Source of the DNA: a virus
Lineage: Duplodnaviria > Heunggongvirae > Uroviricota > Caudoviricetes
Length of the DNA stretch: 45,970 nucleotides
Virus record (IMG/VR): IMGVR_UViG_2778261461_000002
Location: 1 to 45,970 of that record
Strand: one strand, 5' to 3'
Part shown: positions 1 through 45,970 of the stretch, piece by piece
Layout: each line of letters starts with the position of its first letter
How positions within the stretch are numbered: the stretch's first letter is position 1
Program-made: the position numbers and the translations under genes
The notes under the pieces: generated by a model
What the model saw: the letters and a program-made list of their open reading frames with translations, nothing else
What the model was told of the DNA's origin: nothing
The model's database searches: none

Positions 1-318
1 TCACACCACCCTGTCATCCTGCAGCGCGCTGTTGATGAAGTACGTCACGCGCCCCATCACTTCGACCTCTTCCGCAGCCTCACCTTCGATCGCTTCACCA
101 TCATCCGTGATTAACGCCCTTCCCCTGAGTTTCGCAAACTGCGTCCTGCCGCCGGACAAAATCAGCAAAACCTGACCCTGTACCAGCCTGGTGCACGGCT
201 CGATGACCGCAAAGCCAGACGAGGTTTCCAGGATGCGGCTGTCCATGCCGATCCCGCAGATAATTTCCGGAGATAAACGCGGTGCTACGAAATCAGCCGC
301 CGGTGAAGGAAATCCCAT
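1..318 (-). CDS. UmuD/LexA-like S24 peptidase-family protein (UmuD'-like, 105 aa)
   Basis: N-terminus MGFPSPAADF matches the UmuD segment just after the Cys-Gly autocleavage site; QFAKLRG fits the catalytic-Lys region; stop codon at bases 1-3, so any partner gene lies outside the window. Confidence 0.5.
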   Translation of the reverse strand: MGFPSPAADFVAPRLSPEIICGIGMDSRILETSSGFAVIEPCTRLVQGQVLLILSGGRTQFAKLRGRALITDDGEAIEGEAAEEVEVMGRVTYFINSALQDDRVV

Positions 319-566
319 CAGAGCACCCTCCCCATGTTGCGCAGGATCCAGTAGTGATTGTCGGTTCCGTCAGTTGTCTTGTCGGTGAAGTCGGGCTGGT
401 AGCGCTCTATCCACTCGTTGGCATCGTCCCGGCTGAAATGCCAGTGAACCTTTGCCAGTTCGCGGATAAAGTCTTCTGTGCGTAAGCACCGGTAGCCCTT
501 GGGGTTTAGCTGTATTGCGGCCACAAATGCGGCGTGAATGTCGTGACGGCGGGGCATGATCTGCAC
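318..566 (-). CDS. hypothetical protein (82 aa), 1-nt overlap with downstream UmuD'-like gene
   Basis: ORF track; tight coupling to the next gene; no motif recognised. Confidence 0.3.
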   Translation of the reverse strand: MQIMPRRHDIHAAFVAAIQLNPKGYRCLRTEDFIRELAKVHWHFSRDDANEWIERYQPDFTDKTTDGTDNHYWILRNMGRVL

Positions 567-682
567 TCCTTTTACTGTTTTTATATACAGTAGTTTTAAA
601 GTGAGTGCAGATCAATGTGGTGAAGCCTATCAATACGTGTCGCTGACGGGCGTCAATGCCCTGGCGCATTCTCTCTCAACTG

Positions 683-3046
683 TCACCTGAACGAGATACG
701 CACGCGTTTGATGATTACATCGCCACCGAATGTGCTTGGTGATGCGTAGCCGAACTTAATCTTGGTGATCATCGAAGAGGACATGCCGGTGATCGTGTGG
801 GTATTAATATTCCCGACCTTATAACCGTCCTCAGTCCGCAGTCTGGCGATCTTGCTTGGAATATCGAGAGAGTGCCTGAACTTACAGACATTCCCTGCAA
901 CGAGCGGGTATGTGGCGCTAGATGTAAGGTCTGACGCTACACCGCCGCTGGACACTGTTCCCCTGGTCTGCAGGCTGGCGGTCACCTGATACAGGGCCCT
1001 GTCCCCGGTTGTTGCTTCACCGAGCGTTACGACATAGCACTGCCCTGACGGGCCGATGAAATCAATTTCTACGGAGATCCTTTCGAATGAGAGACCAGCT
1101 TCCATGAAATCAGCAGTATCGATATAAGCCCGGTTAGTGGCACCAAATTTCGCACCGATAACGTTGTTTTTAGCATCACGAACATACTCGATCGCGCCAT
1201 TGATAAACGTCAGCTTACCAAACAAGTTTGAAATTGCTGCTGATTTTGGGCTCAGGTGGTTGGAGACGTTTAATTTCCCACTGACAAAGTCAGCCACAAT
1301 GTCATAGCTTTTTTCTTTCCCGCCAGCACTGCCGAACCAGTAATCAACCGGAGCTGTATAAATCCGGGAACTGGCTTTCGCTGTCGGGTGATTAAGCCCA
1401 TTACCGCCATCCCCCTCGGTGTTATATACGTCATGATCGGTTAATACGGGAGCCATAGGAATTTCAGTTCCTGCAATCAAATCAACCCTCATCTGCCCGG
1501 ATCCTCCAATTGTAGGCGTGAAGAGGCCACCGAAGCGGATGATATTTCCTGAGAACACTGGGGTTGTATTATCTCCAATGAAAATCGTCAGAGAATCACC
1601 ATTCAACGAGAAGAAGATTTCCATATCGACAGCAGGCGCCGCGCCATCGGCAAACTGGTTAAGCGTAATCCCCACTGACGTTCCGGTGTACACCTGGACA
1701 TGCCATTTAGATAGCGCCATATCGTACGCAAGCGTAACGAAGTTATTCGTAGCCTGAGACAGTGAAAACTGAATGCCGGCAGTCATAACGGCAGGATCCG
1801 TCAGGACGAGCCTTGCCGAATAGCATGGCACCATATCAGTATACGAATAGGGTAAGTTCACCAGGACTGAGGTGGTTTTGCGAGCATAGCTGAACGCGCA
1901 CGGATCTACTCCATCACGCAGCGCTTTAAACCTCCGGTGCAGGTCTATAAAGCTGGCCCCGATGAATTTTGCATAAGAACGGGTCCAGCCAGCCATCGCG
2001 TCACGCCCGGATTGCTGATCAAAATCTGACGTTGCCGGGTTCCCTTTTGACGGAAGAATATTCGTACAGAAAATAATTTCAGGCTCGCTGCTGATGGTCC
2101 TGAGCTCATCCATCATTTTATAAAAGTTAGGCTGCTGGAAATTACCCGCGAGCCAGCCTGCACCGTCGTTCATCCCGAAAGCCAGGATCACTACATCAGG
2201 CTTGAGATCGTCAATATATGACATCCAGCGCTTTGAGGTGTTGTCATACCAGGGATAGCCACTGTTTGGTGTGCTGAAAACGGGTTCGTTTCTGCCTAAA
2301 TCGTAATATCGCATCCCACCGATAGCACGGTTAATAAATTCCGCAGTTGGGTTAATCTCCTGCACCTTTCTGCGAAGATAGGACTCAAACAGCGACGTGA
2401 TATTAGCTGTGTCAATATTATAGAAGCTGCTGAGGCTATCCCCGACCAGAACTACTTTCGCGCCATGGCGGCAGAGCTTGTTTTTGGCGGCCTCAGTTGC
2501 ATACCCAAATGACATTGGAGCAGGATCTGATGCCAGAATCTCACCCAAAGTCCTGTCAAATGGCGTACCGACCATAGTGGCACCGGTTGGCTTTGCCAAA
2601 TCGCTGCGTGCAGTTCCGTCACTCACATTGACCCATTTCCCTTTATCTACTCCGCCAGAAGTAGTCGGCGTAGAACCAGGAGGGACCACTTTAGGGAGTG
2701 CACCATCCCAGCGGTAATAATCACCATCGCCGTCTGGCAACTTCCAACGTAGTGCCTGATTAGTTAGGGTCAGCGTTTTACCATCCTGGAAGGAGTCCAT
2801 GGTGATGTAACCCACACCGGCAATGGCTTTCTTGCCATCTTCAATAAATTTATTAATTGCCGCTGATGCGATCCCCTCAAGACCGTACCAGGTACGCCGG
2901 GCGCGACCAAAGCGATCATGCCAGATAGCATCAGTAATGCTGTTGATGGCTGTATCAAAATTCTGGGAGTTATCGAAGAGGTCCTTCGGGTCGGTGGAGC
3001 CCAATGGTTTGTTTGTTCCGTAAATAGTCATGCTCGCTCCGGGCAT
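683..3046 (-). CDS. tail fibre/tailspike with central SGNH/GDSL hydrolase domain
   Basis: 787 aa; GDSL block VVLVGDSLSS and AFGMNDG block typical of SGNH esterases; position immediately downstream of the J-like gene; alternative start at 3031 (MTIYG). Confidence 0.7.
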   Translation of the reverse strand: MPGASMTIYGTNKPLGSTDPKDLFDNSQNFDTAINSITDAIWHDRFGRARRTWYGLEGIASAAINKFIEDGKKAIAGVGYITMDSFQDGKTLTLTNQALRWKLPDGDGDYYRWDGALPKVVPPGSTPTTSGGVDKGKWVNVSDGTARSDLAKPTGATMVGTPFDRTLGEILASDPAPMSFGYATEAAKNKLCRHGAKVVLVGDSLSSFYNIDTANITSLFESYLRRKVQEINPTAEFINRAIGGMRYYDLGRNEPVFSTPNSGYPWYDNTSKRWMSYIDDLKPDVVILAFGMNDGAGWLAGNFQQPNFYKMMDELRTISSEPEIIFCTNILPSKGNPATSDFDQQSGRDAMAGWTRSYAKFIGASFIDLHRRFKALRDGVDPCAFSYARKTTSVLVNLPYSYTDMVPCYSARLVLTDPAVMTAGIQFSLSQATNNFVTLAYDMALSKWHVQVYTGTSVGITLNQFADGAAPAVDMEIFFSLNGDSLTIFIGDNTTPVFSGNIIRFGGLFTPTIGGSGQMRVDLIAGTEIPMAPVLTDHDVYNTEGDGGNGLNHPTAKASSRIYTAPVDYWFGSAGGKEKSYDIVADFVSGKLNVSNHLSPKSAAISNLFGKLTFINGAIEYVRDAKNNVIGAKFGATNRAYIDTADFMEAGLSFERISVEIDFIGPSGQCYVVTLGEATTGDRALYQVTASLQTRGTVSSGGVASDLTSSATYPLVAGNVCKFRHSLDIPSKIARLRTEDGYKVGNINTHTITGMSSSMITKIKFGYASPSTFGGDVIIKRVRISFR

Positions 3047-3070
3047 AAAAAAACCCGCCGAAGCGGGTCA
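3047..3070 (-). terminator. rho-independent terminator between J-like gene and tail fibre gene
   Basis: GC hairpin acccgc-ttcg-gcgggt followed by U-run on the minus-strand transcript; also hairpin plus T-run on plus strand. Confidence 0.6.
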
Positions 3071-3088
3071 GATAATATTGATTTGCTG

Positions 3089-6000
3089 TTAAGCGGCGTC
3101 GCCTGGGTATGTGGCGTCATCGTAGGCGTATTTGCCGGGGTGATACTGAATGGCTGTTACCTGGCTGATCCCATCGTTACCCGGTGATATTTCTCCGATC
3201 AGAGCGTCGTAAGGCACACGGACAGAAGAGCAGAACAGCAGGCGCGGCGGCTCAATATACGGGTCGTTCATCGCCCACAATTCTGGCTCCAGCGCGGCGC
3301 TATACGGCACCGAGATGGTGAAGTCGTCGATGCGTGTCGGCACTACCATTGCCGAAGCCCTGCCGTCCTGGTGGCGGATAATCACGCGAGGGCTCTGGAA
3401 TGACCAGTCAGGTGCCTCACTGAGCGTCATGGTGATTTTGCTGCTGTCATACTTCATATCGGTAATCAGGCAACTCAGCTGCTGATTGCCCGGTATATCG
3501 TCGGCCATTACAATCCGATCCATAAACTCGTAGCAGAGCGCATCCATTTCAGTTGATGTGGTGTGCTGCAGGCGCTGCAGCTGGTAGCCCAGCAACCGGC
3601 GCATGCCGATGCGGTAAGCCCGGTCTTCATTCAGAACACCATCCAGCGTGTAGCTCTCGATTTTCATGGGTGTAGGGTTTCCAGGCAGGCGACACTGCAC
3701 AGTTTCCTCTGCCCAGGTGGTGCCGTTGATATACGCCACGTCCACGCCATCGTAATCGTCCTGCGACGGGGCTTTAAACGCGGTCTGCAGCTCCTCGGTG
3801 GTTTCCTGCGGGGTGATCATGCCGACCCATGGTTTAATCCCTTCCCTGCCGGCAGACGCCAGCCCGTCAGACAGCAGAAAATATCCCATCCCCGCGTTGG
3901 TGATTTTCTGCAGCACCTCGAGCGCTGATTTACTCTCACCGCTCGCCCAGTCGAATTTCTCACCTCGGGGGGTCCAGTAGGTTTGCTCCAGCGCGTTAAT
4001 CGCCGCCGTGTCAATCTGGCTGGCGTTGAACCCCAGCGACTCAAGCACATGGTACAGCGCGCCGCTGATGCTCCGCGCCGTTCTGCCGCCGCTGTAAATC
4101 CGGGTTGGTGTAACGCTAATCCGGCGATCTGACATGGCCGCCAGGCGGTTCCCTGTGCGTACGGTCAGGGCCATGGTGGTGACACCATCGTACCTCGTGG
4201 GTCGCTTGCTCAGCCGGGAGCGCAGCGCCTGCCAGAAAACCTGGTCACGCGTGCTGCCACCCTTAACCGGTTCGGTGCGGCGCATCCGGATCTCATACTG
4301 TCCGGGAGAGACGCTGTAGCGATGCGTAAACCCGATCTGGTTTTCAGTGCTGCGTGAATAGAAAGGTGACTGCTGCTGCCAGGTAGTGGTCCCGACCTTC
4401 CGATACTGGATAACGAGGCGCACCGGCATGTCCCGTTTATTCCCTTTATCGGTGTAGCGCACTAACCCGCTCTGGAAGTTGATATTCACCTCAAATGCGT
4501 CCAGCGTTTCGCCGTCAGGGCACGCCAGGAACGGGCCGACCCATTCGTAATCGTCGCTGACACCTGTCACGGTGGCATCCAGCAGCGTGCGCTCTGTGAA
4601 ACCAGGCCACGATGGATCTGGCGTCGTAATGGTCTCACCCCCCGGGCCGGCGGTGACTGTAAGCCGCTCAACTGTGACCGTCTGGCTGTCCACATCGGTG
4701 ATCCGGAACTGATTGCCGGCCAGACCCAGCGAGAAGCGCTGAATGCCTTCCGGCAGTCCGGTAAACGGCGTGCCGGCGGCGCTGTTGTAGGCCAGAGTGA
4801 TGTGCGCCCTGACCTCCGCCGTGCCGCCAGTTGATTTCACGCCTGCCGTGTTAACCGGGGCATCACCGAACACAGCAACCGGTAACGGACTGTTAGTGAT
4901 GGACCCGCCGGCATAAGGGCTGCTGGCCTCGCCGATTTCAAGCCGCCCGCTGTTATCGCGCGCGACCAGGCCAGAACCAGAGAGCTGGGAGGTGATCGAG
5001 GAAATCAGGCCTGACATGGTGACGTAGTTGGTCACCAGCGATACCGGGTAAGTCGTGCCCTGCCAGCTGATGCTGAACGTTACAGGCGTGCTGCTGAAAT
5101 CGTAGGTCGTCGGCGCGGCGTTAGCGGTGATGCTGGCGGCGCTGCCGCCCACACCCGGCACCGGCGGCACGCCCGGGGCGTAGCTGGCGATAAACAGGTC
5201 ATAGTCATTGCCGTTATAGTTCAGGGATACCGGCATTCCGACCACTGGAGCCAACTCCTCCACCCCGCCATAAATCACGCTGTAACCGGCGGAAGACACG
5301 ACTGTATAAGAGTTTGGCGCCAGCACGGTGATGACCGTTCCGACAGTCCACGACGGCGGGATCTCCTCATCCCCAGACGACGATACGTCAACCAGCGTGA
5401 TGGAGTTTCCGGACACGACCAGCGCATCCGCGATAATACTGACCGTCTCCGGGCCGCTTGAGCCCAGGTCCAGACCGGCGGTGCCGGAGCCGGTATTCCC
5501 GACCTCTGGTGAGTTGAACCAGTTTTCGGTACGCGTGTCGCCGGATACGTCAGCGCCAGGTGGGAAGATTTTGTAACGGATATCAGTGCCAAATGAAGAA
5601 AATGGCGTATTCCCCACCTTCAGATCAGACTGGTTGATAGCCACGTCGCCGACGCATATGCACAGGAACATGCTTGTTTCCATGCTGGTCTCGTTGACGA
5701 AACGGCTTACCGGCTGCACGACGTAATCAGGCCAGACACGGTATTTTCCGAAGATTTCCCGGATGGGATCGCCGAGTTTCGCCGCGTTAGCTTTGGCCGG
5801 GTTGAGGTCAATCTGGTCGCCGCTGGCCGCCTGGGAACCGCCGCCGCCAGCTTGCGACATAGTACTCATCATGTAGATGCTGTACGCAGCAGAGGCGACA
5901 GCTACGCTGACGGCAACCCAGATCGCGATTTCTGCGCCGGTACCGTAGGGAACCGGATACATCCTGACGTCGGTTTCCCGCTTGATAACGCACAGTGGCC

Positions 6001-6250
6001 ACTCTGACGCCGGGACGGGAACACCATCGATTTCAACCGCAACCGGGTGCTGCTGATCCGGCCTCCAGTCCTTCACGTTCCGCGCAAACCAGGCGCTGAG
6101 GGTCATCGTTTCATGTTGATGCGTTTCCAGCGGTTCGCCCGGCAGGCGGGACGGATAGATTCGGATCGTCACTGGTAATACTCCACGCGAACAAAGCGGC
6201 GCGCAAACCGCGCCAGCGGCAGAAAGGTTACATTGGTGCGCGGATTGCAC
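3089..6250 (-). CDS. host specificity / central tail fibre protein J-like, with gpI-like N-terminal region
   Basis: 1053 aa; segment YEIRMRRTEPVKGGSTRDQVFW resembles the conserved lambda gpJ N-domain block NIRMRRMTPDSTTDQLQNKTLW; GTG start at 6250 overlaps upstream gene, alternative ATG at 6106. Confidence 0.8.
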   Translation of the reverse strand: MQSAHQCNLSAAGAVCAPLCSRGVLPVTIRIYPSRLPGEPLETHQHETMTLSAWFARNVKDWRPDQQHPVAVEIDGVPVPASEWPLCVIKRETDVRMYPVPYGTGAEIAIWVAVSVAVASAAYSIYMMSTMSQAGGGGSQAASGDQIDLNPAKANAAKLGDPIREIFGKYRVWPDYVVQPVSRFVNETSMETSMFLCICVGDVAINQSDLKVGNTPFSSFGTDIRYKIFPPGADVSGDTRTENWFNSPEVGNTGSGTAGLDLGSSGPETVSIIADALVVSGNSITLVDVSSSGDEEIPPSWTVGTVITVLAPNSYTVVSSAGYSVIYGGVEELAPVVGMPVSLNYNGNDYDLFIASYAPGVPPVPGVGGSAASITANAAPTTYDFSSTPVTFSISWQGTTYPVSLVTNYVTMSGLISSITSQLSGSGLVARDNSGRLEIGEASSPYAGGSITNSPLPVAVFGDAPVNTAGVKSTGGTAEVRAHITLAYNSAAGTPFTGLPEGIQRFSLGLAGNQFRITDVDSQTVTVERLTVTAGPGGETITTPDPSWPGFTERTLLDATVTGVSDDYEWVGPFLACPDGETLDAFEVNINFQSGLVRYTDKGNKRDMPVRLVIQYRKVGTTTWQQQSPFYSRSTENQIGFTHRYSVSPGQYEIRMRRTEPVKGGSTRDQVFWQALRSRLSKRPTRYDGVTTMALTVRTGNRLAAMSDRRISVTPTRIYSGGRTARSISGALYHVLESLGFNASQIDTAAINALEQTYWTPRGEKFDWASGESKSALEVLQKITNAGMGYFLLSDGLASAGREGIKPWVGMITPQETTEELQTAFKAPSQDDYDGVDVAYINGTTWAEETVQCRLPGNPTPMKIESYTLDGVLNEDRAYRIGMRRLLGYQLQRLQHTTSTEMDALCYEFMDRIVMADDIPGNQQLSCLITDMKYDSSKITMTLSEAPDWSFQSPRVIIRHQDGRASAMVVPTRIDDFTISVPYSAALEPELWAMNDPYIEPPRLLFCSSVRVPYDALIGEISPGNDGISQVTAIQYHPGKYAYDDATYPGDAA

Positions 6251-6549
6251 TCTGCAGCCCGCAGTTGGCCGTCAATCTCGACAACTATGGCAACGTGTGC
6301 CACCACAGAGCCGGAATAACAGGCGATACCCGCGCCCGGGGCCGGTTCACATCGAGTAAGCCCCGCCATCAGCCCGCGCGCCTCCCGGTCGAGACCGTTA
6401 TCATCCTTCGTGACCCCGGCGAAATCAGGCCACGGCGCCAGGCCAAGATCACGCCTGATTTCATTAACAATGCCAAAGCAGTCCAGCGCGGGGTAAGCGC
6501 GCCCGCCCTTCTGCCACTCGACAGAACGATATTTATCTGGATTGAACAT
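6169..6549 (-). CDS. NlpC/P60 (C40) peptidase-family tail protein, gpK-like
   Basis: 126 aa; candidate catalytic Cys in LDCFGIV and His in AHVAIVV; position between minor tail genes and J-like gene. Confidence 0.65.
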   Translation of the reverse strand: MFNPDKYRSVEWQKGGRAYPALDCFGIVNEIRRDLGLAPWPDFAGVTKDDNGLDREARGLMAGLTRCEPAPGAGIACYSGSVVAHVAIVVEIDGQLRAAECNPRTNVTFLPLARFARRFVRVEYYQ

Positions 6550-6558
6550 GGTGATTTC

Positions 6559-7059
6559 CTACTGGAGATAGCGGAGGCCCGGGAAGACAGGAAGCGTGTA
6601 ACGATAGCGCGGCCATGCGGTTTTCAGGATATTCAGGAACCCCGCAGTGATCTGAACCTCTGTCGCGTTCCAATATCCGTCTTTGATCTGCAAGACAATC
6701 GGAGGCGACGCGGGGGAGCTCAGGTCGGTCGATATGTACTGTCGCATTACCAGCGTGCCGTTGTTCAGGTTAGCCAGGGCGTTCCGTATTGCCGTGGAAA
6801 CGATGCCGTCTATGTTGCTAACGGCGAATTGCAGATCCTGCGTGCCGTCTTTATTCCTCGCCGGTAGCGCGATAGCCATGGCCGCCGCCAGGAACGTCAC
6901 TGTCTCCCCCTTCTCCGTAACAGCGGTGATGTCTTCGAAGTTCTCGACCAGGCAGTAACTCTGGCTTCCGACGTTAATCTGCAGCGTATTGAGGATGATT
7001 TCACTACCATCACTGGTGTAAAGCCTGTTTAAGATTGCGCTGGTCATGCCTCTGGCCAC
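6559..7059 (-). CDS. minor tail protein (gpL-position)
   Basis: 166 aa; gene order TMP - two small tail genes - NlpC/P60 - J-like. Confidence 0.45.
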   Translation of the reverse strand: MARGMTSAILNRLYTSDGSEIILNTLQINVGSQSYCLVENFEDITAVTEKGETVTFLAAAMAIALPARNKDGTQDLQFAVSNIDGIVSTAIRNALANLNNGTLVMRQYISTDLSSPASPPIVLQIKDGYWNATEVQITAGFLNILKTAWPRYRYTLPVFPGLRYLQ

Positions 7060-7514
7060 TCCTTGTTGAGCGCATAATCGATAATGCTCTGCCCGACGAT
7101 GAACTCAGGGAAATTACCCCAGCCAGGAGGCAGGATTGGGCGCTCCCATAGCTCCAGAGTTGCCGTGAATTTCCAGAACCCAAGCGCGTACAGTACCGGG
7201 CCGTTGTAGATATCTTTAAACCGGCAAACGTAATCACCGACACCCATTGGCGTACGCATGCGCATGTTGAACCACGCTGCGCCGTCAGTAATCACATCCC
7301 TGAACCACACCTCAAACAGCTGCGCCTGGGCATCGTTAAACACCCACGAAACCCCCGCCTCAGTCGGAACCGAGGTGTATTTGCGACGCTGGCGCGTGCG
7401 GCCGGATGTCATGGTGGAACGCTGGAGGGGGCTTACGGGAGTGAATCCATGCCCGGAACGCTGGGGCATTGGCAGGTACTGGTGCGGGAAATCAATGGTG
7501 CTGCTGATCCCCAT
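7044..7514 (-). CDS. minor tail protein (gpM-position)
   Basis: 156 aa; immediately downstream of tape measure gene. Confidence 0.45.
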   Translation of the reverse strand: MGISSTIDFPHQYLPMPQRSGHGFTPVSPLQRSTMTSGRTRQRRKYTSVPTEAGVSWVFNDAQAQLFEVWFRDVITDGAAWFNMRMRTPMGVGDYVCRFKDIYNGPVLYALGFWKFTATLELWERPILPPGWGNFPEFIVGQSIIDYALNKEWPEA

Positions 7515-7523
7515 GGGAACTCC

Positions 7524-10241
7524 TTATGTGAGGCGTTGAGTGGTGTTGAAATTGTTGGTCAGAGCGTTGGAGAGTTTGCCTTTTCCGCTGGCGACGTCGC
7601 TGACGGCCATGGAATATCCCTGCTGCGCCCCGCGCTTAACTGCTGCCTCCAGCATGGCAAGCTGCTGCTCTGTCGGGTCCCCGTTTACATGAATGACCGG
7701 GCTGTAATTGAACGCCCCACCACCACCGCCCATATCGCGGTTACTGATGACGCGACCGTTATCGCCGGGGATCATGTACTGGCTACCATTGCTGGCTTTG
7801 AAAATCTCAGGCTTGCCGCCTTCGCCCACACGGTACATGGAGCTGGCTGATACCGGGCCGCCGTTTTCGCGCCCGCCGCCATATGAGATGCTCGCAACGT
7901 TCGACAGCAATGACGCTCCAGCAGAGGCGATGGCTGCATAGTTCGCAAGTTTTTGCGCTGGAGTCAGCGCTGTCGGATCAGCCATGGCCTGCATGATTGC
8001 GGTATTCAGGCTGAGGGTAGACTGGGCAATCGCAAACGCTTTACTGGCTGCGAACATGACCTGGTACGCCGCGTTACTCTTGCCAGCGGAGTCAGCAATT
8101 ATCGAAGCCAGACTATCAAAACCCTGGGACGCAGAGCCCAGAATAGAAAGAACGGATGCTCTTTGCTGATCTGCCTCAGTCTGCGCTATTTGCATGCGTG
8201 CGTTTGACGCCTGCAGTTGGATGACAGTTTTGGCGTCTTCGTAAAGCTGGGTATTTTGCTTATCCAGTTCCTGATATTTAGCTATGGCCTCAAGCTTTTG
8301 TGTTTCCTGGAGATTGATTTGCGCCAGCGGATCCACTGATGCCCCAGTGATAGGGTTGACCGAGGTATTTCCGGCAGCTATCTCCTGTTTGGCATACTTC
8401 TGTCCCTGCTCAGCCTCTTTGCGTTTCTGAATAGAGATTGCAGCCTGTTCGTTTGCCTCCCCAAGCGCCCTCGCTTCCGACAGTTGCTGCTGGGTAGCCG
8501 CACTGCCGAGAGACTGCTCCGCACGAAGTCCCGCCTCCTGGATGCGGCGTTTTTCAACCGACTCGGTGGTCAGGTCTGATTGCTGCCTCAAATTATCAAG
8601 CTTTTGCGCCACCGTTTCTTGCTGATTGGCTAACTTCTTAGCTTCTGACGCAGCGCTACTGGCTCCCTTCTTGCTGTTAGCGTTAGCCTCATCCTGTTTA
8701 TAGGTTGCCAACTTGACGTTGTAGTATTTCCTGAATGCTTCCGTCCCCTCTTTCAGCCCCTGCGTTTCGGCATCTCGCCACGCCTTGGCTTTCATTTGAG
8801 CCTCGCCAGTTTGCCGCGCAATAAACAGCTCCTGCTGAGCGATTTTTAGCGCCTTATCCTGGCTGGAAGTCAGGCTATCAGTCATCTCTTTCAACGCTTT
8901 TAGGCGTGAAGTTGCATCAGTACTTGTCTCCATGATGGTTAAGAGACTTTTGGCATATTCCCTGGCTTTAGCCGCGCCAGAAGATTGCCCACTCCCAACA
9001 TCCTGCAGAGTTACAACCAATGACTTAAGTTTTTCGTCGGTTGGTGTTTTCGCAATGTCAGAGAGTTGCTTAGCAAACTCAAAGGCTTTCTGATCGCTAA
9101 TATCGAATTTGGTAGACAGGGCCGCAACAGTTGCCACCATAGAGTTCATCGTTGACTGACCATCCTGCCCGCTGGCAGCTGCCTGCTTCCATGCCTCACT
9201 GAAATCGTTAGTGGTTATATTTAGCGTGGACAAATAGTCATTAAATAATTTTACGCTGGCATATCCACCGCCAAGCGAAGACATCAATGAATCACCAAAG
9301 CTAATGAAGTCACTCGATGCCTTTTGTACTTCTTTTGAGACGTTTGATAGAGCGGCCTGCAATTCAAGCTCGGCCTGCTTTTTCATCAAGGTTGCTACAG
9401 CAATATTTGTCTGTGCCAGAGCGGCATATTTATCAGAGAGGGCAGCTACGCCATTTTGTGAAACTGTAATAACTTTATCCGTGGTTTCAATTGCGTCCTT
9501 AAGCGCCTCCATGGCGTTTTTACCGCCATTCAGAGACGTAATTAAAGCGCCAGCGATGACGGAGCTAATCGCAATCACCGATCCAAGTACCGCCCCACCT
9601 GGTCCGAACGCTCCCGCCAATTGCGAGCCCTGCTGAGAGAATGCAACTAGCGCAGATTGCCCACCCTGCACCTGAATGATGAAGTCCTGAACTTGGTATC
9701 CAGCCTGCTGCATACTGTTTTTCCAGTTGCCATGGCCTTTTGTGCCAGTATCACTGGCAGCCTTCATATCAAACAGGCGACCGGTTAGTTCACCGATTTT
9801 TTGCTTTTCTTCATCAGATGCTTTAGAACCAGCGCGAAGTTGAGCGGCAAGGATAGCGGCGCTACGTGCGCCGTTCTCCTGCGCCTCATCCAGTATCGCT
9901 AACTGGTTGCCAAGCCCCTCAATAATGGCCTCTGCCCGGCTAAACTCAGATCCCGCGCCACTGGTATTATTCTTGGCTTCCAGCATAGCCTTGGCGATTG
10001 CTGTTACGCTTGTGTTCAGGGTTTTGAGAGAGCTGTCCATCGAGCGGGAGTAGGCCGCCATGGCATCGATGGATTTACCGGTTTGCAGGGTGTTTTGGTC
10101 GAGGCTATCCAGAGTTTTGCTGGTTCCCTGGATCGTCCCTTCCATCATTTTCAGTGCAGCTACTACTTCTTTTGCCCCGTCCAGCATGGGCTGAACATCA
10201 GCATCAATCTGGATCTCTACTCCACCAACCTGTTCAGTCAT
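7524..10241 (-). CDS. tail tape measure protein
   Basis: 905 aa, long Ala/Gln/Glu/Lys-rich coiled-coil-like central region, Gly-rich C-terminus; position upstream of distal tail genes. Confidence 0.85.
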   Translation of the reverse strand: MTEQVGGVEIQIDADVQPMLDGAKEVVAALKMMEGTIQGTSKTLDSLDQNTLQTGKSIDAMAAYSRSMDSSLKTLNTSVTAIAKAMLEAKNNTSGAGSEFSRAEAIIEGLGNQLAILDEAQENGARSAAILAAQLRAGSKASDEEKQKIGELTGRLFDMKAASDTGTKGHGNWKNSMQQAGYQVQDFIIQVQGGQSALVAFSQQGSQLAGAFGPGGAVLGSVIAISSVIAGALITSLNGGKNAMEALKDAIETTDKVITVSQNGVAALSDKYAALAQTNIAVATLMKKQAELELQAALSNVSKEVQKASSDFISFGDSLMSSLGGGYASVKLFNDYLSTLNITTNDFSEAWKQAAASGQDGQSTMNSMVATVAALSTKFDISDQKAFEFAKQLSDIAKTPTDEKLKSLVVTLQDVGSGQSSGAAKAREYAKSLLTIMETSTDATSRLKALKEMTDSLTSSQDKALKIAQQELFIARQTGEAQMKAKAWRDAETQGLKEGTEAFRKYYNVKLATYKQDEANANSKKGASSAASEAKKLANQQETVAQKLDNLRQQSDLTTESVEKRRIQEAGLRAEQSLGSAATQQQLSEARALGEANEQAAISIQKRKEAEQGQKYAKQEIAAGNTSVNPITGASVDPLAQINLQETQKLEAIAKYQELDKQNTQLYEDAKTVIQLQASNARMQIAQTEADQQRASVLSILGSASQGFDSLASIIADSAGKSNAAYQVMFAASKAFAIAQSTLSLNTAIMQAMADPTALTPAQKLANYAAIASAGASLLSNVASISYGGGRENGGPVSASSMYRVGEGGKPEIFKASNGSQYMIPGDNGRVISNRDMGGGGGAFNYSPVIHVNGDPTEQQLAMLEAAVKRGAQQGYSMAVSDVASGKGKLSNALTNNFNTTQRLT

Positions 10242-10255
10242 TACTATTCTCCGGG

Positions 10256-10288
10256 CAATAAAAAACCCACCGATGGTGGGTTTTTATA
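10256..10288. terminator. bidirectional rho-independent terminator
   Basis: a-run, hairpin cccacc-gatg-gtgggt, t-run; sits between lipoprotein gene stop (10296) and tape measure start (10241). Confidence 0.6.
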
Positions 10289-10295
10289 AAATCAT

Positions 10296-10769
10296 TTACC
10301 GACACAACCTTGACTCAATTTCCAGTTGCTTATCCAGCATTTTCAACAAACTGCGCGTACTATCGCTCTTATCAGTTAAGAGAACTGGTTCTTTAGATTT
10401 CTTAATAAAAACATGCTTGCTATCACCATCGGTATATACGAATCTACCGCCTATTCTACTTATGTCAGTATGCCCAGAAACTATCCCACAGACAGTATTG
10501 AATTTCTCATGTTGGAAAACTTTTACATCAGTAAATTCAAGCCCTAACGATGGGTTAAAGTTTGTATCACAGTTAATAACAGCGGACCCCTTTTTGGCGT
10601 AACCGCTGCTTTCAAGAATTTTCCACCTGTCACAATCGCCCGGCTTATATTTCTGCATAAGCTCGTTCTTGACGGCTTCTTTCGCCTCATCAATGATCTG
10701 CGCATCAGTTTTTTTATCGCATCCGAATAACAAAACGCAGCAACCGGCAGTTAATAATGCCTTTCTCAT
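10296..10769 (-). CDS. lipoprotein (157 aa from internal Met; ORF track extends to 10853)
   Basis: MRKALLTAGCCVLLFGC: signal peptide with lipobox-like LFGC; AT-rich gene; start 10769 verified as ATG. Confidence 0.6.
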   Translation of the reverse strand: MRKALLTAGCCVLLFGCDKKTDAQIIDEAKEAVKNELMQKYKPGDCDRWKILESSGYAKKGSAVINCDTNFNPSLGLEFTDVKVFQHEKFNTVCGIVSGHTDISRIGGRFVYTDGDSKHVFIKKSKEPVLLTDKSDSTRSLLKMLDKQLEIESRLCR

Positions 10770-10879
10770 ATCCCTATCCCCTTGGTAAAAGTGGAAACAT
10801 CCTACCCAGGAATAGCACAGGCGCAACGGCAAACGCTGATTTATTGATCTCAAGAGGCTAGCGCCGGAAAAACCCGCAG

Positions 10880-11458
10880 TTAGGCAGGGTCGTGATCCGG
10901 TAGATTAATGGCGCTATTTTCGAACAGCCTGATCAGGTCGGTGGATGAAATCTCTATGCGTTGACCGACAAAATTTGCCCTCGCCATAACAAATTTGGCT
11001 ACCAAGGTGATGAAGTCATAATGCATTTCGATCATGAGCTGAACGTCGCAAATAACAGGCTGAAACTCTTCATCCCACTCTCCCTTTGTGTCGAGGCAGT
11101 TGTAGTAAAAGAAGTAGATTTCTTCAGCTTTCCAGAAATCAGAATAAGCACCGCCGCCACGCTTCATATCACGCATTATGGATTCGTGATCAAAGTCTTT
11201 TCCGTCAAAGTGCTCTGCATATACGCCACTGTAGAGAATTTTTACCCTGCCTCTTGCGTAATCTCGGACATCCTCAATGCTGCTTAAATCGACTTTGTGA
11301 CTTGTTTCTGAATAACCCATGTGATCTTTAGCATGAGACGGCACTCTCAAGCCTATACCTCTTGGGTTCCAGCCTAATTTAAACGCCGCAAGCCAGTGAC
11401 CGGCTTCATGTTTAGCTATATGACCTGCCGCTGTCACGAAATCATATTCGTTAATCAT
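10880..11458 (-). CDS. standalone FtsH-like (peptidase M41) Zn-metallopeptidase domain protein
   Basis: 192 aa; HEAGHWLAA near N-terminus plus ILYSGVYAEH and GGGAYSDFWKAEEI resembling FtsH blocks YHEAGHA, LYGGRLAEEI and TGASNDIKVAT; no AAA+ or TM segments. Confidence 0.55.
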   Translation of the reverse strand: MINEYDFVTAAGHIAKHEAGHWLAAFKLGWNPRGIGLRVPSHAKDHMGYSETSHKVDLSSIEDVRDYARGRVKILYSGVYAEHFDGKDFDHESIMRDMKRGGGAYSDFWKAEEIYFFYYNCLDTKGEWDEEFQPVICDVQLMIEMHYDFITLVAKFVMARANFVGQRIEISSTDLIRLFENSAINLPDHDPA

Positions 11459-11745
11459 TTTCGCATCCTATTGAAAGGTATGCGCATATGATAATTCACT
11501 CCGAGATGGAATTGATCGAGTTGATTTCATTAACAAAAATCAATCTACTAAAACCTATTCGAGTAGAAATTTTTTCCTCTAGCATTGAATTATCAAGAAA
11601 AACATCATTACACTCTATGGTCTCTTCTCTCGGCGCTTCGCTTGGGAATGGTATCAAATTGTTAATGGTTAATGTTTGCTTAGGTTTCACCGCCCTCTCC
11701 CCGAGATAAGAGATCTAAAGCCCACCTGAGTGGGCCTTGCCACCT

Positions 11746-12309
11746 TCACGCGATGCCTGGCAGGTACATCTGAACTTCATCGGCGACGCGATCTCTTGCT
11801 GCGTGCAATAGCTGCTTACGACCACCGACACCCCACCGGGCCATCTGGCTGGCGCACTTGCTGATCTCTTTCGATTCGGTGTTGATGATGTGGTCGATTT
11901 TGTTCAGGCGAGACATGGCACTAATGCCGAGGCGAACCACCGTTCGGAACACCTCATATACTTCAATCTCAAATTCCGGCTTAATCCATGCGGCATAACG
12001 GATCGCCAACAGTTCAACACCCCAAACGCCTGGTTCATCCCCACCTTTAATAACATTAAGTGGTTGAATTTGTTCCAGAGTGCTTTTTTGCACTTTGGCT
12101 TTTAGTGCTTTTATGAAGCGCTTAACTTGAGCACTACGCAAAAACTGACTTGGGCGCTGCTGTTCTGTTGCCTCTCCGTTTGCCACTGCGGCTGCATGAA
12201 GATCATTAAGGTTATAGCGCCCTTCGTCATCAACGCGAACGGAAACGCCGTTTACTGATACGGTTGGATATTTCATTGCGATTTGCCTATAGAAAGCAGA
12301 GCCTGTCAC
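11746..12309 (-). CDS. KilA-N domain protein (176 aa if start at 12276)
   Basis: N-terminal block YPTVSVNGVSVRVDDEGRYNLNDLHAAA resembles KilA-N domains of phage antirepressor/Kil-type proteins. Confidence 0.45.
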   Translation of the reverse strand: MTGSAFYRQIAMKYPTVSVNGVSVRVDDEGRYNLNDLHAAAVANGEATEQQRPSQFLRSAQVKRFIKALKAKVQKSTLEQIQPLNVIKGGDEPGVWGVELLAIRYAAWIKPEFEIEVYEVFRTVVRLGISAMSRLNKIDHIINTESKEISKCASQMARWGVGGRKQLLHAARDRVADEVQMYLPGIA

Positions 12310-12426
12310 ACAGAGAAGCCGCCTCCTAGAGAGGTCGCCACCTATAACGGCAACTCTCAGGCTCGCTTACTGTAGGCTCTAGGATTATACAATGCGCGTG
12401 TGAAGCGCGGTTGATTTACTGCGGGT

Positions 12427-12456
12427 ACAAAAAAGCCCCGGACAATGCCGAGGCTT
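12427..12456 (-). terminator. rho-independent terminator after tail chaperone gene
   Basis: minus-strand hairpin gcctcgg-cattgt-ccggggc (one G-U pair) followed by U-run. Confidence 0.5.
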
Positions 12457-12471
12457 GATTATTTGGGTGGG

Positions 12472-13143
12472 CTACTTCTGCTGTTCTCGCTCTATCATTT
12501 CCTGCCAGCGACGGTCGTCTTCGTCCATAACTTGATCGTACTCTTCCCGCGTCAGCCCCTTCTGGTTCGGGTATTTCGCGTTGAGCAGGAGCGCAAATTC
12601 GGTCATGGTTAAGTTGGCAGCATCTTCGCGTGACATGTCGAAGTGGATCTGTGCTGCATTGATGTATTCCAGAGCATTGAATGCTGGAGTGGTGTCGTTG
12701 CTCTCATGACGCTGCAGCTTCCTTACCTTGGCCCTGCCGATGATTCCATGGGTCATCAAGCTCTGGGCGATCAGGATAATGTCGTTTCTGCTAAGTGAGC
12801 CTGGTTCATATGCTATTCCATTGGGCGCTTCGACCCATTTACCCGTCATCGCTGATAAGTCTTCATCACAGCACGCCTGCATCACGTGAATGGAGGCCGT
12901 AAGGATGCGATCAGCAATACGGTCAAAGGATGTTGATAGCCAGGCAGGAAAGCTGCCCAACGCTGCGCACGCTGTTATCAAGCCCTGGACTTCCCCGCCA
13001 TGAATCAAAGCGTAAACGCTGACTATTTCAGCCGGAGAGCCAATCCTGTTCATTGCAAGAAATGAGGGGCGAAGGAAAAACTCACTACCAGCCTCCATTC
13101 TGTCCGTCAGGACAACTTCGCCTATATCAGTTAGTGGGATCAT
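12472..13143 (-). CDS. tail assembly chaperone (gpG/GT-position)
   Basis: 223 aa, acidic C-terminus; located between major tail protein and tape measure module. Confidence 0.45.
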   Translation of the reverse strand: MIPLTDIGEVVLTDRMEAGSEFFLRPSFLAMNRIGSPAEIVSVYALIHGGEVQGLITACAALGSFPAWLSTSFDRIADRILTASIHVMQACCDEDLSAMTGKWVEAPNGIAYEPGSLSRNDIILIAQSLMTHGIIGRAKVRKLQRHESNDTTPAFNALEYINAAQIHFDMSREDAANLTMTEFALLLNAKYPNQKGLTREEYDQVMDEDDRRWQEMIEREQQK

Positions 13144-13199
13144 CTCAGCTCCTCAATGGTCATTATCAAGGGCAGCCAGGCCGCCCTTTGTAATGCTCA

Positions 13200-13964
13200 T
13201 TAGCTGACAGTGACAACGCAGGCCGTTGACGTAATCTTTACCGGTGTAGTGGAAGAGTCGGTAACTTCACAGGTATAAGAGCCAGCGTCACCCGACGCGG
13301 CAGAGGACTTGTTAAATGTCGCCGTAGTCTGTCCGCTCACCACTGTGCCGTCTTTCTTCCAGACGTAGGTGTAAGGCGTTTTACCGCCGGTTGCGGCCAC
13401 TGTCATAGAAAGCGCCGAGCCGGTTGTGACGGTCTTGGTTGGCGTCAGGTTTGTACTGAACACCAGAGGCTCTGGAGCAACCTCGAACACAACCGTGTCA
13501 GCATCTGCCACCTTCCACTCGCCAGAGAAGGTGGAGATGTCGCTGGTACCGAAGTCGCCAGACCATGAGGTGGTGTTGAAATACCCCATGATATAGGTGC
13601 CCGCATCTTCCCCAGCGAAGTCGAAGCGAACCCAGATCGTCGGCTGTCGCCCGGCCTGGATCTCGTCGAAGATGTATTTCGACATGCGGAAGGCACCAAT
13701 CTCGTTTGCCTTGTCGTTTTTACGGAACTCGCCATCGCCGGAAATGGTCAGGTCCATACTGGTGACCAGGTTCTCAACGAGACCTTTTGAGTCGTCGGCT
13801 TCCGAGTTCGTGGTATTCATTGAGTAGTCGATGCCTTTAGTGGTCATCGCACCCAGCTTTTTCCAGTCGGTCAGCAGCGGGACTGCATCCGGGCAGCCAA
13901 AGGCCATGCGGACAACCGCCACCTTCCCGATCAGCTTGCCGTAATCATTTGCACAGCCTTGCAT
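13200..13964 (-). CDS. major tail protein with C-terminal Ig-like domain
   Basis: 254 aa; C-terminal 80 aa Thr/Ser-rich beta-strand pattern (TYVWKKDGTVVSGQTTATF, SYTCEVTD) typical of Ig-like domains on major tail proteins. Confidence 0.65.
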   Translation of the reverse strand: MQGCANDYGKLIGKVAVVRMAFGCPDAVPLLTDWKKLGAMTTKGIDYSMNTTNSEADDSKGLVENLVTSMDLTISGDGEFRKNDKANEIGAFRMSKYIFDEIQAGRQPTIWVRFDFAGEDAGTYIMGYFNTTSWSGDFGTSDISTFSGEWKVADADTVVFEVAPEPLVFSTNLTPTKTVTTGSALSMTVAATGGKTPYTYVWKKDGTVVSGQTTATFNKSSAASGDAGSYTCEVTDSSTTPVKITSTACVVTVS

Positions 13965-14023
13965 GTGTTACCTCTCAAAATAAAAAGGCCGCCATAAGGC
14001 AGCCTGGATGGTGTGAGTTGAAT

Positions 14024-14404
14024 TTAATCGCCGTAGACGCAGCGGAATCGCAGCGGAAAGACTGCGCGCCCCTCAGCCGTCTGCATGGGCTGGGGCATAC
14101 CGTAGGATTCGATATAGCCAATGCACGGGTCAGAAACAGGATTATCCTGCACATAATCAATAATGCGCATGGCGGCATTACTGGTGTAGTTGTCTTTATT
14201 GATGGCCCCGATCACATCCAGTTGAACGATGTAAGCGCCGCCTTCATCCTGTCGCAGTATTCCGCCGCCGCCTGGCTTGAAGACCATGAAAGCATCAGTC
14301 TTATTGCCGCTGTCATCCCAGAATAAGCCTTGACAGATAAATCCTGCCGTCAGACCAGCCGCTTCCAGCATTGAACGAACTCGCGCCGCCATAGATGGGG
14401 TCAT
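14024..14404 (-). CDS. tail terminator / tail completion protein (positional)
   Basis: 126 aa; gene order between head-tail genes and major tail protein. Confidence 0.35.
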   Translation of the reverse strand: MTPSMAARVRSMLEAAGLTAGFICQGLFWDDSGNKTDAFMVFKPGGGGILRQDEGGAYIVQLDVIGAINKDNYTSNAAMRIIDYVQDNPVSDPCIGYIESYGMPQPMQTAEGRAVFPLRFRCVYGD

Positions 14405-14841
14405 TTCTTCATACCTTTAGCCATGAGTTCAGGGATGCGCGGCTTAACCTGATCCAGCCCTTTTTTGAGGAACTGCGGCTCACCGCCCGGCCCCCAGTAG
14501 ACACCAGTTTCAGTACTGCCGCCGAACTGCTTGCCCGCGCGCGTAGTACCAAAGTGCGCTCGAGGCTGGCCCTTCAACTTGCCTGGTGCGTCATGGACAT
14601 AGGCCGCATAAGCAGCAGAGAAACCCACCTTCGCGGTAATGCGCCCGCCGCTGCCATCGAAGTCAATGTAGCGCGAGTTAACCAGGGTCGATGTGTCGAT
14701 AGGGGTGATGACTGAGGCGGACTCCAGCACCTGCTCAGAGACGATGTATAGCGCCCTGATGATACGAACACCCTGGACGTCACCAATCAGCCGGTTCACT
14801 TTGGCAATGGTCTGGTCGATCCCCTTTACCTTGATGCCCAT
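14401..14841 (-). CDS. tail completion / neck protein (positional)
   Basis: 146 aa; 4-nt overlap coupling with neighbours. Confidence 0.35.
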   Translation of the reverse strand: MGIKVKGIDQTIAKVNRLIGDVQGVRIIRALYIVSEQVLESASVITPIDTSTLVNSRYIDFDGSGGRITAKVGFSAAYAAYVHDAPGKLKGQPRAHFGTTRAGKQFGGSTETGVYWGPGGEPQFLKKGLDQVKPRIPELMAKGMKK

Positions 14842-14843
14842 GG

Positions 14844-15200
14844 CTACACTCCCGTCAGGATGGCGAAATCGTCCGCCACCCGATCGAAAGTGTCGGCGTA
14901 GCGGATAACCTGCCGCACCTCGTCAGCGCCAGCTGCAACCGGATCCGCGTCGCTGGATTCGCCAATCAGCAGGTAATCACCGGCGTCGGCCAGGGCGTAC
15001 TCCGTCCAGACGGTATTCTTCACGACGATTTCAGCGCCCAGGCTGCCGATGCGCTTTGACAGCCCGCCTTCATAATCGACCATGATGACTACCGGCGAGT
15101 CATAGCCGTTTATGGGATCGCCGTTTTCGTCCCTGCCGCCTGCACCTTTGCGCCAGATAGTGGCCTTTGCGGTGTAGGACCAGTTTGCAACACTGCTCAT
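14844..15200 (-). CDS. head-tail adaptor / head closure protein (positional)
   Basis: 118 aa; position downstream of capsid genes. Confidence 0.35.
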   Translation of the reverse strand: MSSVANWSYTAKATIWRKGAGGRDENGDPINGYDSPVVIMVDYEGGLSKRIGSLGAEIVVKNTVWTEYALADAGDYLLIGESSDADPVAAGADEVRQVIRYADTFDRVADDFAILTGV

Positions 15201-15430
15201 AGCGTGAAGACCTCGACCTTCTCAGTGATTTTGAAATCAGCAAGAGGCTGCATCGCTCCTGACTGGCTGGCGAGGCGTTTAGCATCAGCCTGTTTAAGAA
15301 AGTCAGTTTTGGCTTGCTCGTAGCTATCCGCATGGCGGCCAATGAACTTAACGCCTGTGTCATTTATCCAGATGAACAGCGACCAGTTGTCTTCGCACTT
15401 AAACGCATGCACATCGTATCGTTCAGCCAT
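15197..15430 (-). CDS. hypothetical head-tail module protein
   Basis: 77 aa; translationally coupled (overlapping stop/start). Confidence 0.3.
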   Translation of the reverse strand: MAERYDVHAFKCEDNWSLFIWINDTGVKFIGRHADSYEQAKTDFLKQADAKRLASQSGAMQPLADFKITEKVEVFTL

Positions 15431-15596
15431 CTTTCCACCTCAGCACCTTAGCGCCCGTAGCGCGAATCCGCGGACAGTTGATGAACCACTCCCCATCCGA
15501 TTTGACGTAGCCGGTAGTCTCTCGCCCGGTGTCTGTCATCACCCAGACGCGGGTGAATGAACGCGGCAGCCGGACGCTTACGGATGTCCAGGTCAT
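15423..15596 (-). CDS. possible small coupled ORF (57 aa) missed by the 60-aa ORF track
   Basis: ATG shares a base with the upstream gene stop (TGATG) and its stop overlaps the downstream start; fills an otherwise gene-free 165-nt gap; GC-rich so could be spurious. Confidence 0.25.
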   Translation of the reverse strand: MTWTSVSVRLPRSFTRVWVMTDTGRETTGYVKSDGEWFINCPRIRATGAKVLRWKDG

Positions 15597-15979
15597 CAGC
15601 AGCCCCCGACGACGAGGAATAGGCCGACCTTCTGCCCGACATCGATCGGTAGCTCAGACGTACAGCCAGACGTATCCAGCGCCAGCAGAGCATCACGCAT
15701 GTTGAGCACGCTGTCGCTGTAGTCGAACGACCGGGACGCACCGGACGGAGCACCCTGCGACTTGATGCGTTGCGTATAGGCCGTCAGGGCCATCAGCGTG
15801 ACAGCGTAGACCTGAATCAGCACCAGATCGCAATCGTCGTAACCAGCACCGACCAGACAGGGCTCAATCTTCGCCATCTTGCATAGGTAGGCATCAATCA
15901 TGAAGTCAGGGACGGTGGTATAGCCGAGCGCAGACAACTGCTGTTTAACCTGCGCCGCTGTTATCTGCACTACTGCCAT
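15596..15979 (-). CDS. head-tail connector / head completion protein (positional)
   Basis: 127 aa; immediately downstream of capsid genes. Confidence 0.35.
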   Translation of the reverse strand: MAVVQITAAQVKQQLSALGYTTVPDFMIDAYLCKMAKIEPCLVGAGYDDCDLVLIQVYAVTLMALTAYTQRIKSQGAPSGASRSFDYSDSVLNMRDALLALDTSGCTSELPIDVGQKVGLFLVVGGC

Positions 15980-15981
15980 GG

Positions 15982-16233
15982 TTATTTGCCCTTCTTCTTG
16001 CTGGAAGTGTCTGCCTGCTCTGCCTGCTCTGCCTGCTCTGCCTGCTCTGCAGGAGTATCGCCCGGCGTGGCGACTTCAAGCTTGCGATCACCACCGGATA
16101 CGATTTCCACCAGGCCAGCTGCTTTCCACTTATTCGCGGTTTCTTCGCTGACTTCCACCTTTGCACCAACCTCCAGTTTCTGGAGATTGGCACCGGAGAA
16201 AAGGTTATCGCTAATCACTTTTACCAGTGCCAT
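15982..16233 (-). CDS. small head protein with (AEQ)4 repeat
   Basis: 83 aa; contains AEQAEQAEQAEQ encoded by a 9-bp tandem repeat; adjacent to major capsid gene. Confidence 0.45.
   Translation of the reverse strand: MALVKVISDNLFSGANLQKLEVGAKVEVSEETANKWKAAGLVEIVSGGDRKLEVATPGDTPAEQAEQAEQAEQADTSSKKKGK
16012..16047. repeat. 9-bp tandem repeat tgcctgctc x4
   Basis: four perfect head-to-tail copies read directly in the sequence, in-frame within the 83-aa gene. Confidence 0.9.
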
Positions 16234-16243
16234 ATCTCACCCC

Positions 16244-17338
16244 TTAGCTGTGTGCGTAGATGACGCTTTTCTTGCTGTTGATGTCGGTCTTGACCATCAG
16301 GCCGGCAGCGCCCCAGGTGCGCCAGATGTAATCGCTGTTGTAGAACGGACGCGGATCGGCAACGGTGCCAAACGCCTGGCCTACAATCGGAGCAATCACG
16401 CCAGCGGTCAGCGGAACAATCAGGATCTGGTTGCCGGTCAGCTGAGCATCTTCTTTAATCGCGGCAATGCCGGACAGCTTCAGAAGCTCCTGCAGAATGG
16501 TGTCAGACTGGTAGTTGTCGCTGAAGTAGCGCTCCAGGTTGGAGATGATGGCGCTCGATACATACCAGGTCTGCTCAGCGTACTGGTTGTTGGTCAGCTT
16601 GAGCGTATCGCGCAGCTTGATAGCTGCGTTTCGGATGGCTTCCGCTGTAGCCGACGTGCTGGTGAAGTCGATATTCAGACCAGATGCGCCCAGATCCACC
16701 ATCGCCACGCGCTCGTCGTTCTTCAGGCCCTTCCAGGTCTTGTCATCGAACTTGATGTAAGTCCCTTCTGCGTCGCGGTAGCCGTTGTAGATGTAATCCA
16801 CATACTGACGGCGCACTTCGTTGGTGGACTCGAACTGAGCATCAGAGATGATGTCGAACGCGTCCGGGTTGTTCAGGCGCGGCTCACGCCAGTGGAACTT
16901 GAAGCCGGTATCATGCACCGGAACCATGGTGCCGTCGTACTGGTACTGCACAGCATCCAGCGCGGCACCGATCTGGCCGGACATGGAGGTGTGGGCCCAC
17001 ATGCGGCCGCCGGACTTGGCGTATTCGTACACGGTCTGGTTGATGCGCACAGAGCGAGACAGCGGCATCAGGTCGTTGAACAGGGTGAACTCAGTGTTCG
17101 GCTGGAATTGACGCAGAACAGTCTGGTCAAACGCCTTATACAGATCCGCCGGAGAGCGCACCGCGTTAATGCCGTTCAGGTGGTTAACCGCATTGATGCG
17201 ATCGGCCATCTCCTGCATAACGTTGATACCCTGGTGGTTCAGCGCGGCATCACGCTCCTGCGAAAGCATGCCGAACTGGTACTGGTTCACGGCCAGGTTG
17301 CCGGTCTTTTCGCCCAGCGATTTAGAATAAACAAGCAT
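16244..17338 (-). CDS. major capsid protein
   Basis: 364 aa; position after protease/scaffold and decoration-position genes, before head-tail genes. Confidence 0.65.
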   Translation of the reverse strand: MLVYSKSLGEKTGNLAVNQYQFGMLSQERDAALNHQGINVMQEMADRINAVNHLNGINAVRSPADLYKAFDQTVLRQFQPNTEFTLFNDLMPLSRSVRINQTVYEYAKSGGRMWAHTSMSGQIGAALDAVQYQYDGTMVPVHDTGFKFHWREPRLNNPDAFDIISDAQFESTNEVRRQYVDYIYNGYRDAEGTYIKFDDKTWKGLKNDERVAMVDLGASGLNIDFTSTSATAEAIRNAAIKLRDTLKLTNNQYAEQTWYVSSAIISNLERYFSDNYQSDTILQELLKLSGIAAIKEDAQLTGNQILIVPLTAGVIAPIVGQAFGTVADPRPFYNSDYIWRTWGAAGLMVKTDINSKKSVIYAHS

Positions 17339-17349
17339 TCAGTGACTCC

Positions 17350-17778
17350 TTACTTAATCACTACGCGAATGAGGTCGCCAGCAGCGGCGGTAATTGGGCG
17401 CTCTTCATCGCAATAGCAGCGATCGTCTTCGCCAGTGGCCCACTTTTTGACCTGGCCGTTGACGATTGAAAGAGCGTCACCTTTTTTGTAGGTACCCGCA
17501 GCAGCGCGCACGTTAAGGAACATGCCCGGAAGCGGATGGATGCCGACCAGCAGATCGTCTACGGCAAAGGTGTCATCCACCGTCTTGCAGCGCAGATAAT
17601 CGTAATCAGCTGCATAGATGATGGCTGTCTCACTGCCATCCACAGAGGCTTTGAATACGCCCGCATCGAAGAAGCCCAGGGTGCCGGGCTTAACCGCAGT
17701 GGCGCGACCTTCACGGTTGAGGGTCGGGTTTGGGAATACGCCACCGGCGTGGATTACGTGTTTTCCGTCTTTAGCCAT
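17350..17778 (-). CDS. capsid-associated protein (decoration/scaffold-position)
   Basis: 142 aa; between scaffold/protease-like gene and major capsid gene. Confidence 0.35.
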   Translation of the reverse strand: MAKDGKHVIHAGGVFPNPTLNREGRATAVKPGTLGFFDAGVFKASVDGSETAIIYAADYDYLRCKTVDDTFAVDDLLVGIHPLPGMFLNVRAAAGTYKKGDALSIVNGQVKKWATGEDDRCYCDEERPITAAAGDLIRVVIK

Positions 17779-17781
17779 TTT

Positions 17782-19164
17782 TTACTCCGGCATTTCGCTG
17801 ACTGACTGGTTATTGGTAGCCTGGCGGAATGCACCATTCAGGCCGGTTGAGGTCTGGCACTGAGCAAACAGCTCTTTCAGCGGCTCGCCGTCCAGCGCGT
17901 TCACGGCGACATCGGTCATGCCGAACTTGGCTTTCACCGCCGCACGCATGTTGCTTTTCTCACCTTCAGCGTTGGCGTTGATCTGGCTGTTCAGGGCTGT
18001 CACCTGCTCGGTAAGCACCTTGGCCCAGGCAGGCATTTCTTCGTTGTTGGCGGCCGGCTCTTTCTTTTTCGACTTGCCAGCATCATCGATGTCATCGCCA
18101 CCGTCTTTTTTGTCGTCAGAAGCAGACTTCTTCATCTGCTCGTTATAGGCATCCCAGACCTGATCGTCGGTCAGCCCCTCGGTTGTTACGCCTGCGGCAT
18201 TGAGCGCGGCGATCATCTTCTGTTTCATCGGGTTTTGTTCTCCGTTGGTTTTGACTTCGTACTCAGTGGGTTTGCGCACGACTTCGACTGCATCGCCGAC
18301 CAGCGTCACTGTGCTGTCGTCGATGAGGTATTTTTGCTGGAAGAGTTTCGACCCCTCTTCGTAAATGAATTTGTCCGGCCAGACGGTCACCACATAGCGA
18401 TAAACATCACTGCCGGACGGCGCGCGGATGGCCTCACGCAGCATCTGGTAGATTTCGTCGAAGGAGGCGTCGGAGTTGTGGGTGAGGAAGAACTTCACCT
18501 TATTCACCAGTCCGTCTTTGAGGCTGTTTGCCGCGTCGATGAGGCTGGCAGTTTCGACCTCACCTTCCTGACCGTCAGCGTTCACGAACATGCCGACGCC
18601 CTCTTCCGGCGTTCCGGCTCCCGGTTCATCCAGCAGGATGGCAATGTGGTCGAACTGCATGTTGCGGGCGATCCAGGTGTACTTTTTCTCCTTCGACTCG
18701 CCCGACTTCTTCTCTTTGTTGGTGAGCAGCCCGGTTGAGAGGTGAATCGGGTCGGTGTTGGTGCCGGCGATCATCTCGTCGAGGCGGTTAATCAGGCGCT
18801 TGCCATCAGGCTTCGTCTCAGCAACAGCCTTGTTGATGTAAACGTCCATGACGACCTGATCGCCGGATTTGCTGACGTTTTGCGCCCAAGCACCAACGTG
18901 ATAAGCGTTAATGGCGCGCGGATCATTGGCGCTGACATACTTGCCATCTACCATCGGGTGCGGAAGCGGCATCAGCTTGCCTTCCATCGTCTGGTAGCTG
19001 TTGTTAATTTCCTCCGCCGGATACAGGCCACCATTCATCACGATGTCATCGACGATCGGAACCGCACCACGAATGACGTAGTGCTCCTGGCCGTTGATGG
19101 TGGTCGTTGAAATGTTGGAGGCATTGATGGCGAGGGATTTAACGTGGATGCTGGATAGCTTCAC
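17782..19164 (-). CDS. prohead protease / scaffolding-like protein
   Basis: 460 aa; highly charged Lys/Asp/Glu-rich C-terminal half typical of scaffolds; position upstream of capsid gene. Confidence 0.45.
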   Translation of the reverse strand: MKLSSIHVKSLAINASNISTTTINGQEHYVIRGAVPIVDDIVMNGGLYPAEEINNSYQTMEGKLMPLPHPMVDGKYVSANDPRAINAYHVGAWAQNVSKSGDQVVMDVYINKAVAETKPDGKRLINRLDEMIAGTNTDPIHLSTGLLTNKEKKSGESKEKKYTWIARNMQFDHIAILLDEPGAGTPEEGVGMFVNADGQEGEVETASLIDAANSLKDGLVNKVKFFLTHNSDASFDEIYQMLREAIRAPSGSDVYRYVVTVWPDKFIYEEGSKLFQQKYLIDDSTVTLVGDAVEVVRKPTEYEVKTNGEQNPMKQKMIAALNAAGVTTEGLTDDQVWDAYNEQMKKSASDDKKDGGDDIDDAGKSKKKEPAANNEEMPAWAKVLTEQVTALNSQINANAEGEKSNMRAAVKAKFGMTDVAVNALDGEPLKELFAQCQTSTGLNGAFRQATNNQSVSEMPE

Positions 19165-19192
19165 GTTGCGTCCTCATTGGTGGATTTCAGGC

Positions 19193-19219
19193 AATAAAAA
19201 AGGCCGCCGTGGCGACCTT
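19193..19219 (-). terminator. rho-independent terminator after 243-aa moron gene
   Basis: minus-strand hairpin ggtcgcc-acg-gcggcc followed by U7. Confidence 0.5.
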
Positions 19220-19223
19220 ATAA

Positions 19224-19955
19224 TTAATTGTTCAAATCAAGTTTTATCATCTCATTGAATTCGCGCGTATTTCCTATCTTTAGAATATCACCTATGTAGC
19301 CGATATCCAGAGTGAATGGCTCTCCATCCGGTGATGCTCGGTATATAGCGATGCGATATTCGTTTTGATGACTGTACGAACTACGTTTATTGAACACAGA
19401 TGCGAGCGAAAACTGGTCGAATTTAAGTGTCTCTTTTTCATCAAAATAAACGATAGGTTCACATCGATAGGCCAACACTTCACCAGAGGCAACCAAAGTA
19501 TCTAGCTTTTTGATAACTCTGGACATAAATTCAGCCTCATCCCACACAAGCGCAAAATACTGTCCGAGGTTTTCTGCTTCTGGGGGTAACTTGTAATAGC
19601 CATTTAACTTATCGACCTCATATTCATAAAATGGCCGAGCAAGAATTCCATGAGAATGAAGATGGGTCATACAGAAGACGTTAATGTTATCGACCCAGTC
19701 CATTTTTATGGTTATTGGGCCAGCGAAATCAGCTTGAGTGAGGATGATTTCTTCTCCAGGCAAACCGATCTTCAAGATATGCTCATCCGGCTGTAGCCAG
19801 CCACTAACTCCTTCATGTTTGTCGGCAACATTGTTGTCGCTTTCATCCTCAACTTTAATGAAGTAGCTGAGGGGATTCATGTAAAGTTGGCCGTTAATGA
19901 ACCCCTCACGAAAGCTGTCTTGAGAAAACAGCTTCACAAAAAATCTGTAATCCAT
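19224..19955 (-). CDS. hypothetical moron protein (243 aa), AT-rich
   Basis: complete ORF with its own downstream terminator, inserted between head morphogenesis and scaffold genes; C-terminal RSSYSH resembles an Rx4H motif. Confidence 0.5.
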   Translation of the reverse strand: MDYRFFVKLFSQDSFREGFINGQLYMNPLSYFIKVEDESDNNVADKHEGVSGWLQPDEHILKIGLPGEEIILTQADFAGPITIKMDWVDNINVFCMTHLHSHGILARPFYEYEVDKLNGYYKLPPEAENLGQYFALVWDEAEFMSRVIKKLDTLVASGEVLAYRCEPIVYFDEKETLKFDQFSLASVFNKRSSYSHQNEYRIAIYRASPDGEPFTLDIGYIGDILKIGNTREFNEMIKLDLNN

Positions 19956-19997
19956 AATCCCTCACATTACGTTTGCATGTGGGTGGATTTATAAAGC

Positions 19998-20930
19998 TTA
20001 TTCGTTCTTCACAACAGCCTTCTGCCAAATCTTTTTTTCCAACGCCAACTTATCCGTCAACCCTTCGTTGAATATGCTGCCGTCGTCATTGAGCAGCACC
20101 GGGATCTGGCTGCAGTAGCAGTTGTACCGGTTGCCGTTCACGGCGTAGAAGTCGCGCACCTCTTCGGTGGTGTAGACCTTGCCGTGACGGCTGGCGTGCC
20201 AGGTGCGCGTTGTCGGCTTGAGTGCTGACAGCCACAGCAAGCCGGTATTTAGCCCCAGCCGGTCAGCAGCCCAATCCGTTTCGTTCCACTGAGCCTGCCG
20301 CAGCGCGCCGACCTGTTCGGTCTGGGCAATATTCTTCGCGCGAGACATACTGACATCGAGGCGCTTACTGATGACGCTGGCAGTTTCCCTCGGGTTAACC
20401 CCGCGTGCCACCGCGTCGGTGATGATGCCTGTCAGGTCTGCCCGGGCGGCATCGCTGATCGCCTTCCAGTCGCTGAATGTTGTCAGCCTGGCGGAGGCAA
20501 TCTGGTTTTGATAACCGGGGCTGCTTAGAAGCTGCTGTAGCGTCGTCTGGCTGGCGTACACCTGTGACTGCTGCGAGAGGTTGTTGAAGGCTTCTAACGT
20601 CCCTCTCCGCGCTTCTGCGACGACGTAATCCATCGCCCACTGGTTCTGCTCGCCCCCTTCCAGCAGATAATCATCCAGGATGGCCTGCACCGCCTCGAGC
20701 AGCTCAGCCAGTTCCTGCGGGGTCATGTCATAGATGAACTTCCCGGCGTTGACCTGGTAGAGCCTCTGGTCATCACCGTTGACGTGACACAGGAAGTGCC
20801 AGCTGTGGCTGTTAACCTCGCGCTCCAGCCCGGTCAGGCGCTGGTCGAACAGGGCTTTCAGGGCAACCTTAATCGCGTAATACCGGTCCTCGATATCGCG
20901 TTCCATCCTGCTGACTGGTTTGCGCGACAT
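19998..20930 (-). CDS. head morphogenesis protein (Mu F / SPP1 gp7-like)
   Basis: position directly after portal; start adjusted to ATG at 20930 (MSRKPVSRMERD) to avoid the 170-nt overlap with portal in the ORF track. Confidence 0.6.
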   Translation of the reverse strand: MSRKPVSRMERDIEDRYYAIKVALKALFDQRLTGLEREVNSHSWHFLCHVNGDDQRLYQVNAGKFIYDMTPQELAELLEAVQAILDDYLLEGGEQNQWAMDYVVAEARRGTLEAFNNLSQQSQVYASQTTLQQLLSSPGYQNQIASARLTTFSDWKAISDAARADLTGIITDAVARGVNPRETASVISKRLDVSMSRAKNIAQTEQVGALRQAQWNETDWAADRLGLNTGLLWLSALKPTTRTWHASRHGKVYTTEEVRDFYAVNGNRYNCYCSQIPVLLNDDGSIFNEGLTDKLALEKKIWQKAVVKNE

Positions 20931-20937
20931 CGTGGGG

Positions 20938-22386
20938 TCAACCTTCGACCGTGGTATTACCGGACTCTTCGGCTTCTGATTCTGGGTCGGCCAGTGGGTC
21001 AGGCTTTGGCTTATTGCCATCTGGCGGCACCTCTTCATCAAGTTCTGGCAGGGCTTGCAGCTCGCCTGCCGCACGAATCTCGTTCTCGGTAATGGCTGAG
21101 CGGCCAAATGCGTTCGTCGATTTAACGGCGACGTCAGCCAGCTTATCCATGTTGGCTATCTTCTCTGCCTGGCTCGGTGCCAGCAGATCGGACCATCCCA
21201 CGGTGACTTCTTCGCCGCTGGCAGGAGGGATAAACCCCAGCGTCCAGAAACGAGTAACCACCTCAGTGATCACGTCGCTCAGGAAGCCATTACGTCGGCT
21301 CATACGGGTTTTGGCCCAGTCCTTCGCATCTTCCGTACTGGCCCGTTCGCCGGTCTGCATCCCTACCAGCACTTTCACCGGGATCGGTACGGTGGCGCAA
21401 AATTCATTGAGCGCTGTTCGCCAGGTTGGCTCCGGATCGGCAACGGCTACGGAAAGCACGCTGGTATCGCCCTCCTGCATAATGACGGCGCTGTCTGTGC
21501 TGTCATTCAGGCGGCGAACCTGGTCATCCATCCCCTCAGAGAGCTGGGCTTCGCTAACACCCAGCGCCCTTGCCAGCTGCGCGAAGCTTGTCTTGGCGCT
21601 GAAGTTAAAGTTGAGCTGTCGGCTGGCGTTCTTCAGGAACCCCTCCGCCGCACCGCCCGATACCTTCTCAAGGTCCAGCAGCTTATTGAAGCCCTCTTCC
21701 AGCAGCGATTCGCCGGAATCAAGCCGCCCGTCATCCGAGCCTTCAGCAAGGATAATGACGCGGTCAGGGTGAACGTTGATGATGCGCCCGGGCTGACCGC
21801 TGCGTTGCTGCTGCACTGGAATCTCGGTAAACGAGTACATGCTGACAGCGCCGTAGTCCTCGCTGTTCTGGTCCTCGTTATAACTGACCGGGTCGAGCTG
21901 GGCCTCCCAGACCGGAATCAACCGGACGAGCGCCCTTTCCTGCATCCTGCCGACCATCGCCTTATCAACAGGCTCCGACCAAGGCTTGCTGTCTTTAACC
22001 TGAATCAGCAGCGCAGAGTAGCGGCCTACGAGGTTACGCTTGTCAGCGCCCTTAATCTGCTTCCAGCAGCGCTTGAGCAGCTTATTGATCCGCTTATCCC
22101 AGGCCGTTTGTTGCGTTGCATCCTTCGTCTGGTCGCCTTCGTAAACTTCCGGGTAATCCTCCCAGCAGCCATCAACCATGCGCGTTACCGCGGCGCCAGC
22201 GATGGCATTGCGGCGGTACGCCCGGTAGAAGTCATCGAAGCAGAGATCCTGTGGATACCCAAACTCCTGATACAGGCGCTTACGCTTGGTGTTACTGGTG
22301 CCATTGAACAGTGCGTTGACGTAACGCATCCGTTCGCGGTCGATGCTGGCGTTCGTGGCGAGTTGTTTATTTTCGCTTTCGTTCAC
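20938..22386 (-). CDS. portal protein
   Basis: 482 aa; directly downstream of terminase large subunit; acidic C-terminal tail. Confidence 0.7.
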   Translation of the reverse strand: MNESENKQLATNASIDRERMRYVNALFNGTSNTKRKRLYQEFGYPQDLCFDDFYRAYRRNAIAGAAVTRMVDGCWEDYPEVYEGDQTKDATQQTAWDKRINKLLKRCWKQIKGADKRNLVGRYSALLIQVKDSKPWSEPVDKAMVGRMQERALVRLIPVWEAQLDPVSYNEDQNSEDYGAVSMYSFTEIPVQQQRSGQPGRIINVHPDRVIILAEGSDDGRLDSGESLLEEGFNKLLDLEKVSGGAAEGFLKNASRQLNFNFSAKTSFAQLARALGVSEAQLSEGMDDQVRRLNDSTDSAVIMQEGDTSVLSVAVADPEPTWRTALNEFCATVPIPVKVLVGMQTGERASTEDAKDWAKTRMSRRNGFLSDVITEVVTRFWTLGFIPPASGEEVTVGWSDLLAPSQAEKIANMDKLADVAVKSTNAFGRSAITENEIRAAGELQALPELDEEVPPDGNKPKPDPLADPESEAEESGNTTVEG

Positions 22387-22397
22387 GGTCTCCTCCG

Positions 22398-23870
22398 TCA
22401 GCGCGAGCGCACCAACATGCCGGTTGATTGTGGTTCTGATAGTTCGGTGAGCGCGTATACCGCGGCATCAAGCCGGTCAGGTGATTTCTTCGCAGTAGAT
22501 GGCACGTACTCCATGAACTGGTTCTCGACCTCGTAGAGGCTGCCACGGTGAGCGACCCGGCCCTGCGCATACAGCGCGGAGATGGGTTCTGCACGTGCGT
22601 ATTTACCCTTACTGGCGTGTACGCGGATGATGCGGCCGCCGAATCCGGCATTGCGTAGCGTGTCCTCCGCCATATCGCCGCCCTGGTTGGTTTCGATGAC
22701 GATCGCATCAGCTTCGTGCTGCTCATAGGCTTCAATGGCTTTGGTGGCCCAGCCGTTGGGCGAATACTTCCCGCTGTAATCCGCATCGAGGCTGTACTGC
22801 CGTTCATCGCCGGTACCGTAAACGCTGGCGACGGCAATGCCTGATTCGTCGCTCTCTTCGCTGTTGGTGGCCTGCGGGTCGATTGCCACGACCGTACGGG
22901 CTAGCTCCTGGGTGATCCGCATCGCGTGTGCGGCGCTGATCATCTCCTCGTTCCACAACGCGCCCTCCGCATTAAAGCGTTTCGGGTTCTGCATGTACTG
23001 GGCTTCGGCGGTGCGCCGGTGAGAGAACAGTGATACTCGGTGCGATTCGTTGTGCTTAAACGGCCATAGCCAGCCATCAGGCAGGCCGTGGTCAATCGGG
23101 ATTGCGTGGGTGTTTTCCGGATACTGGTCGGCGTACGACTTGCTGTTATTGATGATTACTGGCAGATTCAGGTGGTGCCACTTCTCACCGCTTCCGCCCC
23201 GCAGCAGGTAACCGCTCAGGTCGTGGTAGTGAATGCGCTGCATGATGACAATCATCGGCGTCGTCTCGATCGCCAGTCGTGATTTGATTGTCTCGTTAAA
23301 GCGGTTGTTGACGCCGTCGCGGACGATCTCAGAGTAAGCGTCATCCGGCTTAACCGGGTCATCAATAATTAGCGCACCCTGCCAGCCTGGCTCCATGTGT
23401 CCGGCACGGAAGCCGGTAACCTGTCCCGCAGCTGATGACGCATAAACGCCGCCCCCATGTTCGGTCCACCACATCGCCTTACTGTCAGCGTCATCGCGTA
23501 GCGACATCGGCCACATAGACTGATAGGCCTGTGACTTAATCATGCCGCGTGCGGTGGAAGAGTTCAGCAGCGCCAGGTTGTGCGAGTAGGACAGGTGCAT
23601 GAAGCGAGCCCGGCAGTTCAGCGCCAGCCCGCGCCCCATCATGTTGATGGTCGCCAGTTCCGTCTTTGTGTACCCAGGCGGTACGTTGATGATCAGGCGC
23701 GTAATTTCACCATCTATAACGCGGTCCAGTGTCTGCTGAATCACCTTGTGGTGAGGCGCGACAATCATCTTGCCGCCGGTGCGCTGCTTGAAGAAGTAGC
23801 GCGCGTAATACAGACCGTCCTCTTCACACTCTACCCGTCGGGCAAATGTCTTTTGCTCAGCAGTCGTCAT
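22398..23870 (-). CDS. terminase large subunit
   Basis: 490 aa; N-terminal ATPase region with Walker-A-like segment INVPPGYTKTE, C-terminal nuclease-like half with conserved acidic residues; gene order. Confidence 0.8.
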   Translation of the reverse strand: MTTAEQKTFARRVECEEDGLYYARYFFKQRTGGKMIVAPHHKVIQQTLDRVIDGEITRLIINVPPGYTKTELATINMMGRGLALNCRARFMHLSYSHNLALLNSSTARGMIKSQAYQSMWPMSLRDDADSKAMWWTEHGGGVYASSAAGQVTGFRAGHMEPGWQGALIIDDPVKPDDAYSEIVRDGVNNRFNETIKSRLAIETTPMIVIMQRIHYHDLSGYLLRGGSGEKWHHLNLPVIINNSKSYADQYPENTHAIPIDHGLPDGWLWPFKHNESHRVSLFSHRRTAEAQYMQNPKRFNAEGALWNEEMISAAHAMRITQELARTVVAIDPQATNSEESDESGIAVASVYGTGDERQYSLDADYSGKYSPNGWATKAIEAYEQHEADAIVIETNQGGDMAEDTLRNAGFGGRIIRVHASKGKYARAEPISALYAQGRVAHRGSLYEVENQFMEYVPSTAKKSPDRLDAAVYALTELSEPQSTGMLVRSR

Positions 23871-24336
23871 CCTCCATCATCTCCTGCCGTGCTGACTTAT
23901 ATTCATCCTTGCTCATGGTGATCGTCTGGATAGCGCCACCATTGGGACCAGAATGCTCGAACTTGTGCCTGTTGGTGTAAGCGTCGCCGCACTCTTTGGC
24001 GGCCTGCTCGATAATCTCCGCGGTTAACGCGAGGTTCTTCATTCCCTCTGCGCGCGTCGCCATGCGGTCGAGAACGCGCAGCCGGTACGCCTTGTTGGCG
24101 ATCGGGATATCGGAGATTTCACTCTGGAAGCGTTCGCGGGTGGCGTTGAACATGTCCACCCATTTTTGCGCCAGTCCTTTGCCGTTTGCTTTCGTCGGGT
24201 CGTGGGATTCGACCTGCTGACGAGGTATCGCCAGGCCAAATTCTTTTTTGACCGACTCAACCACTTGAGAGGGGGTATCAAAGCAGGCAAGAGACTGAAC
24301 GATGAAGGCTTTGACCTCACCTTTCAGTGCCGCCAT
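23857..24336 (-). CDS. terminase small subunit (putative)
   Basis: 159 aa; overlaps terminase large subunit start; helix-rich basic N-terminus. Confidence 0.45.
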   Translation of the reverse strand: MAALKGEVKAFIVQSLACFDTPSQVVESVKKEFGLAIPRQQVESHDPTKANGKGLAQKWVDMFNATRERFQSEISDIPIANKAYRLRVLDRMATRAEGMKNLALTAEIIEQAAKECGDAYTNRHKFEHSGPNGGAIQTITMSKDEYKSARQEMMEDDDC

Positions 24337-24368
24337 AAATCACCTGCCTGTCATAATCAGTCATAAAG

Positions 24369-25007
24369 TTAAGCCAGTTTCAGCATGCACGTTCCGCATG
24401 ATCTGGCGATATCGATGTGAGCCACTTCCGCTGGCGCATTGGCCGCGTCCACCAGATCCTGCACTTCTTTGCTGGCACCGTAACGGCGTACGATACCAAC
24501 GAACTCTTCGACGTCGTGGCCACGCAGTGTAAGCACTGGCTGCCCGGTCTCTTTGTTGAACTTTGGCGCGCCGAAATCATCGGTGGCCTGAGAGATGTGG
24601 TAAAGCTCATGCTCCACCAGCGCGCAAAACTCAAGGTCACTGCATTGGGAGCAATAATCGGCAGCCAGCGTGATGATGTACTTCGGGACGCGCCCAAACC
24701 ATTCATGCATCTGCTGTTCCATCCGGGCTTTCTGCCACCCGCCAGCACGCAGCATCACCTGCTCAGCCTGACCGAGCACATAGCGTCCCTTCTTTGCGAA
24801 CGAATCTGATGCCCACATGAAGCAGAGATCCGCATCAATCAGGTGGGCATGGTCTGGATTGTGGATGTTGCCGGTATCGCTGAGGATTTGGCGATTTACC
24901 CACTCGTTCACTTCGGTAGCGGGGATAAGTCTGGTATAGGGATGCCAGTTCTCCGCGCTAATGAAGTTAACCGGTGGGTATGGCCTGCGCTCGTCATCGA
25001 TCGGCAT
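24369..25007 (-). CDS. HExxH zinc metallopeptidase-like protein (SprT-like motif HELYH)
   Basis: 212 aa; ALVEHELYHI motif; backbone-like GC composition. Confidence 0.45.
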   Translation of the reverse strand: MPIDDERRPYPPVNFISAENWHPYTRLIPATEVNEWVNRQILSDTGNIHNPDHAHLIDADLCFMWASDSFAKKGRYVLGQAEQVMLRAGGWQKARMEQQMHEWFGRVPKYIITLAADYCSQCSDLEFCALVEHELYHISQATDDFGAPKFNKETGQPVLTLRGHDVEEFVGIVRRYGASKEVQDLVDAANAPAEVAHIDIARSCGTCMLKLA

Positions 25008-25073
25008 GCATTACTCCATTTATCCCCTATGGGGTGTAATTACGAAATATCCGTTATAGCCATTACGGTGAAC

Positions 25074-25108
25074 ATAAAAAAAGCCCCGCAATGCGAGGCC
25101 TTTTTGAA
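25074..25108. terminator. bidirectional rho-independent terminator
   Basis: a7, hairpin gccccgc-aat-gcgaggc (one G-U), then ctttttg; directly downstream of serine protease gene. Confidence 0.6.
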
Positions 25109-25131
25109 TGATGATTATAATGAAGATAATA

Positions 25132-25866
25132 TTATTCAGCTTTGAGCGTAGCAATTGCATCAATAATGGGCTGTATAGGGAAACCGATACCTATGCCAGG
25201 ATTTGCATTAGACTCCAGAATTTTGACTATTGTAGCCAGTGACTCTGCATAAAGTGAGTTAACCCTCGCGAAATCCACACCACCGAAGCTTACATTCACT
25301 TGCATGTTCCCAATTTCTATCAAAAGTCTTTTGGATCTTTCAGCAATAGCATCAGCCTCAACTTTTCCCGGGTATCTTCTTTCGGTGACGATACCAACCA
25401 CATCCCCTGACTCTAATTCAATAATGGGGCCTCCGGAATTGCCACCGTTTACCATTCCATCGATAGCAAACTTGCCGTCCTCCATTGGGGCTGAAATTAT
25501 GGCTTCACTTGTTAACAAATCAGATAAACCATGCGGATAGCCTGCAAAAATCAAACGCTTTCCCCTTGTTGGGGTGAAGTTGGGTGAAGGCTGCAAAACA
25601 ACCCTTCCCGCTGGCAGTGCTTCTGAAAGTTGCATGACCGCAATGTCGTTTTCGATGTCAACACGTTGAATCTGAGCTTGTAAGCTCTGATGAGATTCAG
25701 TGAGCAAAGTGACTGGACCGCGAGTGCTGCTAGTTGCTATATCAACCAATGATTTTATTACATGCCAATTTGTAATAACTAAATCATCCCTCAGGAAACT
25801 AAAACCACTGCCGCGAGACTGCCCTGCAATGACTTGAAAAGTTGCGTTGGCTAAAGTTTGATGCAT
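25132..25866 (-). CDS. trypsin-like (S1/Trypsin_2-type) serine protease, no signal peptide
   Basis: 244 aa; catalytic triad contexts TNWHV (His), ENDIAV (Asp), GNSGGP (Ser); AT-rich gene. Confidence 0.75.
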   Translation of the reverse strand: MHQTLANATFQVIAGQSRGSGFSFLRDDLVITNWHVIKSLVDIATSSTRGPVTLLTESHQSLQAQIQRVDIENDIAVMQLSEALPAGRVVLQPSPNFTPTRGKRLIFAGYPHGLSDLLTSEAIISAPMEDGKFAIDGMVNGGNSGGPIIELESGDVVGIVTERRYPGKVEADAIAERSKRLLIEIGNMQVNVSFGGVDFARVNSLYAESLATIVKILESNANPGIGIGFPIQPIIDAIATLKAE

Positions 25867-25978
25867 CGACTTTCTCCGATACCGGTGAGTGAAAAATCAT
25901 AATGAATTCATCCACCAGAATAATTGATGAGACACATCAATTCACACGCAAAATATTCACTGCATCAATCGGTTCGTC

Positions 25979-26158
25979 TTATTTTTGAACTGAGCGCAAT
26001 TTCAGCACCAATGCACATGAGTCATTGGTAGTTTCGCTTTTGACAACCACCAGCTCAAGAACCTCACCTTCTTGCGGGATTTCATTTTCCACAAAGAGGT
26101 TTTTAACTTCGTAAATTGAGTTAGTAACCGAGATAAACCCACGGTCTTCTTTTTTCAT
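25979..26158 (-). CDS. small acidic protein (59 aa), missed by ORF track
   Basis: ATG at 26158 preceded by GAGGTG Shine-Dalgarno at proper spacing; translation MKKEDRGFISVTNSIYEVKNLFVENEIPQEGEVLELVVVKSETTNDSCALVLKLRSVQK; 110 nt upstream of protease gene. Confidence 0.45.
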   Translation of the reverse strand: MKKEDRGFISVTNSIYEVKNLFVENEIPQEGEVLELVVVKSETTNDSCALVLKLRSVQK

Positions 26159-26200
26159 GTGAAAGCACCTCGCTTTATTGTTTATGTTTCACTCAGGCCG

Positions 26201-26434
26201 CTATTGCGAGACCCGGTATTTATTCTTCTGGCAGTTCGCCTGCCACGCCCTGTTGTGCGCCAGCACATCTTTCTTCGTCTGCCGATCCATCACTTCGATG
26301 TCTTGCTCAGTGAGGCGAATAGCGCTTACCCAGTCGCAGCTGGTGTCGATAATTTCAACCTTTGCGGGTCCAGTTTGCGCGCAGCTCACGATCGACATCA
26401 TCATCAGGCATATGGCTAACCGTCTGGTGAACAT
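26201..26434 (-). CDS. o-spanin-like lipoprotein (Rz1-position)
   Basis: 77 aa; N-terminal signal peptide ending IVSC (lipobox-like); partially overlaps Rz-like gene in another frame. Confidence 0.4.
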   Translation of the reverse strand: MFTRRLAICLMMMSIVSCAQTGPAKVEIIDTSCDWVSAIRLTEQDIEVMDRQTKKDVLAHNRAWQANCQKNKYRVSQ

Positions 26435-26627
26435 TGCTGGCCTCCTTCATTACTTCGACGCGACGTTCTGAAGCTGCTTTGGTGGCAGCGGCGTTCTCGT
26501 CGGTACGTTTCTTTTCTGCCTCTGCTTCGGCCTTTTCCCGGCCACGCATACCGCCAAGACCAAATGCGGCCAGTACCAGCATGATGGCGAGCCCGATCCC
26601 GGCCAGGATAGCTTTGAGCTTTGTCAT
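26355..26627 (-). CDS. i-spanin (Rz-like)
   Basis: 90 aa; N-terminal TM segment then charged coiled-coil-like periplasmic region; follows endolysin. Confidence 0.55.
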   Translation of the reverse strand: MTKLKAILAGIGLAIMLVLAAFGLGGMRGREKAEAEAEKKRTDENAAATKAASERRVEVMKEASNVHQTVSHMPDDDVDRELRANWTRKG

Positions 26628-27166
26628 AGGCTCACGCGCTCCCGCATCCAGCCATAGGCGAATGACTCATTAGCCGGGCGCTGCTCTGCCAGCTCGAGAT
26701 ATCGCTGACCCTGGCTGCAGTTCAGTGCGCGGAGCAATACGGTTTCCCCTTCACTACCGCGTTTCGCCAGGAAAGACTTAAGCGCGCTGATGCTGCGGGG
26801 GCCAATCTGGCCGTCGGCGATAAGGTCGGGATAGAACTGCTGCTGGTTGTTGAATACGTTCAGCCAACGCTGGAGCCATTTAACCTGTACCGATGGCCCC
26901 ATATTCACGCCGGTGTCGCAGAGCTCGGCGGCGATGACCGGGGAGACAGCTGCAACCTGGTCGAAGCGTGGCCCGTACCAGTAATCAGCCTCGAGGATTT
27001 CCAGAGCCTGCTCGCGGGTCAGGTTGTGCATATCACCGGTATAGCCATAGGCGCGGGCCGTTACCTGGGTGATCCCCCAGTTCGTCGGGCCGCCTTTGTC
27101 ATCCGGGTGATTCACGTAACCGCCCTCTTTGCCGAGGATGGCGTTGAAGATGTCGTCTTTGGTCAT
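26624..27166 (-). CDS. endolysin, glycoside hydrolase family 108-like with C-terminal peptidoglycan-binding region
   Basis: DIFNAILGKEGGYVNHPDDKGGPTNWGIT matches GH108 N-terminal signature; start taken at ATG 27166 (ORF track extends to 27214). Confidence 0.8.
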   Translation of the reverse strand: MTKDDIFNAILGKEGGYVNHPDDKGGPTNWGITQVTARAYGYTGDMHNLTREQALEILEADYWYGPRFDQVAAVSPVIAAELCDTGVNMGPSVQVKWLQRWLNVFNNQQQFYPDLIADGQIGPRSISALKSFLAKRGSEGETVLLRALNCSQGQRYLELAEQRPANESFAYGWMRERVSL

Positions 27167-27444
27167 TGCCCGGCCTTCTGGAATACTTTTGCGAGATTGC
27201 CGCGGGAGCGCCACACGGCGATGCAGATAGCGATGTTCAGCATCAGCTCGCCCGGGTCAACCTGCAGGTATTTCCCGTAGAGGATGCGGAATGCCGTAAA
27301 ACCGGCGGCGAGGATCATCATGTACGCCATCCATGCAACAGCTGGACGGTGTCGCTTTCCACTCTTACTGAAGAACATCAGCCGGACGGCGATAAGCGCG
27401 CAGATAATGGCGTTTACATCAAGAACGATGGCTTGCCATGTCAT
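27163..27444 (-). CDS. holin-like membrane protein
   Basis: 93 aa with 2-3 predicted TM segments; overlaps endolysin start. Confidence 0.5.
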   Translation of the reverse strand: MTWQAIVLDVNAIICALIAVRLMFFSKSGKRHRPAVAWMAYMMILAAGFTAFRILYGKYLQVDPGELMLNIAICIAVWRSRGNLAKVFQKAGQ

Positions 27445-27839
27445 TTACCTTCCTCCTCCAGTCCCGGCATTTTCCCCCGTTTTGATTTGGCGAGGATGCG
27501 TAACAGGACTGCGACAGAGATGGAAGCGGAAACCAGCGCGCCAATGTTCGGGGATACTTCGATACTTACCGGTGGCTGGAGCAAGCCAAGGGCGGTATTA
27601 ATCACCCCGGCCAGTATCTTCGCCATCGGTACTGAGAAGAAAACCCCACCGACAAAGCTGATGACGGCGAACAGGAACTGCTTCCACAGTTGGTGTGGAT
27701 CGGATGTCAGAACGTACATTGCTGCGCCAGCCAGCGCGCACAGCATTACGCCGGGCGTTGCCTCGGGGAACAGAGATGCGAACGTCACTCCGATTGTTGC
27801 GGACGTGACACCGCCAGCAATGGTTAGAGGTTCAGACAT
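27441..27839 (-). CDS. holin / holin-associated membrane protein
   Basis: 132 aa, multiple hydrophobic segments; first gene of lysis cassette. Confidence 0.5.
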   Translation of the reverse strand: MSEPLTIAGGVTSATIGVTFASLFPEATPGVMLCALAGAAMYVLTSDPHQLWKQFLFAVISFVGGVFFSVPMAKILAGVINTALGLLQPPVSIEVSPNIGALVSASISVAVLLRILAKSKRGKMPGLEEEGK

Positions 27840-28002
27840 AGGTGGTCCATGTGTAGAGAAGGCCGTCAGACACGAGGGCTACGTGGCATCTGAGGGTGAT
27901 TGTCTGCGGCCTGAGTAAAAAAGGCGGGTTCTGGTCCGCCAATCGATGGGTGCTGCGTTGCGCTATGCGCTTATAGTCCCAGGTAGGGGTATTCCAGATA
28001 CG

Positions 28003-28035
28003 AAAAAGCCCCGGCGGTTAACCGAGGCTCTTTTG
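28003..28035 (-). terminator. tR'-like terminator downstream of Q-like gene
   Basis: minus-strand hairpin gcctcgg-ttaaccg-ccggggc then U5, about 65 nt after Q-like stop and about 165 nt before the lysis cassette. Confidence 0.5.
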
Positions 28036-28098
28036 TGTAATTCAGTCGACAACCAAAGCTATGGCGACGATATCAGGTTTACGCTAAATGTATGCTAT

Positions 28099-28788
28099 TT
28101 AATTGACTTTTGCAACACCCTGCTGCGAAAAAGCTGCTTTTTGTTGTGATCGTGTTCTCACTGCTCGCAGTAAAGCATCACTATCAAGTCGCTCAAATAT
28201 GGCACACATGGCATTCCAGTAGTCGGCGTAGTTATGGCTCCAGTTATCCGGTTTCACCCCGCATAACTCAGCCAGTTCCTGCTTCTGGTGTGTTTCCCGC
28301 CCGGCCAGCTCAGCTTTAACATCCTGCGCCGCCAGCCAGATTAACGCCTTCAGCCTGTCCATGGTCTTGCCGGCCACCTTCCGGGTTCCCAGTTGCTCCC
28401 TGAACTGGGCCCATGCCCACTGAGTGATCGCCACCTGGTTCTCCCAGCGCACATTCTCGCTGTAGTTCCAGAGTAGCCACGCTTTCTGGTGCTCATCCAG
28501 CGACAGCACTGCGCGACGCCACGACGCGGTGGAGTATTCGACCGGCTGAACCAGAGGAATGTGCGACCCCTTAGCGCGGGACTGCTGCCCGGGGATCGGC
28601 GGATTGCTCGGGTTAACCAGCTTCCCGTTCGCCGGGTTAATCACTTTCACGCGAGAACGGCTGCGCGGAGTGGCAGTGAACATGGCGTTTTCGGCAAAGG
28701 CGACCAGTTGTCCTTTAGTTGCCCCACTCAGATCGGCAGTCGCAACCATCAGCTGCTGGCGTACAAATTCCAGGTATTGTGTGTTCAC
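28099..28788 (-). CDS. late-gene antiterminator Q-like protein (positional)
   Basis: 229 aa; located between NinG and the terminator/lysis cassette; no sequence match to lambda Q recalled. Confidence 0.4.
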   Translation of the reverse strand: MNTQYLEFVRQQLMVATADLSGATKGQLVAFAENAMFTATPRSRSRVKVINPANGKLVNPSNPPIPGQQSRAKGSHIPLVQPVEYSTASWRRAVLSLDEHQKAWLLWNYSENVRWENQVAITQWAWAQFREQLGTRKVAGKTMDRLKALIWLAAQDVKAELAGRETHQKQELAELCGVKPDNWSHNYADYWNAMCAIFERLDSDALLRAVRTRSQQKAAFSQQGVAKVN

Positions 28789-28903
28789 GCTGCGGCCCTC
28801 TCTGGCTGTTTGGTTTTGGTCTGGTTCTGGCTGTGCTTTGCTACTGGCGGCATCCTGGCGCGCATGACGCTTTCGGCCTGGTATCGGGCTATCTGGTCAC
28901 GGG

Positions 28904-29509
28904 TCATGCTGCCTCCTGCTGTTTGAGGGCGCGAAGTTTCGCCCTGGCGTCAGCGCGGATGCCGTCCAGTTCTTCGCGGGTGTAACGGTGGGTTTCGTTA
29001 TTGGATTCGAGCGCCTGCACTTTCTCTTCGCCGATCAGCTCAACCAGCGCAGCTCTGTAGGCCTCGATATTTCCTGACTTGTGAACGTTGCAAGCTGAGC
29101 ACTGCAGCCAGATATTGTCCGGGTTGAAGCGGAGCTGCGGGGCGGCGGCCGTGGTGCGGTAGTGACCAGCATGCCATGCAAAGGCGGCCTTTGTTCCACA
29201 TGAGATGCAGCCATACCCGGCAGCCAGCAGCATAGTGCGCCGCCAGTCGTTTACAGCACGCTGGGTCATCTGCATCCAGTGGCTGAGTGGCTTAACTGCC
29301 CGGCGTCGTTCTGCGTGACTCCGGCGCGATTCCTGCTCTTTCCGGCGCTCATCCTTGATGCGCCTGGCCGCCTCTTTCACCTTCTCCTTGGCACGCAACT
29401 CCAGCGCGTAGATAGCGCCGTGAGCCGGGCAGCACCAACGGACGTTGTCGTATTGCGGGATAAACCACTCGTTGCATACCTTGCACTTGCGGCGGGCTGG
29501 CTTACGCAT
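28904..29509 (-). CDS. ninG: NinG/Rap recombination-associated protein
   Basis: shares Cys motifs and the block DAGHYRTTAAAPQLRFNxxNI / CxxCNxHKSGN with lambda NinG; start adjusted to 29509. Confidence 0.8.
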   Translation of the reverse strand: MRKPARRKCKVCNEWFIPQYDNVRWCCPAHGAIYALELRAKEKVKEAARRIKDERRKEQESRRSHAERRRAVKPLSHWMQMTQRAVNDWRRTMLLAAGYGCISCGTKAAFAWHAGHYRTTAAAPQLRFNPDNIWLQCSACNVHKSGNIEAYRAALVELIGEEKVQALESNNETHRYTREELDGIRADARAKLRALKQQEAA

Positions 29510-29951
29510 TGCGATCACCCCACTGCTTGGCCCACTCAATTTCGAGGCGGGACTTGTCGCTGAATTTGACGTTCTGCTGTGTGCCGAACCAGTAGATAGC
29601 CTCGATGACCTCTACCATCTGGCGCACCGTCATCTTGCTGGTACGTTGACCGAACATCACAATGCCGCCATCCAGACCGGGAGCCATTCGTTGCTCCTGC
29701 TTCTTGGACTTGGCGACCATCGCGGTTATCAAATCTTTCCAGTCGTCTGAGTCGTATTTGCTGCCGAACCAGAGAACCTGATCGGAGAGGTCTTTTAAAA
29801 GCGGCCATAATTTACGATTCTGCTGAGCAGTGCGCGTCATCTCTTTGATGTCTAGAATCAGCGGGCGCTTAGCGTCGACCGGCAGCTCACGGATGTAGTT
29901 GATGGCGTTCTGCTTTACGGATTCGTTTACGAGGTGGAATTGTTGCTTCAT
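29502..29951 (-). CDS. ninB: NinB (Orf-family recombination mediator)
   Basis: QNRKLW, KFSD and LEIEWAKQWGDR blocks match lambda NinB; start at internal Met 29951. Confidence 0.8.
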   Translation of the reverse strand: MKQQFHLVNESVKQNAINYIRELPVDAKRPLILDIKEMTRTAQQNRKLWPLLKDLSDQVLWFGSKYDSDDWKDLITAMVAKSKKQEQRMAPGLDGGIVMFGQRTSKMTVRQMVEVIEAIYWFGTQQNVKFSDKSRLEIEWAKQWGDRNA

Positions 29952-30130
29952 ACGCCACCTCCGAGAGGTAACGCAGAATGCAGAAAATCGCAGGTGCATT
30001 TCTGCATCTGTGACAAGGTGAGGAGTTCAGATTGTGGTCGCATTTAAGTCCCCTTAAATGCGCAGAAGTCACCGGAGTTGTTCAGGCTCCGATGACATGA
30101 TTATGGCGGGTTGATTTCAGAAAATCAAAG

Positions 30131-30610
30131 TTAACTTATGCCAAAATTCACATCTGTAAAACCCAGAAAATGAGCGTTAGGGTTCCACAACTGAATGACC
30201 TCAAGGCTCTCGGGGATTGAGCCTTTATTTTTAAAAGCTCCGTCTGGAGGGGAGCCGTGCTTGAACGTGGCTACGATGTGCTGGTTGAGTAAATCTAAAA
30301 AATATGTTCCAGCCTCTTCCCTGCTAATGCCATCGCTCTCTTTGATCCGTGCGACCATGTTTCTCGCGGTATCGATAGCGAACATAATGTTTGCAAACTC
30401 AGAGAAAGACCATTCTGAGCTTGTTTTCCCACTGCATGATGAATTTGCCCTTTCTGCTTGATAACTAAGCAGGTCTTGGATATTTCTTCGCCTTGACTCG
30501 ATTAGCGAAGCCTTTTGATAGACTAGCCCTCTCCATGTTATGAAAAGGCTCACGGAAGCTGCGATAGCTGATGCCACACCGGCTACGGCGCTCCATACCT
30601 CGGAAGTCAT
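30131..30610 (-). CDS. membrane-anchored hypothetical protein (159 aa)
   Basis: N-terminal hydrophobic helix VWSAVAGVASAIAASVSLFITW; AT-rich; ATGA-type overlap with upstream 85-aa gene. Confidence 0.45.
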   Translation of the reverse strand: MTSEVWSAVAGVASAIAASVSLFITWRGLVYQKASLIESRRRNIQDLLSYQAERANSSCSGKTSSEWSFSEFANIMFAIDTARNMVARIKESDGISREEAGTYFLDLLNQHIVATFKHGSPPDGAFKNKGSIPESLEVIQLWNPNAHFLGFTDVNFGIS

Positions 30611-30611
30611 G

Positions 30612-30869
30612 CTACTTTACCTCTTCATTCTTGATGTAACGTGGATTGCTTGCCTTAGGAAGTTTCAAACTCTCCTCCCGATAATGTCTCAACCGTTCAA
30701 GGAAATAATCTCGCAAATGCTCGGGCTGCTCGCGCATAACCACTTCGGCGATAACCGGCATGTTCAGCCGCTCTTTGTACGCCACGCCGGAGGCTGCAAG
30801 GTCAACGTTAACCTTGTCGCGTTCCTCTTGGCTCTTTGCAGCAATATTGAAGTCGTTCATAATCATCAA
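30612..30869 (-). CDS. hypothetical protein (85 aa)
   Basis: ORF track; coupled to downstream membrane protein gene. Confidence 0.4.
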
Positions 30870-31151
30870 CTCATTCGTTTTAATAGAACGTATCTTACGT
30901 CAGATAACCGCTGCTGAGACCAATTATGCGCGCAAAGATCCATCGTTACTGCTCATGGATATTTTTTATCGTACTTTTCCTGTTCCTGTTTGCTCTCTAT
31001 CAGAAAGCGTACTTGGGTGTCGCCCTCAATCAAATTATCATTGCAACGCTTGCCGTTACTGGTTTTCTCGGTTGGATTACGAGAGAAAAGCATCCCAAGA
31101 ATTGAGTAAATGGCCACTATGAAGTGGCCGGCTCATCGTAAAAATTAGCGT

Positions 31152-31559
31152 TCAAATGCCATCGGCACCCTGAAGCATGGCGGCGCGGATGTTTTGCGCG
31201 TATTCATGAGCAGCGTTTGAAGCCTTACTCTGCCACCCATCTGGATAATCACCAGACTTAATAGATTCTGCCGCCATAAATTCAGCAAACTGCTCGAGCA
31301 AATCAGGCACAGATACCAGCGCTGGAGGGGCGGTGTAAAGCGGCGTTACTTCTCGCAGCGGGTCGGCATAAGCATTGCCACTATCGAAGCTGACGTTGTT
31401 TTTTGCGCCGCCGCCTGACAGTAGCCACGCCACAGGCTCCGCTTCGAGCGATGCCAGCGCGATACGCGCCATCGCCGAAGCCTCACCACATTGAACGTGG
31501 TCAGTTTCGATAATTTGCTGCAACTGCTCTTTGGTGAATTCTTTGGTAATTGTGCTCAT
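31152..31559 (-). CDS. hypothetical protein (135 aa)
   Basis: ORF track; nin-region position. Confidence 0.35.
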   Translation of the reverse strand: MSTITKEFTKEQLQQIIETDHVQCGEASAMARIALASLEAEPVAWLLSGGGAKNNVSFDSGNAYADPLREVTPLYTAPPALVSVPDLLEQFAEFMAAESIKSGDYPDGWQSKASNAAHEYAQNIRAAMLQGADGI

Positions 31560-31927
31560 GGGTTACTCCATTCATCTTCAATCGCTACGCCAAGGCGATG
31601 CAGCCAGTCAGCCAGTTTCAACATTGATTCCCTGTCGCTTAGTCCGCTGGGAAAATCGTCCAATGCGACAACTGGTTTGAATGCGCCAAAACGGTCGCGC
31701 TCAACGGTAATGTATTGCTCCAGGGTTGTACCGCTAACGCTGGATGAATGCCTGACGAGATACTTTGAAAGTCGCTCCCGCTCCTTCGGGTCATATTTGT
31801 ACTCAACAAGCGTCATACTGCTGCGCCGGGAATCTATGCCGAGTAAGTCGAGCAAGTTAGCCATATCACTCTCCTTTACCGGCTGCGGCTCGGTCGATGC
31901 GTTCAATTTCAGCCAGAATAAGTGCAC
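31556..31927 (-). CDS. hypothetical protein (123 aa; start uncertain)
   Basis: ORF track; overlaps upstream Ea22-like gene end. Confidence 0.3.
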   Translation of the reverse strand: MHLFWLKLNASTEPQPVKESDMANLLDLLGIDSRRSSMTLVEYKYDPKERERLSKYLVRHSSSVSGTTLEQYITVERDRFGAFKPVVALDDFPSGLSDRESMLKLADWLHRLGVAIEDEWSNP

Positions 31928-32666
31928 CCGCTTTCACCAGGTCACGACGTGGATTTTTCGGCTTCCACCATTCTGGCGACCACGGCCAGTGTTTAGGTGC
32001 TGGATGGATGTCATAAGGCGTTCCATCATCTTCAAAATCCCAGGATGCAGCAGCAGAATGGAACGCATAACACGATGCAGCAAAGGCCAATTCATTATTG
32101 TCATGCTTGTCGTCATGCTTAGGCGTCCATCCCTCAACAGACATCTGCCGCTGACGCTCAGCTATCACATCCAGAAGTGCAGGACTGAACGCCAGCGCCT
32201 CCAGCTCAGCAATCCGCTTCTCTGCGGCTTCCAGCTTCGCTTCGGTCTCTTTGAGCTTATCAAGGCGAATAGTCATGCCATGAATAACAATTGGCACCTG
32301 GTTATCTACGAGGTCACAAGGTACTTTCAATGCGCGCTTCCACTCACGCATGAGGGCGTTGCGCTGTTCTGCAACATCCACAATGGCCTCGAGTCGATTG
32401 ATTCTGCTGTCTTTGGCTTCCAGCTCATCCAGCAGCGCCAGCACGGTAGCGGGGTCGCACATTCTGAAGAACAACTCATCAGCTTCACTGTTTTCACCGA
32501 TGAATCCGTACTCCATATTTTTATGGTCTGTTTGCAGAACCAAAGAGCCGTCGTTACCGAAGCACAGATATTTGATACTGCCACTGCCATCAATTCTGTC
32601 TCCGATGCGACCAGGCGTAGCCTTCTCCGCCGCTTCACGTAATACGCGTTTGTCGATGTTGCTCAT
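31866..32666 (-). CDS. Ead/Ea22-like protein
   Basis: N-terminal VLREAAEKATPG block characteristic of Ead/Ea22-like phage proteins; coiled-coil middle. Confidence 0.55.
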   Translation of the reverse strand: MSNIDKRVLREAAEKATPGRIGDRIDGSGSIKYLCFGNDGSLVLQTDHKNMEYGFIGENSEADELFFRMCDPATVLALLDELEAKDSRINRLEAIVDVAEQRNALMREWKRALKVPCDLVDNQVPIVIHGMTIRLDKLKETEAKLEAAEKRIAELEALAFSPALLDVIAERQRQMSVEGWTPKHDDKHDNNELAFAASCYAFHSAAASWDFEDDGTPYDIHPAPKHWPWSPEWWKPKNPRRDLVKAGALILAEIERIDRAAAGKGE

Positions 32667-32884
32667 TGGGCGGCCTCCTGCTTCTGCTTGTTGTATACGG
32701 CCCAGCTCAGAGCATCGAGCTTGTCACGGCCTGCTTTGTCGTACATGTGGATACCGTCTTTGCAGGCGTGTTCGAGTTTCACCTGCTCCTCAAGCTGATT
32801 GAGTTCGTCGTATGACAGGGTGGCCAGCTTCAGGCGATTCCAGCCAAAGTTACGGATGCGTGTCATACCCCTACCCTCCCCCAA
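32663..32884 (-). CDS. hypothetical protein (73 aa)
   Basis: ORF track. Confidence 0.3.
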   Translation of the reverse strand: MGEGRGMTRIRNFGWNRLKLATLSYDELNQLEEQVKLEHACKDGIHMYDKAGRDKLDALSWAVYNKQKQEAAQ

Positions 32885-33207
32885 ACCATCAATACCCTTC
32901 TCATCGCCGGACTGTTTCGGTACTCCTGGCAGATCACGTTTGTCTCTGTGCGCTGCACCAGCTTCGAATTACCCTTCGGCATGGCAGGTATGGTTTCCGG
33001 TGCGTATTTCATTCCGTAGCTGGTCAGCCGATACAGCCGCTGGCCATGCTTACCTTTGAACTCGATCAGGCCGTCTGCAAACAACGTACTTAACGGGCCG
33101 GAAATCTTTTTGGTGGTCATGCCGATCATCCTGGCAATGAAAGCACTATTCAGGCCCGGGTTATTACGCAGGGCTGCAAGAATCTGCCCACGAATTGTTA
33201 TGGTCAT
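32863..33207 (-). CDS. hypothetical protein, possible winged-helix DNA-binding (114 aa)
   Basis: ORF track; directly downstream of helicase gene. Confidence 0.3.
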   Translation of the reverse strand: MTITIRGQILAALRNNPGLNSAFIARMIGMTTKKISGPLSTLFADGLIEFKGKHGQRLYRLTSYGMKYAPETIPAMPKGNSKLVQRTETNVICQEYRNSPAMRRVLMVWGRVGV

Positions 33208-34643
33208 CAGAACCCCCCTTTCTTTTTCGGCTGCTGCTCACGCCCGCGGCGTTCTGCGGCGGCGGCCTGCTGGTCTGTGTCGTAAATTGACCCGTTGTTC
33301 TGATTGCAATAAACCGTTCCGGTACTGCCGTGGCGGTTGAGTCTCAGGATTAACTCGGTTTCTCCCGGCGGCACGCTGTCATCGAAAGCACCTTCCCGGT
33401 GGATGCCAACCCAGTAGTCGCAGTCCTGTTCAATCTGTCCTGTGTCCCGGGAATCGCTCGGCAACGGGCGTTTATTCACTCGCTTCTCCAGTTCGCGGTT
33501 GAGCTGGGTCAGCAGCACGACGACGCAGCCAAGCTCTTTGGCGAGATTCTTCAGACCTTTGGTGATCATCCCGTAGGCCAGGTCATTACGGTCGGCTTTT
33601 TCGGCGGTCATTAGAGTCAGGTAGTCAACCAGAATCATTCCTACGCAGCCCTTCTCGCGCTTGATTCGGCGGCTTTCGCTAACGATGTGCGCCAGTGACA
33701 GGCCAGGAGTATCGTCGATGTACAGCATGTCGATTTCACTCAATCGCCCGGCGGTGGCGATCGCCTTCTTAAAGTCGCCGTCGTAATCGCCCTGGTACTG
33801 GTCATCGGCGTCATCCGTGGCTGGCATGTAAAAAATGCTCGGGTTAACTCCAGACTTCTGACCAACCAGTTTTTCGAGGATCTGGTCGCCCGGCATTTCG
33901 AGGCTGAACATCAGCGCTGGCTTTTTCTCACGAACCGCGCAGTTGATCGCCATCTGACCGTACAGGGTTGTCTTGCCCATCTTTGGCCTTGCGCCAATCA
34001 CGAACAGAGAGCCTTTAACCAGACCTTTCGGCGCCAGCAGCCTGTCGAGTGAAGGTATGCCGGTACTCATGCCGCGCTGTTCGCCTGAAGGGTCAAACCG
34101 TTTCTCCAGATCTGCTACCCAGTCATCCATAACCTCGCCAAACGATCTCAACCCACGGCGACTACCGGTTTTTGAATGGTCTGCGAGCTGGGTGAAAATA
34201 CCCTGAATGGCCTCGTACTTCTGCGTAGCGCTCATGCCGTTACGGGAATACAGCAGCTCAGTAGCTTCGGTCAGGCGGTTGATACCGTAGCGCTCCATTG
34301 CGGCTTCCCGGACTGATGCTGCGTAAGCTACGATGTTTGCAGCGCTGGGAGTGTTCTTGGCGATCTCCGCAAGGTAAGCAAAGCCACCCACCTGCTCAGC
34401 GAGCCCTTTGCCTTCGAGCGCGTCGAACAATGTCAGACCATCGACTGGCTTGTTGTCGCGGAACATCTGGCGCATCTCGGCAAAGATCAGCTGGTGAGGT
34501 CGGCTGTAGAACGACTCAGGCTTGAGCATCGCCAGAACCTTCTGGACTCGCTCGCTGTTGTCATCATCCAGCAGCAGGCCACCGATAACGCTCTGCTCTG
34601 CTTCGAGGTTTTGTGGTACAGCCATGAAATCAGCGGTCATCAC
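33207..34643 (-). CDS. DnaB-family replicative helicase
   Basis: 478 aa; Walker A GARPKMGKT, N-terminal DnaB-like domain (LEAEQSVIGGLLLD); replaces lambda P position. Confidence 0.85.
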   Translation of the reverse strand: MMTADFMAVPQNLEAEQSVIGGLLLDDDNSERVQKVLAMLKPESFYSRPHQLIFAEMRQMFRDNKPVDGLTLFDALEGKGLAEQVGGFAYLAEIAKNTPSAANIVAYAASVREAAMERYGINRLTEATELLYSRNGMSATQKYEAIQGIFTQLADHSKTGSRRGLRSFGEVMDDWVADLEKRFDPSGEQRGMSTGIPSLDRLLAPKGLVKGSLFVIGARPKMGKTTLYGQMAINCAVREKKPALMFSLEMPGDQILEKLVGQKSGVNPSIFYMPATDDADDQYQGDYDGDFKKAIATAGRLSEIDMLYIDDTPGLSLAHIVSESRRIKREKGCVGMILVDYLTLMTAEKADRNDLAYGMITKGLKNLAKELGCVVVLLTQLNRELEKRVNKRPLPSDSRDTGQIEQDCDYWVGIHREGAFDDSVPPGETELILRLNRHGSTGTVYCNQNNGSIYDTDQQAAAAERRGREQQPKKKGGF

Positions 34644-35535
34644 GATCCCCTTCGCGCACTTCGATGTAGAGCTTTTCGGTCAGGAACTTATCGAATTTCA
34701 TGCGGCGCCAGGTCTTCCCGGATTTCTGGTCTGGTCGGTCTTCAAGCATCCAGCGGCAGTTCTGAGCGATGTAGCGCAGATAGCTTCTGAAACCGTCCAT
34801 ATCCATCGGCTTGCCGTCCAGGTTGCGGGCAATTTTGTTAGCCTTACCCCAGAAGGTGCGGATCAGATTGCGTCGCTCATCAGTGAGGCATCTCCATCCC
34901 CGGGCTTCAGGCAGTTCGTCTTTCAGGCATTGCCATACTTCATCGCATGACAAACGGGACTTTTTCTCTTCAGCGGGTTTCTGGTCATTTGCGACATACT
35001 TACTACCGTTAGGTAGTAAGTTATTTAATATATTGTTATCTGTGGACACTGGCTGGACATCGGCTGGACACTCCGCCTCCGCAGGCATTGATATAGCTGC
35101 GTTTGCGCTGGACACTGGCTGGACATCGGCTGGACAAAAATTTGACTGATATTCGTCATATTTGACCACTTTTAGAACAGTAAAACGGTTGTTCGATTTG
35201 GTGGTGATCATGCCCAGGTTCTGGAATTTACGGAGCAGTGATTTAACGCGATCAGCGGTCAAACCCGTTTCCATTGCCAGCGTGTTTCGCCCGGTAATGA
35301 ACTCTCCGCGCTCGCAGATCACATCGCCGACATCAGTCGATACCAGTGTCTGTTCATGATTAGCGCGCAGGAGCAGGTGAACCCATAAATGAGCCGCCTC
35401 AGCGTCCTTGTAGAACGGCACATCCATAATTTTACGGTGCAGCAAGGCAAACCCCTTACCGTCATTCGTGCGCGGTTTCTGGAGCCTTCTGGCCTCTCTG
35501 GCTTCGGCTAAATTGGATACGTTACCCACGGCCAC
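34630..35535 (-). CDS. replication initiator (lambda O-like organiser) containing internal ori iterons
   Basis: 301 aa; HTH-like N-terminus; repeated peptide CPADVQPVS encoded by DNA iterons; position upstream of helicase. Confidence 0.65.
   Translation of the reverse strand: MAVGNVSNLAEAREARRLQKPRTNDGKGFALLHRKIMDVPFYKDAEAAHLWVHLLLRANHEQTLVSTDVGDVICERGEFITGRNTLAMETGLTADRVKSLLRKFQNLGMITTKSNNRFTVLKVVKYDEYQSNFCPADVQPVSSANAAISMPAEAECPADVQPVSTDNNILNNLLPNGSKYVANDQKPAEEKKSRLSCDEVWQCLKDELPEARGWRCLTDERRNLIRTFWGKANKIARNLDGKPMDMDGFRSYLRYIAQNCRWMLEDRPDQKSGKTWRRMKFDKFLTEKLYIEVREGDRDDR
35021..35136. repeat. ori-like iteron array with AT-rich flank
   Basis: 28-bp direct repeat tggacactggctggacatcggctggaca at about 35043-35070 and 35109-35136, each made of three (c)tggaca sub-repeats, preceded by an AT-rich stretch. 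Confidence 0.6.
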
Positions 35536-35757
35536 TCTCCTTACGTTTCAGTTCTTCCAGGATGGCGCGCATCTTCTCTGCCACAATCGGGTTAACCGAG
35601 CGGATGAAGCGGTCGCGGGTTATGTTTTTATGTACAGCGGTATGGTAATAGCGTGGATTTTTTGCCATTATTCCTCCTGCAATGAGTGCACACGATTTGC
35701 ATCTGAAGGCCAGTTCTGTTCGCGCAGACTGGCTTTCGCCATTTTTGAAACTTCCCA

Positions 35758-36300
35758 TCACATAACCCCCAACATCGAAGTGACCATAGCCATCAGCGGC
35801 GCGGTCAGATCCGGGTCGACACGGAACATCTCTACAATCCCCTCACTGAGTTCCTTGAGCTTCTGGTGACGCGGGGCGTTCATCGCAACGGCCACTTTCG
35901 CCTCGCTCGTTTCTTTCTCAAGTCGAGCTAAGCGGGACATAAAACTGTCCTCTGGAAGAAGTCGATGGCGATACTCCAGCGGCAAAACGGCCATGATTGC
36001 GGGCGTCAGCTGGCGCACGTTCTCGCGGTACTGCTCAGAGTCGAAGCGGTTATCCAGGAAGCGGAACAGCTTCTGGCGCGCCCGGCTGATGTCGTCCGGA
36101 AAGCTGATGGCGGTCCCGCCCTGCTCCCGGTATTCGTTGATGATCAGCGCTGACACCACGTCCTGATTATCCAGCGCCGATGACCAGGCACGGACCGCAT
36201 CGCGGATCTTTTCGTGGTCCGGCGTCGCTTTAGCTTGAGCGCGGTTTATCATCGCTCCCGGGTGTATTCCGGTATTGTGTTGATACGCAAGTGAATGCAT
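35758..36300 (-). CDS. YdaT-like / CII-position regulatory protein
   Basis: 180 aa; resembles Rac-prophage YdaT as recalled (EYREQGG and LTPAIMAVLPLEYRHRL blocks); sits where cII lies in lambda. Confidence 0.45.
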   Translation of the reverse strand: MHSLAYQHNTGIHPGAMINRAQAKATPDHEKIRDAVRAWSSALDNQDVVSALIINEYREQGGTAISFPDDISRARQKLFRFLDNRFDSEQYRENVRQLTPAIMAVLPLEYRHRLLPEDSFMSRLARLEKETSEAKVAVAMNAPRHQKLKELSEGIVEMFRVDPDLTAPLMAMVTSMLGVM

Positions 36301-36317
36301 TGCTTTCCCTTTCGTGG

Positions 36318-36551
36318 TTAGGCCGCAGTATCACGCGGCGATGCGAATACCAGGCTTTCTTTTAGGACCGGAGCCTGGCGGTGAAAATTCTTCGTGCCTT
36401 TCTCGATAGCAGATGCCATTTCTGGAGATGCCCGGCGATTTCCGTAGGCGATCTGGTCCAGGTAACCTGGCGTCGTGTTAGCCAACTTTGCGAGCTGCGC
36501 CCATTCGTCGGTAGTGGCGGCCTTGCGCCAGCGGTGTAGTTCAGTGCTCAT
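36318..36551 (-). CDS. cro: Cro-like repressor (HTH)
   Basis: 77 aa; divergent from CI across an operator-containing intergenic region. Confidence 0.6.
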   Translation of the reverse strand: MSTELHRWRKAATTDEWAQLAKLANTTPGYLDQIAYGNRRASPEMASAIEKGTKNFHRQAPVLKESLVFASPRDTAA

Positions 36552-36583
36552 TGGTGTCTCCGGGTGAGTCGTTTGATTTGGAG

Positions 36584-36649
36584 TTTAGCGTTATGCTAAA
36601 TACTACGCAAGCATCATTTAGCAATTTGCACATTTATCATTTTGCTAAA
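36584..36649. promoter_or_regulatory. OR-like operator cluster (TTTAGC-N5-GCTAAA sites) with divergent promoters
   Basis: perfect palindrome TTTAGCGTTATGCTAAA at about 36584-36600 plus two degenerate copies; lies between cro-like start (36551) and cI ATG (36668). Confidence 0.55.
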
Positions 36650-36667
36650 AGCAGTAACAATGCAGGT

Positions 36668-37345
36668 ATGGAAAATAAAGAAATCAGAAAAGCCAACCTG
36701 GAAGCGCTGTACGAGAAGCGTCAGCACGAGTCTGGAATGACCAAAGCGCAGTTTGCCGAGCTCATCGAGACAAGTCCGGCTGCGCTTAGCCAGCTACTGG
36801 GACCAAACCCTCATCGCAATATCGGCGATAAGATGGCTCGCAAAATTGAAACTGCGCTTGATCTGCCTTTTGGCTGGATGGATGTTTTACACGCCAGTGA
36901 AGAACCTTCGAACGTTGCATTTCGAGGACTGAACGAGACAAAAGGAAGTTATCCTGTAATCAGCTGGGTAAGCGCGGGGCAATGGATGGAAGCTGTAGAA
37001 CCTTATCACCGAAGAGCGATAGATCGCTGGTATGACACGACTGTTGACTGCTCAGAAGATTCATTCTGGCTGGACGTTAAAGGGGATTCTATGACCTCCC
37101 CGGCTGGACTAAGCATACCCGAGGGAGCAGCGATACTTGTTGATCCTGAAGTCGAGCCGCGCAACGGAAAGCTGGTTGTCGCGAAGCTAGAAGGCGATAA
37201 CGAAGCGACCTTTAAGAAGCTTGTAATCGATGCCGGCAGACGCTTCCTAAAGCCCCTTAACCCCGCATATCCAATGCTAGAAATTAATGGAAACTGCAAA
37301 ATCATCGGCGTTGTGGTTGATGCCAAAATACTAAACATCCCATAA
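36668..37345 (+). CDS. cI: CI-type prophage repressor (HTH + LexA-like S24 autopeptidase domain)
   Basis: C-terminal VKGDSM Ser motif and Lys in ATFKKL; N-terminal HTH; ORF track starts at TTG 36551 but ATG 36668 (MENKEIRK) avoids the operator region. Confidence 0.85.
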   Translation: MENKEIRKANLEALYEKRQHESGMTKAQFAELIETSPAALSQLLGPNPHRNIGDKMARKIETALDLPFGWMDVLHASEEPSNVAFRGLNETKGSYPVISWVSAGQWMEAVEPYHRRAIDRWYDTTVDCSEDSFWLDVKGDSMTSPAGLSIPEGAAILVDPEVEPRNGKLVVAKLEGDNEATFKKLVIDAGRRFLKPLNPAYPMLEINGNCKIIGVVVDAKILNIP

Positions 37346-37365
37346 CCTCACGCAAAACCCCTCAA

Positions 37366-37389
37366 GCCCGCCATCGCGCGGGCTTTTTT
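37366..37389 (+). terminator. rho-independent terminator after cI
   Basis: hairpin gcccgc-catcgc-gcgggc followed by T6. Confidence 0.55.
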
Positions 37390-37428
37390 ACGTCCCGAAT
37401 TACTTCGCTGTAAATTTTTAATCGCTTA

Positions 37429-37503
37429 TTAATCAATACGCTAAATAAAACCATTCAATAATTTAGCATTTTGCTATTGCGCATAATTTAGCATCACGCT
37501 AAA
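37429..37503. promoter_or_regulatory. OL-like operator cluster and pL-like promoter region
   Basis: perfect palindrome TTTAGCATCACGCTAAA at about 37487-37503 and two degenerate copies, same consensus as at OR. Confidence 0.55.
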
Positions 37504-37803
37504 TTTACCCCATCGAAACGAAACATCGACAGCTGAGCGAAGTTAGCCAGCGGCGGACAGCAAGTCGCCTGCTCATTAAGAATTCAGTCAAGCAGCAAAT
37601 CACCCGGAGCGCTCCTGGCAAATTGAAATGGCGCCCAATGGGATTGAGGCAGGTGTGTAACGCGTGGCGGGTATAGCACACGAAGAGGACTCCGCACCGG
37701 AATGGTTTGCTGCTCAGTTCCCGAACATCGGGGAAGCTTTACCAGCAGCTCTTTGCGAGGGGCTGACGGCAAATCTACTCCACTTATTTAAAAGAGACGG
37801 TAT

Positions 37804-37977
37804 ATGGATAATCAGGATAATGAGTTAAGAAAGGTTGTTCAGGAACTTGCTGATGAAGAAGGCATCAGCTTTTCCGATGCCCTAGATGTTTCGATTAAAG
37901 CGCTGCGTTATGAGGTAGAGCGCAGAAAATCGTTTAACGGTGAAGCTGCTTGTGATGGCTCTGCAATTACTTCTTAG
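37804..37977 (+). CDS. small acidic ORF (57 aa), first ORF of the pL-like transcript
   Basis: ATG verified; below the ORF-track size cutoff; not Arg-rich, so not an obvious lambda N analogue. Confidence 0.3.
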   Translation: MDNQDNELRKVVQELADEEGISFSDALDVSIKALRYEVERRKSFNGEAACDGSAITS

Positions 37978-38245
37978 CCAAGTACCAAGAGGTGTCTGCG
38001 GCTTCGGAAACCAGTACGTAATAGCTTTGCTTTACACTACTAGCTATACCTCTGACTTCCTCTCTAACGTTATATGCAGTTGATGTTTTTACGGTTGTAT
38101 ATTCAGCTGTTGGGAGGTTAAACCAAGTGCCATTACCATCCTGTATCTCACGCGAATAACCCTTTGCTTTCATCTTTTCATGAAGATTTTCATAGTCTTC
38201 AGAATCAGCGCCGCGCAACTCAACTCGAACAATATATCTTGCCAT
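37967..38245 (-). CDS. hypothetical protein (92 aa from internal Met), convergent with pL-like operon
   Basis: ATG at 38245 with AGGAA Shine-Dalgarno; ORF-track N-terminal extension would be encoded across a terminator hairpin and is unlikely. Confidence 0.45.
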   Translation of the reverse strand: MARYIVRVELRGADSEDYENLHEKMKAKGYSREIQDGNGTWFNLPTAEYTTVKTSTAYNVREEVRGIASSVKQSYYVLVSEAADTSWYLAKK

Positions 38246-38359
38246 AAGAAGATTCCTATATTGACTGTGGAATGAGCAACATATCAGTTTCCTTTGACTG
38301 TGGAAAGCAAAGGGACACGGGCCGGGCGTGGATAAAAATCCCGGCACCAACCATCGCAA

Positions 38360-38383
38360 AGCCGCCACCTGAGCGGCTTTTTT
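38360..38383 (+). terminator. rho-independent terminator (tL-like) on plus strand
   Basis: hairpin agccgc-cacctga-gcggct followed by T6. Confidence 0.5.
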
Positions 38384-38516
38384 CATACCTAAGAAACTTC
38401 GCAGAGGTTTCTAAGTTATGAGACGGCGGCCATCCACCGCCCATTGAAACACTGAATAAATGCGTTGAAGTCTTGTATTAACCGTTCCGTTCGCCGCGAT
38501 AAGGCCAAGAGGATTT

Positions 38517-38756
38517 ATGAGCAACAAAACTGGAGGGCGCGCTTTCCCGTGTGATTCTATCGTGGAGCGCGACGAAGTTGGTCACTTACATGGTTTCGAA
38601 GTCAGCTCTGGCGGCATGACCCTACGCGATTACTTCGCGGCCAAGGCTATGCAGGGTCGATTAGCCAATCCTGACTGGTTGTGTAGCGATGACCGCACGG
38701 CAACCGAAGCGTACCAGATAGCTGACGCAATGCTCCGCGCCCGGGAGGCCTCATGA
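38517..38756 (+). CDS. hypothetical early protein (79 aa)
   Basis: ORF track; ATG verified at 38517; first of a chain of overlapping early genes. Confidence 0.4.
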   Translation: MSNKTGGRAFPCDSIVERDEVGHLHGFEVSSGGMTLRDYFAAKAMQGRLANPDWLCSDDRTATEAYQIADAMLRAREAS

Positions 38757-38908
38757 CAGTCACCCACAACGGCAAGCAGTACACCGCTAAAAAGCTCAAC
38801 GATAACGAGTGGCAGCTGACATCAGTATCGGCACCGCGCGACAAGCTGACACTGAACCGCTGGCAGATGCATGTTGCTGGCCTCCTGAAACAGGTTAAGG
38901 TGAAGGTA
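38753..38908 (+). CDS. small coupled ORF (51 aa), missed by ORF track
   Basis: ATGA overlaps at both ends with flanking genes. Confidence 0.3.
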
Positions 38909-39117
38909 TGATGCACCACTACGGCACCACCCCGCTCATTCGCCAGTGCGTCACTCCTGGCATGATGGCAATGCATGAAGGCCGCACCTATCGAGTCTCA
39001 GCAGTCATTCAAGAGCGCAAATGGGTATACCTGCACACCGATGCAGAAATCATCCGCCTCAGTGACTGCGTGATTGACGTTCTTCTGGACGGTCACGGCA
39101 ACCCTATCCAGCACTAA
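38908..39117 (+). CDS. hypothetical early protein (69 aa)
   Basis: ORF track. Confidence 0.3.
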   Translation: MMHHYGTTPLIRQCVTPGMMAMHEGRTYRVSAVIQERKWVYLHTDAEIIRLSDCVIDVLLDGHGNPIQH

Positions 39118-39187
39118 CCACCCTATTCAACCGATCGGCCTGGCTTTTTGCGGGCGGGATCTGCACATCCAAATTTCAGGAGAAACC

Positions 39188-40159
39188 ATGAGCGAAGTAA
39201 CGGACTTAACTGTCATCGAAATCAAGCCGGAGCAGGCGCCAGCGCTGTACGTAGCGGGCGGCCTTGATACTTACCTCGAACAGATCCGCCAGGCAGTAAA
39301 CGAAGTACCGGACCTGTCCACGAAGAAAGGACGTGACCGTGTCGCCTCTCTGGCGGCGCAGGTGTCCCGCAGTAAGACGGCAATCGAAAAGCCTGGCCGT
39401 GAGTACCTGAAGCGACTGAAAGAGGCTGTGCGTCCGGCTGAGGCTGAAATTAAGCGATTCGTTGATGCCTGCGACGAGTTACGAGATGCCACCCGCCGCC
39501 CTCTAACCGAATGGGAAGCCGAGCAGGAACGCATCAAGGCTGAAGAAGCCATGAATGCTCTGCACGCCGAAGCGCTGGTGATGAACGAGAGCATCGATTT
39601 GCAGCGGGCTATTCAGTTCGAAGCAGACCATGAAATGGCCCTGCTGATGAACAAGGATATTGACCGCGACCGCGAAGAACAGCTCCGCCAGGCGGAACAG
39701 GCTCAGCGCGAACGTGACGAGAGGCTGAAGCAGGAAGCGGCAGAACAAGCCCGCCGCGATGCCGAAGCGAGGCACAAAGCTGAGATTGAAGCCGCAGCGC
39801 GCCGTGAAGCTGAAGAGAAAGCTCGCGCTGAAGCTGCGGAGCGCCAGCGCATCGAAACGGAGCAGCGTGCGGCACGTGAGAAGCAGGAAGCAGAAGCCCG
39901 GGCGGAACGCGAAAAAGCCGCGGCAGTGGAAGCTGAGCGCCTTAAGGCAAGGCAGGCAGAAGAGAAGCGACTGGCCGAAGAGAAGCGAATCGCCGACGAA
40001 CAGGCAAAGCGCGAAGCTGACGTGAAGCATCGCAAGACGGTCGGCACCAACATCGTTAACGCGCTAACCAGCAATACCAGCTTAACCCGCGAACAGGCTA
40101 TCGAAGTGCTCACCGCTCTGAAGGATGACCTGATCCCCTGCGCGAAAATTCATTACTGA
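39188..40159 (+). CDS. charged coiled-coil protein (323 aa) of the recombination operon
   Basis: AGGAGA Shine-Dalgarno before ATG 39188; long Glu/Arg/Ala/Lys-rich low-complexity helical region. Confidence 0.4.
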   Translation: MSEVTDLTVIEIKPEQAPALYVAGGLDTYLEQIRQAVNEVPDLSTKKGRDRVASLAAQVSRSKTAIEKPGREYLKRLKEAVRPAEAEIKRFVDACDELRDATRRPLTEWEAEQERIKAEEAMNALHAEALVMNESIDLQRAIQFEADHEMALLMNKDIDRDREEQLRQAEQAQRERDERLKQEAAEQARRDAEARHKAEIEAAARREAEEKARAEAAERQRIETEQRAAREKQEAEARAEREKAAAVEAERLKARQAEEKRLAEEKRIADEQAKREADVKHRKTVGTNIVNALTSNTSLTREQAIEVLTALKDDLIPCAKIHY

Positions 40160-40166
40160 GGCAACC

Positions 40167-40445
40167 ATGAACGCATTCCTCACTTACGACCGCATCGAAG
40201 ATCGACGCTGGGCTGAGCAGCAGCTCACCGACGAGAAAGAGAAGTGGATCGACGACCGGGCGAAAGAGCTGATCGCCATGTTCCCTGCGAAACCTCTGGA
40301 GATGAGCAATTTGTTCCTGCCCCAGGAAGCCCAGTTCGCGCTGATCGGAGAAAAGGCCGAAGAGGCATACAACAAATACATATCGGAATGTGCGTATGCC
40401 CGCGCAGAAGAAGAATGGCAGCGTCAGGCGCCTTGCCCGTTCTAA
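40167..40445 (+). CDS. hypothetical protein (92 aa)
   Basis: ORF track; immediately upstream of recT. Confidence 0.35.
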   Translation: MNAFLTYDRIEDRRWAEQQLTDEKEKWIDDRAKELIAMFPAKPLEMSNLFLPQEAQFALIGEKAEEAYNKYISECAYARAEEEWQRQAPCPF

Positions 40446-40448
40446 GGA

Positions 40449-41372
40449 GTGATCATGAGCTTAACCCTTGTTGATTTCGTCAAACAACAGGAGCCGCTTT
40501 TCATTAAGGCGGCCACAGACGAGAGGATGGTATGGGCGAAGGAAAGCCAGTTCGCCATCCAGTTATTTCAGAACAACGACTACCTCGCCAAAGTTGCATT
40601 CCAGAACCAGACCAGCACGCAGAACGCAATCATCAACGTTGCGGCAATCGGCATTTCGCTAAACCCAGCTCAGAAGTTGGCTTACCTGGTACCGCGTAAA
40701 GGGGCGGTTTGCCTCGACATCAGTTACATGGGGCTGATGCACATCGCGCAGCAGTCTGGCGCCATTAAATGGTGTCAGTCGGCAATTGTTCGCAGAAACG
40801 ACCAGTTCCGCCGCGAGGGGCTCGATAAACCTCCCATCCATATCTACAACGACTTCGATACCGAAGAGCAGCGCGGGGACATCGTAGGCGCGTATGTAAC
40901 GGTAAAAACTGACGATGGTGATTACCTCACCCATACGATGCGCATCGATGCCATCTACTCCATCCGTGACCGCTCAGAAGCGTGGAAGAAGTACAAATCC
41001 GACAATAGCAAGAAGTGTCCATGGGTCACCGATGAAGAGCAGATGATCCTCAAGACGGTCGTGAAGCAGGCAGCAAAATACTGGCCTCGCCGTGAGCGCC
41101 TGGACGCCGCCATAGACCACGTTAACACCGAGGGCGAAGAAGGTATCAACTTTACAGCAGAGCGTCAGCCTGAGCGCGATATAACGCCGCTTAGCGAAGC
41201 CACGCAGAAAGAGATAAACGACCTCCTTGTCTCTTTGGATAAGACATGGGATGCCGATCTTCTCCCTCTCTGTTCACGCATTTTCAAACGCCCTATCTCG
41301 CAGCCAGCCGACCTAACAGAAGTGGAAGGTGTTAAGGCTCTCGGGTTCCTCAGGCAAAAGGCGGCAGCATGA
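40449..41372 (+). CDS. recT: RecT-family single-strand annealing recombinase
   Basis: 307 aa; RecT-like core; partnered with YqaJ exonuclease downstream (4-nt overlap). Confidence 0.8.
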
Positions 41373-42049
41373 CACCAGAAATTATCCTGGCCCGGACCGG
41401 TATCGACGTAACTACTATCCAGCAAGGCGACGAGGCATGGCACCGGCTGCGCCTCGGCGTTATCACCGCCTCTGAAGTGCACAACGTCATCGCCAAGCCA
41501 AGATCGGGAAAGAAGTGGACAGACATGAAAATGTCCTACTTCCACACCCTGCTGGCTGAGGTTTGCACCGGTGTGGCTCCGGAAGTTAACGCTAAAGCGC
41601 TGGCCTGGGGAAAACAGTACGAGAACGACGCCAGAACCCTGTTTGAGTTCACTTCCGGCGTAAATGTTATTGAATCCCCGATCATCTATCGCGACGAAAG
41701 TATGCGCACCGCCTGCTCTCCCGATGGTTTATGCAGTGACGGCAATGGCCTTGAGCTGAAATGCCCGTTTACCTCCCGGGATTTCATGAAATTCCGGCTC
41801 GGTGGTTTCGAGGCCATAAAGTCGGCTTACATGGCCCAGGTGCAGTACAGCATGTGGGTGACGCGAAAAGATGCCTGGTACTTTGCCAACTATGACCCGC
41901 GTATGAAGCGTGAAGGCCTGCATTATGTCGTGATTGAGCGGAATGAAAAGTATATAGCGAGTTTTGACGAGATGGTGCCGGAGTTCATCGAAAAAATGGA
42001 CGAGGCACTGGCTGAAATTGGTTTTGTATTTGGGGAGCAATGGCGATGA
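41369..42049 (+). CDS. YqaJ-type (lambda Exo-like, PD-(D/E)xK) exonuclease
   Basis: 226 aa; blocks [18 protein letters not shown] and ELKCP typical of YqaJ viral recombinase domain. Confidence 0.8.
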
Positions 42050-42228
42050 AACATCCTCACGATAATATCCGCGTAGGCACGATCACTTTCGTCTACTCCG
42101 TTACGAAGCGAGGCTGGGTATTTCCCGGCCTTTCTGTTATCCGAAATCCCCTGAAAGCACAGCGGCTGGCTGAGGAGATAAATAATAAACGGGGAGCTGT
42201 ATGCACAAAGCATCTCCCGTTGAGTTAA
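42040..42228 (+). CDS. hypothetical protein (62 aa)
   Basis: ORF track. Confidence 0.3.
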
Positions 42229-42392
42229 GAACGAGTATCGAGATGGCACATAGCCTCGCTCAAATTGGAGTCAGGTTTGTGCCAATACCAGTAGAAACAG
42301 ACGAAGAATTTCATACGTTAGCCGCATCCCTTTCACAAAAGCTGGAAATGATGGTGGCGAAAGCAGAAGCAGATGAGAGAGACCAGGTATGA
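42201..42392 (+). CDS. hypothetical protein (63 aa)
   Basis: ORF track. Confidence 0.3.
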   Translation: MHKASPVELRTSIEMAHSLAQIGVRFVPIPVETDEEFHTLAASLSQKLEMMVAKAEADERDQV

Positions 42393-42684
42393 CAACCACG
42401 GAATGCATTTTTCTGGCAGCGGGCTTCATATTCTGTGTGCTTATGCTTGCCGACATGGGACTTGTTCAATGACACCTCAGCAGGAAAACGCCCTTCGCAG
42501 CATTGCCCGTCAGGCTAATTCTGAAATCAAAAAAGCCAGACAGCAGTTTCCGGATAAAAACGTCGATGACATTTGCCGTAGCGTACTGAAGAAGCACCGC
42601 GAAACGGTAACGCTGATAGGATTCACACCGACTCATTTAAGCCTGGCAATCGGCATGTTAAACGGCGTCTTTAAGGAACGATGA
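42373..42684 (+). CDS. hypothetical protein (start ambiguous; 71 aa if ATG 42469)
   Basis: ORF track. Confidence 0.3.
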   Translation: MRETRYDNHGMHFSGSGLHILCAYACRHGTCSMTPQQENALRSIARQANSEIKKARQQFPDKNVDDICRSVLKKHRETVTLIGFTPTHLSLAIGMLNGVFKER

Positions 42685-42782
42685 ACATGAAAAGCAAAAT
42701 CATCAGGGAGCTACAGGCTCCTTTTTTATTATTCGCATTCACCCTCAAGCGTATTAACCAACAATTCAGGGATTAATGAAAG

Positions 42783-43004
42783 ATGGCAGACATCATTGAT
42801 TCAGCATCAGAAATTGAAGAATTACAGCGCAACACAGCAATAAAAATGCGCCGCCTGAACCACCAGGCTATATCTGCCACTCATTGTTGTGAGTGTGGCG
42901 ATCCGATAGATGAACGAAGACGCTTGGCCGTTCAGGGTTGTCGGACTTGTGCAAGTTGCCAGGAGGATCTGGAACTTATCAGTAAACAGAGAGGTTCGAA
43001 GTGA
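42783..43004 (+). CDS. TraR/DksA-family C4 zinc-finger protein
   Basis: 73 aa; CxxC-17-CxxC (CCECGDPIDERRRLAVQGCRTCASC) typical of phage TraR-like proteins. Confidence 0.65.
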   Translation: MADIIDSASEIEELQRNTAIKMRRLNHQAISATHCCECGDPIDERRRLAVQGCRTCASCQEDLELISKQRGSK

Positions 43005-43549
43005 GCGAAATTAACTCTCAGGCACTGCGTGAAGCGGCAGAGCAGGCAATGCATGACGACTGGGGATTTGACGCAGACCTTTTCCATGAATTGGTAACAC
43101 CATCGATTGTGCTGGAACTGCTGGATGAACGGGAAAGAAACCAGCAATACATCAAACGCCGCGACCAGGAGAACGAGGATATTGCGCTAACAGTAGGGAA
43201 ACTGCGTGTTGAGCTTGAAACAGCAAAATCAAAACTCAACGAGCAGCGTGAGTATTACGAAGGTGTTATCTCGGATGGGAGTAAGCGTATTGCTAAACTG
43301 GAAAGCAACGAAGTCCGTGAAGACGGAAACCAGTTTCTTGTTGTTCGCCATCCTGGGAAGACTCCTGTTATCAAGCACTGCACTGGTGACCTGGAAGAGT
43401 TTCTGCGGCAGTTAATCGAACAAGACCCGTTAGTAACTATCGACATCATTACGCATCGCTATTACGGGGTTGGAGGTCAATGGGTTCAGGATGCAGGTGA
43501 GTATCTGCATATGATGTCTGACGCTGGCATTCGCATCAAAGGAGAGTGA
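43001..43549 (+). CDS. Ead/Ea22-like protein (second paralogue)
   Basis: N-terminal ALREAAEQA block shared with the 31866..32666 gene. Confidence 0.55.
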   Translation: MSEINSQALREAAEQAMHDDWGFDADLFHELVTPSIVLELLDERERNQQYIKRRDQENEDIALTVGKLRVELETAKSKLNEQREYYEGVISDGSKRIAKLESNEVREDGNQFLVVRHPGKTPVIKHCTGDLEEFLRQLIEQDPLVTIDIITHRYYGVGGQWVQDAGEYLHMMSDAGIRIKGE

Positions 43550-43740
43550 GATCGGTTTTGTAAAAGATAACGCTTGTGAAAATGCTGAATTTCGCGTCGT
43601 CTTCACAGCGATGCCAGAGTCTGTAGTGTCAGATGATGACCGTACTCAAACATCGGGTTGAGTATTATCTTACTGTTTCTTTACATAAACATTGCTGATA
43701 CCGTTTAGCTGAAACGACATACATTGCAAGGAGTTTATAA

Positions 43741-44022
43741 ATGAGTATCAATGAGTTAGAGTCTGAGCAAAAAGATTGGGCGTTATCAATGTTGTGCAGA
43801 TCCGGTGTCTTGTCTCCATGCAGACATCACGAAGGTGTTTATGTAGATGAAGGTATAGATATAGAGTCGGCATACAAATATTCCATGAAGGTTTATAAGT
43901 CTAATGAAGACAAATCCCCATTCTGCAATGTGCGAGAAATGACTGATACCGTGCAAAATTATTATCACGAGTACGGTGGAAACGATACTTGCCCTCTCTG
44001 TACAAAACATATAGATGATTAA
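43741..44022 (+). CDS. Cys-rich small protein (93 aa), AT-rich moron
   Basis: Cys/His pairs CRSGVLSPCRHHEG and CPLCTKH suggest a zinc ribbon; very AT-rich; own upstream gap and downstream hairpin. Confidence 0.45.
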   Translation: MSINELESEQKDWALSMLCRSGVLSPCRHHEGVYVDEGIDIESAYKYSMKVYKSNEDKSPFCNVREMTDTVQNYYHEYGGNDTCPLCTKHIDD

Positions 44023-44042
44023 ACCCAATATTACATAACAAT

Positions 44043-44068
44043 CCTCGCACTCGCGGGGATTTATTTTA
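44043..44068 (+). terminator. putative terminator after Cys-rich moron gene
   Basis: hairpin cctcgc-actc-gcgggg (one G-U) followed by T-rich run. Confidence 0.4.
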
Positions 44069-44110
44069 TCTGAACTCGCTACGGCGGGTTTTGTTTTATG
44101 GAGACAAGAA

Positions 44111-44485
44111 ATGTCAGATTTGGCTATGAAGGTTTTGAAATGGCAATCGACTGGCGATGTCGGCGTGAGCAGTGCGACGATGGCGTCCATTGCTTTGGGT
44201 TTGGATAGGCCATTTTACGGGAGCCATTTCGGCGCGCCGCACGACCCATCCGATATGTTGCGCTGCATGAAGTTACTGGAAGCCATCCCGGAGATTCGCG
44301 ATCACTTCCCGGCCATCGCCAAACGAGTGCCAACCTTCAAGGGGATCATTGAGCAGTGGGACGCACTGGTCGAGGTAATGAACCGTGAATGCGTTGGTGA
44401 AAGATGGCGCGCGACAGACGCATACAAACTGATTCAAAAACTGAGGGGTGATGACGAGCCTCGCCGAACAATCAGATTCGAATGA
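44111..44485 (+). CDS. hypothetical protein (124 aa)
   Basis: ORF track. Confidence 0.35.
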   Translation: MSDLAMKVLKWQSTGDVGVSSATMASIALGLDRPFYGSHFGAPHDPSDMLRCMKLLEAIPEIRDHFPAIAKRVPTFKGIIEQWDALVEVMNRECVGERWRATDAYKLIQKLRGDDEPRRTIRFE

Positions 44486-44592
44486 CGCAACTGATAGCCA
44501 GTTATGAGCTGGCTATTGGGTGCGAAAGCACTGCCACGTTATCCCCCTTTCAGCCCTCCATTGCGAGGGCTTCTTTTTGCCTGGAGACAGCT

Positions 44593-44808
44593 ATGAATGA
44601 CAGTATCCTGCTTACCAGTGACGTACTGGCTCGCTATAAGATTTCCCGGAGCACTCTGTATTTCTGGAGCACCCCGGAGCGAATGCCTGCTGGCTTCACC
44701 TGCCCTTTCCCCAAACCAACAATCCCCGGCAACCCAAAACGCTGGAGAGAGTCGGAGATCGTTTCGTGGGAAATGCAGGTCAACGCCTCTAAAGCTGATA
44801 CCCAATAA
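44593..44808 (+). CDS. AlpA-family excisionase / transcriptional regulator
   Basis: 71 aa from ATG 44593 with GGAGA Shine-Dalgarno; block LLTSDVLARYKISRSTLYFW typical of AlpA/Xis HTH; adjacent to integrase. Confidence 0.6.
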   Translation: MNDSILLTSDVLARYKISRSTLYFWSTPERMPAGFTCPFPKPTIPGNPKRWRESEIVSWEMQVNASKADTQ

Positions 44809-45970
44809 TGCTCTGCAGGTGATTCTGCCAGATACCCAACCACTCGCGCTGATCATCCATATAGTCGTGCAGGTTGTATCTGGCCATCACCCCACCCATC
44901 TGATGACCAAGCAGTTTTTCAATAACATGCGGTGGCGCGCCAAGTTCTGACAACCTGGTGGCCACAGTTCGCCTCAGGTCATGCAGCGACCATTGTTTCA
45001 TATCTGTCTTTCTGATCACCTGCATGGAATAGGTCGATACCAGAGCCTGAGTAGGTGGAATGTCTTCTTTATCTCGGAACTGAGCCGGTGTTAAAACGTG
45101 CTTAGTGACCGAACCTCTTTTATGCTCCTGAAGCAGCCTGATCGCCACTTCAGGCAATGCCCTCCTGATCGTCTTCCCTGTTTTGTAATCCTCAGCCGGT
45201 ACCGTCCAGGTCTTTTCATTAAAGTTGTACCAGTCCCAGCGCGATTTCCTTATTTCTGCAGCCCTGCACCCAGTCAGGAGCATGAACCGTATAACAAGCT
45301 GCTGTGATGGAGGGAGCGCGAAAAGTGTATCCCAAACCACTTTGATCTCTTCGTCGGAGAGTCGCCTCTCCTTCATCTTCGCTGCAATACCAACGTCTGA
45401 TCTGCGCAAGGATTCAAGCGGGTTGTTTTTAATCACCCCTCGGTTATGGCAGAACCGGAACGCGCGCTTCATTAATGACAGCATCTCACCAGTAATAACC
45501 GAACGCCCCATCTCGTCGAACACATCAAGCCAGTTAGCCTTGACTGTCTGATCAACCATCGCCCTGCCAATGCGCGGGCTAATGTGCTTCTGAAAGCTCC
45601 TAGTATTGGCATCGATTTTTATCAGACCCTCGGGAATGCAGTAATGCTTTACCCAGTACTCATACGCCTGGTCAACCGTCAGCGCCTCTATCCTTTCCGC
45701 TTTCTCAACCAGAACCTTCTGGCGTGGATCGTAACCCTCACTCAGCCAGGCGCGAAACTGCTGCCTGCGGTCTCTGGCCTGCGCTAATGAGTAGGCTGGG
45801 TATTCACCTATGCTGAGCTGCACCGGCTTACCCTGCCAGCGATAACGGTAGAAGAAAGTTACGCCACCAGTTATGCTTAACCTCACGTTAAGCCCGTTTG
45901 AATCTGAGAGAACTTCCACACTCTCTCTGCGCTTCCCAAGCGCCTTGCGAAGTTTTGTATCTGTGAGCAT
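44789..45970 (-). CDS. int: P4-type tyrosine integrase
   Basis: 393 aa; N-terminal MLTDTKLR arm-binding region, catalytic blocks HDLRRT and LGHQ; ATG is the last three bases of the window, so the att site lies beyond 45970. Confidence 0.9.
   Translation of the reverse strand: MLTDTKLRKALGKRRESVEVLSDSNGLNVRLSITGGVTFFYRYRWQGKPVQLSIGEYPAYSLAQARDRRQQFRAWLSEGYDPRQKVLVEKAERIEALTVDQAYEYWVKHYCIPEGLIKIDANTRSFQKHISPRIGRAMVDQTVKANWLDVFDEMGRSVITGEMLSLMKRAFRFCHNRGVIKNNPLESLRRSDVGIAAKMKERRLSDEEIKVVWDTLFALPPSQQLVIRFMLLTGCRAAEIRKSRWDWYNFNEKTWTVPAEDYKTGKTIRRALPEVAIRLLQEHKRGSVTKHVLTPAQFRDKEDIPPTQALVSTYSMQVIRKTDMKQWSLHDLRRTVATRLSELGAPPHVIEKLLGHQMGGVMARYNLHDYMDDQREWLGIWQNHLQSIIGYQL

Follow-up and report, generated by a model that had tools for sequence, protein, structure and literature searches.

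The left end of this viral DNA encodes a true homologue of UmuD′, 105 amino acids long, whose translation begins at the point where UmuD is cleaved and whose gene stands without a umuC of its own. The window analysed here is the whole stretch of 45,970 nucleotides (IMG/VR record IMGVR_UViG_2778261461_000002, Caudoviricetes). We give a somewhat better than even chance to the reading that the product is, by analogy with HumD of phage P1, a ready-made UmuD′ subunit, SOS-induced together with a conserved 79-aa partner protein and working with the UmuC of the host.

The 105-aa gene, a short UmuD′/HumD-like coding sequence, lies at 1..318 on the minus strand, with its TGA stop at 3..1; its ORF translation starts MGFPSPAADFVAPRL and ends QDDRVV. 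An ORF beginning MGFPSPAAD with its stop codon at bases 1-3 had been picked out in an earlier, sequence-only reading, and that call stands. The ORF upstream of it had been listed as 318..566(-), with 82 aa read from a GTG at 566. This GTG falls within AGGAG at 566..570 (-), which we read as the Shine-Dalgarno sequence of the upstream gene, 8 nt before an ATG at 557-555. The ATG is the conserved start, giving a coding sequence at 318..557 (-), with its stop at 320-318, for a 79-aa protein beginning MPR. Relatives of this partner protein are 76-89 aa long and nearly all 79 (120 matches listed of 198), and the RefSeq annotation also gives 79 aa. A coupled upstream gene, as had been claimed, is present, its length being 79 and not 82 aa: the two genes share the overlapping stop and start TGATG at 316..320 (-), through which they are probably translationally coupled, and a TGATG or TAATG junction is found in most related loci.

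The next gene upstream of the 79-aa gene, at 683-3046 (-), encodes a tailspike-like protein with domain matches to Tail_spike_N and a GDSL/SGNH esterase. Elsewhere the window contains a lambda-type prophage CI at 36551-37345 (+) (domain matches HTH_3 and Peptidase_S24), a RecT/YqaJ recombination pair and a YdaT-domain protein, and it ends at the start codon of the integrase. In its layout the window is a lambdoid prophage, the two small genes standing between tail genes and attP/int. The position downstream of the tail fibres that had been ascribed to the 105-aa gene holds accordingly, at the att-proximal end of the prophage. The same tail-fibre-to-attP/int slot is occupied by full-length umuDC in PHB10, by a HumD type in HK639 and HK140, and by a short type in mEp390. 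Nothing in the phage collection matched bases 1-3100 by megablast. A prophage of Escherichia coli FDAARGOS_1250, shorter than the window by 1,197 nt, carries the sequence of bases 1-700 with 100% identity. In this genome, the 105-aa gene closes the prophage, with host yciB 135 nt away, and the integrase at the opposite prophage end adjoins host yciA. In E. coli K-12, yciA and yciB are neighbouring genes; with yciB at one end and yciA at the other, the prophage is an insertion between two genes. Given the difference in length, the window probably derives from a nearly identical prophage of a different strain, and we infer its yciB flank from FDAARGOS_1250.

Comparison of the single 105-aa sequence with general collections yielded little. 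No Pfam family, Peptidase_S24 (PF00717) included, matched at E up to 1; a search of the PDB returned noise only; and PADLOC gave nothing for either small protein. The NCBIfam model for HumD (NF051876) matched residues 1-21 only, its 27.6 bits falling short of the cutoff of 120. In a pairwise tblastn of E. coli UmuD against the window, only UmuD residues 25-38 were matched (E 0.009), so the N-terminal motif is the sole likeness visible without a profile. A family profile built from 26 diverse relatives (28-68% identity) matched UmuD and UmuD′ in the PDB with E values from 1.7e-9 to 3e-8, profile positions 2-97 aligning on UmuD 25-137, and hhalign of the family against UmuD gave a probability of 97.8% (E 1e-12). 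In addition, the protein matched PHROG 3469 ('UmuD-like protein') at E 3e-45, its residues 1-103 lying on profile positions 1-103 of 106.

The structural comparison points the same way. An AlphaFold2 model built on 135 relatives had a mean pLDDT of 86.4, and its top Foldseek matches in the PDB were all LexA, UmuD′ and lambda/186 CI C-terminal domains, with TM scores of 0.55-0.60 against 1UMU and 1AY9. A counterpart of the UmuD 40-44 helix and the last β-strand are both present in the predicted structure. The fold is thus that of E. coli UmuD′, the accessory subunit of pol V (1UMU, 1AY9, 1I4V and 8GMT), with UmuD 25-137 alignable. It is also, by structure search, the β-fold of the C-terminal domain of LexA and lambda CI (PF00717), from which the window protein differs in having no Pfam match, no catalytic Ser/Lys, no cleavage-site region and no DNA-binding domain. 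Some relatives, including P0241 and gp34 of Erwinia phage Midgardsormr38, retain HHPSAT or RPSST where UmuD has HPSAT, so the relationship to UmuD is visible by eye. The protein is a true UmuD′ homologue, as had been supposed from its first residues, and the identity of the gene is secure.

At the level of residues, we used the host UmuD as the numbering reference. The protein begins MGFPSPAADF at the equivalent of UmuD Gly25 and lacks the N-terminal arm that precedes the cleavage site; F3, S5 and P6 do not vary among 135 relatives. Relative to UmuD, an 11-residue deletion, on which the alignments agree, takes out DSMIDGGISDG together with the nucleophile Ser60. The general base of UmuD, Lys97, corresponds to Ala62, and Ala stands at this position in 122 of the 135 relatives. 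The Lys of FAKL was considered as the catalytic Lys and ruled out: it pairs with UmuD K98, K97 being paired with Ala62. The Ser/Lys dyad, whose conservation the sequence-only reading had proposed to examine, is therefore missing. With the Ser60 loop deleted and Lys97 replaced by Ala, the protein is no self-cleaving peptidase; as aligned, it cannot cleave itself and would be catalytically inert. Nor is there anything in it to cleave, since translation starts at the cleavage point. The surface that meets RecA is also altered. In a cryo-EM structure of RecA with UmuD, residues Y52, F94, D91 and E93 of UmuD dock in the groove of the RecA filament (PMC9926225). Their counterparts in the window protein are R28, T59, G56 and R58, respectively, and with these groove residues lost the interaction with RecA may differ.

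Several elements are near-invariant across the short family: GFPSPAxDY, a Cys at position 21, ETSxGYAVI and LITxDGEAIEGEAL. The last of these, an acidic stretch, occupies the place of UmuD 107-123 and is distinct from UmuD. Since a protein that is never cleaved keeps GFPSPAxDY yet drops the active-site loop, the motif would have a role in mature UmuD′ beyond that of a cleavage site. The short family and the HumD type also have in common a C-terminal acidic tail that UmuD lacks, reading GEFDDCPVI in P1 HumD, FDDCPVM in HK639, DDxPV(I/M) in the short-family consensus and QDDRVV in the window protein.

The closest parallel is with P1 HumD. This protein likewise begins MGFPSPAADY at the UmuD cleavage point, without the N-terminal arm; its gene is phage-borne, has a LexA box just upstream and has no cognate umuC; and its acidic tail, (F)DDxPV(I/M), is that of the short family. 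HK639 gp28 and HK140 gp28 also start at the equivalent of UmuD Gly25. The two types differ in length, HumD having 129 aa and the window protein 105, the latter with the 11-residue deletion of the Ser60 loop and two short deletions in the C-terminal half. HumD retains the equivalents of Ser60, Lys97, Tyr52 and D91/E93, and with F94 all four RecA-groove residues, whereas the window protein has Ala for Lys97. The 79-aa gene coupled ahead of the window gene has no counterpart in P1. In the HumD-type protein of HK639, Thr and Met stand at the Ser60 and Lys97 positions, so the dyad was already dispensable within the long phage forms. Judged from these alignments, the short family is best regarded as derived from HumD-type proteins by trimming. 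HumD is said, in work by McLenigan from 1999, to bind UmuC and RecA filaments and to restore mutagenesis.

UmuC was found nowhere in the window by tblastn with phage and E. coli UmuC queries. Among 67 species-representative genomes, tblastn found no umuC within 4 kb of the short gene (0/67), so no genomic linkage backs a partnership with UmuC. In 2 of 82 viral loci umuC does lie beside the short gene, which stands where umuD would and shares a TGATG overlap with umuC; both of these umuC copies are disrupted, one by an in-frame stop and the other by a frameshift. A umuC-like polymerase gene just outside the left edge of the window, as originally suggested, is rejected, the place being taken by host yciB in FDAARGOS_1250 and the genomic loci being without the gene. 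The 105-aa gene is an orphan like humD. In this, both differ from umuDC, mucAB and rumAB, where a umuC-like gene follows immediately downstream. FDAARGOS_1250 has an intact host umuDC, ∼125 kb away.

We thus find no Y-family polymerase nearby and no catalytic elements, the combination that the sequence-only reading had named as speaking against a UmuD′-like gene. This does not decide the matter, since a protein whose translation starts at the cleavage point has no use for cleavage chemistry, and since P1 HumD, for which there is no cognate umuC either, has been described as a UmuD that is already activated (PMC7092418).

The regulation of the gene also resembles that of umuDC. A consensus search located a 20-bp LexA (SOS) box at 573..592, reading TACTGTATATAAAAACAGTA on the gene strand (the feature itself has no assigned strand). 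No other site in the window comes within 3 mismatches of the LexA consensus, and 0 are expected in shuffles; a box upstream of the small gene, which had been proposed as a check, thus exists. The 20 bp are identical to the boxes upstream of host umuDC and of umuDC in phage PHB10. A putative σ70 promoter lies at 587..615 (-), with a -35 element TTGATC (615-610), a 17-nt spacer and a -10 element TACTGT (592-587) that overlaps the LexA box. By direct comparison, the same -35, spacing and -10 stand upstream of host umuD, and both upstream regions have ATTGATCTGC, then 14 nt, then the LexA box. A generic promoter scan of the window did not call this site because its -10 fits only 3 of 6 positions, and the promoter is therefore assigned by homology alone. 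The LexA box is kept in all 82 viral-collection loci and phage records and in 61 of the 67 loci from the species-representative genomes. It lies ∼275 nt before the ATG of the UmuD′-like gene where the 79-aa gene is present (78 of 82 viral loci) and about 35-63 nt before that gene where the 79-aa gene is missing (4 of 82). These sequence features strongly predict SOS control of the operon by LexA.

A protein shorter than UmuD′, with its catalytic residues gone, without umuC and with the adjacent umuC copies disrupted, could be a decaying, functionless remnant of phage umuDC after loss of umuC. The analysis of selection effectively refutes this reading, which we regard as extremely improbable. 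The dN/dS ratio of the 105-aa gene is 0.09 over 496 pairs and that of the 79-aa gene 0.13, so both genes are under purifying selection. The short family comprises 1,812 protein clusters across many enterobacterial genera, with a constant length of 104-110 aa and many invariant residues, and both the LexA box and the translational coupling are conserved. The cassette was found in 429 viral contigs and in 171 of 5,426 complete E. coli genomes; its hosts are E. coli, Klebsiella, Enterobacter, Citrobacter, Salmonella and relatives, and it is very common in temperate phages.

The same cassette, PHROG 3469 together with PHROG 3893, is represented by mEp390 gp26, HK140 gp27-gp28 and Midgardsormr38 gp33-gp34. 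The order in these phages is that of the window: LexA box, 79-aa gene and UmuD′-like gene, between tail fibre and attP/int. The mEp390 gp26 protein, annotated 'UmuD-like protein', shares 51% identity with the window protein; the 79-aa gene of this phage is present but unannotated. In HK140, the 79-aa gene precedes a long HumD-type gene (129 aa), whereas in mEp390 and Midgardsormr38 it precedes the short type, as it does in the window. Related loci often have the cassette back-to-back with dinI, which encodes a modulator of RecA filaments. Such a divergent dinI often adjoins the cassette in phages of the mEp390, HK140 and Midgardsormr38 type, whereas the window has no dinI. Plasmid impCAB operons, whose ImpC is DinI-like, are SOS mutagenesis operons of analogous architecture, in which a umuD-like gene comes after a small first gene; they include a polymerase gene, which the window operon does not. 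The accessory gene of impCAB is mentioned in PMC7092418.

The 79-aa protein belongs to PHROG 3893, whose function is unannotated. It had no match in Pfam, where DinI similarity in particular was absent, or in NCBIfam or PADLOC, and no significant sequence match in the PDB. Its predicted structure has a generic winged-helix-like fold, past which no family or structure match was obtained, and the predicted third helix, at the position of the DNA-reading helix in winged-helix folds, is acidic (DDANEWIERYQ). The gene is present in 46 of the 67 species-representative genomic loci. Two sequence classes of the partner reassort freely with near-identical UmuD′-like proteins, and the distances of the 105-aa and 79-aa proteins correlate weakly (r 0.22); both observations say little for or against a specific complex of the two. 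The partner may be an adaptor or a regulator.

A regulatory role is at the centre of one alternative, in which the operon would be a LexA-controlled induction module, the 79-aa winged-helix protein acting as an antirepressor or small regulator and the UmuD′-like gene being a passenger. The 79-aa gene is the first after the LexA box, small and conserved (dN/dS 0.13), and HK225 has it without a UmuD′-like gene. LexA-controlled small antirepressor genes located outside the immunity region and linked to dinI are known (PMC3121763), the precedents being Gifsy GfoA/GftA, 186 Tum and N15 AntC. However, the CI of this prophage is of the cleavable lambda type (HTH_3 and Peptidase_S24), so no antirepressor is needed, which weakens such a role. 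Moreover, ∼18 genomic and 4 viral loci keep the UmuD′-like gene and the LexA box without the 79-aa gene, and neither the acidic third helix nor the match to a generic winged helix speaks for the regulator proposed. We consider this alternative improbable.

Under the HumD-like reading, the 79-aa and 105-aa genes would be cotranscribed from the umuDC-like promoter and operator, and LexA would repress the operon until SOS induction. Once DNA is damaged, the 105-aa protein would bind host UmuC as a dimer, yielding a translesion polymerase of the pol V type with no need to await the RecA-mediated cleavage of UmuD; damaged host or prophage DNA could then be replicated around the time of induction, at the cost of mutations. 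Dimerisation, UmuC binding and support of translesion synthesis are expected of the protein by analogy with HumD. It differs from UmuD′ in being made directly and not through RecA-stimulated cleavage, and in lacking the Ser-Lys dyad and the RecA-groove residues of UmuD as well as a umuC in its operon. In favour of this reading, the short gene takes the umuD position in the two viral loci that have umuC. Against it stand the complete lack of umuC linkage in the genomic loci, the broken state of those two adjacent umuC copies, the score of only 27.6 bits with the HumD model, the lost RecA-groove residues and a partner without a P1 counterpart.

The same observations have led us to weigh a second role, which we regard as a minority possibility, in which the protein is a non-productive binder. 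As a mini-UmuD′, it might bind host UmuC, UmuD/UmuD′ or RecA filaments without giving an active polymerase, either lowering mutagenesis in a dominant-negative fashion or restraining RecA-dependent recombination or cleavage of the prophage CI, thereby tuning when induction occurs. The catalytic loop is deleted and the RecA-groove residues are lost while the GFPSPA motif is invariant, and F26 and P29 of UmuD, which belong to this motif, contact RecA. The prophage CI, with its HTH and Peptidase_S24 domains, is a possible heterologous partner, and the umuC record (0/67 genomic loci, both adjacent copies broken) and the frequent back-to-back arrangement with dinI would also fit. Yet the gene is regulated and placed as umuDC and humD are; HumD, the nearest relative that has been characterised, reportedly functions as a UmuD′ homologue; and the protein has no sequence feature specific to inhibition.

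The pair might also be an SOS module independent of pol V, engaging RecA filaments, SSB-binding proteins or the S24-type repressor of the prophage, which we likewise hold to be rather unlikely. The contacts would involve the GFPSPA arm together with the LITxDGEAIEGEAL surface and, for the majority of relatives, a C-terminal tip similar to the SSB tail (DDxP plus hydrophobic residues, compared with DDDIPF in SSB). Such a module would determine when induction occurs or shield phage DNA during replication. The rivals of the HumD-like reading retain their weight because the groove residues are lost, the gene is an orphan, its umuC neighbours are broken, the partner is unexplained and dinI is frequent.

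A ready-made UmuD′ encoded by a phage is in itself not new: it has been known since HumD, a 25-year-old precedent, and the family is already called 'UmuD-like' in PHROGs and in the mEp390 record. Full-text literature searches found no study of the short family or of the mEp390/HK140/Midgardsormr38 cassette. What is new is a short form that has shed the active-site loop and the Lys, the tail shared with HumD, the copy of the umuDC operator and the predicted winged-helix partner. If host UmuC is indeed armed without the delay of RecA-dependent cleavage, lysogens would become error-prone earlier or more strongly after exposure to DNA-damaging antibiotics, and earlier error-prone replication of this kind would bear on mutation supply and the evolution of resistance. 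The short family also delimits a minimal core of UmuD′ that structure-function studies of pol V can use, and the 79-aa partner is a conserved, LexA-box-linked candidate SOS gene. Matches to the cassette in the plasmid collection were mostly to records of ∼45-50 kb, 37 of 42 being non-mobilizable, in which the features under the matches are annotated 'hypothetical protein'; these records are possibly phage-plasmids.

A umuC gene lying directly 3′ of the short UmuD′-like gene, with a TGATG overlap, was found only in two viral loci, L007 (4321-5592) and L081 (4324-5592). Neither copy is intact: an in-frame stop interrupts one and a frameshift the other, lesions that could represent either decay or sequencing errors. 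In L007, umuC is followed by host-like genes encoding SRAP/YedK-like and DacD-like proteins.

Alignments (A2 and A5) revealed an acidic tail, DDxPV(I/M), at the C-termini of both the short family (relatives of the 105-aa UmuD′-like protein of the window) and the long HumD type, the latter including the products of the P1 humD gene (L003:2498-2887) and of its HK639 counterpart (L004:2489-2887). Some members carry the variant DDxxP(F/V/I), for example ...SDDSPF and ...DDGCPF; the window protein ends in QDDRVV (within residues 99-105), the Pro of the motif being missing. UmuD, by contrast, lacks such an acidic tail. The C-terminal tip of SSB is DDDIPF, which the tail resembles.

A single metagenomic relative from the representative library, P0147, was noted to carry a full UmuD-like N-terminal arm (..FIRPAELREIIALTLFSDSMQCGFTSPAADY) joined to a short-family body. 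P0147 could have arisen by recombination of umuD with the short gene at the common GFPSPAADY motif, or could be a chimera created during assembly; a frameshift seems to affect its C-terminus.

The gene for the 79-aa partner, coupled to the short gene in the window, is present without annotation in mEp390 (L002:4762-5001), where the annotation instead places gp25, a 43-aa ORF, on the other strand; a LexA box (approximately 4718-4737) lies between the partner gene and a divergent dinI. HK225 (L088:1501-2408) retains dinI, a LexA box and the 79-aa gene, whose annotated version bears a 99-aa extension, and has a DNA invertase gene 3′ of it, at the position where the UmuD′-like gene would be. The annotation of the HK225 attP notes similarity to yciI, near the yciB/yciA site occupied by the Escherichia coli FDAARGOS_1250 prophage.

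This prophage (NZ_CP069571.1, 3671293-3716065) falls 1,197 nt short of the window in length, with an identical first 700 nt and integrase genes of equal length; the window seems to derive from a sister of it, differing by an indel. The stop codon of the short gene is the exact end of many IMG/VR loci, including the window. About 30 nt past this codon, just left of window base 1, lies an inverted repeat (L001:11930-11975; arms AAGCACGCTTC ... GAAGCGTGCTT, 11-bp perfect, 16-nt loop) lacking a T-run, possibly a terminator-like element or one associated with att.

Elsewhere in the window, the 787-aa product of 683-3046 (-) combines Tail_spike_N and GDSL/SGNH esterase domains, which suggests a receptor-modifying (deacetylating) tailspike. 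The immunity region encodes a YdaT_toxin-domain protein (35758-36300, -), a CI repressor with HTH_3 and Peptidase_S24 domains (36551-37345, +) and a 139-aa ORF (37967-38386, -) that weakly resembles GhoS (E 2e-4).

Follow-up and report, generated by a model that had tools for sequence, protein, structure and literature searches.

The minus-strand ORF that occupies positions 683 to 3046 of the window (the whole 45,970-nucleotide stretch of viral DNA that was analyzed) is the longest at this site, is intact, lies directly after a TipJ-type gene, and probably encodes a prophage tailspike, that is, a receptor-binding protein, with an SGNH acetyl-esterase domain and Q-dependent expression; as judged from sequence, this reading is assigned a probability of about 80%. 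The 787-aa ORF had been recognized in an earlier note by its VVLVGDSLSS and AFGMNDG blocks, both of which are present, and its product had been called a distal fiber. The assignment as a receptor-binding protein stands; the designation as a fiber gives way to that of a tailspike-type side receptor-binding protein. This is a well-known kind of phage protein, with little that is new in kind, and a 100%-identical gene in E. coli FDAARGOS_1250 is already labeled as a GDSL-type esterase by RefSeq. The phage itself is best explained as a lambdoid, Q-regulated siphovirus prophage. The elements of the locus and of its presumptive control are the following.

683 to 3031, minus strand: coding sequence of the tailspike/receptor-binding protein, 782 aa plus stop (from the ORF list, with the PGAP start at the second ATG).
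3037 to 3040, minus strand: Shine-Dalgarno sequence GGAG, 5 nt upstream of the ATG at 3031 (read from the sequence).
3047 to 3069, minus strand: intrinsic terminator with stem ACCCGC/GCGGGU, UUCG loop and U7, situated after the TipJ stop (3089) and before the tailspike start.
3089 to 6172, minus strand: TipJ-type tail tip/host specificity protein, immediately upstream (longest ORF to 6250).
28099 to 28788, minus strand: Q antiterminator gene (PF06323 Phage_antiter_Q, E 3.6e-85), upstream of the whole late operon.

Translation almost certainly starts at the second ATG of the ORF, at 3031, to judge by the signals in the DNA and their conservation. This is the PGAP start of the identical FDAARGOS_1250 gene and of related E. 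coli genes, and all nine related prophages retain it, whereas the first ATG is missing from one of them (ECONIH5). The GGAG element is present in eight of the nine aligned prophages, ECONIH5 having GAGG at that site, and the N-terminus of the homologous Sf11 gp13 likewise aligns from the second ATG. A megablast search of GenBank phages with this region yields no match; the protein-level search alone is informative.

The hairpin previously placed in the 42 nt that separate the J stop from the first ATG is there, and it is a canonical intrinsic terminator: its stem comprises 6-7 bp, 5 of them G-C pairs, and the 76-nt stretch containing it folds with an MFE of -19.5 kcal/mol (z = -2.3). It had also been said to overlap the start of the gene. 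Since the start is the second ATG, the true gap is 57 nt, and the terminator ends 16 nt short of the coding sequence. The hairpin is kept in all nine related E. coli prophages, and in eight of them it leads into four or more consecutive U. The GN25 and 1008S19 hairpins differ in the loop only, and in 118UI a stem of another sequence (CCCGGC/GCCGGG) still pairs. Strong termination is not universally kept, because the U-tract of MDK9L1 is broken (CUUU).

The J-like character ascribed to the upstream gene is borne out on three counts, by the Pfam FNIII-A_GpJ match of its longest ORF (3089 to 6250; 3.4e-14), by PHROG 469, 'tail protein' (1e-238), and by the RefSeq name of the identical gene, TipJ family protein. 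TipJ and tailspike are co-oriented with Q and the lysis genes on the minus strand, where NinG and NinB lie upstream of Q, and holin, GH108 endolysin and terminase lie downstream. Three more terminator-like hairpins are found in intergenic, sense-strand positions of the late operon (12433-12456, 13986-14005 and 19200-19219), each closely following a stop codon. A search of the minus strand from 3032 to 3500, which takes in the gap and its surroundings, turned up no sigma-70-like promoter. Of the two modes of expression that the earlier note had proposed, terminator-resistant late transcription thus fits the DNA sequence, with its same-strand Q gene upstream, and the separate promoter is left unsupported. 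As the last gene of the late operon, tailspike would be transcribed from a Q-dependent late promoter by a Q-modified RNA polymerase that reads through the TipJ terminator and the three upstream intergenic terminators; without Q, the terminator should keep the gene silent.

A strong, conserved terminator directly upstream, and cassette-like swapping, between related prophages, of the receptor-binding gene that follows it, are also what one would expect if the TipJ terminator truly ended the late transcript and the cassette were an autonomous transcription unit with a promoter of its own. That arrangement is judged to be highly improbable. Besides the lack of a candidate promoter noted above, the start codon comes only 16 nt after the U-tract, and read-through is needed anyway in a phage that encodes Q and has three further terminators in its late operon. 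The virion also presumably needs more tailspike than TipJ (18 copies against 3 in Sf11), which argues against attenuation at this site.

Behind the conserved TipJ-terminator junction, the receptor-binding slot is occupied by SGNH-type proteins in four of nine related prophages and by other spikes or fibers in five. The window is a mosaic relative of the FDAARGOS_1250 prophage: of its first 21 kb, 53% is covered by that prophage, with 97% identity, and for the remainder the figures are 37% and 96%. Identity of the whole window with that prophage was considered and rejected: the window has no tRNA, where the annotation of that prophage includes a tRNA-Arg, and its lysis genes differ.

The tailspike polypeptide is composed of four parts: an N-terminal anchor, an SGNH domain split by a lectin-like β-sandwich of ~150 aa, a block containing the catalytic His, and a second, C-terminal β-sandwich. 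They map as follows.

2537 to 3031, minus strand: N-terminal virion-anchor region, residues 1-165 (Pfam PF18668; homology with Sf11 gp13).
1910 to 2476, minus strand: first part of the SGNH esterase domain, residues 186-374, blocks I-III.
2435-2437, 2315-2317 and 2168-2170, minus strand: codons of Ser199, Gly239 and Asn288, respectively.
1457 to 1909, minus strand: inserted β-sandwich, residues 375-525, between the last SGNH helix and block V.
1322 to 1456, minus strand: second part of the SGNH domain, residues 526-570, with the block V variant GGNGLNHPT.
1388-1390, minus strand: codon of His548.
686 to 1321, minus strand: C-terminal β-sandwich, residues 571-782 (AlphaFold2 secondary structure; tandem lectin-like matches).

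The anchor region contains helices at residues 15-38 and 54-72 and a Tail_spike_N domain at 2618-2821 (PF18668, E 5.9e-15, above the Pfam threshold); many PHROG tail fiber and spike matches fall in residues 1-175. Residues 4-160 match residues 4-148 of the Sf11 tailspike gp13 (PDB 9occ_G) with E 4.7e-29. In Sf11, these N-terminal helices dock on the distal tail protein, where they form a bundle with an adaptor helix, and there are six trimers per tail (PMC12724387). By analogy, the N-terminal ~165 residues would fix a homotrimer to the tail tip, trimerization being attributed to the protein by reference to its relatives. The candidate for an Sf11-type distal tail protein, a 156-aa product whose gene follows that of the tape measure, aligns with Sf11 gp17 at no better than E 0.13, and a PDB sequence search finds no match for TipJ.

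The SGNH assignment starts from PF13472 (Lipase_GDSL_2), which is matched with 55.4 bits against a gathering cut-off of 32.9 (E 1.4e-14). Splicing out the insert raises the score from 55.4 to 64.4 bits and extends the match over profile positions 2-174 of 178; it runs through block V, and it is because of this that block V can be assigned. The AlphaFold2 structure, predicted as a monomer, places His548 just before a helix (551-557). The three-layer α/β/α SGNH fold is present, and the best whole-chain Foldseek matches are B2 Gp48 (9d84_A, 5.4e-16) and G7C gp63.1 (4qnl). The inserted domain has a concanavalin-A/laminin-G-like fold and is presumed to bind carbohydrate; it is this insertion of ~150 aa that separates the His-containing distal block from block III. 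The C-terminal β-sandwich, for which the Pfam scan returned no family (G7C_GBD, G7C_C and Gp63_3rd_G7C are all absent), is presumed to be a distal receptor-binding or trimer-stabilizing module. Other searches contributed less. With the esterase region as query, a PDB sequence search finds 3p94 only, at E 0.0075 and with block V unaligned. The hhalign probability of the profile against the single G7C SGNH region or E. coli TesA is <3%, too low to serve as evidence; blocks I-III of TesA were still paired as expected.

Conservation of the catalytic residues is evidence for an enzyme. Ser199, Gly239, Asn288 and His548 are invariant in an alignment of 27 sequences that reaches down to 22% identity, as are the motifs around them: GDS (G197-D198-S199), G239, GMND and NH. 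A wider comparison with 176 relatives retains Ser199 in 170/170, Asn288 in 176/176 and His548 in 155/155 of those aligned at the respective positions, G286 in 176/176 and N547 in 155 of 156; the Gly239 position is G in 145 of 174, A in 15 and S in 12. Thus Ser, Asn and His are found in every aligned relative, and the domain, which has its Pfam SGNH match and a proven deacetylase (Possum gp66) as homolog, does not align to a non-enzymatic fold. Where a Ser in the GDSL block and an Asp and His in the distal block had been anticipated, Ser199 and the invariant His548 are in place and the Asp is not: the canonical block V Asp at H-3 is absent, its position being taken by Gly545. Across ~155 relatives, Gly occupies H-3 in 105-109 and Asp in no more than 13-14, and an acid-assisted triad therefore cannot be assumed; the block V motif of the family is G-N-x-x-N-H.

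Does the absence of the acid leave an SGNH domain that is catalytically dead and serves for binding only, with the polysaccharide recognized through an esterase-like pocket and the lectin-like domains? Gly545 is the point in favor of that proposal, together with the loss of activity that other tailspike folds have undergone in some phages. Its probability is nevertheless rated as very low. The Ser, the oxyanion Gly and Asn, and the His are kept across 150-176 relatives, which is hard to explain without catalysis, and Possum gp66, whose motif equally lacks the Asp, is an active deacetylase (PMC9569702). SGNH enzymes that operate with a Ser-His dyad and dispense with the block V acid, namely CE2 enzymes and SsEst, are active (PMC9487903). 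Residue conservation and the homology with Possum gp66 consequently favor the earlier suggestion of an enzymatically active receptor-binding protein, for example a deacetylase.

On the preferred reading as an active acetyl-esterase, homology would make Ser199 the nucleophile and His548 the general base, with an oxyanion hole formed by the Gly239 backbone NH and the Asn288 side chain. Because the canonical acid at H-3 is Gly, the likeliest arrangement would be a Ser-His dyad, or a triad with a non-canonical partner, which could be the invariant Asn547/Asn544 or a main-chain carbonyl. On host contact, the spike would bind an O-acetylated surface polysaccharide, O-antigen or capsule, held by the two lectin-like β-sandwiches, the one inserted in the SGNH domain and the other C-terminal. 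Acetyl groups would be removed and the chain left uncut, and deacetylation would let the virion move towards a TipJ-dependent membrane receptor.

An active enzyme might instead be directed against something other than O-antigen: capsule (K antigen), colanic acid, enterobacterial common antigen or, in the manner of Ape1, peptidoglycan O-acetyl groups. This is possible, if doubtful, since acetylated O-antigen is either the substrate or a requirement of the closest proven relatives (Possum gp66, G7C gp63.1 and B2 Gp48); peptidoglycan in particular is an unlikely target, as the side spike is displayed on the outside and has a receptor-binding anchor. The analysis does not discriminate between O-antigen and capsule.

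A more ambitious interpretation, advanced tentatively and considered rather unlikely, is that the protein represents a distinct SGNH subfamily, defined by a lectin-like insert before block V and by replacement of the acid with an invariant Asn-His, and that the terminator and the first ~10 codons constitute a fixed junction for cassette exchange. The putative subfamily would run to at least 291 clusters, formed at 50% identity, with scores of E<=1e-10, and its H-4 residue is Asn or Ser; PHROG 17220, to which the protein belongs, carries the label 'unknown function'. If the first half of the interpretation held, the SGNH His would be tuned in a new manner, possibly with a substrate-gated active site shared with the inserted domain; if the second half held, the spike would also be silent in lysogens unless Q were made.

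Esterase tailspikes, which recognize acetylated O-antigens or capsules but do not degrade them, thereby set host range; according to recent work, they may be the enzymatic receptor-binding proteins that temperate phages carry most often. To these the present protein adds a clear E. coli prophage case, in which a Possum-type split SGNH architecture goes with an Asp-less N-H catalytic block. The variety of cassettes behind the TipJ-terminator junction could aid host-range prediction and the engineering of receptor-binding protein swaps.

The closest known system is Possum gp66, a Pectobacterium phage tail fiber and proven deacetylase that removes the 2-O-acetyl group of rhamnose from the O-polysaccharide of P. 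versatile (PMC9569702). Both are virion receptor-binding proteins, and their likeness takes the form of one contiguous alignment over residues 184-559 (E 4e-29, 28% identity over 415 columns) that includes blocks I-III, an insert at the same place before block V, and block V itself, GGNGINHPS in gp66 versus GGNGLNHPT here. They differ in that Possum is an N4-like podovirus and in that gp66, at 925 as against 782 aa, has another N-terminal attachment region and another C-terminal domain; the gp66 substrate need not apply to the E. coli prophage protein. With gp63.1 of the E. coli phage G7C (PDB 4QNL), sequence similarity is confined to the N-terminal domain. That protein has a canonical D-T-T-H block V in an SGNH fold with no inserted domain, both unlike the tailspike described here, and it has the G7C_GBD and G7C_C domains, neither of which occurs here. 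On sequence grounds, then, the prophage protein is a member of the esterase-tailspike functional class that stands outside the G7C sequence family.

Shigella phage B2 Gp48 and Moo19 gp82 are homotrimers that hydrolyze p-nitrophenyl acetate, and infection depends on acetylation of the O-antigen (PMC11654681). B2 Gp48 (PDB 9D84) is the best Foldseek match, with sequence similarity only over residues ~70-212; both proteins come from N4-like podoviruses, and B2 Gp48 acts in complex with Gp49. The Klebsiella prophage receptor-binding proteins 164_08-KL2 and 174_38-KL55 resemble the present protein in belonging to temperate phages and in having SGNH domains, but are linked to capsule types and not to O-antigen (PMC13123978). 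Gp13 of the Shigella siphophage Sf11 (PDB 9OCC) is homologous over its N-terminal ~160 residues, whereas its body is a P22/Sf6-like tailspike that is called LPS-hydrolyzing and is not an esterase (PMC12724387); the distal tail protein of Sf11 has 457 aa, compared with 156 aa for the candidate in the window. Cellular enzymes offer partial parallels, the CE2 esterases and the Streptomyces scabies esterase in dispensing with the block V acid and Ape1 in having an appended carbohydrate-binding domain. These are not virion proteins, and the description consulted does not give them the mark of the tailspike subfamily, an N-H dipeptide preceded by Asn or Ser at H-4.

The receptor-binding gene of this phage, the tailspike, lies on the minus strand immediately behind the gene for a J-type tail tip protein, TipJ, with an intrinsic terminator between them:

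3089..6250, minus strand: TipJ, J-type tail tip protein (Pfam and PHROG), directly upstream of the tailspike
3047-3069, coding (minus) strand: textbook intrinsic terminator in the TipJ-tailspike gap, ACCCGC-UUCG-GCGGGU followed by seven U
3046 to 683, minus strand: longest tailspike ORF, uninterrupted, 787 aa

The J-like neighbor noticed earlier from the sequence alone is borne out by its matches to Pfam FNIII-A_GpJ (3.4e-14) and PHROG 469, 'tail protein' (1e-238), and the two blocks then read as GDSL and SGNH, VVLVGDSLSS and AFGMNDG, are both present in the 787-aa ORF. The E. coli FDAARGOS_1250 chromosome carries window 600-3300 at 100% identity; there the RefSeq/PGAP labels are 'GDSL-type esterase/lipase family protein' for the tailspike gene and 'host specificity factor TipJ family phage tail protein' for its upstream neighbor. 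Of the first two ATGs, the one at 3046 directly adjoins the U-tract and lacks a ribosome-binding site, and the one at 3031 has GGAG 5 nt upstream. PGAP starts the gene at 3031 in three genomes; across nine aligned, related E. coli prophages this second ATG is invariant (the first is absent in ECONIH5), and from it the homologous N-terminus of gp13, the tailspike of Shigella siphophage Sf11, aligns. The tailspike is therefore a 782-aa protein, and residues are numbered accordingly. With this start the terminator ends 16 nt short of the gene, instead of overlapping its start as the earlier note had it, and the intergenic gap grows from the 42 nt of that note to 57 nt. In the related prophage PCP06021 (locus L010, 915..3122) the SGNH receptor-binding gene is annotated from a start that precedes the terminator and falls within the last part of TipJ; this prophage also has the conserved ATGAC behind the terminator, so the annotated start is probably over-extended.

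Two Pfam domains are recognized in the tailspike, Tail_spike_N (5.9e-15) and Lipase_GDSL_2, the latter at 1.4e-14 and 55.4 bits, above its cut-off of 32.9. PHROG 17220 ('unknown function') covers residues 149-786 (8e-151), while many tail fiber and spike PHROGs match the first ~175 residues only. An AlphaFold2 model of the monomer, built on 27 homologues (mean pLDDT 82.4), predicts the following segments:

residues 15-72: N-terminal helices, of low confidence in the monomer
residues ~76-135: small beta domain
residues 186-374: alpha/beta domain
residues 375-525: all-beta domain
residues 526-570: short helical segment
residues 571-782: second all-beta domain

Fold comparison scores acetyl-mannan esterase 6hfz at 17.3, the peptidoglycan O-acetylesterase Ape1 at 15.7 and 15.2 (8gld and 4k3u), phage G7C gp63.1 at 13.6 (4qnl) and rhamnogalacturonan acetylesterase at 13.3 (1deo); the top two whole-chain Foldseek matches of the model are Shigella phage B2 Gp48 (5.4e-16) and G7C gp63.1 (9.5e-15).

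The catalytic blocks are strongly conserved. Block I (G197-D198-S199), G239 of block II, block III (G286-M287-N288-D289) and G543-N544...N547-H548 are invariant in the 27 homologues, the most distant at 22% identity. Searching 1.84 billion sequences yielded 481 matches at E<=1e-3 (291 at E<=1e-10), and 140 representatives of that search entered a wider conservation set of 176 proteins. There, Ser199, the serine of the GDSL motif whose conservation the earlier note had made a check, is found in 170/170 aligned relatives, Asn288 in 176/176, His548 in 155/155 and Asn547 in 155/156; the Gly239 column holds Gly in 145, Ala in 15 and Ser in 12. The motif GGNGLNHPT is block V: removing the insert at 375-525 extends the Pfam GDSL_2 match to profile position 174 of 178 and raises its score to 64.4 bits. 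Of the Asp and His anticipated in this distal block, the His is in place; at H-3, where Asp is expected, the tailspike has Gly545, and just 13-14 relatives have Asp. The site deviates from the canonical triad, which is not evidence of inactivity: CE2 esterases and the Streptomyces scabies esterase work as Ser-His dyads, with a main-chain carbonyl in place of the acid (PMC9487903), and, more directly, gp66 of phage Possum, an active deacetylase, likewise lacks the Asp.

Over residues 4-160 the tailspike shares homology with the Sf11 gp13 N-terminus (E 4.7e-29). Cryo-EM of Sf11 shows six gp13 trimers on the tail tip, each with its three N-terminal helices bundled with an adaptor helix from the distal tail protein (PMC12724387). 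By analogy, the protein first called a tail fiber would keep its receptor-binding role as a trimeric side spike, not as a fiber extending from J. As a docking partner of the spike, the candidate is a 156-aa protein encoded after the tape measure, which matches the N-terminus of the Sf11 distal tail protein, gp17, weakly (E 0.13); a search of the PDB with the TipJ sequence found no match. The spike, anchored through its N-terminus, would hold an O-acetylated surface polysaccharide with two lectin-like domains, while Ser199 and His548, with an oxyanion hole of Gly239 and Asn288, would strip its acetyl groups and spare its backbone, so that the virion could gain access to the TipJ tip's membrane receptor. 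We put the probability that the tailspike is an active esterase receptor-binding protein at about 0.8; given that activity, O-antigen is favored roughly two to one over other glycans (capsule or another acetylated glycan) as its substrate.

How transcription passes the terminator is suggested by the late region:

28099..28788, minus strand: Q antiterminator (Pfam PF06323, E 3.6e-85)
12433-12456, minus strand: strong terminator-like hairpin and U-tract of the late (head/tail) operon, intergenic, just after a stop codon
13986-14005, minus strand: the same
19200-19219, minus strand: the same

On the minus strand NinG and NinB lie upstream of Q, and holin, GH108 endolysin and terminase genes downstream. 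Terminator-like sites as a whole (21, against 19.1 expected from shuffles) do not exceed expectation; the three late-operon hairpins and the one after TipJ are the best-scoring sites among coding-strand intergenic gaps. Of the two modes of expression first proposed, a separate promoter finds no sigma-70-like candidate on the minus strand near the TipJ-tailspike gap. Terminator-resistant late transcription fits the Q gene and the three further terminators and is the simplest reading: Q-modified polymerase would read through the post-TipJ terminator as through the others. On this reading the terminator is no special feature of the tailspike.

Its hairpin is kept in 9/9 related prophages, and in 8 of them four or more U follow in a row. 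GN25 and 1008S19 differ in the loop only; 118UI forms the hairpin from another stem sequence (CCCGGC...GCCGGG), with U6 after it; in MDK9L1 the stem persists with a G-U pair, and the U-tract is broken. The gene behind the terminator is SGNH-type in four prophages (the window included) and another 'tail fiber/spike' in five, and the LR-28 SGNH protein shares only its first ~156 residues with the tailspike (36% identity). Because that gene differs between prophages, the junction reads as the fixed edge of an exchangeable receptor-binding cassette.

Downstream of the tailspike, at 573-592 (plus strand), TACTGTTTTTATATACAGTA perfectly matches the LexA SOS-box pattern TACTGT-N8-ACAGTA, the sole match in the window (0.03 expected by chance), just upstream of a two-gene module:

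318..557, minus strand: 79-aa protein (phrog_3893, unknown function, 1.9e-40), overlapping the next
1..318, minus strand: 105-aa UmuD-like protein (phrog_3469, 3e-45)

The latter starts at the GFPSPAAD motif and therefore lacks the N-terminal arm; the module looks like a UmuD'-like cargo under SOS control, placed at the end of the prophage. In relatives (loci L007-L012) the slot downstream of the receptor-binding gene holds an acyltransferase (1008S19, 118UI, ECONIH5) or a family-2 glycosyltransferase (E3, GN25); these genes probably modify O-antigen in lysogenic conversion and go with the respective receptor-binding cassettes. Next to the esterase spikes of the window, LR-28, PCP06021 and MDK9L1 no acyltransferase was found.

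The window and the FDAARGOS_1250 prophage are distinct: only 53% of 1-21000 (at 97% identity) and 37% of 21000-45970 (at 96%) are shared with NZ_CP069571.1, the lysis cassette is a different one, with a GH108 endolysin instead of GH19, and the tRNA-Arg adjoining Q in FDAARGOS_1250 is absent from the window. The relation is typical lambdoid mosaicism, the spike gene moving as a unit, and statements about the phage beyond the spike region are drawn from the window, FDAARGOS_1250 being only a mosaic relative. An unusual late-operon passenger, a 244-aa trypsin-like serine peptidase ORF (25132..25866, minus strand; Trypsin_2, 6.4e-18), separates the lysis genes from those for the phage metallopeptidase and terminase. 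In the FDAARGOS_1250 prophage (L001), the PGAP label '50S ribosomal protein L13' on a 57-aa head-tail region ORF (33784..33957) is almost certainly a mis-annotation.

The tailspike is of a kind already known, and the identical gene is already a GDSL-type esterase in RefSeq. Established SGNH esterase tailspikes include those of G7C (gp63.1), B2, Moo19, Possum (gp66), PP99 and Acinetobacter phage Aristophanes; the esterase module is also shared by a T7-like Kayfunavirus, 65% identical over residues 79-787, and, at 55% identity, by the 149-kb phage anhysbys. G7C gp63.1, which deacetylates O-antigen, differs in having a canonical D-T-T-H and no insert, and resembles the tailspike in sequence in the N-terminal domain only. 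The B2 Gp48/Gp49 complex hydrolyzes p-nitrophenyl acetate, and infection depends on O-antigen acetylation. Possum gp66, which removes the 2-O-acetyl group of rhamnose from host O-polysaccharide (PMC9569702), aligns at 28% identity (E 4e-29) over a span that starts in block I, takes in the insert and ends in block V, its GGNGINHPS being the counterpart of GGNGLNHPT. Only the Asp-less N-H block with its inserted lectin-like domain and the conserved terminator-bounded cassette junction are mildly unusual, and the former is common to the tailspike and an active relative.

What the first reader, a model, noticed from the sequence alone, without database searches (positions are those of the whole stretch)
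19193..19955. Single-gene moron inserted between head morphogenesis and scaffold genes
A 243-aa ORF with noticeably lower GC than the flanking head genes, followed by its own hairpin/U7 terminator, interrupts the otherwise tightly packed portal - minor head - scaffold - capsid series. The protein has no recognisable phage structural features; the C-terminal RSSYSH fits an Rx4H pattern of the type found in HEPN RNases, but this is only a motif-level hint.
Basis: partly seen in the sequence, partly recalled or inferred. Interest (0 to 1): 0.55.

Follow-up and report, generated by a model that had tools for sequence, protein, structure and literature searches.

The report
Prophage moron encoding ART-like protein
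A foreign, low-GC gene with its own terminator sits in a swap-prone slot between two head genes of an E. coli prophage; its protein is not a HEPN RNase but belongs to a large unnamed family that resembles distant ADP-ribosyltransferase-type abortive-infection proteins, which makes it a plausible but untested anti-phage gene.

Summary
A 243-aa ORF (19224-19955, minus strand) has GC 0.41, against 0.56-0.59 in the flanking head genes. A hairpin and T-tract follow it, and it lies between the Mu-F-like head gene and the DUF2213 scaffold-like gene.

The moron reading is supported. In 78 close relatives this junction measures 8 to 1463 bp and holds at least 25 unrelated low-GC ORF types. Only 4 of the 78 carry this gene. 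The cassette is more conserved than its flanks (98% against 84% and 68%), and diverged cassettes keep a terminator with different stems.

The HEPN hint is rejected. The model is alpha/beta, and R191 and H196 are conserved in only about 40% of relatives.

Relatives also sit downstream of CI repressors, on plasmids and ICEs, and in defence islands. My best reading is a single-gene abortive-infection candidate like Aristaios. This is untested.

The parts
19224..19955 (-). 243-aa ORF, the cargo gene. It belongs to a large unnamed family (phrog_26561) with candidate ART-like catalytic residues K8, C95-M96 and Q197-x-E199, plus invariant D45, E48, Y170, K190 and R201.
19190..19219 (-). Intrinsic-terminator-like hairpin AAGGTCGCC-ACGG-CGGCCTT followed by TTTTATTGCC, starting 4 nt after the stop codon.
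   Evidence: Diverged cassettes L021, L026 and L103 keep a hairpin with different stems and the same TTTTTTATTGCC tail.
19956..19997 (-). 42-nt AT-rich leader between the Mu-F stop codon and the ORF start. It holds a GAGG Shine-Dalgarno at 19963..19960 and a -10-like TATAAA at 19993..19988.
   Evidence: The scan called no promoter. TTTATAAATC recurs upstream of the 61%-identical allele.
20009..20014 (-). Weak -35-like TTGTGA inside the 3' end of the Mu-F gene, 15 nt upstream of TATAAA. This is a candidate only.
   Evidence: It is below the thresholds of the scan.
19165..19192 (-). GCCTGAAATCCACCAATGAGGACGCAAC: a relic copy of the ancestral Mu-F end and junction. It supplies the ribosome-binding site of the scaffold gene and marks the 3' edge of the inserted cassette.
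   Evidence: Empty loci read ...GCAGCCTGAAAATCAGAGGACGCAAC-GTG, and L044 reads GCCTAAACCCACCAATGAGG.
19998..20906 (-). Upstream flank: Mu-F-like head morphogenesis (minor head) gene. This is context, not cargo.
17782..19164 (-). Downstream flank: DUF2213 scaffold/protease-like gene with a GTG start. This is context, not cargo.

Best explanation
The region is a self-contained accessory cassette, a moron: leader, one gene and a terminator. It was dropped by recombination into a hypervariable cargo slot between the Mu-F-like head gene and the scaffold gene of a lambdoid E. coli prophage.

The product is a single-domain alpha/beta protein of a large, unnamed, mobile-element-borne family. I read it as a divergent ADP-ribosyltransferase-fold protein. 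It is a remote relative of DUF2971 (the domain of the validated lactococcal abortive-infection protein Aristaios) and of AbiGi. Its proposed active-site triad is K8 / C95-M96 / Q197-x-E199, the same triad published for the bioinformatically defined Lsan_2474 ART-like family.

The most likely role is defence of the lysogen. The protein would be made at a low level in the prophage state, and the terminator would stop those transcripts from running into the head genes. During the phage's own lytic growth, antiterminated late transcription would read through the terminator. When a foreign phage infects, the protein would use NAD+ to ADP-ribosylate a nucleic acid or a transcription or translation component, aborting the infection.

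Shown here: the cassette anatomy, the variability of the slot, horizontal transfer, family size, conserved residues, and rejection of HEPN.

Inferred only: the ART fold assignment (weak but consistent), enzymatic activity, expression in the lysogen, and the anti-phage role.
For: Cassette and hotspot:
- The junction measures 8-1463 bp in 78 relatives whose Mu-F is at least 87% identical. Five are empty, 4 carry this gene, and the rest carry at least 25 other ORF clusters with GC 0.35-0.50.
- Deposited Klebsiella phages and E. coli genomes hold other genes or nothing at this site.
- The cassette is 98.2% identical in L060, while Mu-F is 84.5% and the scaffold gene 67.6% identical.
- A relic of the junction lies at the 3' edge.
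- The terminator is retained with different stems in alleles that are 36-39% identical.

Family:
- 2058 cluster representatives at 50% identity match at E<=1e-3, nearly all 220-260 aa.
- No Pfam or NCBIfam family matches, and every source calls the protein hypothetical.

ART link:
- The AF2 model has pLDDT 83.4 and pTM 0.80.
- 14 of 150 relatives give sub-threshold DUF2971 hits, while no other Pfam family recurs more than twice.
- 11, 9 and 6 relatives hit three PDC-S31 models of PADLOC.
- DUF2971 is predicted to be ART-like and related to AbiGi and DarT, and the Lsan_2474 family has motifs Kxx / [CS]Mx / QxE (PMC12522546).
- This family has K8 at 92% (R 6%), C95 at 98% (S 2%), M/L96, Q197 at 94% and E199 at 99%.
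- Aristaios is a single-gene DUF2971 Abi system (PMC11381338 and PMC13064643).

Context:
- Homologues lie directly downstream of and co-directional with CI repressor genes in P2-like prophages.
- Others lie beside a type II RM system on a Pseudomonas plasmid, beside a Gabija-like pair, and inside an island rich in TIR and ThsB genes.
- Others are lone cargo in ICEs, and one is retained in a decayed prophage remnant.
- Neighbours in six GTDB loci include methyltransferases of RM systems, PD-T4-6, MADS and PDC-M09B hits.

Precedent: late-operon morons that defend the lysogen include Tab, HK97 gp15 and Tai.
Against: - The query itself has no DUF2971 hit, and its PDC-S31 hit has E=0.02.
- Family consensus sequences did not hit DUF2971.
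- PDC-S31 is itself only a candidate system.
- The match to Lsan_2474 rests on motifs and taxa only. The Lsan_2474 sequence could not be obtained.
- No promoter was detected. The gene might therefore be expressed only with the late operon, during lytic growth.
- There is no partner antitoxin or immunity gene in the cassette, so an active toxin would need another form of control.
- The defence-island association is anecdotal, covering about 15 contexts without a control.
- The authors of the Legionella survey predict secreted effectors for Lsan_2474, not defence.
- tblastn finds no homologue in 50,697 deposited phage genomes.
Confidence: 0.5

Rival explanations
1. A phage-benefit effector of the lytic cycle. 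The ART-like protein would be made with the head proteins from the late operon. It would modify host or competitor targets, as T4 Alt, ModA and ModB do, or act as an anti-defence factor. It might be packaged in the capsid and injected.
For: The gene is co-directional with the late head genes and tightly spaced among them, and no promoter of its own was detected. 18 of 33 phage-borne relatives sit at this same head-module junction. T4 Alt is a precedent for a head-packaged ART (my own knowledge).
Against: Relatives occur where no virion exists: on plasmids, in ICEs, in defence islands and downstream of CI repressors. The conserved terminator is pointless for a purely late-transcribed gene. Most close relatives lack the gene. 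One copy persists in a decayed prophage.
Confidence: 0.17
2. A lysogenic-conversion toxin or effector that serves the host bacterium against other cells, in bacterial competition or virulence, rather than against phages.
For: The same slot carries Rap1a T6SS-immunity genes in other prophages. The Legionella survey predicts that about 78% of Lsan_2474-family proteins are effectors. A PAAR protein lies about 4 kb from the Photobacterium homologue.
Against: The protein is a single domain of about 240 aa, and Pfam detects no added delivery domain such as PAAR or Rhs. There is no adjacent immunity gene. The neighbours are mostly RM and defence genes. The authors themselves warn that effector prediction over-calls.
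Confidence: 0.1
3. A HEPN-type RNase, toxin or Abi, that acts through the Rx4H motif RSSYSH.
For: R191-x4-H196 is present in this sequence.
Confidence: 0.02
4. An accessory virion or head-assembly protein, such as a decoration, internal or chaperone protein, specific to a subset of these phages.
For: It lies within the head module and is recurrently associated with this junction.
Confidence: 0.04

Closest known systems
Aristaios (Lactococcus plasmid pUCCL641, 316 aa, DUF2971/PF11185): a validated single-gene abortive-infection system
   Different: The query does not reach the Pfam DUF2971 threshold, and indeed has no hit at all. It has QxE rather than ExE. It is shorter (243 aa). It has extra invariants D45, E48 and C95. 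It sits in a prophage head-module slot in Enterobacteria. No phenotype is known.
Lsan_2474 ART-like family (Legionella ART survey, BMC Genomics 2025, PMC12522546)
   Same: The published motif triad Kxx / [CS]Mx / QxE (RSE clade, predicted RNA or DNA target) matches K8 / C95-M96 / Q197-x-E199. Both are described as distant relatives of AbiGi and DUF2971. Both occur in Pseudomonas syringae-group bacteria, Yersinia and a siphovirus.
   Different: Whether the two families are the same could not be tested, because no Lsan_2474 sequence was available. That paper proposes secreted effectors and gives no phage-moron or defence context. This family appears much larger (2058 clusters at 50% identity against 133 organisms).
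DarT (of DarTG) and AbiGi: ART-fold toxins used in phage defence
   Different: There is no DarG- or AbiGii-type partner gene. No sequence-level match was found. Target and activity are unknown.
Classical late-operon morons that protect the lysogen (HK97 gp15, Pseudomonas JBD26 Tab, phi80 Tai)
   Same: It is an extra gene between conserved late genes, with deviant composition and its own terminator. It is present in some relatives and absent from others.
   Different: The protein family is unrelated to all of these. Its promoter is not demonstrated. The Mu-F-to-scaffold slot did not come up as a described hotspot in the few papers I searched and read.
PADLOC candidate system PDC-S31
   Same: It is a single-gene candidate. 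11, 9 and 6 of 150 relatives hit three of its HMMs (best E 1.4e-4). The query hits one model at E=0.02 over the K190..R201 region.
   Different: The matches are weak and partial. PDC-S31 is itself unvalidated, and no paper in the library mentions it.

Membership tests
Phage moron (Juhala/Hendrix sense) | Present in some genomes and absent from the same site in closely related ones | tested here: met
   4 of 78 relatives carry it, 5 junctions are empty (8-21 bp), and the others hold different cargo. The same holds.
Phage moron (Juhala/Hendrix sense) | Nucleotide composition distinct from the surrounding genes | tested here: met
   GC 0.411 and GC3 0.43, against 0.555-0.585 and 0.69-0.77 in the flanks
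Phage moron (Juhala/Hendrix sense) | Own transcription terminator downstream | tested here: met
   A hairpin plus T-tract lies at 19190-19219. Diverged cassettes conserve it with different stems. This is sequence-level evidence only.
Phage moron (Juhala/Hendrix sense) | Own promoter, with expression from the repressed prophage | tested here: inconclusive
   No sigma-70 site was called on the minus strand. Only weak candidates scoring 7-9 of 12 appear across cassettes. Expression cannot be tested here.
HEPN RNase | Rx4-6H motif conserved across the family | tested here: not met
   R191 is conserved in 42% and H196 in 39% of 165 sequences
HEPN RNase | All-alpha helical-bundle fold | tested here: not met
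   The model is alpha/beta with 12 strands, at pLDDT 83
Pfam DUF2971 (PF11185) / Aristaios | Score above the Pfam gathering threshold | tested here: not met
   The query has no hit. 14 of 150 relatives have only sub-threshold hits, best E 0.005. Consensus sequences have no hit.
Pfam DUF2971 (PF11185) / Aristaios | Anti-phage (abortive infection) phenotype | not testable with these tools
   This needs phage-challenge assays
ADP-ribosyltransferase superfamily | ART core fold | tested here: inconclusive
ADP-ribosyltransferase superfamily | Catalytic triad in order (R/K or H; S-x-S/C-x-S or Y; Q/E-x-E) | tested here: inconclusive
   K8, C95-M96 and Q197-x-E199 are conserved and in the right order. 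Their structural equivalence to ART motifs I-III was not verified by superposition.
ADP-ribosyltransferase superfamily | NAD+ binding and ADP-ribosyl transfer | not testable with these tools
   This needs biochemistry
Lsan_2474 ART-like family | Motifs Kxx / [CS]Mx / QxE | tested here: met
   K8 92%, C95 98% (S 2%), M96 49% or L 34%, Q197 94%, E199 99%, compared with the table in PMC12522546
Lsan_2474 ART-like family | Significant sequence similarity to Lsan_2474 itself | not tested
Virion structural / head-assembly protein | Universally present at this position in related phages, or a structural fold | tested here: not met
   presence; fold

The most novel reading that the evidence does not exclude
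This gene represents a large family (over 2000 clusters at 50% identity) of stand-alone ADP-ribosyltransferase-fold proteins with a K / C-M / QxE active site. The family is missing from Pfam, NCBIfam and the defence-system catalogues searched here. Its members would act as single-gene abortive-infection systems without an antitoxin. In addition, the Mu-F-to-scaffold junction of these lambdoid prophages would be an undescribed hotspot that stores dozens of further unknown defence or counter-defence genes.
Probability: 0.35. Interest if true: 0.65.

Novelty: new variant of a known kind. Interest (0 to 1): 0.45.

Why it matters
If the protein is an active ART-type defence, it adds a widespread, uncatalogued single-gene immune family to the bacterial pan-immune system. 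It would also raise the question of how an ART toxin is kept silent without an antitoxin.

Whatever this one gene does, the junction between the Mu-F-like gene and the scaffold gene behaves as a well-defined cassette-exchange site. It has at least 25 cargo types, nearly all of unknown function. Like the P2/P4 hotspots, it could be mined for new defence, counter-defence or immunity genes in Enterobacteria.

Tried and rejected
- HEPN: rejected on motif conservation and fold.
- Virion structural fold: Foldseek against the PDB and BFVD gave only noise, with E>=0.04 and TM around 0.1.
- PDB sequence searches with the profiles: nothing meaningful.
- NCBIfam: nothing.
- PHROGs: only families of unknown function, namely phrog_26561, phrog_13198 and phrog_32614.
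- Foldseek against AFDB50: the library was not available.
- Reaching DUF2971 by iterated word-indexed searches failed.
- Subfamily consensus sequences did not hit PF11185.
- hhalign of the family profile against a 215-aa cargo ORF that looks AbiGi-like (L065) was not significant, at E 0.11.
- Attempts to obtain the Aristaios or Lsan_2474 sequences from paper supplements failed, so no profile-profile test against DUF2971, AbiGi or Lsan_2474 could be run.
- Promoter search: the consensus scan was negative, and no clearly conserved -35/-10 pair appeared across 13 diverged cassettes.
- tblastn against deposited phage genomes found no homologue.
- Alignments A3 and A2 were too diverse for the search for related loci. 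A4 returned only 8 GTDB loci.
- The accession WP_086530041 and the name PDC-S31 appear in no paper of the library.

Full report
**1. What is there**

The minus strand carries a 243-aa ORF at 19224..19955 with an ATG start. A GAGG Shine-Dalgarno precedes it, and a 42-nt AT-rich leader separates it from the stop codon of the upstream gene.

That upstream gene (19998..20906) is a Mu-F-like head morphogenesis / minor head gene (Pfam Phage_Mu_F, phrog_758). The downstream gene (17782..19164) is a DUF2213 protein (phrog_760), which lies where a scaffold or prohead protease gene is expected. Terminase and portal genes lie upstream. Decoration-like, major capsid (DUF6260) and tail genes lie downstream, all on the same strand.

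Over 18400-20800 the window is identical to a lambdoid prophage of E. coli strain E3.

The ORF has GC 0.411 and GC3 0.43. Its neighbours have GC 0.555-0.585 and GC3 0.69-0.77. The ORF falls in the lowest 0.2% of equal-sized windows.

Four nucleotides after the stop codon lies an 8-bp hairpin with 5 G-C pairs, followed by U6-A-U2 (19219..19190).

Against close alleles dN/dS is 0.13-0.25, so this is a real gene under selection.

The gene is on the minus strand, and the U-run is not a clean U7.

**2. Is it a moron?**

I fetched 80 IMG/VR contigs whose Mu-F protein is at least 87% identical to this one. Of these, 78 contain both flanking genes.

- The distance from the Mu-F stop to the scaffold start ranges from 8 to 1463 bp.
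- Five junctions are empty (8-21 bp).
- Four carry a homologue of this ORF: three at 98% identity or more and one at 36%.
- The rest carry ORFs that fall into at least 25 unrelated clusters.
- The cargo segments are almost always low in GC, at 0.35-0.50.

Among ten cluster representatives scanned, the only cargo recognised was Rap1a T6SS-immunity proteins, which are often on the opposite strand, and an HNH homing endonuclease.

Deposited Klebsiella phages and complete E. coli genomes show the same pattern. At this site they hold a 158-aa, a 74-aa or a 66-aa ORF, a Rap1a/Tai gene, or nothing.

The cassette is more conserved than its surroundings. In L060 it is 98.2% identical in DNA, while Mu-F is 84.5% and the scaffold gene 67.6% identical. 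That is the signature of recent horizontal cassette exchange.

The 3' edge of the cassette carries GCCTGAAATCCACCAATGAGGACGCAAC. This is a relic of the ancestral Mu-F end, spacer and scaffold ribosome-binding site that is seen intact in empty loci.

Cassettes whose proteins are only 36-39% identical (L021, L026, L103) keep a hairpin at the same place. Their stem sequences are entirely different, and all are followed by the same TTTTTTATTGCC tail. This argues that the terminator is functional.

The one moron feature I could not confirm is a promoter. The consensus scan finds none on the minus strand. By eye there is only a weak TTGTGA-15-TATAAA that overlaps the Mu-F stop. Thirteen diverged cassettes show only matches scoring 7-9 of 12.

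**3. What is the protein?**

Pfam and NCBIfam give nothing. PHROGs places it in phrog_26561, of unknown function. All public copies are named hypothetical.

An exhaustive profile search finds 2058 cluster representatives at 50% identity with E<=1e-3 (717 at 1e-10). Nearly all are 220-260 aa, so this is a large single-domain family.

Across 165 aligned members the following are essentially invariant: K8, G22, D45, E48, C95, G131, F143, Y170, K190, Q197-x-E199-x-R201 and G219.

However, R191 is conserved in 42% and H196 in 39% of members. The AlphaFold model (pLDDT 83.4, pTM 0.80) is a beta-rich alpha/beta fold, not a helical bundle. HEPN is rejected.

**4. Fold and remote relatives**

Foldseek finds nothing in the PDB or among viral models, so no virion-protein fold is evident.

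Independently, when 150 family members are scanned one by one, the only Pfam family that recurs is DUF2971. It is hit by 14 members with best E 0.005, and the next most frequent family has 2 hits. The only recurring PADLOC family is the single-gene candidate PDC-S31, whose models are hit by 11, 9 and 6 members with best E 1.4e-4.

The literature ties these leads together.
- The same Legionella survey lists a further new family, Lsan_2474. It describes that family as a distant homologue of AbiGi and DUF2971 with active-site motifs Kxx / [CS]Mx / QxE and a predicted RNA or DNA target. It reports that family in P. syringae, Yersinia and a siphovirus.

That triad is exactly what this family conserves: K8, C95-M96 and Q197-x-E199. 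This family also occurs in a P. syringae-group plasmid and in Yersinia. I could not obtain the Lsan_2474 sequence, so whether the two families are the same remains a strong lead, not a result.

**5. Context of relatives**

Of 33 IMG/VR contigs that carry a relative, 18 have it at this same Mu-F/scaffold junction. Their alleles are only 36-43% identical to the query. In almost all contigs the gene's GC is 10-20 points below its flanks. Searches show the same for E. coli, Enterobacter, Raoultella and Citrobacter prophages.

Other relatives sit in the following places.
- Immediately downstream of, and co-directional with, the CI repressor of P2-like prophages. That position implies expression in the lysogen.
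- Between an integrase gene and the HNH and terminase genes of another prophage.
- In a decayed prophage remnant.
- Next to a BsuBI/PstI-type RM system and an AAA ATPase on a Pseudomonas plasmid.
- Near a DUF4238 gene on a Photobacterium plasmid.
- Beside a Gabija-like AAA_15/DUF2813 and UvrD pair.
- Inside an island of four ThsB-TIR genes, a TIR_2 gene, Nmad2, MazG_C and LD_cluster2.
- As lone cargo in conjugative elements.

Neighbours in six loci from distant phyla include strong PADLOC hits to methyltransferases of RM systems, PD-T4-6, MADS and PDC-M09B. This is qualitative, and I had no control set.

**6. Most likely mechanism**

Shown: this is a mobile one-gene cassette with its own terminator, in a hypervariable slot of the late operon. 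It encodes a conserved, single-domain protein of a large family borne on mobile elements.

Inferred, in decreasing order of support:
- (a) The fold is a divergent ART core whose catalytic residues are K8 / C95 / Q197-x-E199.
- (b) The gene is transcribed at a low level in the lysogen, and the terminator insulates the head genes. During induction, antiterminated late transcription reads through. Relatives encode Q-type antiterminators.
- (c) On infection by another phage, the protein ADP-ribosylates a nucleic acid or a transcription or translation factor and aborts the infection, as proposed for Aristaios and shown for DarT.

There is no partner gene, so control must be intrinsic, either trigger-dependent or specific for a phage target. 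My overall confidence in this composite reading is about 0.5. Confidence is about 0.9 for the moron and hotspot part, about 0.6 for the ART-like relationship and about 0.5 for defence.

**7. Rivals**

- A late-expressed phage effector, similar to T4 Alt or Mod or acting as an anti-defence factor, would fit the missing promoter and the head-module position. It does not fit the non-phage contexts or the conserved terminator.
- A competition or virulence effector is suggested by the Rap1a cargo in the same slot and by the effector predictions of the Legionella paper. However, the protein has no detected delivery domain and no adjacent immunity gene.
- A structural or assembly role is contradicted by the presence/absence pattern.
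- HEPN is refuted.

**8. Novelty and verdict**

Morons in late operons that defend the lysogen are known (HK97 gp15, Tab, Tai). So is a single-gene ART-like Abi system (Aristaios).

This gene is not a member of DUF2971 by Pfam's criterion. It belongs to an uncatalogued sister family, possibly the bioinformatically described Lsan_2474. I therefore rate it a new variant of a known kind and of moderate interest.

The hotspot itself, with its at least 25 unknown cargo types, may be the more useful lead.

Noticed in passing
window 25132-25866 (-): A second low-GC single gene (GC 0.44, GC3 0.38): a stand-alone trypsin-like S1 peptidase of 244 aa, upstream of the metallopeptidase and small-terminase genes. 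It matches the protease domains of the PADLOC models RT-Protease_XI (5e-14), Avs1b and LmuA. It is present in some related prophages (L009, L010) and absent from others (L008, L011), so it is probably another moron.
   Followed up: partly
junction equivalent to window 19165-19997; loci L029-L108: The Mu-F-to-scaffold junction is a hypervariable cargo slot. Across 78 relatives it measures 8-1463 bp and holds at least 25 unrelated low-GC ORF clusters. Most are of unknown function, and they include Rap1a T6SS-immunity genes on the opposite strand and an HNH homing endonuclease (L040).
   Followed up: partly
L065 1763-3072 and L089 1034-2343: A 215-aa cargo ORF at the same junction carries CFTES and WEREWR motifs that recall AbiGi and DUF2971. 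Pfam and PADLOC found nothing, and hhalign against the family profile was not significant (E 0.11). It may be a second ART-like cargo type.
   Followed up: partly
L024 6091-8735; L123 6504-8732; L124 1181-3409: In P2-like prophages of Pantoea and in metagenomes, homologues at 43% identity lie downstream of the CI repressor gene in the same orientation, with one or two small unknown ORFs in between. L123 has a GmrSD_N gene nearby.
   Followed up: no
window 19165-19192 and 19981-19990: AAATCCACC occurs on both sides of the cassette, just after the Mu-F stop and just before the scaffold ribosome-binding site. The 3' copy continues as a relic of the Mu-F end (GCCTGA). These imperfect direct repeats may be the recombination sites for cassette exchange.
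   Followed up: partly
L008-L015, about 6790-6972: In prophages that carry the 96%-identical allele, an extra 60-aa ORF lies between the cassette and a 453-aa scaffold variant. The window has no such ORF.
   Followed up: no
whole window: ARAGORN finds no tRNA in the window, although the E. coli E3 record annotates a tRNA-Arg in the corresponding prophage region. The window may therefore differ from E3 outside the 18400-20800 stretch that I compared.
   Followed up: no
window 24369-25007 (-): A putative phage metallopeptidase gene (PF18894, E 2.7e-44) lies directly upstream of the DUF2280 small-terminase-like gene. It is conserved in many relatives.
   Followed up: no

What the first reader, a model, noticed from the sequence alone, without database searches (positions are those of the whole stretch)
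25074..26200. Self-contained moron: cytoplasmic trypsin-like serine protease with a small acidic upstream partner
Between the lysis cassette and the terminase module lies an AT-rich two-gene cassette with its own Shine-Dalgarno sites and a strong bidirectional terminator. The 59-aa acidic ORF is absent from the ORF track. The 244-aa protein has an intact His/Asp/Ser triad in trypsin-fold order (TNWHV, ENDIAV, GNSGGP) and no signal peptide, so it would act in the cytoplasm; its roughly 80-aa C-terminal extension is unassigned. A cytoplasmic protease kept with a small acidic protein looks like a toxin/inhibitor or sensor/effector pair and is a candidate abortive-infection or lysogenic-conversion module.
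Basis: partly seen in the sequence, partly recalled or inferred. Interest (0 to 1): 0.7.

Follow-up and report, generated by a model that had tools for sequence, protein, structure and literature searches.

The report
Prophage moron: mini-HtrA protease plus partner
An E. coli prophage carries, between its lysis and DNA-packaging genes, a mobile low-GC two-gene insert encoding an uncharacterised cytoplasmic HtrA-like serine protease and a tiny orphan protein; it is a plausible but unproven phage-conflict module.

Summary
On the minus strand lie a 59-aa ORF (26158..25979) and a 244-aa S1 protease (25866..25132). Each has a Shine-Dalgarno site. A strong sense-strand terminator follows, and GC is the lowest in the window (0.42 against 0.53).

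Three details need correction:
- The small ORF is already annotated in RefSeq.
- The terminator is strong on one strand only.
- The "80-aa C-terminal extension" is a ~55-aa two-helix insertion inside the second beta-barrel of a PDZ-less HtrA/DegP-type fold.

The cassette is a mobile moron. It sits at the lysis-to-terminase junction in at least 8 upstream and 12 downstream backbone classes. Related prophages carry other cargo in that slot.

The small protein is a genuine orphan gene under purifying selection. It is not an obligate partner:
- More distant proteases occupy the same slot without it.
- Small-protein and protease alleles reassort freely.
- The protease belongs to a wider stand-alone ~243-aa family, found in prophage late regions and in chromosomal variable islands near TIR or AbiJ genes.

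No known defence family, RNA family or paper covers it, and no sigma-70 promoter was found.

My best reading, at low-to-moderate confidence, is a latent cytoplasmic protease that acts as a prophage conflict effector, with the small protein as an accessory regulator. Function remains untested.

The parts
26201..26278 (-). 3' end of the o-spanin-like lipoprotein ORF (full ORF 26434..26201). It forms the conserved left boundary of the cassette.
   Evidence: About 80-100 nt of this spanin 3' end travel with the cassette as a non-coding remnant in lambda-like (L002) and P22-like (L003) prophages that have their own different spanins. The ORF has a lipobox and a weak P2_Rz1 match.
26168..26171 (-). 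Shine-Dalgarno GAGG of the small ORF
   Evidence: Read from the sequence. Conserved in the alignment of 23 loci.
25979..26158 (-). 59-aa orphan protein (RefSeq WP_086530035.1)
25867..25978 (-). Conserved 112-nt spacer between the two genes
   Evidence: The length is exactly 112 nt in 18 of 20 IMG/VR loci. Mean column identity is 88%. Evidence for RNA structure is weak: RNAalifold -6 kcal, single-sequence z -1.8, no compensatory pairs in the main hairpin. No Rfam match.
25922..25942 (-). Palindrome AATTGATG-N5-CATCAATT inside the spacer, a possible hairpin or operator
   Evidence: 95.5% of cells are paired. All 10 one-sided changes keep pairing through G-U, but there are no double changes.
25874..25877 (-). 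Shine-Dalgarno GGAG of the protease
   Evidence: Read from the sequence. Conserved.
25132..25866 (-). 244-aa cytoplasmic PDZ-less HtrA/DegP-type (S1C) serine protease (WP_086530036.1). Catalytic codons: H35 at 25764..25762, D74 at 25647..25645, S144 at 25437..25435.
   Evidence: Pfam Trypsin_2 6e-18. The profile hits HtrA/Deg structures at 1e-15, with the triad aligned. Foldseek finds HtrA1, MucD and DegS at 1e-12. AF2 pLDDT 87.6. The triad is invariant in 46 sequences.
25201..25374 (-). Family-specific two-helix insertion (residues ~165-222) between the last two strands of barrel 2, next to the active site
   Evidence: AF2 secondary structure and the alignment with HtrA 'GIGF' strand logic. 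Not covered by any PDB match. With residues 35-100 it is the most variable region, with a pN/pS ratio of 0.52 against 0.17-0.22 in the core.
25076..25105 (-). Intrinsic terminator after the protease
   Evidence: -17.9 kcal/mol, z -5.6, U7 tail on the sense strand; weak on the plus strand. A hairpin plus U-tract follows the protease in 20 of 28 loci, with at least 6 unrelated hairpin sequences.

Best explanation
The feature is a mobile moron of lambdoid prophages, inserted at the junction between the lysis cassette and the packaging genes.

Its core is a single self-sufficient gene: a cytoplasmic, PDZ-less HtrA/DegP-type serine protease of a stand-alone ~243-aa family. That family is defined by a two-helix insertion beside the catalytic cleft.

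I infer that the protease is a latent conflict (anti-phage or exclusion) effector. It would be made in the cell carrying the prophage and kept inactive or narrowly specific by the variable insertion and the N-barrel loops. On a phage-derived cue it would cut a host or invader protein, in the manner of single-gene protease Abi systems such as Lit.

The 59-aa beta-hairpin protein is a lineage-specific add-on found in Enterobacteriaceae. The most likely role is a regulator that engages a conserved part of the protease (the cleft or the N-terminal segment), for example a pseudosubstrate inhibitor. Because it lies in line with the Q-dependent late operon directly after the spanins, it could be made in bulk during the resident phage's own lytic growth. 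That would shield the phage from its own protease, a Tai/Ati-like self-immunity logic.

Shown: gene reality, fold, intact triad, absence of an export signal, mobility, hot-spot location, allele shuffling, terminator.

Inferred: catalytic activity in vivo, the defence role, the inhibitor role of the small protein, and the timing of expression.
For: Moron and hot spot:
- GC is the lowest in the window.
- The same cassette sits in lambda-like, P22-like and other backbones, always between lysis and terminase. Flanks fall into at least 8 upstream and 12 downstream classes.
- Prophages with the same lysis or packaging genes carry other cargo there.
- A terminator follows the protease in most alleles even though the hairpin sequences are unrelated.

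Protease as the core unit:
- Relatives at 45-49% identity occupy the same slot without the small ORF.
- One relative lies between Q and the holin in a Pseudomonas prophage.
- 385 clusters, with the top 120 all stand-alone at 241-279 aa.
- No conserved neighbour in chromosomal copies.

Conflict flavour:
- The best PADLOC matches are protease domains of retron XI, Avs1b, PDC-M35A and LmuA.
- Chromosomal relatives lie beside TIR_2, AbiJ_NTD4 and a mad8/SspH-like ATPase.
- Substitutions concentrate in surface regions 35-100 and 165-222.
- The slot upstream of the packaging module is a documented home of prophage immunity genes with a small late-operon counter-gene (Tai/Ati; PMC11364771).

Small protein as a generic regulator:
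- It is under purifying selection.
- The pairing is kept at ~40% identity.
- One small-protein class works with four protease classes, so any contact must be with conserved protease surfaces.
- Its N-terminus is poorly ordered when modelled alone.
Against: - There is no experimental or homology link to any validated defence system. The PADLOC hits cover only the generic catalytic core.
- No sigma-70 promoter was found upstream of either gene. Both genes are co-oriented with the late operon, so expression in the lysogen is unproven.
- Protease-only loci show that the small protein is dispensable.
- Small-ORF-only loci exist.
- No complex model could be computed.
- The family is absent from 50,697 sequenced phages. 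That makes it rare and says nothing about function.
- The defence genes seen near chromosomal relatives come from only a handful of loci.
Confidence: 0.35

Rival explanations
1. Late-gene function for the phage itself. The protease would be transcribed with the lysis genes from the Q-dependent late promoter. It would act at the end of the lytic cycle, either in the cytoplasm (counter-defence, or degrading host or competitor proteins) or outside the cell after release by lysis, which needs no signal peptide. Outside the cell it could clear receptors on debris or act on the environment or the host tissue.
For: - It is co-oriented with the late operon and abuts it. No consensus promoter was found.
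- It always flanks the lysis cassette: after the spanins in Enterobacterales, and between Q and the holin in a Pseudomonas prophage.
- Q-modified polymerase would read through the terminator.
- From general knowledge, HtrA-family enzymes can work extracellularly.
Against: - Chromosomal relatives without any lysis genes also lack signal peptides.
- A terminator right after the gene is conserved in form across unrelated sequences. That fits a separate transcription unit.
- The gene is optional: related prophages lack it.
- It is absent from 50,697 isolated phages.
Confidence: 0.2
2. Classical toxin-antitoxin pair. The protease would be a constitutively toxic enzyme, and the small acidic protein its obligate, labile antitoxin. 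Loss of the antitoxin would kill the cell (addiction or abortive infection).
For: - The small gene lies upstream of the larger enzyme gene, and the spacing is fixed.
- The small protein is partly disordered when modelled alone.
- Palindromes lie near the genes.
Against: - The protease occurs without the small gene in several prophage lineages and in all chromosomal relatives examined.
- Alleles reassort with no co-variation.
- The palindromes lie between the genes, not in an upstream operator.
- No TA family matches.
Confidence: 0.12
3. Pepco-like logic. The small protein would be the latent effector. The protease would trim it (for example its conserved C-terminal tail), releasing an oligomeric beta-barrel that damages the membrane.
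For: - Precedent: a small beta-rich protein encoded immediately upstream of a trypsin-like protease and activated by C-terminal cleavage (bioRxiv 10.1101/2025.11.14.688446).
- The small protein is predicted to form a long beta-hairpin with a conserved tail.
- Compatibility with many protease alleles fits recognition by the conserved active site.
Against: - It is half the size of Pepco, has no amphipathic helix, has low hydrophobicity and matches no family.
- The protease has no fused sensor.
- Protease-only loci would be functionless under this model.
Confidence: 0.1
4. Decaying or functionless cargo that is merely hitch-hiking in a recombination hot spot.
For: - Some copies are damaged: L012 has a frameshifted small ORF and a truncated protease, and L019, L034 and L036 are partial.
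- It is present in only about 0.4% of complete E. coli genomes.
Against: - Both genes are under purifying selection. The triad is invariant across 46 sequences at 38-75% identity. Spacing and translation signals are conserved.
Confidence: 0.03

Closest known systems
HtrA/DegP/DegS family (MEROPS S1C) proteases
   Same: Two-barrel chymotrypsin fold, His-Asp-Ser order, a GNSGGP serine motif and a 'GIGF' last strand. They are the best sequence and fold matches.
   Different: No PDZ domain, no signal peptide or membrane anchor, only 244 aa, and a ~55-aa helical insertion in the loop before the last strand that no solved structure shares.
Protease domains of defence systems (retron type XI RT-protease, Avs1/Avs2 trypsin-like N-domains, Lamassu LmuA-protease, PADLOC candidate PDC-M35A)
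   Same: They are the best PADLOC matches to the catalytic core, from 5e-14 down to 1e-3. They are cytoplasmic trypsin-like effectors in conflict systems (PMC7736814; bioRxiv 2025.11.14.688446).
   Different: No reverse transcriptase, STAND NTPase, SMC-like partner or MBL/Pepco/EACC1 effector is present. The similarity stops at residue ~165, before the insertion. None of the matches is a whole-system match.
Pepco-protease modules
   Same: A small beta-rich protein is encoded immediately upstream of a trypsin-like protease.
   Different: No detectable homology, half the length, a sensor-less protease, and a partner that is dispensable in related loci.
Tai/Ati of phage phi80 and other prophage morons upstream of the packaging module
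   Same: Same genomic slot, and the same two-gene immunity-plus-small-counter-gene logic tied to the Q late operon.
   Different: tblastn of the protease found nothing at E<=1e-8 in the 50,697-record phage collection. I did not check whether phi80 is in that collection, so the lack of homology to Tai is indirect. Tai is divergently transcribed, whereas both genes here are co-oriented. Tai is not described as a protease.
Lit (e14 prophage) abortive-infection protease
   Same: A single-gene, prophage-borne, latent cytoplasmic protease, as a working analogy (general knowledge; cited in PMC11364771).
   Different: Lit is a zinc metalloprotease with a known trigger and target. Nothing of the kind is known here.

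Membership tests
S1C (HtrA/DegP) peptidases | Chymotrypsin-type double beta-barrel with a His-Asp-Ser triad in that order and a GNSGG serine motif | tested here: met
   H35, D74 and S144 are invariant and align with the HtrA catalytic residues.
S1C (HtrA/DegP) peptidases | At least one C-terminal PDZ domain | tested here: not met
   No PDZ in Pfam. The protein ends 14 residues after the last barrel strand.
S1C (HtrA/DegP) peptidases | Extracytoplasmic location (signal peptide or membrane anchor) | tested here: not met
   There is no hydrophobic N-terminal segment. The highest 19-residue hydropathy is 1.24.
S1C (HtrA/DegP) peptidases | Trimeric assembly through N-terminal residues | not testable with these tools
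   The N-terminal 34 residues are the most conserved part, but no multimer model could be run.
Phage moron (extra transcription unit between conserved genes) | Present in some and absent from other closely related phage genomes at the same position | tested here: met
   GN25 has the same lysis genes but different cargo. See also L019 and L038/L039.
Phage moron (extra transcription unit between conserved genes) | Base composition different from the flanks | tested here: met
   GC 0.424 against 0.531. GC3 0.38-0.42 against 0.65-0.72.
Phage moron (extra transcription unit between conserved genes) | Own terminator | tested here: met
Phage moron (extra transcription unit between conserved genes) | Own promoter | tested here: inconclusive
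   No site reaches 9 of 12 consensus matches upstream of either gene in the window, L002 or L028. A -10-like CATTAT/TATGTT hexamer lies ~30 nt before the protease start in divergent loci. That is my reading and has not been tested.
Type II toxin-antitoxin pair | Obligate co-occurrence of toxin and antitoxin genes | tested here: not met
   There are protease-only loci and small-ORF-only loci.
Type II toxin-antitoxin pair | Toxicity of the larger protein, neutralised by the smaller one | not testable with these tools
   Needs expression experiments.
Pepco-protease defence module | The small partner belongs to the Pepco family | tested here: inconclusive
Pepco-protease defence module | Protease fused to a sensor domain (STAND, FGE and others) | tested here: not met
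   The protein is 244 aa and stand-alone. The top 120 family members are 241-279 aa.
Retron type XI | Reverse transcriptase fused to the protease | tested here: not met
   The PADLOC match covers only positions 340-487 of the RT-protease model. No RT is in the cassette.
Tai/Ati prophage immunity | Homology to Tai proteins | tested here: inconclusive
   tblastn of the protease against 50,697 phage records found nothing at 1e-8. I did not verify that phi80 is among those records, and I did not compare directly with a Tai sequence.
Tai/Ati prophage immunity | Location upstream of the packaging module in a moron locus | tested here: met

The most novel reading that the evidence does not exclude
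A new minimal prophage immunity system with two parts. The first is a sensor-less 'mini-HtrA', whose helical insertion beside the active site is itself the phage-trigger sensor or gate. The second is a 59-aa anti-protease, delivered by the late operon, that protects the resident phage during its own lytic cycle. The conserved head (small gene, 112-nt spacer and the first ~34 codons) would serve as a recombination handle that lets prophages swap protease specificity alleles.
Probability: 0.15. Interest if true: 0.7.

Novelty: new variant of a known kind. Interest (0 to 1): 0.42.

Why it matters
If the protease proves to be a defence or exclusion effector, it would be one of the smallest protease-based immunity units known. 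It has no fused sensor, and its regulatory element is built into the catalytic domain.

It would also add the lysis-to-packaging junction of lambdoid prophages to the places worth mining for such genes.

The shuffling of diverged protease bodies behind a conserved small gene and spacer gives a concrete, testable case of modular allele exchange in prophage cargo.

If instead it turns out to be a late-acting phage enzyme, it would be an unusual lysis-associated protease. In either case the family (at least 385 clusters) has no assigned function at present.

Tried and rejected
Searches and jobs that found nothing or could not run:
- megablast and tblastn against 50,697 phage genomes found no match.
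- The scan of one genome per species for the small protein found no confirmed locus.
- The afdb50 fold library was unavailable.
- BFVD gave only generic trypsin-like hits.
- Rfam gave only terminator-like leader noise.
- Literature searches by accession numbers and by 'S1 family peptidase' plus prophage plus defence found nothing.
- The Brenes & Laub 2025 paper on prophage defence was not held.

Ideas I considered and dropped:
- A structured RNA in the 112-nt spacer. Thermodynamic and covariation support is weak.
- A cold-shock or S1-domain (OB) fold for the small protein, prompted by one UniRef name. No profile or fold search supports it.
- A conserved ~240-aa partner in non-phage loci. The neighbours are unrelated.
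- sigma-E or sigma-32 style promoters in the spacer. I checked by eye only, and the spacing does not fit.

Full report
**What is there.** The window is a lambdoid prophage of E. coli strain E3, at 100% identity to NZ_CM130010.1. All genes in this part run on the minus strand.
- After two holins, a GH108 endolysin and overlapping i-/o-spanin-like ORFs come a 59-aa ORF (26158..25979), a 112-nt spacer and a 244-aa S1 peptidase (25866..25132).
- A hairpin with a U7 tail follows. Then come a PhageMetallopep gene, the DUF2280 small terminase and TerL.
- Each of the two genes has a Shine-Dalgarno site at good spacing.
- The 1,127-nt stretch has GC 0.424 against 0.531 for the window, the lowest of 897 same-size windows apart from its own neighbours. 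GC3 is 0.38-0.42 against 0.65-0.72 in flanking genes.
- The terminator is strong on the sense strand (-17.9 kcal/mol, z -5.6) and weak on the other strand.
- RefSeq already annotates both genes.

**The protease.**
- Pfam Trypsin_2 scores 6e-18.
- A 46-sequence profile hits HtrA, Deg and MucD structures at about 1e-15, with H35, D74 and S144 aligned to the catalytic residues.
- The AlphaFold model (pLDDT 87.6) matches HtrA1, MucD and DegS at 1e-12.
- There is no PDZ domain, no signal peptide and no TM segment.
It lies between the last two strands of barrel 2.
- After the insertion come the invariant NAN-GIGIGF motif, which is the usual HtrA 'GIGF' strand, and a terminal helix. No solved structure covers the insertion.
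- I could not measure triad geometry because the model coordinates are not exposed.

**The small protein.**
- It is a real gene: 66 clusters at 64-97% identity, all in Enterobacterales, with dN/dS of about 0.16-0.28.
- The model (pLDDT 76) shows a long beta-hairpin at 34-56 and a poorly defined N-terminus.
- Two of the most distant relatives, at about 40-46% identity, also sit directly upstream of a Trypsin_2 protease just before a terminase.

**Mobility and the slot.**
- The pair occurs in 22 of 5,426 complete E. coli genomes. It is found in lambda-like and P22-like prophages, always between lysis and packaging.
- It also occurs in 20 IMG/VR contigs. Across 21 loci the flanks fall into at least 8 upstream and 12 downstream classes.
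- About 80-100 nt of the 3' end of the window's type of o-spanin gene travel with the cassette as a remnant in phages that have other spanins. This marks the left recombination boundary.
- Prophages with the same lysis or packaging genes carry unrelated small genes in the slot.
- A hairpin plus U-tract follows the protease in 20 of 28 loci, with at least six unrelated hairpin sequences.
- No sigma-70 consensus promoter was found in the window, L002 or L028.

**Is it an obligate pair? No.**
- Proteases 45-49% identical, from Enterobacter, Cronobacter and Pantoea prophages, lie in the same slot straight after the o-spanin, with no small ORF.
- A 42%-identical copy lies between Q and the holin in a Pseudomonas prophage.
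- Chromosomal copies have no conserved neighbour.
- The profile search finds 385 clusters, and the best 120 are all stand-alone at 241-279 aa. A few have a SEC-C tail.
- Conversely, the small ORF persists alone where the protease was replaced.
- Alleles are shuffled. Between the window and L007 the small gene has dS 0.03, while the protease has dS above 2.
- One small-protein class is joined to four protease classes, and distance matrices are uncorrelated: Mantel r 0.18, with 203 of 2,000 permutations as high.
- Any contact between the two proteins must therefore involve conserved protease surfaces.
- Variation in the protease concentrates in residues 35-100 and in the insertion, with a pN/pS ratio of about 0.5 against about 0.2 in the core.

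**The spacer.**
- It is exactly 112 nt in 18 of 20 loci, with 88% mean column identity.
- It contains AATTGATG-N5-CATCAATT and ATGAATTCAT palindromes.
- Support for RNA structure is weak, and Rfam has nothing.
- A -10-like hexamer lies about 30 nt before the protease start in divergent loci. That is my reading and is not a test.

**Function.**
- Nothing validated matches. The PADLOC hits (retron XI RT-protease 5e-14, Avs1b, PDC-M35A, LmuA) cover only the catalytic core.
- Circumstantial support for a conflict role:
  - the hot-spot position, which is documented for Tai/Ati immunity in phi80 (PMC11364771);
  - chromosomal relatives beside TIR_2, AbiJ_NTD4 and a mad8/SspH-like ATPase;
  - surface-focused variation and allele swapping.
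- I therefore favour, at about 0.35, a latent cytoplasmic protease that acts as a prophage conflict effector. The small protein would be an accessory regulator, possibly a late-operon self-immunity inhibitor.
- The main rival, at about 0.2, is a late phage function. This includes release by lysis, which removes the need for a signal peptide.
- A strict toxin-antitoxin pair (about 0.12) and a Pepco-like activated effector (about 0.1; bioRxiv 10.1101/2025.11.14.688446) are weakened by the protease-only loci.
- Junk is excluded by purifying selection.

**Novelty.**
- The family and the pair are uncharacterised in everything I could search.
- The ingredients are known kinds: a moron, an S1C protease and a small partner. 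The evidence for function is indirect.
- I rate it a new variant of a known kind, with moderate interest.

Noticed in passing
window 10200-11700: A second low-GC island (about 0.43) lies between the tape-measure gene and a KilA-N gene. It holds two minus-strand ORFs without Pfam hits. One is a 192-aa protein with an N-terminal HEAGH (HExxH) metalloprotease-like motif (11458..10880). The other is a 185-aa probable lipoprotein (10853..10296; weak PADLOC PDC-M24B 1e-3). It looks like another moron pair.
   Followed up: partly
window 26201-26434 (-): A 77-aa o-spanin-like lipoprotein ORF overlaps the i-spanin-like gene and is not annotated in the RefSeq record. Its last ~80-100 nt are carried along with the cassette as a dead remnant in L002 and L003.
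   Followed up: partly
window 25867-25978: The inter-gene spacer is more conserved than the protease gene and is fixed at 112 nt. It contains two palindromes. In the first, all observed changes keep G-U pairing, but none is compensatory. It may be a promoter or operator, or a processing hairpin. This is unresolved.
   Followed up: partly
window 24369-25007 (-): The gene directly after the cassette is a PF18894 'putative phage metallopeptidase' (3e-44) with an HELYH motif, but its PHROG (513) is labelled 'transposase'. A second predicted peptidase therefore sits beside the S1 protease. It has normal GC and is conserved with the terminase in other prophages.
   Followed up: partly
L019 4200-5900; L037 2600-3950: Prophages with the same spanin type carry different cargo in the same slot. 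L019 has a truncated small ORF, then a 181-aa Cys-rich protein and a 247-aa protein on the opposite strand. GN25 has three hypothetical genes.
   Followed up: no
L005 5001-5825; L041 7001-7819: Marine gammaproteobacterial members of the protease family (Agarivorans, Photobacterium) carry a C-terminal SEC-C zinc-binding motif. This is a possible targeting tag, and its meaning is unknown.
   Followed up: no
L002 9189-10184: In E. coli EC11 the prophage that carries the cassette also has an oppositely oriented 'SDH family Clp fold serine proteinase' gene between Q and the holin. That is another protease moron in the late region.
   Followed up: no
L012 4001-4700: This IMG/VR copy has an extra A in the A-run at the start of the small ORF and a protease truncated to 120 aa. 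It is either a decaying copy or a sequencing error.
   Followed up: no

What the first reader, a model, noticed from the sequence alone, without database searches (positions are those of the whole stretch)
30131..30869. Overlapping two-gene cassette in the nin region: 85-aa protein plus 159-aa N-terminally anchored membrane protein
The two ORFs overlap by their stop/start codons, are AT-rich relative to NinB/NinG and the replication genes, and are separated from NinB by an untranslated stretch. A small soluble protein coupled to a single-pass membrane protein is a common architecture for toxin-antitoxin-like or exclusion modules; the nin region is a known site of accessory gene exchange in lambdoid phages.
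Basis: inference. Interest (0 to 1): 0.5.

Follow-up and report, generated by a model that had tools for sequence, protein, structure and literature searches.

The report
Phage Hot/theta gene plus membrane-anchored partner
The small gene is a prophage copy of a known DNA polymerase III theta-subunit homologue (phage P1 Hot), not an antitoxin, and the gene after it belongs to a rare family of membrane-anchored proteins of unknown function that stays intact even where the theta gene has decayed.

Summary
Both ORFs are real genes on the minus strand of a lambdoid prophage, in the variable slot just upstream of ninB. They do not overlap: the arrangement is TAG, one base, ATG.

- **The 85-aa ORF.** More likely 82 aa, from the ATG at 30860. 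It is 78% identical to phage P1 Hot and matches Pfam DNA_pol3_theta at E 5e-35, so it is a known protein that binds the proofreading subunit epsilon.
- **The 159-aa ORF ("X").** It has one N-terminal transmembrane helix and a confidently modelled all-helical domain predicted to face the cytoplasm. It belongs to phrog_1779, a rare family: 32 representatives among 1.84 billion proteins. It has no Pfam or PADLOC match and no informative fold match.
- **Linkage.** In 9 of 13 X lineages (some sharing only 25% identity) a theta gene or a remnant of one lies directly upstream of X. At least seven different lesions have destroyed theta while X stays under purifying selection (dN/dS 0.08-0.4). The 3' end of theta, which carries the ribosome-binding site for X, always survives.
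- **Theta without X.** Theta also occurs with other downstream genes or with none.

An obligate toxin-antitoxin pair is therefore not supported. The best reading is a mosaic accessory block made of hot plus an independently selected membrane protein. An exclusion or host-interaction role for X is plausible but untested. Interest is modest.

The parts
30612..30860 (-). hot-like gene: an 82-aa homologue of the DNA polymerase III theta subunit and of phage P1 Hot. The mechanical ORF extends to a TTG at 30869, giving 85 aa.
   Evidence: Pfam PF06440 at E 5.4e-35, 119.4 bits against a cut-off of 34.6. phrog_1105 at 2e-38. PDB 1se7/2ido Hot at E 6.6e-37, with query residues 4-85 aligned to Hot 1-82, and E. 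coli theta 1du2 at 8.9e-21. RefSeq annotates 'DNA polymerase III subunit theta' (249-nt CDS) in the copy in E. coli MB20, 99.9% identical over 30000-31200.
30131..30610 (-). Gene X: a 159-aa single-pass protein of uncharacterised family phrog_1779, with an N-terminal anchor and an all-helical domain predicted to face the cytoplasm.
   Evidence: phrog_1779 at E 6.8e-16, with no Pfam or PADLOC hit. There are 17 clusters at 90% identity, and 32 representatives among 1.84e9 proteins. The AF2 model has pLDDT 88.6 and pTM 0.75, with helix 3-59 followed by four or five further helices. Hydropathy and the positive-inside rule support the topology. dN/dS is 0.08-0.18.
30619..30625 (-). Shine-Dalgarno-like AAGAGGT for X, lying inside the last codons of the theta gene (..NEEVK). 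It sits 8 nt before the X ATG. The stop and start read TAG-C-ATG.
   Evidence: Read directly from the sequence. The 3' end of theta is the part retained in every decayed copy.
29952..30130 (-). Conserved ninB leader between X and ninB. It contains a perfect 10-bp inverted repeat at 30039-30062, a second inverted repeat at 29978-30007, and a promoter-like TTGATT-17-CATAAT at 30128-30100.
   Evidence: 82-98% identical to HK639, phage 82, phi80 and many other lambdoid phages, and present in 2215 of 5426 E. coli genomes. Phage 82 annotates putative -35 and -10 signals and a 'possible regulator-binding site', and phi80 annotates IR4. The promoter scan as a whole is not above chance.
29972..30854 (-). 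Mosaic block (theta + X + ninB leader) shared as a unit with related prophages.
   Evidence: blastn of window 29500-31600 against all fetched loci shows recurrent end points at 29948-29972 and 30817-30854.
31112..31129 (-). G+C-rich hairpin (GGCCACT-tcat-AGTGGCC) directly after the upstream gene 31152-31559. It is a possible tR2-like terminator ahead of the AT-rich spacer and theta.
   Evidence: Inverted repeat I12. It falls below the T-run threshold of the terminator scan. HK639 has an annotated terminator at the equivalent place, between its gene 59 and its theta gene. Function is inferred.

Best explanation
The finding is a mosaic accessory block in the variable slot between the replication/ead genes and ninB of a lambdoid prophage. 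It holds two genes whose functions are separable.

**Gene 1, a Hot orthologue.** Identity to P1 Hot and E. coli theta is shown here. From what is established for those proteins, it should bind the exonuclease domain of the host proofreading subunit epsilon (DnaQ) and stabilise it while the phage replicates with host Pol III. It is redundant with the host holE gene.

**Gene 2, X.** This is a non-enzymatic protein anchored in the inner membrane.
- One N-terminal transmembrane helix is rich in conserved small residues (A15, A18, S21).
- That helix continues as a long stalk into a helical bundle predicted to face the cytoplasm.
- No conserved catalytic residues are present.
- X is probably translated by coupling to the end of the upstream ORF, because its ribosome-binding site lies inside the last theta codons.

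**What selection keeps.** X is the part that selection maintains. Theta repeatedly decays to a pseudogene or to a 35-51-aa leader, while X remains under purifying selection.

**Most likely role of X (inference, about 0.35).** X acts by protein-protein contacts at the cytoplasmic face of the membrane, either in superinfection exclusion or abortive infection or in some other host-interaction role. Its biochemical activity is not known.

The pair is not a toxin-antitoxin system.

The confidence of 0.6 is for the composite: Hot identity about 0.95, X as independently selected membrane-anchored cargo about 0.7, and not a TA pair about 0.9.
For: **Hot identity.**: 78% identity to P1 Hot over all 82 residues. 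PMC2528190 and PMC7556043 report that Hot binds epsilon186, substitutes for theta and is expressed in both lysogeny and lytic growth.

**Slot variability.** Theta is followed by X in the window, MB20, M37H, L004 and L019-23. It is followed by an unrelated 194-aa protein in YPE10, by a 73-aa soluble protein in HK639, by small ORFs in RothD, and by nothing in Klebsiella phage 2b.

**X without theta.** E. coli-type loci L012-14, L045 and L047, and P1-like plasmids.

**Theta decay with X intact.**
- L007-10: premature stop plus frameshift.
- L011: multiple stops.
- L024-28 and L030: only a 51-aa 3' remnant.
- L032: only about 24 codons remain.
- L033 and L036: frameshifts.
- L015 and L046: a conserved 35-aa internally deleted ORF that overlaps the X start by ATGA.

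**Purifying selection on X.** dN/dS is 0.076 for L011 against L036 and 0.175 for L007 against L032, and theta is dead in all four. pN is far below pS in every clade.

**Membrane anchoring.** Hydropathy and charge bias, the AF2 model, and a natural fusion of X to a 3-TM domain (P0018 / L034) that occurs as two overlapping genes in L035.

**No catalytic signature.** The nearly invariant residues across 42 members are A15, A18, S21, Q32, L48, N56, W67, A82, F104, L108, P122 and W142.
Against: - Linkage of theta (or its remnant) and X persists down to 25% X identity and across two different prophage regions: before ninB, and near int/exc in Pantoea, Tatumella and Rosenbergiella. This could reflect a functional tie rather than mere physical linkage.
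- An unrelated family, Y, has the same N-anchored architecture. It also sits behind theta or theta remnants.
- No promoter above chance was found in front of the block. Expression in the lysogen, which a defence role would need, is therefore unsupported.
- No homology or fold match ties X to any known exclusion or abortive-infection protein.
- Frameshifts seen in single assemblies (L033, L036) could be sequencing errors. The lesions in L007-10, L024-28 and L015/L046 recur in independent assemblies.
Confidence: 0.6

Rival explanations
1. Hot and X work together. X tethers or sequesters Hot, and through it the host epsilon subunit or Pol III core, at the inner membrane. This would localise or modulate phage replication or proofreading. 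Where theta has decayed, host theta could stand in for it.
For: - In 9 of 13 X lineages, theta or a theta remnant lies immediately 5' of X, even though theta occurs in only 36 of 50,697 phage records.
- The pairing is kept at 25% X identity in a different prophage region (L017).
- In L004 two X paralogues flank theta.
- In P1-like phage-plasmids an X homologue lies upstream of phd-doc, where P1 itself carries hot-lxr-humD.
Against: - Repeated, independent loss of theta while X stays under purifying selection.
- The large E. coli clade of X, present in 181 of 5426 genomes, has no trace of theta.
- Theta occurs with unrelated partners or alone.
- No direct evidence of interaction exists, and no complex prediction was possible with these tools.
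Confidence: 0.12
2. One reading: a toxin-antitoxin-like or two-component exclusion cassette. The membrane protein would be the toxin or effector, and the small soluble protein its antidote or regulator.
For: The architecture fits: a small soluble gene tightly coupled (1-nt gap) to a gene for a membrane-anchored protein, with low G+C and an accessory location. The same slot holds defence-type genes in other prophages: AAA_21+RloB in L043, SNIPE in L012 and a NYN-domain gene in L024.
Against: - The small protein is a full-length theta/Hot homologue.
- There are no PADLOC or Pfam toxin or antitoxin hits for either protein, nor for any of 42 X members.
- X is intact without a functional upstream partner in at least seven lineages, and with no partner at all in E. 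coli.
- The partner occurs without X.
Confidence: 0.04
3. X is a lytic-cycle (delayed-early) phage function unrelated to defence. It could, for example, modulate a host inner-membrane protein such as a protease, the division machinery or transport. It would be transcribed by N-antiterminated read-through from pR like the other nin genes, and hot would simply be its upstream neighbour.
For: - X has the same orientation as the early right operon and is tightly packed with it.
- No separate promoter was detected.
- A hairpin lies upstream, as for tR2-type terminators in nin regions.
- The conserved small-residue transmembrane motif suggests helix-helix packing with a membrane partner.
- In one clade a dedicated 3-TM partner is fused or adjacent.
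Against: X is retained intact in many prophages whose neighbouring gene has decayed, a pattern more typical of genes useful to the lysogen. X is absent from nearly all sequenced lambdoid phages: there are no tblastn hits for the window type among 50,697 phage records and only two for the E. coli type. It is therefore dispensable for lytic growth.
Confidence: 0.2

Closest known systems
Bacteriophage P1 Hot (homologue of theta; PDB 1SE7, and 2IDO in complex with epsilon186)
   Same: 78% identity over the whole 82 residues and the same Pfam family, PF06440. It is a phage-borne copy of a host replisome accessory subunit.
   Different: P1 hot lies behind a late promoter, next to lxr/humD/phd-doc, and is followed by a gene on the opposite strand. 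In the window the gene sits in the slot before ninB of a lambdoid prophage and is followed 1 nt later by X.
[quoted passage not shown]
   Same: The same fold family. E is 8.9e-21 over residues 8-72.
   Different: HolE is a chromosomal housekeeping gene of 76 aa. The window protein is closer to Hot and carries the Hot-type C-terminal extension (..[15 protein letters not shown]).
Theta genes of lambdoid phages HK639 (gp60), vB_EclS_CobraSix, Klebsiella RothC/D and Klebsiella phage 2b
   Same: The same gene in the same position, immediately upstream of the ninB leader and preceded by a terminator and a spacer.
   Different: None of them has X downstream. HK639 has a 73-aa soluble protein, RothD has small ORFs, and phage 2b has nothing.
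PHROG family phrog_1779 (unknown function), including the E. coli 169-aa proteins WP_032311209 / A0A0P7PYM6 and the copies in phages PhiR26_1 and PhiR5_1
   Same: X matches the family at E 6.8e-16. It has the same length, the same N-terminal Ala-rich helix and the same RAN / W.F..AN / PPD motifs.
   Different: The window clade is only about 27% identical to the core of the family. It lacks the acidic [ST]D.DL.D C-terminus and is linked to theta, which the E. coli clade is not.
Morons and accessory hotspots of temperate phages (HK97/HK022 morons; P2/P4 defence hotspots, PMC9122126)
   Same: A low-G+C insert bounded by conserved sequence, with presence/absence and cargo polymorphism among relatives. 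Defence-type genes occupy the same slot in other prophages.
   Different: No promoter or terminator of its own was demonstrated. No defence phenotype or homology is known for X.
Membrane-anchored prophage exclusion or abortive-infection proteins (for example P22/lambda SieB, lambda RexB, HK97 gp15). These are recalled from general knowledge and were not compared here.
   Same: They are small prophage-encoded inner-membrane proteins in accessory positions.
   Different: No sequence or fold similarity to any PADLOC model or solved structure was detected. Topology and location in the genome differ. This is resemblance by analogy only.

Membership tests
DNA_pol3_theta / Hot (PF06440) | Full-length match to the family profile above the curated threshold | tested here: met
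   119.4 bits against a gathering score of 34.6, covering profile positions 2-68 of 70. phrog_1105 at 2e-38.
DNA_pol3_theta / Hot (PF06440) | Close similarity to experimentally solved members (Hot, theta) | tested here: met
   1se7/2ido Hot at E 6.6e-37, end to end. 1du2 theta at E 8.9e-21. 78% identity to P1 hot by tblastn.
DNA_pol3_theta / Hot (PF06440) | Binds and stabilises the epsilon (DnaQ) exonuclease domain | not testable with these tools
   Inferred from the literature on Hot and theta (PMC2528190; PMC7556043). It needs a binding or dnaQ49-suppression assay.
Type II toxin-antitoxin pair | The upstream small protein belongs to an antitoxin family or fold | tested here: not met
   It is a theta/Hot homologue and has no other Pfam hit. 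It has no PADLOC hit.
Type II toxin-antitoxin pair | The downstream protein belongs to a toxin family | tested here: not met
   No Pfam or PADLOC hit for X or for any of 42 family members. No fold relative was found.
Type II toxin-antitoxin pair | Obligate co-occurrence: an intact toxin is always accompanied by an intact antitoxin | tested here: not met
   X is intact with theta destroyed in L007-11, L024-28, L032, L033, L036, L015 and L046. X occurs with no theta in L012-14, L045, L047, L048 and L049.
Type II toxin-antitoxin pair | The toxin inhibits growth and is neutralised by its partner | not testable with these tools
   Needs expression experiments.
PHROG phrog_1779 (X family) | Significant profile match over most of the length | tested here: met
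   E 6.8e-16, with residues 4-150 aligned to profile positions 8-155 of 169. A profile search of 1.84e9 proteins recovers the same set.
Prophage superinfection-exclusion / abortive-infection proteins | Homology to a described defence protein | tested here: not met
   PADLOC gave 0 families for X and no consistent hit among 42 members.
Prophage superinfection-exclusion / abortive-infection proteins | Located in the membrane | tested here: inconclusive
   Predicted only. The Kyte-Doolittle maximum is 1.83 and there is a positive-inside bias. A natural fusion to a 3-TM domain exists. There is no experimental localisation.
Prophage superinfection-exclusion / abortive-infection proteins | Expressed from the repressed prophage and protects against other phages | not testable with these tools
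   The promoter scan is not above chance. Needs RNA-seq and phage challenge.
Moron / accessory cargo of a lambdoid hotspot | Base composition different from the flanking core genes | tested here: met
   G+C is 0.42-0.49 in the block against 0.52-0.60 in the flanks.
Moron / accessory cargo of a lambdoid hotspot | Present, absent or replaced among otherwise related phages, with conserved boundaries | tested here: met
   The block is 29972-30854 with recurrent end points. Alternative cargo occupies the same slot.
Moron / accessory cargo of a lambdoid hotspot | Own promoter and terminator | tested here: inconclusive
   No promoter-like site lies upstream of theta on the minus strand. The counts equal those of shuffled sequence. 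Hairpins occur at 31112-31129 and 29978-30007.

The most novel reading that the evidence does not exclude
The theta homologue and the N-anchored protein behind it would form a previously unrecognised functional module. The N-anchored protein is X, or the architecturally analogous but unrelated Y family. It would use Hot or theta as an adaptor to hold the host proofreading subunit or Pol III core at the inner membrane, or to sense it there. Examples would be an exclusion or abortive-infection switch that monitors replisome state, or a device that localises phage replication. Where the phage theta has decayed, host theta would take over. That would explain both the persistent linkage and the dispensability of the phage copy.
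Probability: 0.1. Interest if true: 0.65.

Novelty: new member of a known kind. Interest (0 to 1): 0.3.

Why it matters
The result corrects a plausible misreading: a small gene followed by a membrane-protein gene in a phage accessory slot looked like a toxin-antitoxin pair, but the small gene is a known replisome accessory homologue.

It also records two things not found in the literature held here.
- Hot/theta genes of lambdoid prophages recurrently sit in front of N-terminally anchored proteins.
- The theta copy is repeatedly lost, or shrunk to a short leader ORF for translational coupling, while the membrane protein is kept.

This marks X as the selected cargo and a reasonable candidate for functional screening. 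The X family is phrog_1779, and the related E. coli-type clade of it (not the window type, which is in 2 of 5426) is present in about 3% of complete E. coli genomes. If X proved to act on the replisome through theta, that would give the enigmatic theta/Hot proteins a first phage-specific role. On present evidence that is unlikely.

Tried and rejected
- **TA or defence homology.** PADLOC and Pfam scans of both proteins and of all 42 X members gave nothing consistent.
- **Remote homology between X and the alternative cargo Y.** BLASTP and hhalign (probability 0.75%) were negative, so the resemblance is architectural only.
- **The search for related loci.** Alignment A2 was too divergent to use. 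With A1, the genome-contig scan gave no confirmed locus and only viral contigs worked.
- **Promoter and terminator scan of 29800-31400.** Counts equalled those of shuffled sequence.
- **Rfam on 29800-31400.** No match.
- **Literature.** The two primary Chikova & Schaaper papers on Hot are not held. Hot function is therefore cited through PMC2528190 and PMC7556043. A search for defence hotspots near ninB in lambdoid phages found nothing specific to this slot or to X.
- **Rejected ideas.** X as a cleaved secreted protein was rejected because it has no positive n-region and a 21-residue hydrophobic span. X as a holin or spanin was rejected because it lies in the early region, far from the lysis cassette.
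Full report
**1. What is in the sequence**

The two ORFs are on the minus strand: 30612-30869 (85 aa from a TTG) and 30131-30610 (159 aa). Read on the minus strand, the junction is ...AAT GAA GAG GTA AAG TAG C ATG.... The genes are therefore separated by one base and do not overlap. A Shine-Dalgarno-like AAGAGGT (30625-30619) for the second gene lies inside the last codons of the first.

Both genes read in the same direction as the early-right operon of a lambdoid prophage. From upstream to downstream this operon contains:
- DnaB-like helicase, 33207-34643
- Ren-like winged-helix protein
- Ead/Ea22 family protein
- two proteins of unknown function
- the pair under study
- NinB, 29502-29951
- NinG
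- Q, 28099-28788

G+C is 0.463 for the 159-aa gene, 0.490 for the small gene and 0.419 for the spacer upstream. The flanks are richer: NinB 0.522, NinG 0.602, Q 0.565 and DnaB 0.562.

Window 30000-31200 is 99.9% identical to a prophage of E. coli MB20. There RefSeq annotates 'DNA polymerase III subunit theta' (249-nt CDS, 82 aa, ATG corresponding to window 30860) and 'hypothetical protein' WP_032671037.1. The exact 159-aa sequence occurs on 340 contigs, mostly from Enterobacter hormaechei.

**2. The small gene is a Hot/theta homologue**

- It matches Pfam PF06440 (DNA_pol3_theta) at E 5.4e-35, scoring 119 bits against a cut-off of 34.6. It also matches phrog_1105.
- Against solved structures, the best hit is phage P1 Hot (1se7; 2ido is its complex with epsilon186) at E 6.6e-37. 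Query residues 4-85 align with Hot residues 1-82.
- E. coli theta (1du2) follows at E 8.9e-21. tblastn gives 78% identity to P1 hot.
- According to PMC2528190 and PMC7556043, theta stabilises the proofreading subunit epsilon. Hot can substitute for theta, and P1 hot is expressed in both lysogeny and lytic growth.

The sequence gives no support to an antitoxin role for this protein.

**3. The 159-aa gene (X)**

*Family.* X has no Pfam or PADLOC hit. It matches phrog_1779 (unknown function) at E 6.8e-16. The family is small:
- 17 clusters at 90% identity among 5.8 billion sequences
- 32 representatives among 1.84 billion proteins in a profile search
- 42 proteins in a second profile search

All members are annotated as 'hypothetical protein'.

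*Sequence features.* Members are 150-175 aa long. Each has an N-terminal hydrophobic helix rich in Ala, Ser and Gly, followed by a basic stretch. The shared motifs are RAN, W.F..AN and PPD. The nearly invariant residues are A15, A18, S21, Q32, L48, N56, W67, A82, F104, L108, P122 and W142, so no catalytic constellation is present.

*Topology.* The Kyte-Doolittle maximum is 1.83 (residues 7-25). Residues 27-45 hold 5 K/R against 1 D/E, which predicts N-out/C-in topology.

*Structure.* With the 42-sequence alignment, AlphaFold2 gives pLDDT 88.6 and pTM 0.75. A helix spans residues 3-59, forming the transmembrane segment and a stalk, and packs against four or five shorter helices. Fold searches return only generic helical bundles:
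- Foldseek against PDB, best E 0.97
- Foldseek against BFVD, best E 0.26

*Support for a membrane location.* One clade has X fused to a domain with three predicted transmembrane helices (P0018, L034). The same two parts occur as overlapping separate genes in L035.

*Selection.* X is under purifying selection. dN/dS is 0.08-0.18 where synonymous sites are not saturated, and pN is far below pS in every clade.

**4. Is it a two-gene cassette?**

I collected 49 loci and searched each for theta by tblastn and by ORF inspection.

*Theta intact and directly upstream of X:*
- the window, MB20, M37H, L019-23 and L029
- the 61%-identical clade L004-6 and L031, where a second X paralogue lies upstream of theta
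- Pantoea ananatis L017/18, where X is only 25% identical, the genes overlap by ATGA, and the pair lies in a different prophage region next to Dam/Dcm methylases, exc and int

*Theta decayed directly upstream of an intact X:*
- Klebsiella L007-10: stop plus frameshift, identical in four assemblies
- Enterobacter ludwigii L011: several stops
- L024-28 and L030: only a 51-aa 3' remnant, behind a NYN-domain gene
- L032: only the last 24 or so codons
- L033 and L036: frameshifts
- Tatumella L015/16 and Rosenbergiella L046: a conserved 35-aa ORF made of the N- and C-terminal ends of theta, overlapping the X start by ATGA

*No trace of theta next to X:*
- the E. coli-type 169-aa clade (L012-14, L045, L047), present in 181 of 5426 complete E. 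coli genomes
- L035
- P1-like phage-plasmids L048/49
- In L034, theta lies 1.5 kb upstream.

*Theta without X.* Theta is rare in phages, occurring in 36 of 50,697 records. Where it occurs without X, it is followed by:
- an unrelated 194-aa protein ('Y', phrog_33426) in E. coli YPE10
- a 73-aa soluble protein in HK639
- small ORFs in RothD
- nothing in Klebsiella phage 2b
- an opposite-strand gene (lxr) in P1

*Conclusion for this section.* The two genes are often linked, but neither needs the other to be retained. X stays under purifying selection in pairs of loci where theta is dead: dN/dS is 0.076 for L011 against L036 and 0.175 for L007 against L032. That is the opposite of what an antitoxin-toxin pair predicts.

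The 3' end of theta, which holds the ribosome-binding site for X, is the part that always survives, and some ORF usually reads up to the X start. Inference: X translation is coupled to the upstream ORF, and in some lineages theta has been reduced to a leader.

**5. The slot**

blastn of window 29500-31600 against all loci shows a recurrent mosaic block, 29972-30854. It is bounded by the theta start and by the conserved leader of ninB.

That leader (29952-30130) is 82-98% identical to HK639, phage 82, phi80 and others, and is present in 2215 of 5426 E. coli genomes. Phage 82 annotates it as a putative promoter plus a 'possible regulator-binding site', and phi80 annotates it as IR4. In the window it contains a perfect 10-bp inverted repeat at 30039-30062.

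Upstream of theta there is an AT-rich spacer of about 290 nt, preceded by a G+C-rich hairpin (31112-31129) directly after the previous gene. HK639 has an annotated terminator at the same place.

The promoter/terminator scan is not above chance and Rfam finds nothing. Independent transcription of the block is therefore not shown.

In other prophages the same slot holds defence-type genes: AAA_21+RloB next to Y in L043, SNIPE near X in L012, and a NYN-domain gene in L024. It thus behaves as an accessory hotspot.

**6. An unexplained regularity**

Y has the same architecture as X: an N-terminal hydrophobic helix rich in Gly and Ala, a soluble domain, and an acidic C-terminus. No homology is detectable (hhalign probability 0.75%). 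In L043 and L044, Y also sits behind decayed theta remnants.

In P1-like phage-plasmids an X homologue lies directly upstream of phd-doc, where P1 carries hot-lxr-humD.

These observations keep open a functional tie between theta and N-anchored proteins, which I rate at about 0.1. They can equally be explained by cargo exchange between two conserved flanks: the 3' end of theta and the ninB leader.

**7. Verdict**

The TA-like interpretation is not supported.

The small gene is a new member of a known family (Hot/theta). Such genes are already annotated at the same position in lambdoid phages such as HK639. X is a member of a rare, uncharacterised PHROG family. Its function remains unknown.

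My best-supported mechanism for X is a non-enzymatic, membrane-tethered protein facing the cytoplasm, selected independently of theta, with an exclusion or host-interaction role at about 0.35 probability. I rate interest at 0.3. The patterns of theta decay and of the coupling leader are worth a note, and X and Y are reasonable candidates for a defence screen, but nothing here is very surprising to a specialist.

Noticed in passing
window 30926-31105 (+ strand): A 59-aa ORF on the opposite strand, inside the AT-rich spacer upstream of theta. It encodes two strongly hydrophobic segments (Kyte-Doolittle 19-residue maximum 2.09). It is identical in E. coli MB20 and YPE10 but not annotated there, and it has no significant Pfam or PHROG hit. 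It could be a small membrane-protein moron or a chance ORF.
   Followed up: partly
window 29952-30130, with inverted repeats at 30039-30062 and 29978-30007: The leader of ninB is a highly conserved element, present in 2215 of 5426 E. coli genomes and in many lambdoid phages. It has a perfect 10-bp palindrome and a promoter-like TTGATT-17-CATAAT. Phage 82 annotates a putative promoter and a regulator-binding site here, and phi80 annotates IR4. Its function appears unsettled, and it forms one boundary of the cargo slot.
   Followed up: partly
L015 4897-5004 (Tatumella) and L046 2897-3004 (Rosenbergiella): A conserved 35-aa 'mini-theta' ORF, formed by fusing the N- and C-terminal ends of theta after an internal deletion. 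It overlaps the start of X by ATGA. pN is 0.185 and pS 0.508 between the two genera. It looks like a replisome gene reduced to a translational-coupling leader.
   Followed up: partly
L004 3150-3662, 3730-3987 and 4001-4483: Two paralogues of the X family flank the theta gene, in the order X' (170 aa, acidic-tail type, phrog_1779 at E 1e-54), theta, then X (160 aa).
   Followed up: partly
L034 3581-4447 and L035 708-1633: X is fused to an N-terminal domain of about 140 aa with three predicted transmembrane helices (288 aa, P0018). In L035 the same two parts are separate genes overlapping by 4 nt. The extra domain has no Pfam or PHROG hit.
   Followed up: partly
L048 3435-3899 (E. albertii p06-3542) and L049 3357-3821 (E. 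coli pS51_2): P1-like phage-plasmids of 93-99 kb carry an X-family gene (154 aa, ending in ..SEADLED) immediately upstream of phd-doc. In P1 itself that position is occupied by hot-lxr-humD.
   Followed up: partly
L003 4379-4963, L043 3001-3576 and L044 3001-3573: The 194-aa 'Y' family (phrog_33426) occupies the same slot as X. It has an analogous N-terminal hydrophobic helix and an acidic C-terminus but no detectable homology to X. It also lies behind intact (YPE10) or decayed (L043, L044) theta genes. In L043 it sits next to an AAA_21+RloB pair and a DinI gene.
   Followed up: partly
Distant X-family members P0020-P0045 and L012 5001-5510: Most distant members end in a conserved acidic tail, [ST]D.DL.D, at the extreme C-terminus. 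In the window clade this is replaced by TDVNFGIS. It may be a docking or degradation motif, and I could match it to nothing known.
   Followed up: no
window 31152-31559 and 31556-31927: Two conserved early genes of unknown function lie upstream of the block (phrog_60/5117 and phrog_1258). RefSeq marks the first as a truncated pseudogene in MB20, although the window holds an intact 135-aa ORF.
   Followed up: no

Follow-up and report, generated by a model that had tools for sequence, protein, structure and literature searches.

The 92-aa open reading frame (ORF) on the minus strand of the window, by which we mean the whole 45,970-bp stretch of viral DNA analyzed here, is on comparative grounds a real accessory gene ("moron"), lying antisense in the early-left operon in the position and orientation that sieB takes in lambda and P22. 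It is also predicted to have a sigma-70 promoter of its own, homologous to the sieB promoter. Taken together, the evidence makes it rather likely that this is a sieB-slot antisense moron with its own sieB-type promoter, silenced by pL transcription and encoding a product that acts on RNA. The gene is probably expressed in the lysogen, and a role in exclusion is plausible. A small, unannotated-looking ORF can in this way be placed in a defined class, the lysogen-type accessory genes of the sieB slot, with a concrete predicted promoter, leader, and terminator (Table 1).

In the scenario that we favor, transcription would be directed by a −35 hexamer TTTCCA at the 5′ end of repeat copy 1, followed by a 17-bp spacer, the extended −10 TGaTATGTT, and 6 nt leading to a start at copy 2. 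The resulting transcript, of about 0.4 kb, probably terminates at a hairpin and U-rich tract that lie within the convergent 57-aa ORF. The gene would be expressed while cI represses pL. After induction or superinfection, antiterminated pL transcription would traverse it, and silencing may then come about by collision, promoter occlusion, or antisense pairing, like that of P22 sas on sieB. The product, with its predicted GhoS/Cas2 fold, would most likely bind or cut RNA, and may serve exclusion, defence, or the control of phage transcripts.

Table 1. Features of the locus, in window coordinates.
Feature	Position	Strand	Basis
pL-leader stem-loop	37738..37773	+	megablast match under the HK639 "putL-like antiterminator RNA," alignment, fold
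57-aa acidic ORF	37804..37977	+	ORF list; first ORF of the early-left transcript
Terminator-like hairpin, 92-aa transcript	37852..37881	−	inside the 57-aa ORF (codons GISFSDA)
92-aa YmfI-like small protein, predicted GhoS/Cas2 fold (MARYIVRVELRGADSEDYENLHEKM...)	37967..38245	−	ORF list and family matches
Predicted 5′ UTR	38246..38272	−	copy 2 (38261-38272) at or adjoining the start at ~38271; SD AGGAAU at 38252-38257
Predicted extended −10, TGaTATGTT	38278..38286	−	hexamer 38278-38283, TG 38285-38286
Repeat copy 1 with predicted −35 hexamer TTTCCA (38301-38306)	38294..38306	−	copy 1 is 38294-38305; hexamer at its 5′ end
Two-helix conserved upstream element	38316..38345	−	covariation in 32 class-I cassettes
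Plus-strand (pL-direction) intrinsic terminator	38360..38383	+	AGCCGC/GCGGCT stem and T-run; homologous to phi80 tL1A

The Locus and the sieB Slot

A cI-like gene at 36551-37345 (+) and operators, together with a pL leader that the window shares with phi80 and HK639, confirm that plus-strand early-left transcription enters the region. The stem-loop of this leader is nearly identical to stem II of the HK639 element, and the terminator beyond the 92-aa gene has its annotated counterpart in the rho-independent tL1A of phi80. The geometry predicted by the first-pass annotation, with the pL transcript passing the 57-aa ORF, running antisense through the 92-aa gene, and then reaching a plus-strand terminator, was borne out. 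The 92-aa gene itself begins at an internal ATG of a program-called 139-aa ORF and converges with the 57-aa ORF, the 3′ ends overlapping by 11 bp. The 57-aa ORF, which has no family match in Pfam, PHROG, NCBIfam, or PADLOC, recurs at more than 20 loci in the same convergent position with 50-100% identity. The minus-strand hairpin within it reads GGCAUC-N9-GAUGCC followed by UUCUUCAUC (ΔG −14.1 kcal/mol, z −2.85 on folding) and is kept across loci with one compensatory change, GGCATT..AATGCC, in locus L092; its 9-nt loop kept the terminator scan from calling it.

The sieB locus and the sieB promoter of phages P22 and lambda were reportedly described by Ranade and Poteete in 1993. In the lambda annotation (NC_001416), sieB (34482-35036, +) and N (35037-35438, −) point toward each other and their 3′ ends abut, and in that of P22 (NC_002371) a gap of 20 bp separates the 3′ ends of sieB and gene 24; like sieB in these two phages, the 92-aa gene is the first after the pL-proximal gene, convergent with it, and abutting or overlapping at the 3′ end. 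The DNA upstream of the 92-aa gene also aligns with both sieB promoter regions. The likeness that had been drawn to the lambda rexAB/sieB locus accordingly stands for sieB, by convergence and upstream homology, and falls for rexAB, which lies between cI and pL. The cargo differs, since SieB has 184-192 aa in the lambda and P22 records and the 92-aa product is a predicted soluble GhoS-fold protein; nor is an esc-type internal start evident in the 92-aa gene.

The same layout is found in the e14 prophage of E. coli K-12, where ymfK, ymfJ, and ymfI provide a repressor, pL, a first small ORF (ymfJ), and then a convergent overlapping ymfI (b1143), the ymfI-ymfJ pair being listed among convergent overlapping transcripts (PMC12288877). 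The window has this YmfI-type synteny, with its gene convergent to the first ORF of the pL operon and beside a cI-like repressor. On the other hand, e14 has a single-unit (type-2) cassette in place of the twin repeats of the window, and its YmfJ is unrelated to the 57-aa ORF.

Prophage morons are accessory genes that bring a promoter and a terminator of their own; many lie antisense to lytic genes and are active in the lysogen. The 92-aa unit resembles them in being a self-contained, predicted promoter-gene-terminator set antisense to the surrounding operon, whereas, unlike in typical morons, its promoter comes together with the leader and the upstream element as one conserved cassette, which about 11 unrelated cargo families share. 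Cassette genes are as a rule placed antisense: in a crude nearest-long-ORF count, 47 cases had both neighbors on the opposite strand, as against 3 with both on the same strand. cI-like genes lie downstream and kil-region genes upstream, on the opposite strand in either case. An antisense position has been described as characteristic of accessory loci (PMC7067206).

The Cassette, Its Promoter and the Twin Repeats

The cassette is roughly 110 bp long. At least 119 viral contigs carry it, and the small genes that follow it belong to about 11 unrelated families; we found no description in the searchable literature of its being shared by unrelated cargo. All 94 distinct cassettes have a TAnnnT that precedes copy 2 by exactly 6 nt, the −10 hexamer taking 21 different forms in which T1, A2, and T6 are always kept; TG is found at −15/−14 in 71, and the spacer from TTTCCA to the −10 measures 17 bp in 86. 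The −10 of the window aligns with the TAAACT −10 inside the annotated P22 sieB promoter. As the P22 annotation sets the start of sieB RNA at the first base of the second ACCCCTACAG, the start at ~38271 was transferred to the window by homology, and copy 2 would therefore be the first ~11 nt of a leader of ~27 nt. For the SopEPhi cassette of SL1344, the corresponding predicted start falls about 7 nt past TATTCT, close to position 944 of locus L264. The −35 TTTCCA is weak (4 of 6 positions match), and a generic promoter scan with a threshold of 9 of 12 did not list the window promoter. A second promoter just 5′ of helix A (described below), suggested by TATAAT or GATAAT in some loci, was set aside as inconsistent among them, and so was an upstream leader peptide (from the ATG in TATGTT, MLLIPQSI), which is not conserved and lies upstream of the predicted transcript start. 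Within the leader, the UUCC near the 5′ end is able to base-pair with GGAA in the Shine-Dalgarno sequence; the resulting AUUCC/GGAAU stem has U-A and U.G variants and is weak and thermodynamically marginal (about −2.6 kcal/mol).

The window cassette and the sieB regions of P22 and lambda are alike in their two-helix element, weak −35, TAnnnT −10, short leader, and twin direct repeats 33-35 bp apart, and differ in the repeat itself, which is TTCCACAGTCAA in the window and ACCCCTACAG, twice, in P22 and lambda. The lambda and P22 sieB promoter region would thus be one version of a conserved cassette that appears to drive, in Enterobacterales prophages, about 11 unrelated, uncharacterized small proteins. 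Since it fronts so many families, the sieB-type cassette offers a search handle for accessory or exclusion genes expressed in lysogens, one that reaches unannotated genes as well, such as those of SopEPhi and Edno5.

Two exact repeats about 33 bp apart had been noticed upstream of the 92-aa gene, and TTGACTGTGGAA is indeed present exactly twice, at 38261-38272 and 38294-38305 on the plus strand, with a start-to-start spacing of 33 and no further exact copy in the 45,970-bp window. By our own estimate, about 0.1 exact 12-mer pairs within 50 bp are expected in a window of this size, which makes the pair marginally unlikely, and its significance comes from its conservation across cassettes. The period is 33 bp in 90 of the 94 distinct cassettes, and the pair recurs in phage contigs of Enterobacter, Proteus, Photorhabdus, Yersinia, and Serratia. 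It could still be argued that the repeat arose by chance and that no functional gene is present in the ORF, given that one such pair is not very improbable in 46 kb and that the promoter scan came back empty. The comparative data contradict this, since the protein is conserved across phyla, the repeats with their spacing are conserved over the viral contigs counted above, and the region is homologous to a mapped promoter, so that we give the idea practically no credence.

What the repeats do is a separate matter. The proposal that they are −35 elements held in part, as copy 1 carries the TTTCCA −35 on the strand of the gene, whereas a plus-strand −35, TTGACT, is not followed by a conserved −10. 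A reading of them as sites for a regulator specific to the 92-aa gene did not survive, because the same repeats, as part of the cassette, stand in front of about 11 cargo families that are unrelated to one another; this also rules out that the 92-aa protein regulates its own gene. A broader form of the idea is that a single sequence-specific regulator uses both copies as operators, one in the −35 region and the other at +1, and so represses or times the promoter; this factor would be common to all cassette carriers or co-vary with the repeat subtype. These are typical repressor positions, and the 33-bp period is close to three helical turns. Both copies are nearly invariant, while the DNA between them varies, and the same change is found in both copies at once, namely GACAA in HK225, L110, L011, and L092 and GTCGA in L115. 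Against it, the repeat differs by subtype (TTCCACAGTCAA, ACCCCTACAG, TCCCCAACAACAA, and TCCCCAATAGT) despite a shared upstream element, which argues against a fixed host factor; the unrelated cargo excludes the product itself; and a third copy is absent from the window. Compared by eye, sites for LexA, CRP, IHF, sigma-E, sigma-54, and RcsAB do not fit the repeats. At the start codon, 13 of 14 positions match the RcsAB consensus, a match that other loci do not preserve. The motif resembles the DnaA box TTWTNCACA, but from one subtype to the next the repeat takes on an entirely different sequence. A literature search for the repeat sequence returned nothing relevant. On balance we regard such an operator pair as rather unlikely.

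As to their origin, the repeats are, on the alignment of the leader units, what is left of a tandem duplication. Unit 1 (X-AGGAAAC-TGAT-ATG-TT) can be aligned with unit 2 (X-..AGGAAT-CTTCTT-ATG-GC), and also with the single unit of the e14 ymfI and SopEPhi cassettes; the −10 hexamer would therefore be homologous to a former start-codon region.

Upstream Helices and the Question of an Antisense RNA

The element upstream of the promoter comprises helix A (GCCGGG/CCCGGC, 38321-38345) and helix B (CACG/CGUG, 38316-38330), the latter weak in the window. The two overlap and are mutually exclusive, and each is about 92% paired with compensatory changes across the 32 class-I cassettes, a covariation that none of 500 shuffles reached. 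An H-type pseudoknot is ruled out by a connecting loop of just 0-3 nt, and we therefore treat the two as alternatives. The element also stands upstream of lambda and P22 sieB, e14 ymfI, and a SopEPhi ORF. By minimum free energy the sense strand is only 0.9 kcal/mol better in the helix region, and the automated stem picker was noisy. The identity of the two repeat copies, the role of these covarying helices, and an inverted repeat that spans the transcript start all lie outside what the sieB-slot moron reading covers.

This inverted repeat is found in type-2, P22, and lambda cassettes, where it begins within the −10 hexamer and has the transcript start between its arms, with the compensatory pairs TGCTGG/CCAGCA, TACTGG/CCAGTA, TTCTTGG/CCAAGAA, CCTCT/AGAGG, ACTCT/AGAGT, and AAACT/AGTTT. 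As it begins inside the −10, it cannot form in the sense mRNA. This is one reason to consider that the conserved structures belong to a plus-strand antisense RNA like that of P22, which makes a 105-nt cis-antisense RNA, sas, against sieB (PMC12197685; PMC7067206). Such an RNA would reach across the leader and the beginning of the gene and stop at either the helices or the terminator. The repeats would determine its pairing or its specificity, in keeping with their subtype-specific sequences, and the resident gene could then be turned off by a phage that carries the same type of cassette. A plus-strand terminator indeed follows the cassette in most loci, and 38307-38383 (+) gave a weak match to the IsrK sRNA (RF01394) made up of two hairpins and a terminator, the terminator hairpin being that of Table 1.

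Several observations weigh against it. A conserved plus-strand promoter was not found, as the hexamers 17 bp downstream of TTGACT are neither −10-like nor conserved and nothing fits in the TAGACT class. Helix A, with 20 U.G and 3 U-A at one pair, and the U.G variants of the leader stem favor the sense strand. In type-1 cassettes, pairing of the −10 with sequence after copy 2 amounted to 4.98 pairs vs. 5.00 in shuffles, and was dropped. The IsrK match scored 21.3 bits against a gathering score of 50 (E 0.14) and was likewise rejected, its context being unrelated to that of the real IsrK, which precedes orf45-anrP in Gifsy-1 (PMC4825925). We therefore consider a sas-like origin of these structures decidedly unlikely.

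Family and Fold of the 92-aa Protein

The protein matches Pfam GhoS (PF11080) marginally above the gathering score (22.7 bits vs. 21, E 9.8e-5), PHROG 8894 strongly (E 1e-32), and the NCBIfam equivalog YmfI_phage (NF051477) at E 3e-16, its 59.6 bits falling below the cut-off of 140. A family profile aligned with e14 YmfI over 90 columns at 89% probability (hhalign), whereas BLASTP of the two proteins gave no significant similarity, and we take the 92-aa protein on these profile matches to be a distant relative of e14 YmfI and no equivalog. The family comprises 26 database clusters, with homologues 30-100% identical that span phyla, and 22 aligned sequences have 19 invariant columns, in which E9, H22, R32, E48, K53, and E63 are found. 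A fully identical (100%) protein is encoded on contig CAXYPO010000002.1 of Enterobacter bugandensis 22S01078-8. Structure prediction, which the first-pass annotation had called for, gave an AlphaFold2 model (pLDDT 94.9) with a GhoS/Cas2-like ferredoxin fold. The top Foldseek match was GhoS (2LLZ; E 9e-5, TM 0.70, rmsd 2.4 Å), the sole PDB fold match with E < 0.001, with Cas2 chains next; a PDB sequence search with the family profile gave no match.

The predicted protein has in common with GhoS (YjdK) and Cas2 the ferredoxin-like beta-alpha-beta-beta-alpha-beta fold, and with GhoS an acidic residue at the end of strand 1, invariant E9 standing opposite GhoS D15 in the hhalign alignment. It differs from GhoS in sequence (14-18% identity), in having no ghoT partner or operon, and in its context, which is prophages and defence islands for the one and a chromosomal toxin-antitoxin locus for the other. 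In the same alignment the invariant H22 takes the place of GhoS R28, which has been reported as the most important residue of GhoS (PMC4010927). A literature search for GhoS-like prophage proteins returned nothing relevant.

These matches raise the question of whether the protein is a true type V antitoxin, cleaving the mRNA of a toxic neighbor, such as kil or the 57-aa ORF, and thereby silencing it in the lysogen. Besides the Pfam score and the fold match, several homologues are named GhoS by NCBI, a homologue of Kil is encoded 660 bp farther down the pL transcript, and the 57-aa ORF has been found only beside GhoS-like cargo. The ORF is, however, missing from 25 of the 34 GhoS-like loci, the residue most important in GhoS is replaced by the invariant His, and no GhoT-like small membrane ORF follows the gene on the minus strand in the ORF list, the convergent 57-aa ORF being found there instead. 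Unrelated cargo in the same cassette and slot moreover means that a kil-specific partnership is not needed, and we judge this reading highly improbable.

A bolder proposal is that the sieB-type cassette is more than a promoter, namely a portable two-way regulatory module, and its GhoS-fold cargo a new abortive-infection or exclusion RNase. The helices and the inverted repeat would then be part of a sas-like antisense RNA or an RNA switch, the repeats, subtype-specific yet identical within a subtype, would act as specificity determinants, and a phage of the same subtype would silence the resident copy, which would amount to an immunity group for accessory genes. The cargo would be related to a chromosomal module of a DndB- or DUF262-like gene and a GhoS-like gene. 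We regard this as a long shot. GhoS-fold proteins in prophage exclusion slots and defence islands would widen the roles of the fold beyond type V toxin-antitoxin systems. The 92-aa protein itself had no match in PADLOC-DB v2 at E up to 0.1. In favor of the sieB-slot moron reading, its distant homologues, which are only 36-51% identical and come from other phyla, adjoin DndB-like genes, a CBASS cyclase with a Cap15 effector, a ResIII helicase, and a ThiF/E1 gene with DUF6527, the defence models matching these neighbors only.

Early-left transcription and the convergent gene

A lambdoid prophage immunity region, with AT-rich operator-like repeats and a cI-like gene, lies in the window, and the first ~90 nt of its leader are common to phi80 and HK639, in which they lie downstream of the annotated pL (early-left promoter). 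Given the cI-like gene, the operator-like repeats and this shared leader, plus-strand early-left transcription enters the region of the 92-aa gene. The 57-aa ORF, the 92-aa ORF, the repeat pair and the plus-strand terminator described by the first-pass annotation were all recovered, and its proposed geometry, in which the pL transcript passes the 57-aa ORF, runs antisense through the 92-aa gene and reaches the terminator, proved right; the 3′ ends of the two ORFs share 11 bp.

Features of the immunity region and the early-left transcript in the window
Feature	Position	Strand	Basis
cI-like gene, S24/HTH	36551-37345	+	ORF and domain match
Intrinsic terminator	37364-37385		terminator scan
57-aa acidic ORF	37804-37977	+	ORF call
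92-aa ORF	37967-38245	-	ORF call
Transcript start (predicted)	near 38271	-	cassette comparison
-10 hexamer (predicted)	38278-38283	-	cassette comparison
TG of extended -10 (predicted)	38285-38286	-	cassette comparison
-35 hexamer (predicted)	38301-38306	-	cassette comparison
Terminator, homologue of phi80 tL1A (annotated rho-independent)	38360-38383	+	sequence comparison
Kil homologue	38908-39117	+	PHROG 294

No N-like gene follows the pL leader in the window (37510-37800, plus strand), and judging from its sequence the prophage may use RNA-based (put-type) antitermination. Window positions 37738-37773 (plus strand) are nearly identical to stem II of the HK639 annotated "putL-like antiterminator RNA." Further on, 38517-39117 (plus strand) holds ORFs of 79 aa (PHROG 2201) and 52 aa (PHROG 6396) and the Kil homologue. 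The terminator and the next ~140 bp (38362-38520) are ~90% identical to phi80 and HK225, which places a mosaic junction at the very edge of the cassette, the ~110-bp conserved promoter region of the 92-aa gene.

The locus had been equated with that of lambda rexAB/sieB, and the likeness stands for sieB. In lambda, sieB (34482-35036, plus strand) is convergent with N (35037-35438, minus strand), their ends abutting, P22 sieB is convergent with gene 24 in the same arrangement, and in e14 ymfK (cI-like) is followed by ymfJ and ymfI, the last convergent and overlapping. However, it fails for rexAB, which lies on the opposite side of lambda pL from sieB. Among relatives of the window, a small convergent ORF always faces the 3′ end of the 92-aa gene homologue, belonging either to the 57-aa family or to a second family starting MKFE.L, and an N-like protein with an arginine-rich motif is often encoded upstream of it. 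The 92-aa gene locus is a sieB-slot antisense moron, with an uncharacterised GhoS-fold cargo and several conserved regulatory features.

The 92-aa ORF is a genuine gene, and its product has a GhoS/Cas2-like predicted fold. The protein matches PHROG 8894 (E 1e-32) and has relatives in 26 clusters of a large protein database (51-99% identity), and a 22-sequence alignment of the family contains 19 invariant columns, among them E9, H22, R32, E48, K53, E63, and W87. Its Pfam GhoS match is only just above the cut-off (22.7 against 21 bits), its match to the NCBIfam "YmfI family phage protein" lies far under the equivalog cut-off, and a PADLOC search with it gave no match; the family profile aligns e14 YmfI over 90 columns with 89% probability. 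Structure prediction, which the first-pass annotation had proposed, yielded a confident beta-alpha-beta-beta-alpha-beta AlphaFold2 model (pLDDT 94.9), for which GhoS (2LLZ) was the sole PDB match with E <0.001 (TM 0.70, 14% identity), Cas2 chains ranking after it. Comparison of the profiles sets GhoS D15 opposite E9 and R28 opposite H22, and GhoS activity is reported to depend on R28 more than on any other residue (PMC4010927). Because of this replacement, and because no GhoT-like ORF was found downstream of the gene among the window ORFs, we call the protein GhoS-fold and not a GhoS antitoxin.

A portable promoter cassette

TTGACTGTGGAA occurs as two exact copies in the window, at 38294-38305 (copy 1) and 38261-38272 (copy 2, nearer the gene), with no zero-mismatch copies elsewhere. 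The ~100 bp upstream of the 92-aa gene are more conserved than the protein itself, and at Proteus, Photorhabdus, Yersinia, and Serratia loci, where protein identity is no more than 38-50%, both repeats and their spacing are kept. A viral contig scan with the pattern TCCACAGTCAA-N18-26-TCCACAGTCAA found at least 119 loci, and among the scan matches listed only 34 of 112 downstream ORFs are GhoS-like, the remainder falling into ~11 unrelated families of small proteins, all functionally uncharacterised; the "ECs_2282 family putative zinc-binding protein" is one cargo family behind the cassette. Since the downstream ORFs are so diverse, autoregulation by the cargo product is ruled out. Few complete E. 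coli genomes (16 of 5426) contain the twin-repeat cassette.

Among 94 distinct cassettes, a biased sample in that 80 were taken from the exact-match scan, the 33-bp repeat period is kept in 90, and all 94 have a TAnnnT hexamer exactly 6 nt before copy 2, in 21 different versions with T1, A2, and T6 constant throughout. The hexamer is preceded by TG in 71, and in 86 a 17-bp spacer separates it from TTTCCA, the 5′ end of copy 1, on the upstream side. The same geometry was found in 34 cassettes reached via the protein and not via the repeat scan. As the critical positions are invariant while the others vary freely, we infer a sigma-70 extended -10 promoter on the gene strand.

The upstream element TGTGCCTGTCTTTTAACCACaTCAGGCTCGGTGGTT is also present upstream of lambda and P22 sieB, followed by direct repeats ACCCCTACAG that are 34 bp apart and flank TAAACT. 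In the P22 record the sieB promoter is annotated at 29690-29720, with TAAACT at its end, and the "sieB RNA start site" at 29727, which is base 1 of the second repeat and nt 7 after the -10. The cassettes of the window, HK225, P22, lambda, e14, and SopEPhi can be aligned over the upstream element and the -10, and by alignment with the annotated P22 promoter the -35 is predicted to lie in copy 1 and the RNA to start at copy 2. Of the earlier reading of the repeats as regulator sites or -35 elements, a gene-specific operator is discounted by the sharing of the cassette, the -35 is retained for copy 1 on the minus strand, and copy 2 is reassigned to the predicted transcript start.

Unit 1 (X-AGGAAAC-TGAT-ATG-TT) can be aligned with unit 2 (X-..AGGAAT-CTTCTT-ATG-GC) and also matches the leader unit present once in the e14 and SopEPhi cassettes, where the start codon coincides in the alignment with the ATG inside the window TATGTT. 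By these alignments, twin-repeat cassettes are tandem duplications of the leader unit, the upstream copy of which became the promoter.

Conserved pairing in and around the cassette

Repeats that follow one class of upstream element are of subtype TTCCACAGTCAA, ACCCCTACAG, TCCCCAACAACAA or TCCCCAATAGT, yet the two copies agree within each cassette, and in some lineages both have changed in parallel. A fixed host factor fails to explain this identity, as the repeats differ by subtype; it could instead stem from separate duplication events, each copy being under strong constraint, from a co-varying binder, or from an RNA partner.

Two upstream helices are each ~92% paired with compensatory changes, the observed covariation being reached by 0 of 500 shuffles, and they have nucleotides in common and are thus mutually exclusive. 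Their U.G pairs favour the sense strand; nevertheless, they lie upstream of the mapped start. In the single-unit (type-2), P22, and lambda cassettes, an inverted repeat with compensatory pair changes begins within the -10 and encloses the transcript start. It is impossible for this repeat to form in the sense mRNA, and it may instead form part of an antisense RNA like P22 sas, which is 105 nt long and directed against sieB (PMC12197685, PMC7067206). Equivalent pairing in the window's twin-repeat (type-1) cassette was no better than chance, and a leader stem UUCC:GGAA over the SD is weak.

On the minus strand, ~90 nt beyond the 92-aa stop codon, GGCAUC-N9-GAUGCC is followed by UUCUUCAUC (37881-37852; folding energy -14.1 kcal/mol, z -2.85), with no U-tract after the hairpin in the pL direction. 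This hairpin probably ends the transcript of the 92-aa gene. It falls in codons GISFSDA of the 57-aa ORF and is kept wherever this ORF occurs, including a compensatory change (ATC-to-ATT with GAT-to-AAT) in locus L092. The 57-aa ORF is found only with GhoS-like cargo, an exclusive pairing for which the hairpin may account.

Placement of the cassettes and possible function

Most cassettes are antisense islands. By a rough tally of nearest ORFs (110 aa or longer), the two flanking ORFs are both opposite in strand in 47 cases and both on the same strand in 3, and dozens of loci have, on the opposite strand, cI-like genes downstream and kil-region genes upstream. The HK225 cassette is flanked by Q/tR′ and the holin gene and runs antisense to the late operon; in Stx phages this slot harbours the Shiga toxin genes. 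HK225_067 (JQ086371, locus positions 1760-2309) is a 136-aa hypothetical protein with a coiled coil and a zinc ribbon (PHROG 1244), behind a twin-repeat cassette of the TTCCACAGACAA variant.

In SopEPhi and Edno5, cassettes precede ORFs without annotation in their records. The SopEPhi ORF (AY319521, locus positions 898-1247, plus strand of the locus; 91 aa, MKNNEQQNEALKQL...) lies antisense between fil-like and cII-like genes, preceded by a single-unit cassette and followed by a terminator-like hairpin. In Edno5 (MH898687, locus positions ~1806-1960) a twin-repeat cassette stands ahead of a zinc-finger-like ORF (MDSTVVVNVFCPNCGSKL...). This ORF is read from the other strand than the annotated genes, one of which, Edno5_0050, it overlaps. 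Two further contigs contain the scan 11-mer TCCACAGTCAA in repeat arrays of another kind, one of head-to-tail TCCGCAGTCAA and TCCACAGTCAA units (IMGVR_UViG_3300035501_000556, ~5580-5760) and one of three iteron-like ~36-bp repeats with TCCACAGTCAA (IMGVR_UViG_3300030231_000074, ~7510-7700, reverse strand), and neither array resembles the promoter cassette.

Distant chromosomal homologues of the 92-aa protein (36-51% identity) occur in defence-type neighbourhoods, immediately 3′ of DndB-like or DGLQR-motif genes. One (L043) adjoins a CBASS cyclase and a Cap15 2TM effector, another (L020) a ResIII/DEAD helicase, and a third (L009) has a ThiF/E1 gene with DUF6527 upstream. Based on these neighbourhoods and the sieB slot, a role in exclusion, defence or RNA targeting would be the best guess for the 92-aa product, albeit a tentative one that we think somewhat improbable. 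The genomes with distant homologues (L043, L025, L024, L020, L009) are from Acidobacteriota and others, and in L025 and L024 the homologue is followed by one and the same pair of uncharacterised genes (209 and 252 aa). Together with the DndB-/DGLQR-type gene and the homologue, these look like a conserved four-gene module.
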